A stretch of 33,622 bases of DNA from Candidatus Nealsonbacteria bacterium. Its GTDB lineage: Bacteria; Patescibacteriota; Minisyncoccia; Minisyncoccales; PWPS01. Below, one piece after another: positions 1 to 33,622 of the stretch. The stretch is from NCBI GenBank assembly GCA_003559635.1, contig PWKU01000034.1:1-33622 (forward strand), given 5' to 3'. Position 1 is the first letter of the stretch. Each line of letters opens with the position of its first letter. Under the pieces are notes generated by a model. That model was given only the letters and a program-made list of their open reading frames with translations. It made no database searches and had not been told where the DNA came from. The position numbers were made by a program, and so were the translations under genes.

Positions 1-92
1 GACGAAGAAGACGATCCGGAGCCTGACCCTGATCCTGACGAAGAAGACGATCCGGAGCCTGACCCTGATCCTGACGAAGAAGACGATCCGGA
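1..92 (+). repeat. 36-bp perfect coding tandem repeat (2 full units plus a partial one, may extend upstream)
   Basis: GACGAAGAAGACGATCCGGAGCCTGACCCTGATCCT at 1-36 and 37-72; first 20 nt again at 73-92. Confidence 0.97.
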
Positions 93-678
93 TGAGGATA
101 CAGACCATATTCCGACAGAAGGTTCTCCCTGTGGTGGTCAAGAATCATATATTGATATCAGAAACAACGAAAGATATAATCTTGTGGAAATCGGCTCTCT
201 TTGCTGGTTTGCGGAAAGCTTAAACTACGAAACTTCTAACAGTTGGTGTTACGAAAATAGTGATGCAAATTGCAGTGCTTTCGGAAGACTTTATACATTT
301 GAGGCTGCAAAAAGTGCTTGCCCTTCGGGATGGAAGTTGCCTGACGATGATGACTTTAAAGAGGTAGAACAAGTCGCGGGAATGAGTGTAGGAGATAGGG
401 GAAGAAGTGGCTGGAGAGGAGTGAGAGAGGGAGATAAAATAAAGTCGCAATCAGACTGGGACGGAAATAACGAGATTGGCTTTTCAGCTCTTCCCGCGGG
501 AGGAAGAGAGGCGGACGGAGAGTTTACGGGAATCAATAAAGGAGTTAGCTTTTGGACAACTACGGATTCCGGTGCGGCGGCGTGGACAAGACACCTTTAT
601 TCCGGATTTTCCGGGATAAATCGCACCTTGCTTCCAAAGGGAAGCGGAATTTCCGTAAGGTGTATTAAAGATTATTAA
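1..678 (+). CDS. FISUMP (Fibrobacter succinogenes major paralogous) domain surface protein, 5'-partial
   Basis: Frame 1 is open from base 1 (DEEDDPEPDPDP repeats). It continues into YNLVEIGSLCWFAESLNY..CY..NC..FGRLYTF..ACPSGWKLP..GFSALPAGGR..SVRCIKD, the FISUMP pattern. The GTG at 184 is internal. Confidence 0.88.
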   Translation, partial: DEEDDPEPDPDPDEEDDPEPDPDPDEEDDPDEDTDHIPTEGSPCGGQESYIDIRNNERYNLVEIGSLCWFAESLNYETSNSWCYENSDANCSAFGRLYTFEAAKSACPSGWKLPDDDDFKEVEQVAGMSVGDRGRSGWRGVREGDKIKSQSDWDGNNEIGFSALPAGGREADGEFTGINKGVSFWTTTDSGAAAWTRHLYSGFSGINRTLLPKGSGISVRCIKDY

Positions 679-718
679 AAAAAGAAGGTCGGAAAATATA
701 AAAATAAAAAACAAAAAA

Positions 719-1939
719 ATGTTTAAAAAACTATTTACAGGAGCGATTATGTCTGTTCTTTTCTTTCTTGTAGCCGTCCCCTCCGTCGACGGAATGACGG
801 AGACGGAAATCAGGGGAGAACTAAACGATATAAAAGAGAGACTGGAAGTACTTCTTGAAGATGTTAAGTATTTTGTCGAAGAAGGGTATGTCAAGGCTAC
901 TTTTCCGAGAATTCCTGATGGTTTTCGTTTCAAGACTCACATGAGGTTTAGAGATTATCTGATTGATGTGAAGTATATGCAGATTATTCTAAATGCTTCT
1001 CCCGATACGAGGCTTATTGAGCAAGGCGTCGGTTCTCCGGGGAATGAAGTGAAAAGATTTGGAAATCTGACCAAAAACGCCCTAGAGAAGTTCCAACAAA
1101 AATATGCTACAGAGATTTTGTACCCGTGGGGGATTACTCAACCAACGGGAATCGCGGAGATACAAACTCTTAAAAAATTAAATAAGATACTGGATGGAGA
1201 GGTTGTTATAAAAATAATGGATCCGGAAAGAAGGGCGGAAATTAGAGAAGAAGTTTTGGAAATTGCAAGGAGACTTAGAGAGCTGCGTAAAAAAATAGAC
1301 GAACTGGATGATCAAGAAGAAGAAGTGCCCAGTGATGCGCCGACAAATTTGCGAGCTGCCATCGTTGGTTACGGAGAAGTAAGATTAACATGGAGAGGAG
1401 ACAGAGATGCGGAGTATTTTGTGGGATATAAGGCGACAAGATCCGGAGGTCCTTATGTCGAAGTAGGAGTAACCGAAAATACTTACGGAATGGTCACCGG
1501 GTTGGAGTACGGAAGAAGATACTATTTCACCGTTACTCAAGTTATAGATGGTAAAGAAAGTGGCCACAGCAGGGAAGTAAGCTTGACTATGGATGTGGAA
1601 CCAACACCGTTTAATATAAGCGCCGAGGCCACTGATGTTGGAGAATTGACACTGGAATGGGAAAGCGATCAACCAAATGTGGAGAAGTTCAGCATTTACA
1701 GAGCGATAGATCCTGAAGGTCCGTACACTCTAAGAGGAACGAATACCAGAGAAGTTTTCAGAGACACAGGATTGAGTTTGTACACCATTTATTATTATAC
1801 CATTACTCAGACGATAGACGGAGAGGAAAGCAATCTCAGTAGTGAGTATGTTGACAGCTGGTTTTATAACTGGCGAGGAGGCACTCAACCTCATCCGCAA
1901 AAAGAAAAAATATTGGAAGATCTTGATTACACGTATTAA
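719..1939 (+). CDS. Secreted protein: coiled coil, peptidoglycan-binding-like domain, two fibronectin type III domains
   Basis: N-terminal signal peptide. LNASPDTR..GVGSPGNE..FG..T..A..FQQKY..TG..T..KLN PG-binding-like segment. Two FN3 repeats (APTNL..V.LTW..Y..L..G..YYFTV). Confidence 0.8.
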   Translation: MFKKLFTGAIMSVLFFLVAVPSVDGMTETEIRGELNDIKERLEVLLEDVKYFVEEGYVKATFPRIPDGFRFKTHMRFRDYLIDVKYMQIILNASPDTRLIEQGVGSPGNEVKRFGNLTKNALEKFQQKYATEILYPWGITQPTGIAEIQTLKKLNKILDGEVVIKIMDPERRAEIREEVLEIARRLRELRKKIDELDDQEEEVPSDAPTNLRAAIVGYGEVRLTWRGDRDAEYFVGYKATRSGGPYVEVGVTENTYGMVTGLEYGRRYYFTVTQVIDGKESGHSREVSLTMDVEPTPFNISAEATDVGELTLEWESDQPNVEKFSIYRAIDPEGPYTLRGTNTREVFRDTGLSLYTIYYYTITQTIDGEESNLSSEYVDSWFYNWRGGTQPHPQKEKILEDLDYTY

Positions 1940-1946
1940 ATAGCCT

Positions 1947-2579
1947 ATGAAAAAAAACAAAAAAACAATACACACAATACGGCTGGTAATTGTTATTCTA
2001 ATGGCAGTTGCCATTGCATTCTCCGCCCTTGCTCCGGTTTTTGGAACAGATAATGGGAAGGAAGAAGAGAGAAGTGAGATAAGAGAAGAGATATCCCTCA
2101 TTAGAGAAGAGATAGAAGACATACTGGAGGAGCTTACGAAACCGTTGCAGGAAGTAACAAAAGTAGTTCCTGTTAGCGGGGTTCCCGCCGGTGTTAGTTT
2201 TGATTATGACTTGAGAGAGAGGGCGACGGGAAAAATTGTAAGGCATTTACAAACAGTACTTAATACCGATCCGGAAACAAGAATCGCACAAACCGGAGTC
2301 GGTTCTCCGGGAAGAGAAACAAATTATTTCGGGAAGGGAACAAGAAGTGCGTTGGTAAAATTTCAGAGAAAGCACGGAATTTCCGCAACGGGTTTTTTGG
2401 GATCACAAACAAGAGCAAAATTGAATGAAATACTAAGAGACGGAGTGGTGGTCAAAGAAGTTAAAAAAAGAGATACGGAAGGAATCCGTAACAGATTTAC
2501 GGAAGTATCCCGAAAAGCCAGACAGATAAGGGAAAGAATCAACGCTCTTGATGAAAACGGAGAGGAAGAAAACGACTAA
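1947..2579 (+). CDS. Secreted peptidoglycan-binding-like domain protein (paralog of 719..1939 N-half)
   Basis: Signal/TM segment, coiled coil, VRHLQ..LNTDPETRIA..GVGSPGRET.YFG..T..A..FQ..HGI..TG..G..TR.KLN. Confidence 0.82.
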   Translation: MKKNKKTIHTIRLVIVILMAVAIAFSALAPVFGTDNGKEEERSEIREEISLIREEIEDILEELTKPLQEVTKVVPVSGVPAGVSFDYDLRERATGKIVRHLQTVLNTDPETRIAQTGVGSPGRETNYFGKGTRSALVKFQRKHGISATGFLGSQTRAKLNEILRDGVVVKEVKKRDTEGIRNRFTEVSRKARQIRERINALDENGEEEND

Positions 2580-2594
2580 TTGCAATATAGACTC

Positions 2595-4853
2595 TTATTC
2601 TGGGAGGGACTCTAGAAAGTCGTCTGCGGCCGGCGCCGATTCCGGCCGGAGTTTTATAGATTTTAAGGTATGCTCTCTTGCCTTCTCATAATCTCCAATT
2701 CTCTTATAAGCGACTGCTATAGAGGCATGATGCTGGGCTTCTTCGGGCTCTTCTTCAAGCAACATTAAGTAAAAAGGAATCAGAGATTCATAGTTTTTGG
2801 TGTAGATAGGATAGGTCATGATATTGTTTAACCCATGAACGATGTCGTACTCTTTTTCGCGGGCTTTTGCAAAATAAGGTTCTTTTTCTTCTCCAATCAT
2901 TGATAAGGCGACTCCTTTTAAGAAAAAACATGCACCTTCGTCTTTTAAAGCAAGGCACCTCTTCGCGCTGTTTAAGGCATTTTGGAAGTCTTCTTTCTTG
3001 ATCAAAGAAAAGGCAAGTCTTTTATATGAGGGAAAGCGGTTCGGGCTTATTTCTATTTCTTTGGAAAAAGCTTTTATCGAAATATCCAGAAGCTCTTCTT
3101 TGTTATCTTTGTAAGGGATAAGATTTATGGCGTCAATGCCCAAGTTTGACCAAATTCTCACATAAGTAGGCCTCTTTTTTATGGCTTCTTTTGTTGATAG
3201 AAATATTTTTTCTCTTGCTTCTCCTCTAGCTATTCCCGCGGTATCCTCGGTTTCCATACATCCTTCAATAATTGAACTCTTTTCGATTAGAAGGTAAGAG
3301 GTTATTGGGTTTTCTTCTTCTCCTGCTTTTTGTGCAAAGGCCAAAGCGCTATCGCAATTTCCCCCTTTCTGATGAGCCTCTGCAATATTGATATTTCTAT
3401 TAGCCCCAAGAAGCTTTAAATTATAATTAGAAATAAAAAAGATGAGGAGAGGAATAGAAATAACTAGAAAGGGGTATTTATATTTGGAAAGTTTTTCTCT
3501 TTTACTTAATTCATCGGCAATGCTTGTCTCTTTTTCTTTTATGCAAAGAGTAAATATGTAGCCGATAATGGCCGCAAAAAGGAGATAAATCGCAAAATCG
3601 TCAACCGTAAAAAAGTTAGCGACAAAAAAAGTTATAAGGGTTGCTTGCATGGCATGATTTTCCAGTGCATTCTCTGCCGTTTTTTTTCTTAGCGCCAAAA
3701 AGAGGGAGATAAAAATCAACAAAAGGGATATAAGCGCGGGAAATCCTCCCCACGTGCCGATTTCTATAGGAAGATTATGTGCTTTGTCCCACCACGGAAT
3801 ATCTCTGTCAATAAACGGAGTATCCGGATGGTAGTTTCTGTCAAAGGCATAAGAGAAGTTTTCCGCGCCGTAGCCGGTTAAAGGCTTCTCCATTATCGCG
3901 TTCCAGCCAATAATAAAACCGCCGATTCTTGGATCTTCGAGCGCTCTTTGCACCTCCATCCTTCCGGCTAATCCGTGGAGAAAATCGTTGTTTTCTACAA
4001 AGGAAGGGAGGGGGGCGGTGTTTACGTAATATAATCCGAGAGAAGAGACCAAGAAGAACGACAGGAAACCGACTTTCAGGAATCTGAAAACTTTTTCTTT
4101 TCTGGGCAAGAAGAGCATAAAATAAACCGCTCCGACGATGATGCCCAAAATAGCGGCTCTGGTATATGTGAGGAGAACTCCGAAAATAATGATAAAAAGC
4201 GAAGCGGAATAAAATATTCTTTTTGTTTTGTCCTTCTCTTTTAGAAGAAAGGCAGTGAGCGGAAAAACTAAGATAGAGAGATAAGTACCAAAAATTGTGG
4301 GGTTTCCAAAAGATGCGTAAGGTCGCCGTGTCTGAGCGACAATTAAACCATCAAAAAGCTCTTGCCACTGGAGAAAGGCGATAAAAGTTGCCACAACTCC
4401 TGTGAAAAAAATAATATTCCATACGGTTTTCCAGTTCTCTTTGTTCAAGACAAAAAAGAGGAAGTAAGAGAAAAGAATCAACAAGAAAAAATTTAAAAAT
4501 CCTCCTCCCCGAGATGGGTCTCCGAAAATGCTAAAATTAAGGTCCACCGAAAAGAAAAGAGAGATTGTAAGAAAAGAAAGCAGTACGAGCGGAATATAAA
4601 AAAAGGGCTTCTTTTCCGCTCTTATTTTTTTTATGGTTTTGCGGAAAACAGAGGCGTTCTTTTTGAAAAAAACATCATAGGCCAGAAGGAGAAGAAGAGA
4701 GCTGAAAATAATACGGAAGAAAAGTGCCTTTGGAAAAGCGGAAGGGGAGAATAAGGGAGGAAAGTTAAAAAGCACGAGTATAAAGATAGAAGCAATTGCT
4801 CCCATGTAAATAAACGGCAGGTTATCTTTAATTTTAGACAAATTTTTACCCAT
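2595..4853 (-). CDS. O-antigen ligase / O-oligosaccharyltransferase (Wzy_C)-family membrane protein with C-terminal TPRs
   Basis: About 12 TM helices; RPYASFGNP, LTYTRAA, PLTGYG..NF and DKAHN motifs; helical TPR-like C-terminus. Confidence 0.85.
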   Translation of the reverse strand: MGKNLSKIKDNLPFIYMGAIASIFILVLFNFPPLFSPSAFPKALFFRIIFSSLLLLLAYDVFFKKNASVFRKTIKKIRAEKKPFFYIPLVLLSFLTISLFFSVDLNFSIFGDPSRGGGFLNFFLLILFSYFLFFVLNKENWKTVWNIIFFTGVVATFIAFLQWQELFDGLIVAQTRRPYASFGNPTIFGTYLSILVFPLTAFLLKEKDKTKRIFYSASLFIIIFGVLLTYTRAAILGIIVGAVYFMLFLPRKEKVFRFLKVGFLSFFLVSSLGLYYVNTAPLPSFVENNDFLHGLAGRMEVQRALEDPRIGGFIIGWNAIMEKPLTGYGAENFSYAFDRNYHPDTPFIDRDIPWWDKAHNLPIEIGTWGGFPALISLLLIFISLFLALRKKTAENALENHAMQATLITFFVANFFTVDDFAIYLLFAAIIGYIFTLCIKEKETSIADELSKREKLSKYKYPFLVISIPLLIFFISNYNLKLLGANRNINIAEAHQKGGNCDSALAFAQKAGEEENPITSYLLIEKSSIIEGCMETEDTAGIARGEAREKIFLSTKEAIKKRPTYVRIWSNLGIDAINLIPYKDNKEELLDISIKAFSKEIEISPNRFPSYKRLAFSLIKKEDFQNALNSAKRCLALKDEGACFFLKGVALSMIGEEKEPYFAKAREKEYDIVHGLNNIMTYPIYTKNYESLIPFYLMLLEEEPEEAQHHASIAVAYKRIGDYEKAREHTLKSIKLRPESAPAADDFLESLPE

Positions 4854-4944
4854 TTGGGGGAAATTATAGAACTTATTTCAATTTTTAACAAGCTCAGACT
4901 TGTCCAATACAAAAGGAAGCTGAAATGATACCGTTTTCTAATGC

Positions 4945-4970
4945 AAAAGGAGGCTGAAACAGCCTCTTTT
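4945..4970. terminator. Bidirectional intrinsic-terminator-like hairpin
   Basis: AAAAGG-AGGCTG-AAA-CAGCCT-CTTTT. Confidence 0.55.
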
Positions 4971-4976
4971 ATCTCT

Positions 4977-5024
4977 GGATTCCCGATCAAGTCGGGAATG
5001 ACAAAAAGAGGATGAGGGAATGAC
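4977..5024. repeat. REP/dRS3-like palindrome GGATTCCCGATCAAGTCGGGAATGAC plus a second partial GGGAATGACA
   Basis: ATTCCCGA-TCAAG-TCGGGAAT hairpin at 4979-4999. It resembles the widespread ATTCCC-Nn-GGGAAT(GAC) dispersed repeats. Confidence 0.7.
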
Positions 5025-5171
5025 AAATGATGAGTGTCACAACTTTCATTTCAGCCCCATATGTTGATTAGAAAATACTGTTCGGCCCGGAAATTAAACT
5101 AGCGTTGTTTGCACTTTACCACCTATTCTATTTTGGCGACAGGTATGCTCGAAGTACCTATCCTTATTTTT

Positions 5172-5222
5172 TTGCAGGGTCTGACCCTGCAATGCTTTTT
5201 GGTGTGTTTTAGGGAGTTATTT
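5172..5222 (-). repeat. REP-like palindrome copy 1 (core TTGCAGGGTCAGACCCTGCAA with A/C-rich flank)
   Basis: Core at 5172-5192 is the reverse complement of the copies at 15702 and 33591; the flank also resembles that of copy 3. Confidence 0.9.
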
Positions 5223-5248
5223 TACAAATATTTATAAATGGATATTAT
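5221..5248 (+). promoter_or_regulatory. Putative sigma70 promoter for the 5300 ORF
   Basis: TTTACA-16 nt-TATTAT. Confidence 0.45.
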
Positions 5249-5299
5249 TAATAAGGAGCTATTATCAAAGGAAGATAAATTCTACGAAGGAGGGAGAAG

Positions 5300-5761
5300 A
5301 TGATACAACACTATATTGAGTTGTATAAGAAATTGCCGTTCTTTGACAAAAAGCCCATTTTTTTTCAAGAGTCTTTTTGTGTAGTGTTTGGAAGTAGAAT
5401 AAGAGACGAAAAGGATGTTTTTCTTTTCACAGAAAATCTTCATGACTTAATGTGGGATAAGGTAAGAAACGGAAGATATCTTCGGAAAAGGGATATATAT
5501 TCTCTGTGGGGCCATCGAGATATTGTGCTTTCTTCAAGCAAGAATAAGCATCACTGGCCTCCAAGTAGCAGAGATGAAAATGCCGAAACAATGAAAATTC
5601 CGAAAGATTTTCACCAAGCCTTGCATAATATTTTTATGAATCTGTATAAAAAGAAAGAGATGGAAAGATTTTGGAAAACTCTTTTTACGTGCGAGGAAAT
5701 TGATAGTGGTATTATTTTGTATGCCACCATTGACCAGATAAGAGACACAGCATACGCGTAA
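5300..5761 (+). CDS. Hypothetical protein with His-rich HNH-like motif
   Basis: Strong SD-like GAAGGAGGGAG before the ATG; KHHWPPSSR...DFHQALHNIF motif; own terminator. Confidence 0.65.
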   Translation: MIQHYIELYKKLPFFDKKPIFFQESFCVVFGSRIRDEKDVFLFTENLHDLMWDKVRNGRYLRKRDIYSLWGHRDIVLSSSKNKHHWPPSSRDENAETMKIPKDFHQALHNIFMNLYKKKEMERFWKTLFTCEEIDSGIILYATIDQIRDTAYA

Positions 5762-5788
5762 AGAGTACCGTTAGGGCAATGTATATAA

Positions 5789-5814
5789 GGCCGGCTTTTA
5801 GCCGGTTTTTTTTT
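5789..5814 (+). terminator. Rho-independent terminator
   Basis: GGCCGGCT-TTT-AGCCGGTT followed by a T run. Confidence 0.8.
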
Positions 5815-5856
5815 ATGGTAGACTGTAAAGGCATTAAAAAATATAAAAAACAAATT

Positions 5857-7023
5857 ATGAAAGAAAAAACAACCAAACCGATGAAAATAATGGTATCTTC
5901 TTTAACTTATCCGCTCCCAAACGGAGTTACCGCCTCGCTAAATACGGCCGTTGACGGGCTTTTGGAAAGAGGGAATAAAGTAATGATTGTCGCTCCGGAC
6001 TATAAAATGAAAAAGGCGAGGCCGGAACACAGGGTGGTGCCGTCTTCTCTCATTTTCCACACACTAGCGACTAACTTACTAGGGAAAGAAGAAAGGGTTT
6101 TCAGAGCCAATTCAAGAAATAAAATCAATAAACTTGCAGATGAGTTTGAACCCGATATTTACTGGCTTCATACCGTCACATGGGCGGCGAACGCTTTTGA
6201 AACACAGATGCTGAAATCGAAGAAAAAAAAGGTTCTTTTTTATCATACTCTCGTTGAAGAATATGGGAGGCTTTATGCCGGAGAGATGGGTGCTTTCGTG
6301 ATGAGAAGGAGAACAAAAGCTCTTTGCAATAAAGTAGATGCGATTATGACGCCGAGCAACATGATGAGGAAAAAGCTTATTGGATACGGGGTGAAGACGC
6401 CGATTAATATTATTCCCACGGGAATTGATGCGCCCAAAAAGTCTTTTACAAAAAAGGAACTCAAAGAAAGATTTAATATTCCTCAAAAATCAAAAGTTCT
6501 TCTTTATTTGGGAAGAATGTCAAAAGAAAAAAATCTGTTAGTTTTGCTGAAAATGATGGAGGATTTGAAGAGAAAGAAATTTGATGCCACACTTCTTTTT
6601 GTGGGGCCGGGTGATATTGATGAAGTAAAGAGAGATGCAAAAAGAATGGGGATTGATGATAAAGTTATCTGCACGGGGGCGCTAGACAGAGAAGAGGCAC
6701 AAAAAATCTACGGAGCATGTGATGTTTTCGTTTTTTCTTCGCAGTCGGAGACTCAGGGACTGGTTGTTGGAGAGGCGATGCTCGCAGAAACGCCTGTGGT
6801 GGCGCTTGTTTCTCCGATTCAAAAAGAAGTCTATCCAGAAGGAAAGGCGGTGGTTTTGAAAAAAGAAAAAGATTTTGCGGACGCGGTAATTGATATTTTG
6901 CAGAATAAAAAGAAAAGAGAAAAGATGGTCAAAGACGCTAAAAAGTTTGTTTTGGAAAACTTTTCCAAAAAAAGAATGATAGAAAGACAAATTAAGGTTT
7001 TCAGAGAAGTTCTTAAAAAATAA
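5857..7023 (+). CDS. Glycosyltransferase family 4 (GT-B; diacylglycerol glucosyltransferase-like)
   Basis: YPLPNGV, YHT, IPTGID, GRMSKEKN and SETQGLVVGEAM motifs. Start taken at ATG 5857 (or 5881) because ATG 5779 would run through the terminator. Confidence 0.9.
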   Translation: MKEKTTKPMKIMVSSLTYPLPNGVTASLNTAVDGLLERGNKVMIVAPDYKMKKARPEHRVVPSSLIFHTLATNLLGKEERVFRANSRNKINKLADEFEPDIYWLHTVTWAANAFETQMLKSKKKKVLFYHTLVEEYGRLYAGEMGAFVMRRRTKALCNKVDAIMTPSNMMRKKLIGYGVKTPINIIPTGIDAPKKSFTKKELKERFNIPQKSKVLLYLGRMSKEKNLLVLLKMMEDLKRKKFDATLLFVGPGDIDEVKRDAKRMGIDDKVICTGALDREEAQKIYGACDVFVFSSQSETQGLVVGEAMLAETPVVALVSPIQKEVYPEGKAVVLKKEKDFADAVIDILQNKKKREKMVKDAKKFVLENFSKKRMIERQIKVFREVLKK

Positions 7024-7034
7024 TCTCTAAAAAA

Positions 7035-7997
7035 ATGAAAGAAGATATTTATAACTTTCCTAAACAACTTATTTTTCGTCCCGAGATAAAGAACGGTGAT
7101 AAGTGGGGGAAATTTAAAAACTATGTTTTGGCGGGAATGGGTGGGTCGCACCTCGCGGGAGATATCTTAAAGACAATTTATGATGAAAATTATCTCCATA
7201 TTCACTCTGATTACGGTCTTCCTTCTTTTATGGCGGAAGATACAGGCCTGGTGGTAGCTTCTTACTCGGGAAATACGGAAGAAGTGTTGGATGTTTTTAA
7301 TAAAGCTGTTTTAAAAGGGATTCGCATGGTCGTTATTGCAAAAGGCGGGAAGCTTTTAAAACTTGCAAAAGAGAAAGGAATTCCCTACATACAACTTCCG
7401 GAAGAAAATATGCAACCGAGGCTGGCACTAGGGCACAGCTTTTTGGCTCTTTGCAAAGCCCTAGGCAGAGAAGATATCGAAAAAAACATGGAAAACTTGA
7501 AAGAGAAACTGGAAAACAAACAGAGCTTGTTAGAGGAACAAGGAAAGGCATTGGCTTCCCGGATAAAAAACAAAATACCGGTTACTTATTCTACACAGAG
7601 AAATTATATCACCGCCTCTATCTGGAAAATAAACTTTAATGAAACAACAAAGATACCCGCTTTTTGTAACTTTTTTCCCGAGCTAAACCACAATGAAATG
7701 ACCGGATTTGACGTAACACTCTCTACGAAAGAACTAAGTGGAAAAATGGTGTTTCTAATCTTGAAAGATAAAGAAGACTTTTCGAAGAATAGAAGAAGAG
7801 CGGAGGTTCTCAAAGACATTTTAAAGAAAAGAGACTTTGAGGTGCTGGAAATCGAAAATGAAAGCGAATCGAGAGAAGAATTTATTTTCTCCAGCATTCT
7901 TCTCTCCTCTTGGACATCTTATTACCTATCAAAGATATATCAAACAGACCCGGACGGCGTTCCGATGGTTGAAGAATTTAAAAAAATGATTGAATAA
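7035..7997 (+). CDS. Bifunctional phosphoglucose/phosphomannose isomerase (SIS domain)
   Basis: GMGGS, SYSGNTEE, QPR, NETTK and PELNHNE motifs. Confidence 0.9.
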   Translation: MKEDIYNFPKQLIFRPEIKNGDKWGKFKNYVLAGMGGSHLAGDILKTIYDENYLHIHSDYGLPSFMAEDTGLVVASYSGNTEEVLDVFNKAVLKGIRMVVIAKGGKLLKLAKEKGIPYIQLPEENMQPRLALGHSFLALCKALGREDIEKNMENLKEKLENKQSLLEEQGKALASRIKNKIPVTYSTQRNYITASIWKINFNETTKIPAFCNFFPELNHNEMTGFDVTLSTKELSGKMVFLILKDKEDFSKNRRRAEVLKDILKKRDFEVLEIENESESREEFIFSSILLSSWTSYYLSKIYQTDPDGVPMVEEFKKMIE

Positions 7998-8068
7998 GAT
8001 CACAAGGAAAAGAATTGAGTGGCAGGGAAGTGACCATGATTTAAAAATATAGTTTGACCACAAAGAGG

Positions 8069-8389
8069 ATGCATACTAAAGATTTGGAAAAGAAAAGGTT
8101 TCAAAAAAGAACAGAGGACTTTGTGTGCGGAAAGTGTGGCTGGGAGACCCGAGGAGACGGCTATACCGATCACTGTCCGAAGTGTCTCTGGTCGAGGCAT
8201 GTCGATATTAACCCCGGAGATAGAAGATCATCTTGCAAAGGGATGATGGAGCCCGTGGGAATAAGAAAAAAGGGGGAAAAGTATGTTATTCTTTACAGGT
8301 GTCTGATTTGCGGTATCAAGTACCGCGTTAAAAAAGCGGAAGAAGATGATTTTGAAGAGATTATTATGATCAGTAAAAAGAATTTTTAG
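8069..8389 (+). CDS. RNHCP-domain zinc-ribbon protein
   Basis: F.C..CG....G..YTDHCPKCLWSRHVD..PGDR...C.G.M.P...C..CG. Start uncertain (TTG 8054 or ATG 8069). Confidence 0.88.
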   Translation: MHTKDLEKKRFQKRTEDFVCGKCGWETRGDGYTDHCPKCLWSRHVDINPGDRRSSCKGMMEPVGIRKKGEKYVILYRCLICGIKYRVKKAEEDDFEEIIMISKKNF

Positions 8390-8390
8390 A

Positions 8391-9218
8391 ATGAATATAG
8401 AAGAAATAAAAAAAAGAGTGGAAGAAAAATTAGATGTTCCACGGAAAGCGCTGGAAGGAGATGAAAACAGGGAGATAGAAAGAATGTTGGGTTTTTTTCT
8501 GGTAGAGAAAGGCTATATTGCGGGAGTCGAAGAAAAGGATGATGACTGGAGTTTTGTTTATCAGAGTACTACCCGGAGTATAGCGGTTTCCGAGAAAGAA
8601 ATGCCTCATGAAAAGTGGGAGAAGTGTGTTTTTAAGATGGGAATCAATCAGAAAACGGAAGAAAATCTTTTTCCCAGCCCAGGGCTTGAAACGGAGAAGT
8701 ACCGCTTTCTTCACGAAGCAAGCCATGCTTACCAAGAGTATTTGTGTTTCAAAGAAAGTGGGGAGAATCCTAAAGAATGGCATCAAAGGTCACTAGGGGG
8801 AGAGATAGATTCTTATTACGGAAAGCTTTTTAATTTCTGTTTCTACAAAAGAATGGAAGATGATGAAAAAGAAGGGAGAAGAAAAGAAAAAGAAAAGGGG
8901 CTTTCTGTTTGGGGGAATGCCTCAAACTATGATTATCTTAACGATGAAGAGATTCCGAATAGAGAGTCCGAAATTGCGGTAAGGGCGCAGGAAGACGCCA
9001 ACGAGCTGGTTACAATGTTCCTCTGGCACCCGGAATATTTTCGTGTCTATTTGGATTATCTCTCATTAAACCATGAAAATCCTCAGGTAAGAGAAAGAGA
9101 GATTACCAAAGAAGATTTGGAAAAAAGGGGGCTTGTTGAGATATCAAAAGAAGAAGCGGATTATTTAAGGAAGCTGATTTCTTTATATGTAAACGAGATG
9201 AAGGAAAACATAGCCTAG
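8391..9218 (+). CDS. Hypothetical protein with zincin-like HExxH motif
   Basis: FLHEASHAY plus downstream EDANE. Confidence 0.6.
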   Translation: MNIEEIKKRVEEKLDVPRKALEGDENREIERMLGFFLVEKGYIAGVEEKDDDWSFVYQSTTRSIAVSEKEMPHEKWEKCVFKMGINQKTEENLFPSPGLETEKYRFLHEASHAYQEYLCFKESGENPKEWHQRSLGGEIDSYYGKLFNFCFYKRMEDDEKEGRRKEKEKGLSVWGNASNYDYLNDEEIPNRESEIAVRAQEDANELVTMFLWHPEYFRVYLDYLSLNHENPQVREREITKEDLEKRGLVEISKEEADYLRKLISLYVNEMKENIA

Positions 9219-9299
9219 GGGAATAGTATTTTATCGAAAATTTTCTTCTGGGAGCTTGTGGCTGTTGTATTTCTAATTGATTATATTAAAATTAGGCAT

Positions 9300-10310
9300 A
9301 TGAAAATTAATTATAAAAACCCGGAAAAAAGAACGGGAATCCTCATTTGGGAGGGAGACGTAAGCTTTCTTTCGAGAGAGAAGGATTTTAGTTTGAGGGG
9401 AATAGGGGAAGAGGAGATAAAAGAAAGAGCGAGAAAAGTGAATGGGGACAATGCGCTCTATTTTTTTACGGCTGTAAATAAAGCGGACAGTTTTCTTGTT
9501 TGGGTTTCGCAGATTAAAGAATGGGACAGTCAGAAAGTATTGAGTTCCGAGTCCAGCGTAACCGAGAAAAGAAGCTATGAAGACAAGGAGAACGGAAACA
9601 TAATAAGTTTTATTGATTTTTCTTCTAAAGTTTTAGGGAGAAAACAAATCAAGATAAATTTTTCAATTGAAGTATCTGAGATAGAGGTTGAGGAGGGCAG
9701 TTGGGTGACCGATGATTATGATAAATCTTCTCCTCTTTACAGGAAATATACAAAAAGTGAAAGGCAACTTAGCCAAACCGATGATATCGTAAAGCTGGCA
9801 GAAGAAATTACTCGTAGCACAGATGACTATTTCCCGAAAGCGAAGATTATATATAATTGGATCGTGGAAAATATTGAACACAAGGAGAAAACAGGAGAGA
9901 GAGGTGCGATAAGGGTTTTTCAAAGCAAAAATGGGAATGCTGCCGAGTTAAGCTTTCTTTGCATAACACTGATGAGGTCTGTCGGAATTCCCGCGAGACT
10001 TGTAACCGGTGCTTGGGGAGAAGCGGGGAGAAGACAGGAAAATCATTTTTGGCTCGAATTTTATCTTAACAATGTTGGCTGGGTCCCGGTTGATTGCGCT
10101 AAAAAAATGTTTGCGAGATTGGACAACAAAAGAACAATATTTTCGAAGGGAGAGAATATTATACTCGAAAGAGGTCCCGATCAGAGCGAGGTTTTTAATA
10201 TAAATTACAAAAGAGTGTTTTTTATGCAACCTGAGGCGACTTATATAAACAAGCAAGAAGACGGGTTGCTGGTGGTAGAACAAAACAAATATCTTCTTGT
10301 TAAGGAATAA
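9300..10310 (+). CDS. Transglutaminase-like domain protein lacking the canonical catalytic Cys
   Basis: GNAAELS..R..GIPARLV.G..HFWLEFY...GWVPVD. Start at ATG 9300 chosen from the upstream -10 box. Confidence 0.85.
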   Translation: MKINYKNPEKRTGILIWEGDVSFLSREKDFSLRGIGEEEIKERARKVNGDNALYFFTAVNKADSFLVWVSQIKEWDSQKVLSSESSVTEKRSYEDKENGNIISFIDFSSKVLGRKQIKINFSIEVSEIEVEEGSWVTDDYDKSSPLYRKYTKSERQLSQTDDIVKLAEEITRSTDDYFPKAKIIYNWIVENIEHKEKTGERGAIRVFQSKNGNAAELSFLCITLMRSVGIPARLVTGAWGEAGRRQENHFWLEFYLNNVGWVPVDCAKKMFARLDNKRTIFSKGENIILERGPDQSEVFNINYKRVFFMQPEATYINKQEDGLLVVEQNKYLLVKE

Positions 10311-10321
10311 TTTTCGGAATA

Positions 10322-10789
10322 TTGGCAAAGAGATTTAAAATTACCATATTAATCGCTGTTTTCTTCGCAGTAGGGTGGCTCTGGATTTTTAGTCAGCAGG
10401 CAGAAGAGAATCTTTCTGCCGCCAAAAAAGAGGCAGTTTTATTGGGAAGTGAAAAACTTGATGTTTGGGTAGTAAAAAAACCGGATGAGAGAAAAAGAGG
10501 TCTTTCGGGAATGGAGAAGCTGGTGGAAGTGGATGGAATGCTCTTTGTTTTTGAGGAGGAAAAAAGACACCCTTTCTGGATGAAGGATATGCACTTCCCG
10601 ATTGATATTATTTGGATTAGCGGGGAAAGAAAAGTACTGGAGATAACATACGGCGTCAGTCCCGAAACTTATCCGGACATATTTCAACCTCAACAGCCGG
10701 TTAAGTATGTTATTGAAGTTGAAGCGGGAAGAGCGGAAGAGATAAACATTGAAGAGGGGAGCGTTTTTTCGCCAAACGGGAGATTATGA
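10322..10789 (+). CDS. DUF192 family protein
   Basis: N-terminal TM; RGLSG..GMLFVF..FWMKDM.FPIDIIWI..YVIEV.AG. Confidence 0.92.
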   Translation: MAKRFKITILIAVFFAVGWLWIFSQQAEENLSAAKKEAVLLGSEKLDVWVVKKPDERKRGLSGMEKLVEVDGMLFVFEEEKRHPFWMKDMHFPIDIIWISGERKVLEITYGVSPETYPDIFQPQQPVKYVIEVEAGRAEEINIEEGSVFSPNGRL

Positions 10790-12129
10790 GCAAAGAAAAA
10801 AACAGAATAATCGCAATCTTAATAATAATTGGAGATCTTTTCATCTTCTATTTTTCTTTGTATCTGGCGCTTTTTTTAAGGAAGGCAGGGTCTCCCGATA
10901 TGGAGATATTCAATGAACTGAGAGAGCCCTTCCTGTATCTCTTTTTTATATGCTCTTTTATCTTCTTTATTATTGATTTCTATGAGTTGTCTTCTTTTAG
11001 AAAAGCAGTCTCTTTTTTAAGAAGCATTTTTGTTTTTTTCTTTCTGGCGATTGTTTCTGGTATTGTTTATTTTTATTTTCAGCCTCAGTTGGAGCTTACC
11101 CCGAGAGCAATACTTTTTTTAACCGTATTTAATTTCACAGTTTTCTCTTCTCTTTGGAGATATATTATCTTTCGTATCGTTGGAATGAAAAATTTTCGGA
11201 GAAGACTTTTTTTTGTTGGGTTTTGCGAAGAGATGAGAGAAATCTTGAGCGACGATTTCGTAGAGTATGAAATTATCGGAATTTATACGAAAGGAAATAT
11301 TCCCAAGGATGTTAGAGAGAGGGTGGATGTGTTTGATGATATAGCGGAGGTAAAAAAGATAGCTAAAGACATTGAGGGACTTGTTTTCGCCCCCAATATA
11401 AAAGATGACAGGGAAACCGTAAAAATGATTTTCTCCGAACTTCCTTTAAATATGAAGTATATGGAGTTTTTTACGCTCTACGAGGAGGCAACAAAGAAAG
11501 TTCCTCTGTATTCTCTGAATGAATGGTGGTTTTTGGAAAACATATCGAGGCCGAAAAAGAGAATGGGTGAAATCGTAAACAGAACGGCGGAAATATTCTT
11601 TTCGTTATGCGGGTTACTGTTTTTATTGATTATTTTCCCGGTTGTTACAGCGGTGATTAAAATAGATTCCAGGGGGACTGTTTTATATCGGCAAGAGAGG
11701 ACGGGAGAAAAAGGTAAAAAATTTATTTTATATAAATTCAGGACAATGCGCCATATTCCCGAAGAAGAAGAGTTTCCGTGGAGAGAAGAAAAGAAGGGGG
11801 AAGTTACCCGCATAGGGAAGGCTTTAAGAATAACTCACTTTGATGAGCTTCCACAAATCTACAATATCATAAAAGGAGATTTGGGTTTTATAGGGCCAAG
11901 GCCGGAGGTTACAAAACTCGCCAAGGAGTTTGAAAAGAAAATTCCTTTCTATAAACTGCGTTATTTGGTCCGCCCCGGAATTACGGGGTGGGCTCAAATA
12001 AATTATCCTGCTTCAACAAGCTTGCAAGAAGCGGAAGAAAAATTTAGATATGACCTCTACTATATCAAGAATCGATCGTTTTTCCTTGACATCATTATTT
12101 TAATAAAGACATTTCGTACTATTTTCTAA
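10786..12129 (+). CDS. Polyprenyl-phosphate glycosylphosphotransferase (bacterial sugar transferase)
   Basis: Four N-terminal TMs; KFRTM, DELPQ, GPRPE, PGITGWAQ and DLYYI motifs. Confidence 0.93.
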   Translation: MSKEKNRIIAILIIIGDLFIFYFSLYLALFLRKAGSPDMEIFNELREPFLYLFFICSFIFFIIDFYELSSFRKAVSFLRSIFVFFFLAIVSGIVYFYFQPQLELTPRAILFLTVFNFTVFSSLWRYIIFRIVGMKNFRRRLFFVGFCEEMREILSDDFVEYEIIGIYTKGNIPKDVRERVDVFDDIAEVKKIAKDIEGLVFAPNIKDDRETVKMIFSELPLNMKYMEFFTLYEEATKKVPLYSLNEWWFLENISRPKKRMGEIVNRTAEIFFSLCGLLFLLIIFPVVTAVIKIDSRGTVLYRQERTGEKGKKFILYKFRTMRHIPEEEEFPWREEKKGEVTRIGKALRITHFDELPQIYNIIKGDLGFIGPRPEVTKLAKEFEKKIPFYKLRYLVRPGITGWAQINYPASTSLQEAEEKFRYDLYYIKNRSFFLDIIILIKTFRTIF

Positions 12130-12139
12130 ATTAAAAATT

Positions 12140-12148
12140 TGCTATACT
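12140..12148 (+). promoter_or_regulatory. Extended -10 element (leaderless-type) for the 12156 ORF
   Basis: TGcTATACT ends 7 nt before the ATG. Confidence 0.6.
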
Positions 12149-12155
12149 AAGGCGT

Positions 12156-12890
12156 ATGATAATTTTAAAGGCTATTCAAAGCTTTCTAATGCCCAGCGCA
12201 CTTGTTTTTCTTCTCGCAATAGCCGGGTTATTGTTGCTTTCCAAGAAAAAACAGAGAGCTGGGAAAGTTTTTGTTTTTTTGGCTGTCTTTTTCTATTATC
12301 TTTTTTCAATTACGCCAGTAAGTGATTTTTTGCTGATGTCCTTGGAAGAAAAATACAGAACGATTTCCGTTGAAGATGCAGAGCAAGTGGAAAAAGTAGT
12401 TCTTCTCTTAGGAGGGAGAGAAAGTGATGTTTTGCGAGGAAGTGAAGTTTTAAGAATTTGGCATCTTTCAGAAGGAGACATGAAAGTAATTATTTCCGGG
12501 ACGGATCCCTTGGTTGAAACCAGTCACGAAGCTTTGGCTGTAAGAAATTTCTTTATCAATCGAGGAGTGGATGCGGAAGACATTATCATAGAAGGAGATT
12601 CTCGTAACACAAGAGAAAATGTTATCAATGTCCAAAACATTGTTGAAAAGAAGCCCTTCTTTCTTGTCACATCCGCCTTTCATATGGAGAGAGCACTGGT
12701 AGAATTTGAAAGGCTTGGAGCTAATCCGATACCGGCTCCCACTGATTTTAAAAGAAGAAGAGTGCTCAGCTACCATTTTTTTGATTTTATTCCAAATGCG
12801 CAGAACCTAAGAAACGCGGATCTCGCCGTTCACGAGCACGTTGGAACCGTTTACTATCGATTAATTTACCTTTTTAAAGTAAATCATTAA
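12156..12890 (+). CDS. YdcF/ElyC-like DUF218 protein
   Basis: Two TMs; VLLLGG, IISG, SRNTREN, LVTSAFHMERA, PAPTDF and HE..G motifs. Confidence 0.9.
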   Translation: MIILKAIQSFLMPSALVFLLAIAGLLLLSKKKQRAGKVFVFLAVFFYYLFSITPVSDFLLMSLEEKYRTISVEDAEQVEKVVLLLGGRESDVLRGSEVLRIWHLSEGDMKVIISGTDPLVETSHEALAVRNFFINRGVDAEDIIIEGDSRNTRENVINVQNIVEKKPFFLVTSAFHMERALVEFERLGANPIPAPTDFKRRRVLSYHFFDFIPNAQNLRNADLAVHEHVGTVYYRLIYLFKVNH

Positions 12891-12900
12891 ATTTAAAATA

Positions 12901-14607
12901 ATGGAAAAGATAACCACGAAAATAATTTTCTCCGCCGTATTACTTTTGCTTTTGCCTTCTTTGGCAAACAGCGCTTCACTGGGAGATGTGGAAAGGCTTT
13001 TTATCGAATCTGCCTATGACAATCACCAAAGAAGAAATACCGAGGCGGAATTAAAACTCATCACAAACCATATTTATTTTTATGTGGATAAGCGTTGGTG
13101 GAAGAGGGTCTCGGAAGAAGATGCTAAAGAGTATGAAAGAGTAATGTATAGTTTGGGAGGTGAGTTTGAAAAGAACATTTATCCTCGAATTAAGCAAAGA
13201 TTCGGTGTTTTCCCCAAACATAATGTTGTAGGAGAAGGCGAAAGAATAAATATTCTTTTCCATCCCATGGGAGAAAATTTTGGGGGCTATTTTAGATCCG
13301 GAGATCAGCATTCTATTTACCAATACCCACGATCCAACGAGAAAAATATTCTTTATTTAAATTCCAGTTTGATAGAGAATCCCAACTTGAGGGGATATTT
13401 AGCACATGAATATATGCATCTCGTTACTTTTAATGAAAAAAACAAAGAGTTTGGAATAAGCGAGGAGGTGTGGCTCAATGAGCTTCGGGCAGAGCTGATT
13501 ATTAGCAGCTTGGGATATAATGATGACTATGAAAACAGCAACCTAAGACAAAGAGTAAGAACTTTTCTCCGCGATCCGGACATCTCCCTTACTGAGTGGA
13601 CGGAACAAATTGCCGATTATGGTGTGATTAATGCTTTTGGAGAGTACTTGGTCGGGCACTATGGAGAGAAAATACTTATGGACTCCCTTAACTCCCAGAT
13701 TTCCGGAATTCCGAGCATTGATTACGCTTTGGAGAAAAATGAAGTAGGTAAAACTTTTTCGGAAATATTTACGGAGTGGATGATTGCCGTCTATCTCAAT
13801 GACTGCAAACACGGTGATTACTACTGTTATAAGAATGAAAAATTGAAAGACTTCAGTGTTTCTCCTGCAACGGTTTTTATTCCGACAAGAGATGGCGGGT
13901 CAGTCACTGTCAGATATCAGACAAAAAATTGGGCGGGAAATTGGCACCGGATTGTCGGGGGGTCGGGCGATCTTTATTTGGATTTTTACGGAGATGAAAT
14001 ATTTAATGTCCCCTATATTTTGTGTGAAAAAGACGGCAATTGTGAAGTTTCTTTTTTGGAAATAGATGAAGAAGGAGAGGGGAGTGTTGTTATTGAGGAA
14101 TTTAATTCCCGGTATGAATCAGTAGTTATTCTCCCCCACTTACAGCAAAAGTTTACCGGATTTAATGGGCCCGAAAAACCGGTTTCTTTTGAGTGGCAGG
14201 CGGAGGTAAGAGAAGAAAACGATGAAGAAAAGCTTAAACAGGAAGAGCTTCGCGAGCTTAGCGAGAGATTGTCGCTGATTAGAAGCAAAATAGAAGAAAT
14301 AAGTCTTCTTTTGGGCATAGGGTCTTCAGACGAGACATCTTTGGATAAAATAAGAGAAGACCTCCATTACGGGATGAGAAGATCCAGGGAAGTTGAAAAT
14401 TTGCAATTATTTTTAAAAAATCAAGGTGAGGAGATATATCCGGAGGGTTTGGTTACGGGCAACTTTCTCGTATTAACGAAAAGAGCGGTAATTCGTTTTC
14501 AAGAAAGGCACGCGGAAGAAATTTTGGATCCTCTCGGGCTTTCGGAAGGTACGGGATATGTCGGAGTACACACAAGGGAATTAATAAACTCTTTCTTGAA
14601 TAATTAA
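12901..14607 (+). CDS. Secreted zinc metallopeptidase (M30-like) with C-terminal peptidoglycan-binding-like domain
   Basis: Signal peptide; GGYF, LAHEYMHLV and WLNELRAE; C-terminal V..LQ.FL...YPEGLVTGNF..T..AV..FQ..EIL.P.G..GTGYVG..TR..IN. Confidence 0.8.
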   Translation: MEKITTKIIFSAVLLLLLPSLANSASLGDVERLFIESAYDNHQRRNTEAELKLITNHIYFYVDKRWWKRVSEEDAKEYERVMYSLGGEFEKNIYPRIKQRFGVFPKHNVVGEGERINILFHPMGENFGGYFRSGDQHSIYQYPRSNEKNILYLNSSLIENPNLRGYLAHEYMHLVTFNEKNKEFGISEEVWLNELRAELIISSLGYNDDYENSNLRQRVRTFLRDPDISLTEWTEQIADYGVINAFGEYLVGHYGEKILMDSLNSQISGIPSIDYALEKNEVGKTFSEIFTEWMIAVYLNDCKHGDYYCYKNEKLKDFSVSPATVFIPTRDGGSVTVRYQTKNWAGNWHRIVGGSGDLYLDFYGDEIFNVPYILCEKDGNCEVSFLEIDEEGEGSVVIEEFNSRYESVVILPHLQQKFTGFNGPEKPVSFEWQAEVREENDEEKLKQEELRELSERLSLIRSKIEEISLLLGIGSSDETSLDKIREDLHYGMRRSREVENLQLFLKNQGEEIYPEGLVTGNFLVLTKRAVIRFQERHAEEILDPLGLSEGTGYVGVHTRELINSFLNN

Positions 14608-14609
14608 AA

Positions 14610-15626
14610 ATGCGCGGTTTTTCTAAGTTTTTTGTCACTCTTCTTATTGGTGCTGCCATCCTTTTTTTTGTTGTTCGGGAAATGGGAACAGAGGCAATGT
14701 GGGCCGGAATTTCTTTGTTTATAGGATGGGGAGGTCTTTTGATTTTAATAAACACTTTCTTTGTCCTCTTGGCCGGTGCGCTCAGATGGGGACAGGTTCT
14801 AAAATCAGAGAACGAAAATGTTCCTTTTTTGATAATTTTGCGTTATCTTGTAAAAGGATTTACTGTTGACTTTCTTACGCCATTTTCTCTTTTCGGAGGG
14901 GAAACCGTAAGAATTTTTTTAATGGAAAAAGAGGTTGGCGTTAAAAAAAGCGCTTTTTCCGTGATAACCGATAAAATCTTGGATGTTACGATGCTCTTTT
15001 TCTTTTTACTATTAGGAATAACGCTTTTCGTTGTTTATAGTGTAACTCCCAGCGACTCTCTTTTATTTTATGCCGCGGGGGTTATCGCTTTGGTGCTTTT
15101 TGTTCTTGTGTTGTTTTATGTAAAAGCATTGCAAAAAGAAAGCTTTTTAAAATGGGTTTTTGCGATTGTCGGTATATCAAGGAAGTACCTTGATGAGACG
15201 GAGAATGGAAGAGCTATCATTGAGGTTGAAGAAAAAATTATCCATTTTTTTTCCGGCAAAAAAAGAGAGCTTGTAAAAGGGTTGGCGTTCAGTTTTCTCC
15301 GCCACTTTTTTTTCGTGTCAAGAATTTTTTTGATTATGTTTCTAATTACCGGGTCAACAGATCCGGGAATTGCAATAACGGTCTACGGACTTGTTATTTT
15401 GGCAATGTTTCTTCCTTTGCCCGCTGCGCTTGGCTCAATGGAGGTTATTTTAGTGCTGGGACTTGGAGCGATCGGGCACGAGATTGGTGCCGGATTAACG
15501 GCGGCAACCACCCTTAGAGGAGCCGATTTAATGGTTTGCGCGGTGGGTGTGATTTTATTTATAAGACTTTCGTTCATGTCTTTCTATCATCAGTTTAATA
15601 AATTTATGGAAAGATTTGCAAAATAG
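14610..15626 (+). CDS. Lysylphosphatidylglycerol synthase TM / flippase-like (UPF0104) membrane protein
   Basis: ALRW, TPFSLFGGE..R, DKILD and PLPAALGSME motifs; multiple TMs. Confidence 0.85.
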   Translation: MRGFSKFFVTLLIGAAILFFVVREMGTEAMWAGISLFIGWGGLLILINTFFVLLAGALRWGQVLKSENENVPFLIILRYLVKGFTVDFLTPFSLFGGETVRIFLMEKEVGVKKSAFSVITDKILDVTMLFFFLLLGITLFVVYSVTPSDSLLFYAAGVIALVLFVLVLFYVKALQKESFLKWVFAIVGISRKYLDETENGRAIIEVEEKIIHFFSGKKRELVKGLAFSFLRHFFFVSRIFLIMFLITGSTDPGIAITVYGLVILAMFLPLPAALGSMEVILVLGLGAIGHEIGAGLTAATTLRGADLMVCAVGVILFIRLSFMSFYHQFNKFMERFAK

Positions 15627-15701
15627 ATTTTTGAAGGAGTAAAAGAAGATTGCCCTTGACAAAAAAATGCCCTTAAAACCACCATTCCCCCTTAAAAACA
15701 A

Positions 15702-15730
15702 AGCATTGCAGGGTCAGACCCTGCAATGCT
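15702..15730 (+). repeat. REP-like palindrome copy 2 (perfect 14-1-14)
   Basis: AGCATTGCAGGGTC-A-GACCCTGCAATGCT. Confidence 0.92.
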
Positions 15731-15740
15731 AGTTTTTTTT

Positions 15741-15784
15741 AGACGGACATTTCTACTTTGCTTAAGACGGATATTAGTACGTTG
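15741..15784 (+). promoter_or_regulatory. Imperfect 20-bp direct repeat pair, possible regulator sites
   Basis: AGACGGACATTTCTACTTTG (15741) and AGACGGATATTAGTACGTTG (15765), 16/20 identical. Confidence 0.45.
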
Positions 15785-15803
15785 GGTTGATAAGACACCT
15801 GAT

Positions 15804-15831
15804 TTGACATATTTTTTTATTTTGCTATCAT
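15804..15831 (+). promoter_or_regulatory. sigma70 promoter P1
   Basis: TTGACA-16 nt-TATCAT with extended TG; predicted TSS ~15838. Confidence 0.75.
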
Positions 15832-15837
15832 TCTCTT

Positions 15838-15900
15838 AGTGGGTAGGTGCGAAAGGTGACTCCAATTCGGCGAAAAACCTCACTCGAGCGAGGTTTTTTG
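15838..15900 (+). ncRNA. Candidate small RNA 1 (~62 nt)
   Basis: Lies between promoter P1 and a terminator; no credible ORF; two blocks are complementary to candidate RNA 2. Confidence 0.55.
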
Positions 15901-15901
15901 C
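15870..15901 (+). terminator. Intrinsic terminator of candidate RNA 1
   Basis: GCGAAAAACCTC-ACTCGAGC-GAGGTTTTTTGC. Confidence 0.75.
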
Positions 15902-15960
15902 TTTCAAAAAGCTGGTATGATGTCAAAATGTTTCTCTTTGAAAAAAGAGATTTTTTATAC

Positions 15961-15988
15961 TTGACACCTTTTTTCACTCTGTTAGAAT
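15961..15988 (+). promoter_or_regulatory. sigma70 promoter P2
   Basis: TTGACA-16 nt-TAGAAT with extended TG; predicted TSS ~15995. Confidence 0.78.
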
Positions 15989-15994
15989 GAGTTC

Positions 15995-16046
15995 GGGTCG
16001 GAAGGCACGTACTCACAGAATTGGAGTTAACGCTTCCGGCCCTTTT
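15995..16046 (+). ncRNA. Candidate small RNA 2 or structured murB leader (~52 nt)
   Basis: 10-bp stem GGGTCGGAAG/CTTCCGGCCC starting exactly at the predicted TSS, 28-nt loop, then TTTT. Confidence 0.55.
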
Positions 16047-16062
16047 AATTGCAAGCAAAAAT

Positions 16063-16998
16063 ATGAAAGAAGAAAAGAAGGAAGAGAAGATAGAAACAGA
16101 CCGCTCTTTGGAAAAATATAATACGATGCGTTTGAAAAGCATTGCCGATTTCTTTTTGAGAGCGAAAGATAAGGAAGATATTGTAAAAGGAGTTAGCTTT
16201 GCAAGAGAAAAAGGCATCCCTTTTTTTATTTTGGGTGCGGGAAGTAATGTCATTTTTCCCTCAAGATATGAAGGGCTTGTAATTTTAATGGCGAATAATA
16301 ATTTTAAAGTAATTGAGGAAGAGAGCTCGGTTAAAGTTTTTGCAGAAAGTGGGGCATATCTCCCCCGCGTTTCAGTTTCTGTGGATGAGAAGCTAGGAAA
16401 GGGGCTGGAATGGGCAGGAGGAGTTCCGGGAAGTGTCGGTGGAGCGGTCAGGGGAAATGCCGGAGCGTTTAACGGTTTTATGGCTGATTGCGTAAAGAGG
16501 GTGGTGGCGCTGAATACTGTTTCATTAGAAGAAGAAGTTTTTCAAAACAAGGATTGCCTTTTCGGATACAGGGAAAGTGTTTTCAAAAAGGAGGGGAAAT
16601 ATATTATCTTGGAGGTTGAAATGAAGTTTCCCAAAAAAGAGGAACAAAACGGCAAACAAAAGGAGTATATGGATTATCGTGAGAAGAACCATCCCATCAA
16701 ACCGTCAGCGGGAAGCGTTTTTAAGAATCCTGAAGTAGATGAAAATTTTTATTATTCTTTCCCGGAAACAGAAAAGTTCAAAGAGCTTGGTTTTGTCCCG
16801 GCAAGATTTTTGATAGAGGGTTGCGGTTTGGCAGGGTTTTCGGTTGGAGAAGCGCAGGTATCGGAAAAGCATGCCAATTTTATCGTTAATAAAGGAGATG
16901 CCACTCGGGAAGATATAAAAAAACTGATAAGTATTATAAAACAAAAAGTAAAAGAAAAATTCGGGATTTCTATTACTGAAGAAGTGAAGATTGTTTGA
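16063..16998 (+). CDS. murB: UDP-N-acetylenolpyruvoylglucosamine reductase
   Basis: LGAGSNV, GVPGSVGGAVRGNAGA, FGYRESVFK, SAGSVFKNP, SEKHANFIVN. ATG 16063 preferred over TTG 16021. Confidence 0.95.
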   Translation: MKEEKKEEKIETDRSLEKYNTMRLKSIADFFLRAKDKEDIVKGVSFAREKGIPFFILGAGSNVIFPSRYEGLVILMANNNFKVIEEESSVKVFAESGAYLPRVSVSVDEKLGKGLEWAGGVPGSVGGAVRGNAGAFNGFMADCVKRVVALNTVSLEEEVFQNKDCLFGYRESVFKKEGKYIILEVEMKFPKKEEQNGKQKEYMDYREKNHPIKPSAGSVFKNPEVDENFYYSFPETEKFKELGFVPARFLIEGCGLAGFSVGEAQVSEKHANFIVNKGDATREDIKKLISIIKQKVKEKFGISITEEVKIV

Positions 16999-17047
16999 TT
17001 ATTGAAATATATCTGGTAAAATAAAAAAGCTAACTTTTAAAAAGAAA

Positions 17048-17440
17048 ATGGAAGTTGTTATCAAATCAAAAAATATAGATCTTACTCCTCATTTAAAAAA
17101 TTATGCGGAGAAAAAACTTCTTTCCGCCTGTGGTCTTATTCCCGCTCTTTTAGAGAAAGAAGCCGAAGACAAAGAGCAGGTCGGAAGAGATGTAAACAGG
17201 GTAGTCCTGGAAGTGGAAATTGAAAAAGTTACCGGAGATGAAAAAGGCAGGATATTTCGTACCGAAGCGCAGATGATTCTCCCCGGGCGGATAATAAAAG
17301 CGGAAGATGTTGCCGAAACGGTGAAGGCTTCTATAGATGAAGTGAAGTATGAGCTTCAAAGACAGGTGAAAGACTATAAAGAGAAGGTGGAAACGATAAA
17401 AAAGAAAGGTGGACAGCAAGCGAAAAAAATGAGGGAGTAA
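17048..17440 (+). CDS. hpf: Ribosome hibernation promoting factor (HPF/RaiA)
   Basis: KNIDLT..LK.Y.EKKL ... AE....ASID....L.RQ...K.K; typical position upstream of secA. Confidence 0.88.
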   Translation: MEVVIKSKNIDLTPHLKNYAEKKLLSACGLIPALLEKEAEDKEQVGRDVNRVVLEVEIEKVTGDEKGRIFRTEAQMILPGRIIKAEDVAETVKASIDEVKYELQRQVKDYKEKVETIKKKGGQQAKKMRE

Positions 17441-17467
17441 GTGGATTAATGTAAGTAGAATATACAA

Positions 17468-20002
17468 GTGTCTTTTTTAAAGAAAATATTTGGTGATCCG
17501 AATGAAAAGTACCTAAAGTCAATAAAACCCCTTGTTTCCGATGTTAATAATTTGGAAAAAGAGCTGGAGGGGCTTACCGACGAAGAGATAGGCGAAAAAT
17601 CGAAAGATCTCCAAAGCAGAGCAAAACAAGAACCACTAGACGGCCTTTTGCCGGAAGCCTTTGCTTTGGCGCGCGAATCGGCAAAAAGAACTTTGAGTCA
17701 ACGGCATTATGATGTCCAAATTTTAGGAGGTATTATTCTCCACCAAGGAAGGACCGCAGAAATGAAAACAGGGGAAGGTAAGACGCTTTCCGCCACTCTT
17801 CCCGCCTATCTGAATGCGCTTACGAAAAAAGGAGTGCATATTGTCACCGTTAACGACTATCTGGCGAGAAGAGATACGGTGTGGATGGGGCAGATATATC
17901 ATTTTTTGGGAATTTCCGTGGCGTGCATAAATGACAGGCAGTCTTTTATATATGATCCCGAGCATAAATCGGGAAGCGAAGAGAAGGACGAGGCTCGTGA
18001 TAAGATGGGGTCGTTTTATGTTGAAGAAGATTTTCTTCGACCGTGCAGTAGAAAAGAAGCTTATCTTGCGGACATAACTTACGGAACGAACAACCAGTTT
18101 GGATTTGATTATTTACGCGATAATATGGCGATTACTTTTGCTGACCGTGTTCAAAGAGGATTTAATTATGCGATAGTGGACGAAGTTGACTCTATCTTGA
18201 TTGATGAAGCGAGAACCCCGCTTATTATTTCGGTTCCCGAAGAAGGGGAGGAGTTTGAAAACAAGAAAGCGATGTACAAGGAGTTCTCACAAATTGTCCC
18301 CAAGCTGGAAGCGGGCACCGACTATGAAATCCATGAGAGAGAAAAAGCGGTAACACTTACCGAGGAAGGGATAGAAAAGGTTGAAAGAATACTGAATGTA
18401 GAAAACATCTATGATGATAAGGGAATAAATTCCGTATATCATTTAGAGCAGGCTCTTCGTGCACAGGCGAAACATCCCGAAACAAAAAAACCGACTTATG
18501 AAAAAGATATCAATTATGTTATTAAAGATGGAGAAGTAATTATTGTTGACGATTTTACGGGAAGGCTTATGCCGGGAAGAAGGTGGTCCGGAGGGCTTCA
18601 TCAGGCGATAGAAGCGAAAGAAGGCTTGGAAATAAAACCGGAGTCCAGTACCATGGCTAGTGTTACATTCCAGAATCTTTTCAGAATGTACGACACAATA
18701 TCCGGAATGACGGGAACGGCGGTAACGTCGGCCGAAGAGCTTTTCAAGGTTTACGGAATGGAGGTTACGATTGTCCCCACAAACAGACCCCTTATAAGGA
18801 AGTCTCTCTCCGATTTGGTTTATAAAACGGAAAGAGCAAAATTTAATGCGGTTGTAGATGAGGTTAAAAGAAGAAATGAAAAAGGGCAGCCGGTTCTTAT
18901 TGGAACGGTTTCAATTGAGAAAAACGAGGTTCTTTCAAAGATGCTTAAAAGAAATGGTGTTCCCCATAAGCTGCTAAACGCTAAAAACCATGAAAAAGAA
19001 GCGGAGATTATTGCTCAAGCCGGAAGACTCGGTGCGGTAACGGTTGCGACAAATATGGCGGGAAGAGGGGTTGATATAATTCTAGGAGGAACTCCTCCCG
19101 AGGAAGAAGAAGCACGGAAGGTGTGTGATCTTGGAGGACTTTTTGTTTTGGGTACCGAGAGGCACGAGGCAAGAAGAATAGACGACCAGCTTAGAGGAAG
19201 ATGCGGGAGACAAGGGGATCCCGGAGAAAGCCAATTTTTTGTTTCACTGGAAGACGATTTGATGAGAATTTTTGGAGCGGAGAAAATAAGTGGACTAATG
19301 AGTCGTTTTAATCTTCCGGATGATATGCCGATTGATGCGAGATATGTTTCGGGAATTATTGAATCGGCCCAAAAGAGGGTTGAGGGGCATCATTTTGACG
19401 CGCGTAAGCATATCTTGCAATACGATGAAGTGTTGTTTAAACACCGCGAAAAGTTTTACAAATTCAGAACCGATATTTTAAAGAGGGCGGAGAACAAAGA
19501 AAGAGGCTCGGAAGAAAGTTTGCGTGCTTACATTCTGGAAATATTTGAGAAGAACGAAAAAGACAAGGAAGAATACTTAAAAAAAGAAGAAGACGTTATT
19601 TCGCGAGTGGGAGACGAAGAGAAAGGAAAAGAAGAAATGAATAATATAGAAAGGTTTGTTATCTTGAGAACGATGGACTTTCTCTGGAAAGACCACTTAA
19701 CAATGATGGAGGAGTTAAGGGAGGCTGTACGGCTTAGAGCCTACGGGCAAAAAGATCCTCTTACCGAATATAAGAGGGAGGGCCATAGAGCCTTTAAAGA
19801 ATTAATGGTCAATATTGAGCTCGAAATTAGCGAAAGGATTTTACGAGTTAATATTGCCAGAACAAGACCCAACACACAAAGAATAGTTATAAGGAAGAAT
19901 GTTGAATCGGAAAATAGTGATTCGGGGAAAAAGAAAACCAAGAGAAACGATCCTTGTTTTTGTGGAAGCGGAAAGAAATACAAAAGATGCCATGGAAAGT
20001 AA
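17468..20002 (+). CDS. secA: Preprotein translocase ATPase SecA
   Basis: MKTGEGKT, DEVDSILIDEARTPLIIS, ATNMAGRG, QLRGRCGRQGDPG and a C-terminal SEC-C motif. Confidence 0.98.
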   Translation: MSFLKKIFGDPNEKYLKSIKPLVSDVNNLEKELEGLTDEEIGEKSKDLQSRAKQEPLDGLLPEAFALARESAKRTLSQRHYDVQILGGIILHQGRTAEMKTGEGKTLSATLPAYLNALTKKGVHIVTVNDYLARRDTVWMGQIYHFLGISVACINDRQSFIYDPEHKSGSEEKDEARDKMGSFYVEEDFLRPCSRKEAYLADITYGTNNQFGFDYLRDNMAITFADRVQRGFNYAIVDEVDSILIDEARTPLIISVPEEGEEFENKKAMYKEFSQIVPKLEAGTDYEIHEREKAVTLTEEGIEKVERILNVENIYDDKGINSVYHLEQALRAQAKHPETKKPTYEKDINYVIKDGEVIIVDDFTGRLMPGRRWSGGLHQAIEAKEGLEIKPESSTMASVTFQNLFRMYDTISGMTGTAVTSAEELFKVYGMEVTIVPTNRPLIRKSLSDLVYKTERAKFNAVVDEVKRRNEKGQPVLIGTVSIEKNEVLSKMLKRNGVPHKLLNAKNHEKEAEIIAQAGRLGAVTVATNMAGRGVDIILGGTPPEEEEARKVCDLGGLFVLGTERHEARRIDDQLRGRCGRQGDPGESQFFVSLEDDLMRIFGAEKISGLMSRFNLPDDMPIDARYVSGIIESAQKRVEGHHFDARKHILQYDEVLFKHREKFYKFRTDILKRAENKERGSEESLRAYILEIFEKNEKDKEEYLKKEEDVISRVGDEEKGKEEMNNIERFVILRTMDFLWKDHLTMMEELREAVRLRAYGQKDPLTEYKREGHRAFKELMVNIELEISERILRVNIARTRPNTQRIVIRKNVESENSDSGKKKTKRNDPCFCGSGKKYKRCHGK

Positions 20003-20028
20003 AGTTTTTTAGCGAAGCAAAGCAAAAC

Positions 20029-20280
20029 GTCTATTAGTGACTATGTAAGAAAGAACAGCGTTGTTTGCAGTTTATCAGAACGAAAGAATTTGGAGCGAGG
20101 CAATAAATCTTCAAAGTAGCTCTCGCAGGCCTGTTGGCATGGTCTTCGACTTTAGTCGAAGCAACAAGCCTAAGAGCGTAGGCTGGCAAATCTCGCTGGG
20201 ATTTGAATAGCCGGTACTTTGAAGATTTAATTGCCGAGTAAAGGTAAGTAGCGCTATTAATTCTTACAGTGATTATTGAC
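20029..20280 (+). ncRNA. Candidate ~250-nt structured RNA (or MITE-like element)
   Basis: Nested stems: 20044-51/20261-68, 20057-68/20244-55 (five G-U), 20099-20118/20215-20235, closing two inner hairpins. Confidence 0.55.
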
Positions 20281-20304
20281 AAAAAGCAGAAAAAGTGCCA
20301 TATT
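20276..20304 (+). promoter_or_regulatory. sigma70 promoter for secDF (leaderless-type)
   Basis: TTGACA-17 nt-(TGc)CATATT, ending 7 nt before ATG 20312. Confidence 0.6.
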
Positions 20305-20311
20305 ATCCATT

Positions 20312-21724
20312 ATGAAAATGAAAAACTCCATCATAATAGCTCTTGTTGCTCTGGTAGTTTTGACCGGTATTATTATTTTTCCTACCACTTTCAATAAAGG
20401 GGTAAATTTTATTAACAAAGAAACCTTTCTTTCTCTACCAACGATGAAGGAGCGAGATTTCATGTTTGGTCTTGATCTTCAAGGAGGAGCTTACCTTCTT
20501 TATGAGGCCGACTTTGAAGAAGAGATTCCTTCCGGAGAGAGATTGCAAAGAATGGAGGGTTTAAGAAATCTTATCGAAAGAAGAGTTGACCTTTACGGCA
20601 TTGCTGAATCTTCAATACAAGTTAGAGGAGAAAGACTTGTTGTTGAAATTCCGGGAGCTCATGATTTGGATGAAGCGATAGACATTATTGGGGAAACTCC
20701 GTTTTTGGATTTTCGTGAAATGTCAACGGAAATTCAAGAAAAACAAGAAGAAAAATGGGAAGAGATTGCGGACCATTTCGGAAAAAGTATTGATGAGATA
20801 ACTCTTGAAGATATAATGGAATTGGAGGAGGCAGATATAGAAGATTGGGAAATTGTGATGAGTGACCCCTATGTGGAAACCAGTCTTACGGGGAGACATC
20901 TTAAAAATGCGGGCGTTTCAATGCATCCTATTACCCAAGATCCCGTAATTGTACTAAATTTTAATGAAGAAGGAGCGGAGCTTTTTGAAGCGATTACTGC
21001 AAGGAATGTAGGGAAGCCACTGGCAACGTTTTTGGACGGTGAAATTTTGCAAGAAGCTACGGTCCAAGAAAAGATAACGGGAGGAGAAGCACAGATCACG
21101 GGACAATTTACCGTAGAAGAAGCCTATACCATAGCGAGAGATCTCAGAATTGGCGCTTTGCCGGTTCCTATTGAACTTCTCTCTCAACAAAGCATCGGCC
21201 CCGCGCTCGGAGAAGAGTCTTTAGACGTTTCTCTTAGAGCCGGTATTCTGGGACTTTTGCTGGTTGCCGGATTTATGATTTTTGTTTACCGTTTGCCGGG
21301 ACTTTTGTCTGTAATTTCTCTTTGTATATACGTTCTATTTGTTATTTTCCTCTTTAAGGTTGTTCCCGTGACACTGACCCTTTCCGGAATTGCGGGGTTT
21401 ATTCTTTCCATAGGAATGGCGATTGATGCTAATATTTTGATTATTTCCAGAATGAGAGAAGAAATCAGAGAAGGAAAAAGCATAAGCAAAAGTATTGATG
21501 AGGGATACAAAAGAGCTTGGACTTCGATACGGGACGGAAATATTACAACTCTAATGGTAGCGATTATTCTTTTCTTTATTACCACCAGTTTTGTCCGCGG
21601 GTTTGCCATCACATTGATTTTGGGAATAGTAGTCAGTCTTTTTTGCGCAATGATTATAAATAGAATACTTCTGTTTTTTGCCGAAGAAAGTAGATTGTCA
21701 AAAATTAAGGATTTGTGGGTGTAA
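20312..21724 (+). CDS. secD: Protein translocase subunit SecD
   Basis: GLDLQGG, GALPVP, IGPALG, GMAIDANI and DGNITT motifs. Start at ATG 20312 (or 20318). Confidence 0.96.
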   Translation: MKMKNSIIIALVALVVLTGIIIFPTTFNKGVNFINKETFLSLPTMKERDFMFGLDLQGGAYLLYEADFEEEIPSGERLQRMEGLRNLIERRVDLYGIAESSIQVRGERLVVEIPGAHDLDEAIDIIGETPFLDFREMSTEIQEKQEEKWEEIADHFGKSIDEITLEDIMELEEADIEDWEIVMSDPYVETSLTGRHLKNAGVSMHPITQDPVIVLNFNEEGAELFEAITARNVGKPLATFLDGEILQEATVQEKITGGEAQITGQFTVEEAYTIARDLRIGALPVPIELLSQQSIGPALGEESLDVSLRAGILGLLLVAGFMIFVYRLPGLLSVISLCIYVLFVIFLFKVVPVTLTLSGIAGFILSIGMAIDANILIISRMREEIREGKSISKSIDEGYKRAWTSIRDGNITTLMVAIILFFITTSFVRGFAITLILGIVVSLFCAMIINRILLFFAEESRLSKIKDLWV

Positions 21725-21728
21725 AAAT

Positions 21729-22625
21729 ATGAAATTTCAATTTACAAAATATAGAAAGTTTTACTACGGTGCTTCAACGCTCCTTGTCCTCTTTAGCTTA
21801 CTGGCGATTGTTTTTTTGGGACTTGTTCCCGGGATTGAATTTGTGGGAGGAAGTGTTTTGGAAGTGGAATATGAAGAAGAAAGACCTTCACTGGAAGATG
21901 TACGTCTTATAGTAAGTCAGCTGGGATTACAAGAAGTTAATGTTCAGCCTCTTGGAGAAACAGGATTTTTAATAAGGACGGAAAGCGCGGATGAAGAGAC
22001 GCACCGAAAAATAATGAACATTCTTGAAGGGGCAAAAGAGGTGCAGTTTGAGGCCATTGGTCCCACTGTCGGAGAAGAGCTTAGAAGAATGTCACTTATT
22101 GCAATTTTAGTCGCTTCTCTTTTGGTTGTGATTTATATTATGGTGAGTTTTAAAGAAGAGGACGGATCAATAAGTTCTACAAAATACGGGCTTATCGCTA
22201 CGGGCGTAGCGTTTTTGCATGATGTTTTAATTGTTTTGGGAGTGTTCGCGGTTTTGGGTTATTTTTATGGAGTGCAAGTAACAATTCCAATAGCGGTTGC
22301 GCTTTTGACAACTCTCGGGTATTCAATTAATGATACGGTAGTGATTTTTGACAGAATTCGCGAAAACTTGCGCAGAAACAAAAGTGGCAGAGACAGCCTG
22401 GAAAAAGTAATAAATAATAGTCTTAACGAAACGCTGGGAAGGTCGGTGGGAACCTCGGTAACCACTCTTTTTGTCCTGGTGGCACTTCTCTTCTTCGGCG
22501 GAGCAACTCTTCATTATTTTGTTCTGGCTCTTATCATAGGGATTATTATCGGAACATACTCTTCAATCTTTCTCGCCGGATGTCTGGTTCTTGACTGGAA
22601 TAGTTTGACGAAGAAGTCAAAATAG
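21729..22625 (+). CDS. secF: Protein translocase subunit SecF
   Basis: GIEFVGG, IGPTVGEEL, HDV, GYSINDTVVIFDRIREN and GTYSSIF motifs. Confidence 0.96.
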   Translation: MKFQFTKYRKFYYGASTLLVLFSLLAIVFLGLVPGIEFVGGSVLEVEYEEERPSLEDVRLIVSQLGLQEVNVQPLGETGFLIRTESADEETHRKIMNILEGAKEVQFEAIGPTVGEELRRMSLIAILVASLLVVIYIMVSFKEEDGSISSTKYGLIATGVAFLHDVLIVLGVFAVLGYFYGVQVTIPIAVALLTTLGYSINDTVVIFDRIRENLRRNKSGRDSLEKVINNSLNETLGRSVGTSVTTLFVLVALLFFGGATLHYFVLALIIGIIIGTYSSIFLAGCLVLDWNSLTKKSK

Positions 22626-22633
22626 AGTATAAA
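22604..22633 (+). promoter_or_regulatory. Putative promoter overlapped by palindrome TTTGAC-N6-GTCAAA
   Basis: TTGACG (22605)-17 nt-TATAAA (22628); palindrome at 22604-22621. Confidence 0.45.
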
Positions 22634-22678
22634 TTATCAAGGCTAATTATTCCTAAAATAATTCTAATATATAAAAGC

Positions 22679-23647
22679 ATGTTCAAATATAATACAATTT
22701 GTAAAGAAATTCTAAGTTCTCTTCAAGAAAGGACAAAAGAAATAATTATATGCAGGTTTGGACTTTTTGGAAATGAAAAGAAGACACTTGAAGCTGTCGG
22801 AAAAGATCACCAGGTTACGCGTGAGAGGGTTCGTCAGATTGAAAAAGATGGCATAAAACAAATAAAAAAAAGAACCGGAGACTATAAGGAAGTTTTTTCC
22901 GGCTTTAAAAGTAAATTGGCTGATTTTGGGGGGTTAAAGAGAGAAGATTTTTTAGTTAGCGAGTTAGCGGGAAGCGATGATTGTAAAAATTGTATTATTT
23001 TTCTTTTGACCGTTAGTGGTGATGTCTTCCGAGTTTCCGAAAACAACGAACATCATGCTTTTTGGGCTAGAGATAAAGAGGTTATCAAAAAAGCGAAAAA
23101 AGTAATCGATGACGCTTACAAAACTCTCAAGAAACAAGACAAGCTGCTTTCTCTCGATGGTTTCCAGATCAAAGAAGATGTTTCAAGAGAAGCTCTGAGT
23201 TCTTATTTGGAAATTTCCAAAAGAGTCATCAAAAACGAAGAGGGACTTTTTGGAATCTCTACATGGCCGGAAATAAATCCGAAGGGGATTAAAGACAAGG
23301 CATACCTTGTTTTTAAAAGAGAAAACAAACCACTCCATTTCAAAGAAGTGGCATCTCTTTTGGGCGAGGGGGCAAATCCGCAGACTACTCACAATGAGTT
23401 GATTAAAGATTCTCGTTTTGTTCTTGTTGGAAGAGGGGTTTATGCTCTTTCAGAGTGGGGTTATATGCCGGGAGAGGTGAAAGAGGTTATTCGCACGATA
23501 CTGGAGAAGGAAGGAGCGTTGCTCAAGAACGAAATTATTGTTCGCGTGGAAGAGCAAAGGATAGTAAAGAAAAACACAATAATACAAAATTTAAGCAATA
23601 AAAAGTATTTTATAAGGACGCCTGATGGAAAATATACCGTCGCTTAA
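22679..23647 (+). CDS. Sigma-70 region 4 + HARE-HTH (RNAP delta-like) domain protein
   Basis: N-terminal RFGL.G...TLEAVG...VTRERVRQIE; C-terminal PLHFKE..T.HNELIKD.RFVLVGRG.YAL.EW; no sigma region 2. Confidence 0.85.
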   Translation: MFKYNTICKEILSSLQERTKEIIICRFGLFGNEKKTLEAVGKDHQVTRERVRQIEKDGIKQIKKRTGDYKEVFSGFKSKLADFGGLKREDFLVSELAGSDDCKNCIIFLLTVSGDVFRVSENNEHHAFWARDKEVIKKAKKVIDDAYKTLKKQDKLLSLDGFQIKEDVSREALSSYLEISKRVIKNEEGLFGISTWPEINPKGIKDKAYLVFKRENKPLHFKEVASLLGEGANPQTTHNELIKDSRFVLVGRGVYALSEWGYMPGEVKEVIRTILEKEGALLKNEIIVRVEEQRIVKKNTIIQNLSNKKYFIRTPDGKYTVA

Positions 23648-24971
23648 CGAAATATTCCTATACCAAATTAAACTCGCAGAAAACATTGGCCCCGCCATGG
23701 AAGGCGTGTGGAATTTTTTCTGGACATGGGGGTGGATTGCTCTACCCTTTTTTTTATGGCCGGTCGTTAAATTTCAATGGTTGTATTGGAGAAACAGCTT
23801 GTGGGATGACAATGTAAATAAAAAGATTATTCTGGAGTTTCGTATTCCAAACGAAATCGTAAAACCGATAAGGGCGATGGAGGTTGTCATTACCGGATTA
23901 TGGCAACTATACAAACCTCCAAGCTGGTTCGAGAAGTGGTGGCTAGGAGAGGAGGACCCTTCATTTTCTTTTGAGATTGTGGCGATTGACGGAATTCCTC
24001 ATTTTCTGGTACGTCTTCCCGAGTCGCAAAGGGAAATGTTTGAGCAGCATTTTCATGCTCAATATCCGGAGGCGGAAATATTTGAGGTGGAAGATTATAC
24101 AAAAATGGTTCCTAAAAATGTTCCCAATAAAAGATGGGAACTGTGGGGAAGTGATTACATAATGCCGGGAGGAGATGAGTATCCCATAAAAACATATCGA
24201 GACTTTGAAACGGAACGCGAGCCTACGGAAGAAAAACGCATTGACCCGATGGCCTCTTTAATGGAGGGGCTTACTAAAACAGGGGAAGGAGAGCAGATTT
24301 GGATTATGATAAAAGCAAAACCAATTACGAAGGATACATCGGATTTTCCTGAAAGATCAAAAAAACTTTACGAGAAATTAGCGGGAAGGAAAGAGAAGCC
24401 TCCCTCTCCTCCGCTTTGGCGGCAAATATTGTCAATCTTGACCGGTTACCCAAAAGAGGAAGATGAAAACGGAGAAGATAGCACTATTCCGGTGGAAATG
24501 AAATTAACTCCCGGGGAAAGACAGCTGGTTGAGAGCATAGAAAGTAAAAGAACAAAACATCTTTTTGAGTGCTTTATTCGCCATATCTATATTGCAAGAA
24601 AAGAAAAGTTTTCGATTCCCGCAGGAATTAAAATTCCGATGAGTTACTTTAGCCAATTTAACAATACAGGTCTTGGATTTATAATACCTTACACAAAAAC
24701 AATTACTAAAATTAAACAAAACTGGTGGGATTGGTTTTGGATGTTAAAGAAAAGACTTTATCTTAGAAAGAGAAGAATATTCCGAAATTATATAAGGAGA
24801 GCGCCAGCTTTCTATCCGCTGGTTAGAGGAGAGGAAGTTTTTGTACTAGGTTCCGATGAACTTGCAACTTTGTTTCACTTTCCTTCCAGAATTTCTGTTC
24901 CGCCTTCTGTAATACCGAGAGTTGAAGCAAGAAAGAGAGAAGCTCCGCATAATCTTCCGGTTGAAGAATAA
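23625..24971 (+). CDS. Conserved membrane-anchored protein preceding VirD4-like ATPase
   Basis: N-terminal TM; SFEIV, AQYPEAEI.EV.DY, YPIKTY..F, DPMASL and ELATLFHFP motifs, typical of partners of CPR coupling-protein-like ATPases (recollection). Confidence 0.7.
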   Translation: MENIPSLNEIFLYQIKLAENIGPAMEGVWNFFWTWGWIALPFFLWPVVKFQWLYWRNSLWDDNVNKKIILEFRIPNEIVKPIRAMEVVITGLWQLYKPPSWFEKWWLGEEDPSFSFEIVAIDGIPHFLVRLPESQREMFEQHFHAQYPEAEIFEVEDYTKMVPKNVPNKRWELWGSDYIMPGGDEYPIKTYRDFETEREPTEEKRIDPMASLMEGLTKTGEGEQIWIMIKAKPITKDTSDFPERSKKLYEKLAGRKEKPPSPPLWRQILSILTGYPKEEDENGEDSTIPVEMKLTPGERQLVESIESKRTKHLFECFIRHIYIARKEKFSIPAGIKIPMSYFSQFNNTGLGFIIPYTKTITKIKQNWWDWFWMLKKRLYLRKRRIFRNYIRRAPAFYPLVRGEEVFVLGSDELATLFHFPSRISVPPSVIPRVEARKREAPHNLPVEE

Positions 24972-24982
24972 AAAAACAAAAA

Positions 24983-26620
24983 ATGAGTGATAATGACATA
25001 ACATTTTTCGGATACACAAATTTTCGCAACGAAAAGCGGAAATTTGGGATTAAGCGTGATGATCGGCGTCGCCATTTTTATGCTATTGGTAAAACAGGAA
25101 TGGGTAAGTCGGTATTGCTTGAAAATATGGCTATTCAAGATATCCAGCGAGGAGATGGGGTGGGGTTTATCGACCCTCACGGAGAGGCGGTGGAAAAAAT
25201 ATTAAAATGTATTCCGGAAGAGCGTGTTAATGATATAGTCTATTTTAACCCGGCAGATACGAAAAGAGTTATTGGTTTTAATGTTATGGAAAGAGTGGAT
25301 AAAGATTACAGGCACTTAGTTGCCTCCGGACTAATGGGTGTTTTTAAGAAGATATGGCCAGATGTTTGGTCGGCAAGAATGGAGTATATTCTTAACAATA
25401 CTATTCTTGCTCTTTTGGATTATCCGAATTCCACCCTTTTAGGGATAAATCGGATGATGTCCGATAAAGAATTTCGGGCAAAGGTTATTGAAAAAATCAC
25501 AGATCCGGTTGTGAAATCTTTCTGGACAAAAGAATTCGCTTCGTGGAGCCAACAATACGCTACCGATGCGGTTTCGGCAATTCAAAACAAAGTGGGTCAG
25601 TTCACATCGGTCTCTGTTGTAAGAAATATCATTGGTCAAGTAAACTCAACCATTGATATGCGCGACATCATGAACAATCAGAAGATACTGATAGTTAATC
25701 TTTCCAAAGGAAAAATAGGGGAGGACAATTCGATGCTCCTGGGAGCTCTTGTTATTACCAAGCTTCAACTTGCGGCAATGGAGAGAGTAAACATTCCCGA
25801 AGAGGAGAGAAAGGACTTCTTCTTATATATTGATGAGTTTCAAAACTTTGCGACGCGTTCCTTTATCAATATTCTCTCCGAGGCACGCAAGTATCGGTTG
25901 TCATTAACCTTAGGGCATCAGTATATTGGGCAACTGGATGAATATGATAAAACGGGACATCATATGCGTGATGCAATTTTTGGAAATGTGGGTACTATTG
26001 TCTCCTTCAGGCTGGGAGCCGAAGATGCGGAGTTTTTGGAAAAAGAATTTGTGCCGACTGTGACCATGGATGATATAATCAACCTTCCAAAACACAATGT
26101 TTACACAAAACTGATGATAGACGGAATTTCCGGAAGGCCTTTTTCTGCGGAAACGATGCCTCCCTTTGAGGAAGAAGATGCAGTATCAATTCAGAAGATT
26201 ATTAGGGTGTCAGGGGAGCGTTACGGAACGGACAGGGTAAAAGTGGAAGAAAAATTGTCGCGCTGGCTTGGCGAATTTAAAGAAGCAACCGGAAAGAAGG
26301 AAACAAGCGATGCGGACTTGCCTGGATCCGGCGGAGAGCTTTATGATGCAACATGCACTAAATGCGGTAAAAAAACCAAAGTTCCTTTTGCTCCTGACGG
26401 AAACCGACCGACATTTTGTAAAACATGCAGGAAATCTTTAAAAAATAAGAATGAAAAGAAAAAGGAGAGCGAGGAAGAAGGTGAAAATCCCGAAAATAAA
26501 GACAAAAAAACTTCTTTAAGAGATGCTCTTGAAGAGATAAAAGGAGAGGAAGAAAAAAATAAAGTTAGTGGTCTTAAACAAGCGCTACAAGATGCTTTTA
26601 AAAAGAAAAAGGACGATTAG
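24983..26620 (+). CDS. TraD/VirD4-like (DUF87/HerA-FtsK clade) ATPase with C-terminal CxxC-x17-CxxC zinc ribbon
   Basis: Walker A GKTGMGKS, IDPHG, Walker B YIDEFQNF, SEARKY, GNVGT; CTKC-x17-CKTC. Confidence 0.9.
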   Translation: MSDNDITFFGYTNFRNEKRKFGIKRDDRRRHFYAIGKTGMGKSVLLENMAIQDIQRGDGVGFIDPHGEAVEKILKCIPEERVNDIVYFNPADTKRVIGFNVMERVDKDYRHLVASGLMGVFKKIWPDVWSARMEYILNNTILALLDYPNSTLLGINRMMSDKEFRAKVIEKITDPVVKSFWTKEFASWSQQYATDAVSAIQNKVGQFTSVSVVRNIIGQVNSTIDMRDIMNNQKILIVNLSKGKIGEDNSMLLGALVITKLQLAAMERVNIPEEERKDFFLYIDEFQNFATRSFINILSEARKYRLSLTLGHQYIGQLDEYDKTGHHMRDAIFGNVGTIVSFRLGAEDAEFLEKEFVPTVTMDDIINLPKHNVYTKLMIDGISGRPFSAETMPPFEEEDAVSIQKIIRVSGERYGTDRVKVEEKLSRWLGEFKEATGKKETSDADLPGSGGELYDATCTKCGKKTKVPFAPDGNRPTFCKTCRKSLKNKNEKKKESEEEGENPENKDKKTSLRDALEEIKGEEEKNKVSGLKQALQDAFKKKKDD

Positions 26621-27764
26621 AAACATTAACGTGAAGGGAAGAGTTGTTCTGGTGCGTTGCGATTTTAATGTCTCTTTAAATGAAAATGGAGAAGTTGAAG
26701 ATGATTTAAGAATTAGACAAGTTCTCCCGACGATTCGTTATCTTTTAAAGAAGAAAGCAAAAGTTGTTCTACTTAGCCATTTCAGCTCAAAGGGGCAAAG
26801 TGCACACCCTGTTAAAAAATCGCTTTCCGGTCTTCTTAAGACAGAAGTGGGTTTTGTCGATGATTGTGTCGGGGAAAAGGTACTGGAAAAAATAAGGAAG
26901 ATGGAAGAAAGGGAAGTACTCCTTCTGGAAAATGTAAGAATGCATAAAGAAGAAGAAGAGAGTTCGACTGAATTTGGAAAGGAGCTGGCTTCTCTTGCCG
27001 ATTTTTTTGTTAATGATGCTTTTTCCGTTTCTCATCGTAGCCATGCTTCGCTAACACAAATTCCATTGTTTATTCCTGCCGTAAAAGGATTTTTAATGGA
27101 AAGAGAGATAAAGTTATTAGGTGATATTCGGAAGAATTCTAAAAAGTCGGTAGCGGTTATTATCGGAGGGGTAAAAATCAAATCGAAAATATCGGTGGTA
27201 AATTATTTTTTAAAAAATGCAGAACATGTTTTGCTTGGAGGAAAGATTGCTAATATGGTACTTATTGTACGGAAGATTGCGTTCAACCTTCCCTGGCCAA
27301 GCGATGAAATTGAAGAAGTGGTAAAAAAGATTGATTATACTTCTACCAAGCTCCATATACCGGTTGATGTTGTTTCATCGCCGGATAATACGGGAGAAAA
27401 AGGTGTTCGGGAAATAGCTCCGGGGAAGATAAGTGGAGAAGAAGATATTTTTGATATCGGGCCCGAAACGCGAAAACTTTACGGTGATATTTTAAAAGAA
27501 GCGGAAGTAATAATTTGGGCCGGACCACTTGGTTTTTCTGAGAAAAAGCCGTTTGAGGGCGGAACGAAAGAAGTAGGGGAAATGGTTGCCGAAAATAAAA
27601 AAGCTATTAAAATAGTCGGTGGGGGAGATACTATAAAAGCGTTTCAAAAATTTAATTTGTTGGAAAAAATGGATCTTGTCTCTTATGGAGGAGGAGCCAT
27701 GCTCGCATATTTGAGCGAGCAAGCCATGCCGGGAATTGAGGCGTTAGAAGAAAATCAACAATGA
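26592..27764 (+). CDS. pgk: Phosphoglycerate kinase
   Basis: RCDFNV, LLENVR, NDAFSVSHRSHAS, DIGP, GGGDT and GGGA motifs. Start uncertain. Confidence 0.93.
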   Translation: MLLKRKRTIRNINVKGRVVLVRCDFNVSLNENGEVEDDLRIRQVLPTIRYLLKKKAKVVLLSHFSSKGQSAHPVKKSLSGLLKTEVGFVDDCVGEKVLEKIRKMEEREVLLLENVRMHKEEEESSTEFGKELASLADFFVNDAFSVSHRSHASLTQIPLFIPAVKGFLMEREIKLLGDIRKNSKKSVAVIIGGVKIKSKISVVNYFLKNAEHVLLGGKIANMVLIVRKIAFNLPWPSDEIEEVVKKIDYTSTKLHIPVDVVSSPDNTGEKGVREIAPGKISGEEDIFDIGPETRKLYGDILKEAEVIIWAGPLGFSEKKPFEGGTKEVGEMVAENKKAIKIVGGGDTIKAFQKFNLLEKMDLVSYGGGAMLAYLSEQAMPGIEALEENQQ

Positions 27765-28879
27765 AAAACTTAAAAGAGGTTTCAGAAAGAATAAAAAAAG
27801 CGGTTGATGATAATGAAAAAATCGTCCTTTATGGTGATGCGGATTTGGACGGAGTTACTTCTGTGGTAATTCTAGAAGAGGCAATTGGTAAAATAGGGGG
27901 TAGAGCTGTTGTTTATATTTCCGACAGAGAAAATTGGGGCTACGGTTTGAGCAAAGAAGCTGTATTGAATATGAAGAAAGAGTCTCCGGCACTTCTTATC
28001 TCACTTGACTGCGGAATCAGTAATTTTGAAGGAGCGGAAACCGCAAACAAAGAGGGCTTTGATTTTGTAATTATTGATCATCACAAAACGCAGTCTAAAC
28101 TTCCAAAAGCTTCATTGATATTGGATCCGTTACAAGAAGGAGATCGATACCCTTTTAAAAAGCTGGCAAATGCCGGAGTGGTTTATAAGCTTACTCAGGA
28201 GATGCTGGGCAAAGATTTTCCGGCCAAGAAAAATAGGTTTTTAGAAATGGTTGTTTTGGCAACTATCGCTGACATGGTTCCCAAAGAAGCCGATAATAAG
28301 AAGTTTTTGGAAGAAGGATTGGGGCTTTTGGAAGATCCTTCAATCACTTCACTAGCGGTTTTAAAGGAAAGAACGGAAGAAAACTTTGTTGAGTATGTAA
28401 CGTCTCTATTAAATGTCACAAAGGCTAAAGGCACAGCAAATAACACATATTTTTTCTTTAAAGAAGATGATCCTCAAGAAATTGAGAATCTGATTAACGA
28501 GATAAAAGTAGATTATGAAAAGAGGAAGCAGGAAATAAAAGTGGAAGAAGAAAGGATAAGTGAGAAAGTAGATGAGGACTCTCTGTTTATCTTTGAAGAA
28601 GGTTCTTTTCCTTCTTCTTTAGCCGGTTCGGTTGCGTCAAAGATTATAAAAAAGCACGGCAAAACGGTTTTTTTGTATGCCAGAGAAGATGGTATTGCGA
28701 GTGGCTCTGTCAGAGTAGTTGTCGGCCAGGATGCGGTTGAAATGATGACGCACTGCAAAAAGTATCTGGAATCCTTTGGTGGACATCCGGAAGCCGCAGG
28801 CTTTATGCTAAAAGAAGAAAATATTGAAAATTTCAAAAATTGTTTAACGGATTATTTTTGTAAATATTTAAATAATTAA
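27761..28879 (+). CDS. RecJ-like DHH/DHHA1 phosphoesterase (short form)
   Basis: YGDADLDG, GYGL, LDCG, IIDHH, ATIADMVP, GSVR and GGHPEAAG motifs. Confidence 0.88.
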   Translation: MKNLKEVSERIKKAVDDNEKIVLYGDADLDGVTSVVILEEAIGKIGGRAVVYISDRENWGYGLSKEAVLNMKKESPALLISLDCGISNFEGAETANKEGFDFVIIDHHKTQSKLPKASLILDPLQEGDRYPFKKLANAGVVYKLTQEMLGKDFPAKKNRFLEMVVLATIADMVPKEADNKKFLEEGLGLLEDPSITSLAVLKERTEENFVEYVTSLLNVTKAKGTANNTYFFFKEDDPQEIENLINEIKVDYEKRKQEIKVEEERISEKVDEDSLFIFEEGSFPSSLAGSVASKIIKKHGKTVFLYAREDGIASGSVRVVVGQDAVEMMTHCKKYLESFGGHPEAAGFMLKEENIENFKNCLTDYFCKYLNN

Positions 28880-28883
28880 AAGT

Positions 28884-29327
28884 ATGAAAAAAATAACCAT
28901 CTACACCGACGGAGGAGCGCGTGGAAATCCCGGACAGGCCGCTGCAGGAACTGTTTTTTATAACGAAAAAGGAGAGAAGGTGAAGGAATACGGAAAATAT
29001 TTAGGAGATAACTTGACCAATAACGAAGCTGAGTACATGGCCGCTATTTTTGGTTTGGAGAAGTTCAAATCTTTCTTCGGAAAAAGAATTGCAAAAGAAA
29101 CGGAAGTGACTCTTTGCAGCGACTCGGAGCTTCTTGTGAACCAGTTGAACGGAAAATATAAAATTGAAAACGAGAAACTTCAACCTCTTTTTCTAAAATT
29201 ATGGAATCTTCGCTTGGATTTCAGAAAGGTAAAAATTTCGTCGGTTTCTCGGACAAAAAATAAAGATGCGGACAGAATGGTTAATGAGGTTCTTGATAAT
29301 GAAAAAAAGGCGACAAAATTGTTTTAG
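28884..29327 (+). CDS. rnhA: Ribonuclease HI family protein
   Basis: TDGGARGNPG, TNNEAEY, DSELLVNQ and NKDAD motifs. Confidence 0.9.
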   Translation: MKKITIYTDGGARGNPGQAAAGTVFYNEKGEKVKEYGKYLGDNLTNNEAEYMAAIFGLEKFKSFFGKRIAKETEVTLCSDSELLVNQLNGKYKIENEKLQPLFLKLWNLRLDFRKVKISSVSRTKNKDADRMVNEVLDNEKKATKLF

Positions 29328-29330
29328 AAA

Positions 29331-29894
29331 TTACTGAACTCTTCTCACATATTCTCCTGTGTCCGTATTTACCTCGACGGTGTCTTTTTCTTTTATAAAA
29401 AGAGGAGCGTCAATTTTCTTTCCCGTTTCCAGTGTTACTACTTTTGTTCCTCCTTCCGATCTGTTTCCCTTGACTCCCGGAGGAGCTTCTTCCACTTGAA
29501 GGCTTATTTTTATCGGTAGCAAAACATTGATAATTTTTTCTCCAAATAACAGTGTGGTGACAGGAGCTTTTTCCTTGAGATAATTTACTCTCTCGCCGAG
29601 GACGCCTTCATCCAACTTGAAGCGGCTTGAGGGATTGTTTTCTTCGTGAAAAACATATTCTCCCTTATGAGAGTAAACAAAAACGGCACTTCTCTTTTCT
29701 AAATCCGCTTCTTCCACCTCTTCTCCGGGGTGGAATGTTTTTTGCAAGACGGCACCTGTTCTGATGTTCTTTAGCTCTGCCTGCACAACAGATTTACCCC
29801 TTCCTTTTACGACATGGGAGTGTTTGGTTATTTCGTAGGGGTCTTCTCTTAAAATGATTACTTTTCCTTTTTTTATCTCATTATGCTTTAACAT
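29331..29894 (-). CDS. efp: Elongation factor P
   Basis: KGRG loop, PGVKGN, LETG, PLFI and T..GEY..R motifs. Confidence 0.95.
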   Translation of the reverse strand: MLKHNEIKKGKVIILREDPYEITKHSHVVKGRGKSVVQAELKNIRTGAVLQKTFHPGEEVEEADLEKRSAVFVYSHKGEYVFHEENNPSSRFKLDEGVLGERVNYLKEKAPVTTLLFGEKIINVLLPIKISLQVEEAPPGVKGNRSEGGTKVVTLETGKKIDAPLFIKEKDTVEVNTDTGEYVRRVQ

Positions 29895-29961
29895 GGCTGT
29901 TTGATTATTATCTTTTTATGAGTTATAATATAGCACAAACTTAAAAAAGGTGGGATGGGCG

Positions 29962-30339
29962 ATGATAATGGTCAATATTTTGGTGATCATTGCAGTTCTT
30001 TTTATTCTATTGGGAATATATACATTATTAATGAATGCACAAGACCGGAAAAATTCGGAGCAAGAAGGGAGAGAAGAGATGAGTATCCTCGCGAAGCTAT
30101 TTTCTATCTCCAAAGAAGAGGAAGAAGAAGGGAATGAGAGAGATATAAGGTTAGAAAAATATAAGAAAAAACTTGAAAGACTGGGATTTAATGGAAAAAA
30201 CTTGGAAGCTCTTCCAGAAAAAAAGAAGAAAAAAGTTCTCAAAATTCTTGATAATGGCTCAATGAGGTTATATATGGATCAATTACAGGAGGTCAGATCA
30301 GTGAAAAAGAGCCCCAAGAAGAACCTTAAAAGATGTTAA
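29962..30339 (+). CDS. Orphan single-TM protein with charged cytoplasmic tail
   Basis: TTGATT-17-TATAAT promoter (29901-29929); AAGGTGG 8 nt before ATG 29962; hydrophobic N-terminus; own terminator. Confidence 0.6.
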   Translation: MIMVNILVIIAVLFILLGIYTLLMNAQDRKNSEQEGREEMSILAKLFSISKEEEEEGNERDIRLEKYKKKLERLGFNGKNLEALPEKKKKKVLKILDNGSMRLYMDQLQEVRSVKKSPKKNLKRC

Positions 30340-30355
30340 TAGTCAAAAACATCTG

Positions 30356-30378
30356 GGCACCGAAAGGTGCTTTTTTTT
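30356..30378 (+). terminator. Rho-independent terminator
   Basis: GGCACC-GAAA-GGTGCT followed by a T run. Confidence 0.85.
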
Positions 30379-30413
30379 CCGCTTTTTTTGTTTTTTTGGT
30401 AAAATAACGCTAT

Positions 30414-31664
30414 ATGGAAAACAAAATCAATTTTGATGTCGCTATTATTGGAGGAGGGCCGTCGGGAATGATGGCCGCAATTTCGTCTGCTAGAAAAGGA
30501 GCCAGTGTTGTTCTACTTGAAAAGAATAAAAAGCTTGGGCAAAAATTATTACTGACCGGAAACGGTAGGTGTAATATAACAAATGCGGAATTTGATACAA
30601 AGAGATTGGTTTCATATTACGGGAAAAGAGGAAAGTTTCTTTTTTCCGCTTTTCATCTTTTTGGCCCACAAGAGGTAATGGATTTTTTGAAGGAAGAGAG
30701 GGTAAGCACTAAAATTGAGAGAGGCGGGCGCGTCTTTCCGAAAAGCAACAAAGCAGAAAGTGTGCTCAACGCTCTTATTAGATGTTTGAAAAAGAACAAT
30801 GTTACTGTTGTTTGCAACGCGAAGGTTCACCGTTTGGCGGAAAAAGATAAACGAATAAAAAAAATTGTGCTCCAAGGGAAGAAAGAGGTTTTTGCCAAAA
30901 ACTATATTCTCTGTGCCGGGGGAGTAGCATATCCGGCAACCGGATCTACCGCAGATGGAATAAGAATGGCAAAATCTCTCGGACACAAAATAGAGGAGAT
31001 TAATCCGGCGTTGGTGCCGATTAAAATTAAAGAGGGTTTTGTAAAAGATTTGGGGGGACTCTCTCTCAAAAATGTGGAAATTACTGCAAAGCGGGGGAAA
31101 AAGTCTTTGAAAAAATTTGGAGAGTGTCTGTTTACCCATTACGGAATGAGCGGGCCGATAATTTTGGAAATGAGCAAGGAAATAGGAGAAATGTGGAAAG
31201 AAGGGGAAGTAAGTTTGTTTCTTGATTTAAAGCCGGCACTGGATTGCAAAAAACTTGATCGTAGGGTTCAGCGTGATTTTCAGAAGTATGGCAATAAACT
31301 TTTTAAAAACAGTCTAAATGATCTTTTGCCCTCCAAATTAATTTTTCCGATAATAAAATTGTCCCGGATAGATCCGCAAAAAAAAGTTAATGAGATAACC
31401 AGGGACGAAAGAAAAAGACTGGTCGGCATACTGAAAAACATGGAGATGACCGTAGAAGGAACGATGGGGGTTGACTTGGCGATTACCAATACCGGAGGTG
31501 TTTCGCTTTCCGAAATAGACGAGAAGACAATGCGCTCGAAAAAAATTAACAACCTCTTTTTTGCGGGGGATATTATCGATTTGGACGGACCGACAGGAGG
31601 TTTTAATTTGCAAATGTGTTGGAGTACCGGATATGTGGCGGGAAAATCTTCTGCAAAACCATAA
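30414..31664 (+). CDS. HI0933/YhiN/BaiN-family FAD-dependent oxidoreductase
   Basis: GGGPSG, TGNGRCNITN, GRVFP, YPATGSTADG, LFTHYGMSGP and GPTGGFNLQ motifs. Confidence 0.95.
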   Translation: MENKINFDVAIIGGGPSGMMAAISSARKGASVVLLEKNKKLGQKLLLTGNGRCNITNAEFDTKRLVSYYGKRGKFLFSAFHLFGPQEVMDFLKEERVSTKIERGGRVFPKSNKAESVLNALIRCLKKNNVTVVCNAKVHRLAEKDKRIKKIVLQGKKEVFAKNYILCAGGVAYPATGSTADGIRMAKSLGHKIEEINPALVPIKIKEGFVKDLGGLSLKNVEITAKRGKKSLKKFGECLFTHYGMSGPIILEMSKEIGEMWKEGEVSLFLDLKPALDCKKLDRRVQRDFQKYGNKLFKNSLNDLLPSKLIFPIIKLSRIDPQKKVNEITRDERKRLVGILKNMEMTVEGTMGVDLAITNTGGVSLSEIDEKTMRSKKINNLFFAGDIIDLDGPTGGFNLQMCWSTGYVAGKSSAKP

Positions 31665-31703
31665 AAATTTTTATTATTATCATATATATTTAAATAACAA
31701 AGA

Positions 31704-32786
31704 ATGAAGAGACTGAAAAGGGTAAAAGCATTTTATGATAAATACGAAAGATACCTTATCCCCGGTGCGCTTGTTTTCGGATTTGTTACTGATGTATTAA
31801 CATTTCGGTTTATCAATTTTACCGCCGCGATGATTCTTCTGGCGGGCCATATTCTTTTTGTTGGAGTGAATATCACGGTTATCAATTTTTACGAAGTAAA
31901 GAGAATTACCGGAAAGTTTTTTTCTTACTGGCGCATACTTGCCCCTCTTTTCTTGCAATATTCTTTTGGTAACCTTTTTAGTGCTTTTCTAATCTTTTAT
32001 TCTCATAGTGGTTCGTTTTCTGCAAGTTGGCCCTTTATAGGTGTTGTCATATTTTTAATGATAGGAAACGAGGTTTTCCGTAAATACAATGTCCGGCCTT
32101 CTATCCAGATCAGTGTTTATTTTTTTGCAATTTTTTCATATCTGAATCTTCTTTTTCCGAACCTGTTAAAAGATTTGGGAGATTGGATTTTTATTGGTAG
32201 CGGACTTGTCAGTTTAACTGCAGTAGTGCTTTTTATCCATTTTCTTTCTTCTTATGTTCCGCAAGTTAAGGAGAGGAAGAAAACGCTGTCATTCTCCGTT
32301 GGGAGCATTTTCTTGGTAATGAATTTGTTTTATTTTTTCAATCTTATTCCTCCGATTCCTCTCTCGATTCAGGATATTGGCATTTACCACGATATAAGAA
32401 GAGTTGATGGCAGTTATGAGGTGTTAACCGAGGAGTGCGACGGTTATCTGAAATGTCTGTTTTTTTACGAGAGGAGGCATATATCGTCGGAAAGGGGACG
32501 GCTTTATCTTTACAGCGCGGTTTTTGCGCCGGAAGATATGAAACTTAACGTTTCCCATGAATGGCAAAAATTTAATGAGGAGAATAACAGGTGGGAAACG
32601 GCTGGAAATATTCCCTTTTCCGTTGTCGGGGGAAGAGACACGGGCTACAGATGGTATACTTATTATATGGTCACTCCCGGTTTCTGGAGAGTTAATGTTA
32701 AGACGGAGAAAGGGCAAACTATCGGTCGAAAAAACTTTTACGTTTTTGAAGAAGATAATATTATTAAAACAAAAAAGAAGATATAA
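31704..32786 (+). CDS. DUF2914-like multi-pass membrane protein
   Basis: About eight TMs; IPPIPLS; C-terminal SAVFAP..H.W..GGRD.GYR..G.WRV.V.T..GQ.IGR. Confidence 0.8.
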   Translation: MKRLKRVKAFYDKYERYLIPGALVFGFVTDVLTFRFINFTAAMILLAGHILFVGVNITVINFYEVKRITGKFFSYWRILAPLFLQYSFGNLFSAFLIFYSHSGSFSASWPFIGVVIFLMIGNEVFRKYNVRPSIQISVYFFAIFSYLNLLFPNLLKDLGDWIFIGSGLVSLTAVVLFIHFLSSYVPQVKERKKTLSFSVGSIFLVMNLFYFFNLIPPIPLSIQDIGIYHDIRRVDGSYEVLTEECDGYLKCLFFYERRHISSERGRLYLYSAVFAPEDMKLNVSHEWQKFNEENNRWETAGNIPFSVVGGRDTGYRWYTYYMVTPGFWRVNVKTEKGQTIGRKNFYVFEEDNIIKTKKKI

Positions 32787-32859
32787 TCTGTATTGTCGCC
32801 AAATGACATGGGGCTTGAGTATTGATAACATCTTATTTTTATAGTAATTTGAAGCCACT

Positions 32860-33570
32860 ATGACGAAAGAAAAAAACAACGAAAAATTTTTTACGGACAG
32901 GGATAAAACACTTTTGAAGCTTTTTTTTGTAACATTTTTACTGTCCATTTTAGTTCTGAACTGGAACGATCTTTCTTGGTTTATGAATGTTAGGACGGCT
33001 CCGCAACTTATTCGGCAAAATCTGTCGGGAGTTTTCTTTACGGAGAGAGGAGGAGAAGATAATGGAAAAGTAGAGGAAGAAGACGATAATGGAGATGATG
33101 AAGAGGAGATTGATCCCGCCGTTTACTGTGAAGGAAATGAAATAACAATTTCTGCTATAGATATAACGGCGCCGGTTGTGGAGGCGGGAGGAACAACGGA
33201 AGTGGAGTATAGGGAGGCCTTGGATAGAGGAGTAATTCACTTTCCGGGAACTGCCTATCCCGGGGAAGAAGGGATGAGTGTACTACTTGGGCATTCTGCT
33301 CCACCCGGATGGCCGAAAATTAACCATGATTGGGTTTTTACCGATATAGATGATTTAAAAGAAGGAAATGAAATTGAAGTTTGCTATAACAACATACTCA
33401 CCGTTTATACGGTAATCGATGAAGAAGAGGGCAAAAAAATATATGAAGTTGGTGAAGATGTTCCTCCCTTGTACTCTCCGGAGGAACAAAAAAAAGAAAT
33501 AGTTATAATGAGTTGCTGGCCTCCGGGGAGTAGCGACGGCAGAATAGGAGTTCGCGCTGTAGTCAAATAA
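32860..33570 (+). CDS. Sortase-family protein
   Basis: N-terminal TM; PGE.G..VL.GHS, F..ID.L..G.EI, IMSCWPPG...R (His/Cys/Arg triad). Confidence 0.88.
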   Translation: MTKEKNNEKFFTDRDKTLLKLFFVTFLLSILVLNWNDLSWFMNVRTAPQLIRQNLSGVFFTERGGEDNGKVEEEDDNGDDEEEIDPAVYCEGNEITISAIDITAPVVEAGGTTEVEYREALDRGVIHFPGTAYPGEEGMSVLLGHSAPPGWPKINHDWVFTDIDDLKEGNEIEVCYNNILTVYTVIDEEEGKKIYEVGEDVPPLYSPEEQKKEIVIMSCWPPGSSDGRIGVRAVVK

Positions 33571-33617
33571 CCTCCCAACACCCCCAAAAAAGCATTGCAG
33601 GGTCAGACCCTGCAATG
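33565..33617 (+). repeat. REP-like palindrome copy 3 with A/C-rich flank
   Basis: AGCATTGCAGGGTCAGACCCTGCAATG at 33591-33617. Confidence 0.9.
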
Positions 33618-33622
33618 TTAGA

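Follow-up and report, generated by a model that had tools for sequence, protein, structure and literature searches.

OxyS binds fhlA through two loop-loop kissing contacts of 7 to 9 pairs, with the coding region and the leader of the mRNA, and two-piece tmRNA consists of separately encoded pieces that are circularly permuted relative to the one-piece form. In attenuators of the pT181 type, the leader switches between an antiterminator and a terminator. Antisense-RNA transcription attenuators of this type are described for Gram-positive plasmids (PMC4878617 and PMC3753616, both available to us only in part). In the CopA-CopT pair of plasmid R1, two hairpins exchange the strands of their upper parts and form a four-way junction in which two intermolecular helices lie next to each other and two intramolecular stems complete the complex; an mRNA leader is one of the partners, and CopA is encoded opposite its target, to which it is almost fully complementary (Kolb et al., PMC10798244, as far as the accessible part of that article describes the system).

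We analyzed a stretch of 33,622 nt of Candidatus Nealsonbacteria DNA (contig PWKU01000034.1; hereafter, the window), in which the original prediction had placed two small transcription units in tandem upstream of murB, with complementary blocks arranged in a permuted order. The candidate phyla radiation consists of mostly uncultured bacteria with very small genomes and few regulators, and almost nothing is known to us about regulation by RNA in this group. The features of the locus are collected in Table 1; blocks A, B, A' and B' were found where they had been predicted, with the A/A' and B/B' complementarity as described.

Table 1. Features of the RNA1-RNA2-murB region, with positions numbered in the window; RNAs and promoters are predicted.
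Feature	Position	Strand	Basis and remarks
RNA1 promoter	15804..15831	+	-35 TTGACA 15804-09, TG 15823-24, -10 TATCAT 15826-31
RNA1, ~67 nt	15838..15904	+	5' A, block A, linker, block B, 3' hairpin; model R2, 80.5 bits; no transcript data
Block A, partner A'	15839..15850	+	Complementarity; changes on both sides in relatives
Linker GAAAGG	15851..15856	+	Alignments; position of the variable hairpin in most relatives
Block B, partner B'	15857..15868	+	Complementarity; changes on both sides in relatives
RNA1 3' hairpin and T-rich tail, terminator-like	15870..15904	+	Fold and conservation
RNA2 promoter	15961..15988	+	-35 TTGACA 15961-66, TG 15980-81, -10 TAGAAT 15983-88
RNA2, ~52 nt	15995..16046	+	P1 stem, loop with A'-A-B'-ACG, TTTT 16043-46; model R1, 79 bits at 15995-16045
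RNA2 stem P1, 10 pairs	15995-16004 with 16033-42	+	Fold; starts at the predicted first transcribed base
Block A'	16005..16016	+	RNA2 loop; one A before B'
Block B'	16018..16029	+	RNA2 loop; followed by ACG
murB (UDP-N-acetylenolpyruvoylglucosamine reductase)	16063..16998	+	Pfam MurB_C 2.6e-30, FAD_binding_4 3.8e-16
Ribosome hibernation factor gene (S30AE/HPF family)	17048..17440	+	Pfam PF02482 5.9e-13; next after murB

The two promoters of Table 1 were the best 2 of the 9 promoter-like sites that a scan detected between positions 14500 and 17500 (5.2 ± 2.3 sites in shuffled sequence), and each matches the consensus at 11 of 12 positions with a TG extension and a 16-nt spacer. Both RNAs have what is expected of a sigma-70-type unit, that is, -35 and -10 boxes separated by 16 to 18 nt and kept at a constant distance from the 5' end of the RNA. 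In the relatives, a TAnnnT box is present 4 to 9 nt 5' of the RNA1 start in 39 of 40 genomes; among the 40 genomes compared, 35 of the RNA1 -10 boxes are TG-extended and the -35 box is mostly TTGACA at 6/6 positions. All 39 genomes for which sequence upstream of RNA2 is available have a correctly spaced -10 box there (25 of them TG-extended), and genomes in which RNA2 is inverted carry this box as well. The two near-identical TTGACA-16-TGnTAnnAT promoters that had been proposed thus hold in their coordinates, and their boxes are conserved before both units. Promoter activity is predicted from the sequence for both RNAs, with no transcript data showing that either promoter is used. RNA1 and RNA2 are, by this prediction, two separately transcribed small RNAs, with no transcript ends known, and their genes lie in tandem, inverted or separated depending on the genome.

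RNA1 is predicted to end in a hairpin with a 12-pair stem (15870-81 with 15890-901) and the motif CTCGAG in its tip. In a 20-sequence alignment, 12 of 13 pairs of this stem were changed on both sides, and the tip is near-invariant in most genomes and replaced in 7 of 40. The T-run is mostly paired with an upstream A-run within the stem, leaving only GCTTT after it. A simple terminator scan listed neither this hairpin nor the RNA2 stem, and the term terminator-like rests on folds and conservation. RNA2 folds with an energy of -23.8 kcal/mol (z = -4.67). Its P1 stem is kept in the minimum-energy folds of 40 of 40 genomes, with 7 of 10 pairs changed on both sides in the 20-sequence alignment. The same 40 genomes all show an inner helix in the RNA2 loop, which is small and competes with RNA1 binding. 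A GAGT/ACTC core is common to the two RNAs, and through it the two blocks of either RNA fold together when that RNA is alone; the RNA1 folds of 36 of 40 genomes pair A with B. The unpaired junction strands of RNA2 are near-invariant across relatives, although they give no indication of a ligand, as a riboswitch would require. The cores GTGAGTGC/GCACTCAC and GGAGT..AAC are conserved far beyond what pairing alone would need, which may point to a further partner, perhaps a protein or a ligand. A palindromic operator in the RNA2 loop was considered and rejected, as the palindrome is not retained in family f1 or in other orders.

Pairing between the two RNAs involves 10 Watson-Crick pairs, 1 G-T pair and 1 G-G mismatch in A:A', and 11 Watson-Crick pairs and 1 G-T pair in B:B'. 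Because the trans structure is a pseudoknot and beyond folding tools, the two helices were scored separately. Their summed duplex energy is -34.0 kcal/mol, against -8.8 ± 3.0 when the 5' part of RNA1 was shuffled (best -20.7), and none of 2000 shuffles did as well. Taken singly, the 12-mers are unremarkable: with 2 mismatches allowed, A matches 15 further places in the 584-kb genome, A' included. At 1 mismatch or fewer, the only site in this genome for any of the four blocks is its partner. Across genomes, cognate pairs of RNA1 and RNA2 had a mean energy of -29.8 kcal/mol versus -25.2 for non-cognate pairs, a difference that 0 of 10000 permutations reached. Compared with the opposite strands, the modelled ones paired more stably in 33 of 40 genomes, equally in 1 and less stably in 6.

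The covariation that the original prediction called for was present in both intermolecular helices. Within family f1 (12 sequences), 3 of 10 pairs of A:A' and 3 of 12 pairs of B:B' were changed on both sides, with 95.3% and 89.4% of the alignment cells paired, respectively. Overall, 96.1% of the cells in this family were paired, versus 35 to 57% when the partner was slid, and the covariation score was reached by 0 of 500 shuffles. For a set of 20 sequences drawn from other families and orders, the paired share was 94.9% versus 86.0% after shuffling, and 23 pairs were changed on both sides versus 9.5 (0/500 shuffles). These two-sided changes include 2 of 8 pairs in A:A' and 2 of 7 in distal B:B'; proximal B:B' (GGAG with CTCC) was left uncounted, its register being lost in the MAFFT alignment used (A5). 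Several pair types were present at 11 loop columns in a per-column table. In one genome in which the genes are 2.1 kb apart, A:A' carries a compensated C-G to A-T change, and in genomes with an inverted RNA2 the helices still pair with RNA1. The compared genomes are related, and the p-values are overstated for that reason. Altogether, the compensatory changes, the cognate and strand preferences and the variable gene arrangement bear out trans pairing in the permuted A-B/A'-B' order, which we hold with high confidence as a well-supported inference from sequence comparison, with no binding data.

The two RNAs are predicted to form a bimolecular junction that is three-way in this genome and four-way in most relatives, in which a variable hairpin replaces the GAAAGG linker of RNA1 and adds a fourth arm. 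As a secondary-structure topology, the junction consists of A:A' and B:B' side by side, P1 and, where present, the RNA1 hairpin; no three-dimensional or probing data are available. As deduced from sequence comparison, the connectivity of RNA1 is that of a circularly permuted antisense hairpin whose tip is open and whose base is closed, and this accounts for the permuted order of the blocks. The helix and linker lengths change together: A has 11, B has 14 and the distal linker has 1 nt in family f1, versus 9, 16 and 3 nt in the others, and the gap between A and B in RNA1 has a median of 7 nt in family f1 versus 11 nt elsewhere. This favours, and does not prove, simultaneous rather than alternative formation of A:A' and B:B'. 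Of the two possibilities raised originally, a junction with two helices of about one turn or alternative pairings, the junction is supported, and the simultaneity of its helices is only favoured.

The likeness to CopA-CopT (PMC10798244, within what its accessible part covers) is that two hairpins are predicted to exchange the strands of their upper parts into two side-by-side intermolecular helices next to two intramolecular stems, with one partner that may be an mRNA leader. Unlike CopA, RNA1 comes from a separate gene, usually on the same strand as RNA2, and is complementary to it in two blocks; its free ends would be located distally on both helices, with the closed hairpin at the junction. 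The RNA1-RNA2 pair also differs from the plasmid system in being chromosomal and conserved across a bacterial class, with no leader peptide or replication gene. It is not a cis-antisense pair in the sense of an opposite-strand regulator with full complementarity, as the genes are separate, and in some genomes they are 0.1 to 2 kb apart or on other contigs. As in OxyS-fhlA, a separately encoded small RNA would hold its partner by two short helices, but here the helices have 9 to 16 pairs, both lie in one hairpin loop and the junction is closed. As in two-piece tmRNA, a structured RNA would be assembled from two separately encoded pieces; the RNA is a different one, and a normal one-piece tmRNA is encoded elsewhere in the genome. 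We know of no one-piece form of the RNA1:RNA2 junction. As far as the Rfam scans and the partly accessible literature reach, the architecture, in which two hairpins swap strands into a closed junction with one partner permuted, is undescribed for chromosomal small RNAs and in that sense new. The pair offers a directly testable instance in which two helices within a single loop mediate RNA-RNA recognition, and both RNAs are of a size suited to synthesis, gel shifts, probing and structure determination.

Model R1 detected RNA2 in 89 of 151 genomes of this Patescibacteria order, with one match per genome and in 75 of 120 genera, and model R2 detected RNA1, also single-copy, in 94 of the 151. Both RNAs were found in 77 genomes, only RNA1 in 17, only RNA2 in 12 and neither in 45. 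RNA2 matches were weaker in other orders of the class, and there were none in other classes. The module amounts to about 120 nt in total, covaries clearly and is present once per genome in over half of those sampled from the order. That the RNAs would belong to no recognised family agrees with Rfam 15, none of whose 4227 models matched at the gathering threshold over the whole window. The best sub-threshold match in 15600-16150 was istR on the minus strand (26.2 bits, threshold 45), and it rests on the RNA1 3' hairpin. A tRNA/tmRNA scan of the window found nothing, and searches for literature on noncoding RNA in murB or Patescibacteria contexts and on small RNAs and riboswitches of the candidate phyla radiation, in the sources accessible to us, yielded nothing relevant. 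A two-piece SRP RNA was considered because SRP RNA is absent (RF00169, 0 matches in this genome and in 0 of 41 relatives; RF01854, 0 matches). This was dropped: Ffh and FtsY are missing too (no match to the Ffh M domain, and no SRP54-type GTPase above the cut-off in this genome), and the GGAA in P1 is not conserved among relatives. A 6S RNA was discarded, with no match in the genome and a junction unlike that of 6S RNA, and so was a stand-in for RNase P RNA or tmRNA, both of which are present elsewhere in the genome. Neither RNA appears to be coding: a frame from TTG 16021 into murB is open in about one third of relatives, as expected by chance, and in this genome an RNA1 frame that opens with GTG reaches its stop after 6 codons.

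As to function, the original prediction had left a two-piece ncRNA and control of a murB leader attenuator as alternatives, and two main readings stand against each other. In the first, which we regard as the best explanation overall and as evenly poised between right and wrong, RNA1 docks on the RNA2 leader hairpin and sets murB output. In the second, the pair is an autonomous heterodimeric noncoding RNA, a housekeeping particle (protein scaffold, small-molecule sensor or catalyst) unrelated to murB; its position would be inherited gene order, and in compact genomes murB would be expressed by read-through from the RNA2 promoter. We consider this second reading possible and advance it only tentatively. 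Against an autonomous RNA, 83 of 89 genomes have RNA2 5' of murB (72 directly and on the same strand, 11 on the opposite strand), and none has it 3' of the gene. In addition, RNA2 is present in 88 of 136 genomes with murB and absent in 14 of the 15 without it, a co-absence that perhaps partly reflects one unassembled locus. In many genomes the start codon follows P1 by 4 to 20 nt, with no room for a promoter, and in many RNA2 is physically the murB leader; no protein partner gene is consistently adjacent. In favour of an autonomous RNA are the 11 genomes in which an inverted RNA2 still pairs with RNA1, the single copy per genome in 75 of 120 genera, the near-consensus RNA1 promoter and junction strands and cores that are near-invariant beyond the needs of pairing. 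RNA2 also has an extra terminator in several genomes and orders: a separate canonical terminator is present downstream of it in five genomes of this order and in three of other orders. In other orders, murB adjoins RNA2 at only 7 of 11 loci and RNA2 is away from it at the other 4. In one genome of another order, RNA2 is directly 5' of the HPF-like gene.

In genomes with an inverted RNA2, murB has its own promoter-like box 6 to 7 nt before the ATG, and therefore cis control of murB cannot be the universal role of the pair. A murB promoter-like box after RNA2 is also present in some tandem genomes (G056, G164/G126, G032, G012 and G011). Recombination between the P1 arms, inverting only the loop, was rejected as the origin of the inverted units, which keep G-T on the modelled strand and their own -10 box. 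For the genome analyzed here, an action on murB expression is plausible and unproven, without expression data, and we place it somewhat short of an even chance. Since only 16 nt separate the RNA2 T-run from the murB ATG, RNA2 is inferred to be the 5' leader of a murB-hpf transcript; the HPF gene follows murB in many relatives. A 155-nt contig assembled from an RNA library covers 15994-16054, starts no more than 3 nt from the predicted RNA2 start and runs on for 92 nt into the murB gene of the relative from which it derives. It comes from the only RNA run that a search for expression data detected (0.04 of the sampled words), at a depth of 3.8, and contigs cannot prove a start; the run has no contig over RNA1 and is uninformative about it.

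If docking on the leader is the function, RNA1 made from its near-consensus promoter would bind the loop of the leader hairpin and thereby determine the amount of murB message that is produced or used. Altered termination at P1-TTTT would be the most likely route. P1 and TTTT at 16033-46 fit the description of an attenuator, a hairpin with a T-run just before a gene, and a T-run follows P1 in 33 of 40 genomes, by reading of the sequences. As in pT181-type attenuators, a small RNA would bind a nascent leader that ends in a hairpin and a T-run before the start codon, the binding being inferred here. Unlike in those attenuators, RNA1 would sit inside the terminator loop and does not come from the strand opposite the leader, and the folds of 40 genomes showed no antiterminator or other alternative that competes with P1. 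RNA1 binds the loop and not the stem, and the route from binding to a change in termination is not evident. Alternatively, message stability or ribosome access may be altered; stability is considered because a hairpin at the 5' end protects a message and the genome encodes RNase III. Assembly would probably be co-transcriptional: RNA1 would engage A' and B' while the 3' strand of P1 is still to be synthesised, and this would account for the continued proximity of the two genes. The module is tied to an essential cell-wall gene, and control of murB, if true, would be a new way to tune peptidoglycan synthesis. If it is false, the pair would be a new housekeeping RNA and, if autonomous, one of a whole class of ultra-small bacteria.

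A more specific form of autonomy is a new class of RNA, a two-gene, self-assembling bimolecular four-way junction with a permuted partner that works as a sensor or scaffold, with murB affected at most as a side effect. We consider this unlikely without discarding it. Here the junction would probably be locked during RNA2 transcription, and its invariant strands would do the sensing or the whole would be a scaffold for an unknown protein. It is improbable that the pair is a regulator and its decoy, one RNA acting on targets elsewhere and the other titrating it: the conserved cores could serve a third partner, and RNA1, given its strong promoter, is inferred to be abundant, but no second genomic site for any block exists within 1 mismatch in the 584 kb, and the covariation is between RNA1 and RNA2 themselves. 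A single long murB leader, with A:A' and B:B' as a cis pseudoknot, would suit the tandem order in most genomes and a simple scan that does not list the RNA1 3' hairpin as a terminator, but it is scarcely tenable given the conserved promoter directly 5' of RNA2 in 39 of 39 genomes, the opposite strand of RNA2 in 11 of 89, and the several genomes in which RNA1 is encoded at a distance of 0.4 to 2 kb or on a different contig and still pairs. Finally, we give next to no credence to A and B as repeated DNA sites co-evolving with a binding protein, or as a chance match, even though the blocks lie at or just 3' of two promoters and the RNA2 loop is partly palindromic in many genomes: the palindrome is not kept in other orders, 0 of 2000 shuffles reached the observed pairing energy, and in 33 of 40 genomes pairing is better for the modelled strands than for the opposite ones, owing to non-Watson-Crick positions that read G-T on the former, whereas a DNA site would be indifferent to strand.

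The coordinates of the locus in our genome (584 kb in 55 contigs, 40% G+C; Patescibacteria) are collected in the table. Re-examination of the sequence bore out the original prediction of two tandem small units, RNA1 and RNA2, in every checkable detail of its description. The two nearly identical promoters that it had named are the best two of the 9 promoter-like sites between 14500 and 17500 (shuffled sequences give 5.2 +/- 2.3), the starts assigned to them agree with the first bases of RNA1 and RNA2, and RNA2 is indeed a 10-bp stem (P1) enclosing blocks A' and B' separated by one A and followed by a T-run. The predicted RNA2 fold (-23.8 kcal/mol, z = -4.67) is well beyond shuffled sequences in stability. 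Block A of RNA1, said to pair with A' at 11 of 12 positions with one G-U, forms 10 Watson-Crick pairs, one G-T and one G-G mismatch, and block B, said to pair with B' at all 12 positions with one G-U, forms 11 Watson-Crick pairs and one G-T; the summed energy is -34.0 kcal/mol versus -8.8 +/- 3.0 kcal/mol for shuffled sequences, none of 2000 of which equalled it. At the end of RNA1, where the prediction had placed a terminator, there is a 12-pair hairpin with its T-run largely paired with an A-run; one caveat is that a simple terminator scan listed neither this hairpin nor that of RNA2. Further upstream, a perfect 13-pair hairpin at 15702-15730 with T-runs on both strands resembles a bidirectional terminator and ends the LPG-synthase-like gene.

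Features of the RNA1-RNA2-murB locus (forward-strand coordinates)
Feature	Position	Details
LPG-synthase-like membrane protein gene	14610-15626	5' flank of both small units
RNA1 promoter	15804-31	TTGACA, 16 nt, TATCAT, TG extension; near-consensus
RNA1	15838 (predicted start, A)	then block A, linker, block B, hairpin
Block A	15839-50	RNA1
RNA1 linker		GAAAGG, between blocks A and B
Block B	15857-68	RNA1
RNA1 hairpin	15870-15901	12 pairs; T-run mostly paired with A-run
RNA2 promoter	15961-88	TTGACA, 16 nt, TAGAAT, TG extension; near-consensus
RNA2	15995 (predicted start, G)	also first base of P1
RNA2 stem P1	15995-16004 with 16033-42	10 pairs
RNA2 loop	A' 16005-16; B' 16018-29	A', one A, B', ACG
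TTTT after P1	16043-46	
murB	16063-16998	Pfam MurB_C and FAD_binding_4; ATG at 16063
SecA	17468-20002	present in window

Both units could be detected by plain similarity in the genus and family (approximately 70-90% identity), and covariance models were built from the sequences found in this way, R1 for RNA2 (19 sequences) and R2 for RNA1 (16 sequences). Since the models are adapted to the order, figures for prevalence outside it are minimum values. In an order sample of 151 genomes, R1 detected RNA2 in 89 (75 of 120 genera), with exactly one match in each, and R2 detected RNA1 in 94; 77 genomes had both, 17 RNA1 only, 12 RNA2 only, and 45 neither. A divergent RNA2 may have been missed in RNA1-only genomes, judging by sequence matches alone, because in at least 12 of the 17 RNA1 lies on the murB contig, no more than about 1 kb before the matched C-terminal domain. 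R1 found RNA2 in 17 of 151 genomes of the same class, with lower scores (3 of these within the order itself), and in 3 of 151 genomes of the phylum, all of the order, with none in the 144 genomes from other classes. Among 33 murB loci of other lineages, RNA1 and RNA2 were each detected once, both in L062, the closest of these loci. A locus from another order of the class, L104, carries a second, partial RNA2-like copy (stem strand and A' motif, approximately 1370-1410) about 100 nt upstream of its full match. The units also recur at contig ends in two genomes (G002, contigs C11 and C29, with RNA2 in two copies; G010, contigs C11 and C34, which overlap in RNA1), probably reflecting assembly breaks or strain variants and not true duplications.

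Correctly spaced -10 boxes precede RNA1 in 39 of 40 tabulated genomes (35 TG-extended, most with a perfect TTGACA); in the 40th, G032, the box is present and the tabulated start coordinate is 3 nt off. RNA2 is preceded by a -10 box in all 39 genomes with upstream sequence, and two loci of higher G+C, L100 and L102, have no recognisable promoter before it. The tandem order RNA1-RNA2-murB is the commonest, and the arrangement varies: among the 40 tabulated genomes, 6 have RNA2 and its promoter inverted, as do 11 of the 89 with RNA2. The distance to RNA1 is 0.4-1.2 kb in five genomes and 2.1 kb in G005, and in G013 the two units are on different contigs; 27 of the 30 best RNA2 loci have an RNA1 match within 1.5 kb. 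RNA1 and RNA2 are demonstrably two units, each equipped with a putative promoter.

The pairing analysis covered 40 genomes together with L062 and 5 loci of other orders, to which RNA1 of three more genomes of the genus was added; it did not extend to all 77 genomes with both RNAs. Covariation was counted on MAFFT alignments not fitted to the structure; no phylogeny-aware test was made, and since all compared genomes are related, the statistics overstate independence. On these alignments both A:A' and B:B' covary in the relatives. In f1, the family that includes our genome (12 sequences), 96.1% of cells were paired versus 35-57% with the partner slid, 3 of 10 A:A' pairs and 3 of 12 B:B' pairs changed on both sides, and none of 500 shuffles reached the covariation score. 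In 20 sequences from other families and orders, 94.9% of cells were paired versus 86.0% in shuffles and 23 pairs changed on both sides versus 9.5, values reached by none of 500 shuffles. The main signal here comes from P1 (7 of 10 pairs) and the RNA1 hairpin (12 of 13), A:A' and distal B:B' contributing 2 of 8 and 2 of 7 pairs; the proximal GGAG:CTCC part of B:B' was left out of the count on alignment A5, and the A:A' cores are uninformative either way because they are nearly invariant. A per-column table of the 40 genomes, somewhat favourable because it was fitted genome by genome, shows several pair types at 11 loop columns, and the distal B helix reads CTAAGTC/GACTTAG, CTACGTC/GACGTAG, CTATGTC/GACATAG, or CTATGTG/CACATAG according to lineage. 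Stability is greater for cognate than for non-cognate RNA1-RNA2 pairs (-29.8 versus -25.2 kcal/mol; equalled in 0 of 10000 permutations); only 11 of 40 genomes rank the cognate partner first or joint first, as expected among close kin. G005, whose two genes are separated by 2.1 kb, has a lineage-specific A in A' and the matching T in A. In the absence of biochemical data, we conclude from these comparisons that selection maintains the pairing in trans and does so at the level of RNA.

In most lineages, RNA1 consists of a 5' A, GTGAGTGC, a variable hairpin, ACTCC, 2-4 nt, CTAAGTC, and the terminator, and RNA2 of a P1 strand, approximately 4 nt, GCACTCAC, approximately 3-4 nt, GACTTAG, approximately 4 nt, GGAGT, TAAC(T), and the other P1 strand. 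The complex would thus be a four-way junction of P1, A:A', the RNA1 hairpin, and B:B', a secondary-structure inference made without a three-dimensional model. On its RNA1 side three helices abut without linkers, RNA2 contributes two nearly invariant unpaired strands, and a short RNA2 linker joins the far ends of A:A' and B:B'. In f1 a linker of 4-16 nt is all that is left of the RNA1 hairpin, the RNA2 loop is about 10 nt shorter, A:A' is lengthened to about 11 pairs, and the distal linker is down to 1 nt (medians for A, B, and linker: 11, 14, and 1 in f1; 9, 16, and 3 elsewhere). Such joint shifts of helix and linker lengths are expected if both helices form simultaneously, side by side. Each RNA alone is predicted to fold its own blocks together via a shared GAGT/ACTC core (RNA1 in 36 and the RNA2 loop in all of 40 genomes); complex formation would hence be a strand exchange between two hairpins, and this double duty explains the high conservation of the cores. 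The nearest described structure is CopA-CopT, in which an extended kissing complex develops into a four-way junction whose helices lie side by side (PMC10798244). Unlike in CopA-CopT, the connectivity of RNA1 is that of an antisense hairpin opened at its tip and closed at its base, and this circular permutation accounts for the permuted block order noticed in the original prediction. A linear RNA wound more than one turn around each of two closed-loop segments would assemble most easily before loop closure; we infer that RNA1 would join during RNA2 synthesis, which would favour proximity of the genes. The RNA1 hairpin tip (15881-15890), C(A/C)CTCGAGCG including the palindrome CTCGAG, is almost invariant across families above a freely covarying stem, is swapped for unrelated loops in 7 of 40 genomes, and may serve for loop-loop dimerisation or be contacted by a protein.

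murB, followed by an HPF-family gene and secA, adjoins RNA2 in all 40 tabulated genomes. RNA2 lies directly 5' of murB on the same strand in 72 of the 89 genomes and on its 5' side on the opposite strand in 11; elsewhere murB is on another contig (4), 46 kb away (1), or not found (1). RNA2 was detected in 88 of the 136 genomes (of 151) with murB and in 1 of the 15 without, with the caveat that one unassembled locus removes both neighbours. By gene position, the link to the murB 5' side is tight, though not absolute. In other orders murB adjoins RNA2 at 7 of 11 loci and an HPF-like gene at one, L096, where both RNAs (1073-1492) directly precede the HPF-family gene; since this gene follows murB here, the pair may be tied to the murB-hpf unit as a whole. 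Where the order is tandem, many genomes have 4-20 nt between P1 and the ATG; with no space for a promoter, RNA2 is there the 5' leader of murB. G056, G164/G126, G032, G012, G011, and the inverted-RNA2 cases (also L018, 1640-1680, and L040) have a TG-extended -10 box that stops 6-7 nt short of the ATG, which suggests a leaderless murB message from a promoter of its own; in inverted cases the murB and RNA2 boxes stand back to back within about 37 nt. Read manually, 33 of 40 genomes have a T-run after P1, and a separate canonical terminator follows RNA2 in G116, G100, G060, G057, and G168 and, in other orders, in L095, L098, and L101. In our genome the T-run and the ATG are 16 nt apart, an interval with neither a Shine-Dalgarno-like sequence nor a good promoter. 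The sole hint of expression is a 155-nt metatranscriptome contig (depth 3.8) that spans 15994-16054 with a single difference; one of its ends is no more than 3 nt from the predicted RNA2 start, and it extends 92 nt into a relative's murB, compatible with a transcript reading from RNA2 +1 into murB; contigs cannot prove ends, and DNA may be present in RNA libraries.

No Rfam 15 family matched the window at gathering level, in line with the original prediction; 15600-16150 gave only chance-level matches, the best being istR on the other strand (26.2 bits versus a threshold of 45), which rests on the RNA1 hairpin. ARAGORN found nothing, and literature searches on small RNAs with murB, Patescibacteria, or CPR brought up nothing relevant. 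Within the reach of these searches, neither Rfam nor the literature contains this family. It belongs to the general type of small RNAs that pair with a leader hairpin, with a junction resembling CopA-CopT. We know of no described counterpart for its trans-encoded, circularly permuted connectivity, for two helices within one loop, or for such conservation across a whole class of uncultured bacteria, and there is a fair chance that the pair is more than a variation on a known kind.

Our preferred reading, held tentatively, is that in our genome RNA1 would dock on the loop of the murB leader hairpin and alter the yield of the murB-hpf message. This could proceed through changed termination at P1-TTTT, through the protection that a 5'-terminal hairpin gives, where RNase III (encoded in this genome) could cut the 12-14-pair helices, or through a change in how ribosomes reach the start codon, which sits near a stable junction. 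No fold competing with P1 was found among predicted folds, which counts against a classical attenuator. The main rival, a real if doubtful possibility, is that the two RNAs form an autonomous heterodimer which occupies its place before murB by inheritance, murB riding on read-through; it fits the inverted and self-terminated RNA2 cases and the excess conservation of cores and junction strands. A regulator/decoy pair appears improbable, and one cis leader, like a DNA-level signal or chance, can hardly be entertained; against a DNA-level signal, the modelled strands pair better than the opposite ones in 33 of 40 genomes (1 tie, 6 worse).

A side observation concerns the SRP, no system of which was detected in the order (our genome and 40 relatives). 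SRP RNA (RF00169) was found in none of the 41 genomes, and neither RF01854 nor an Ffh M domain in our own; control genomes were positive for both protein domains in 14 of 14 cases and for the SRP RNA model in 12. A literature search brought up nothing on this absence. The SRP54-type GTPase domain of Ffh/FtsY gave two marginal matches just above the cut-off (G016 and G030) and a full-length match in only 1 of the 41 genomes, G021 (68% complete), possibly on a foreign contig.
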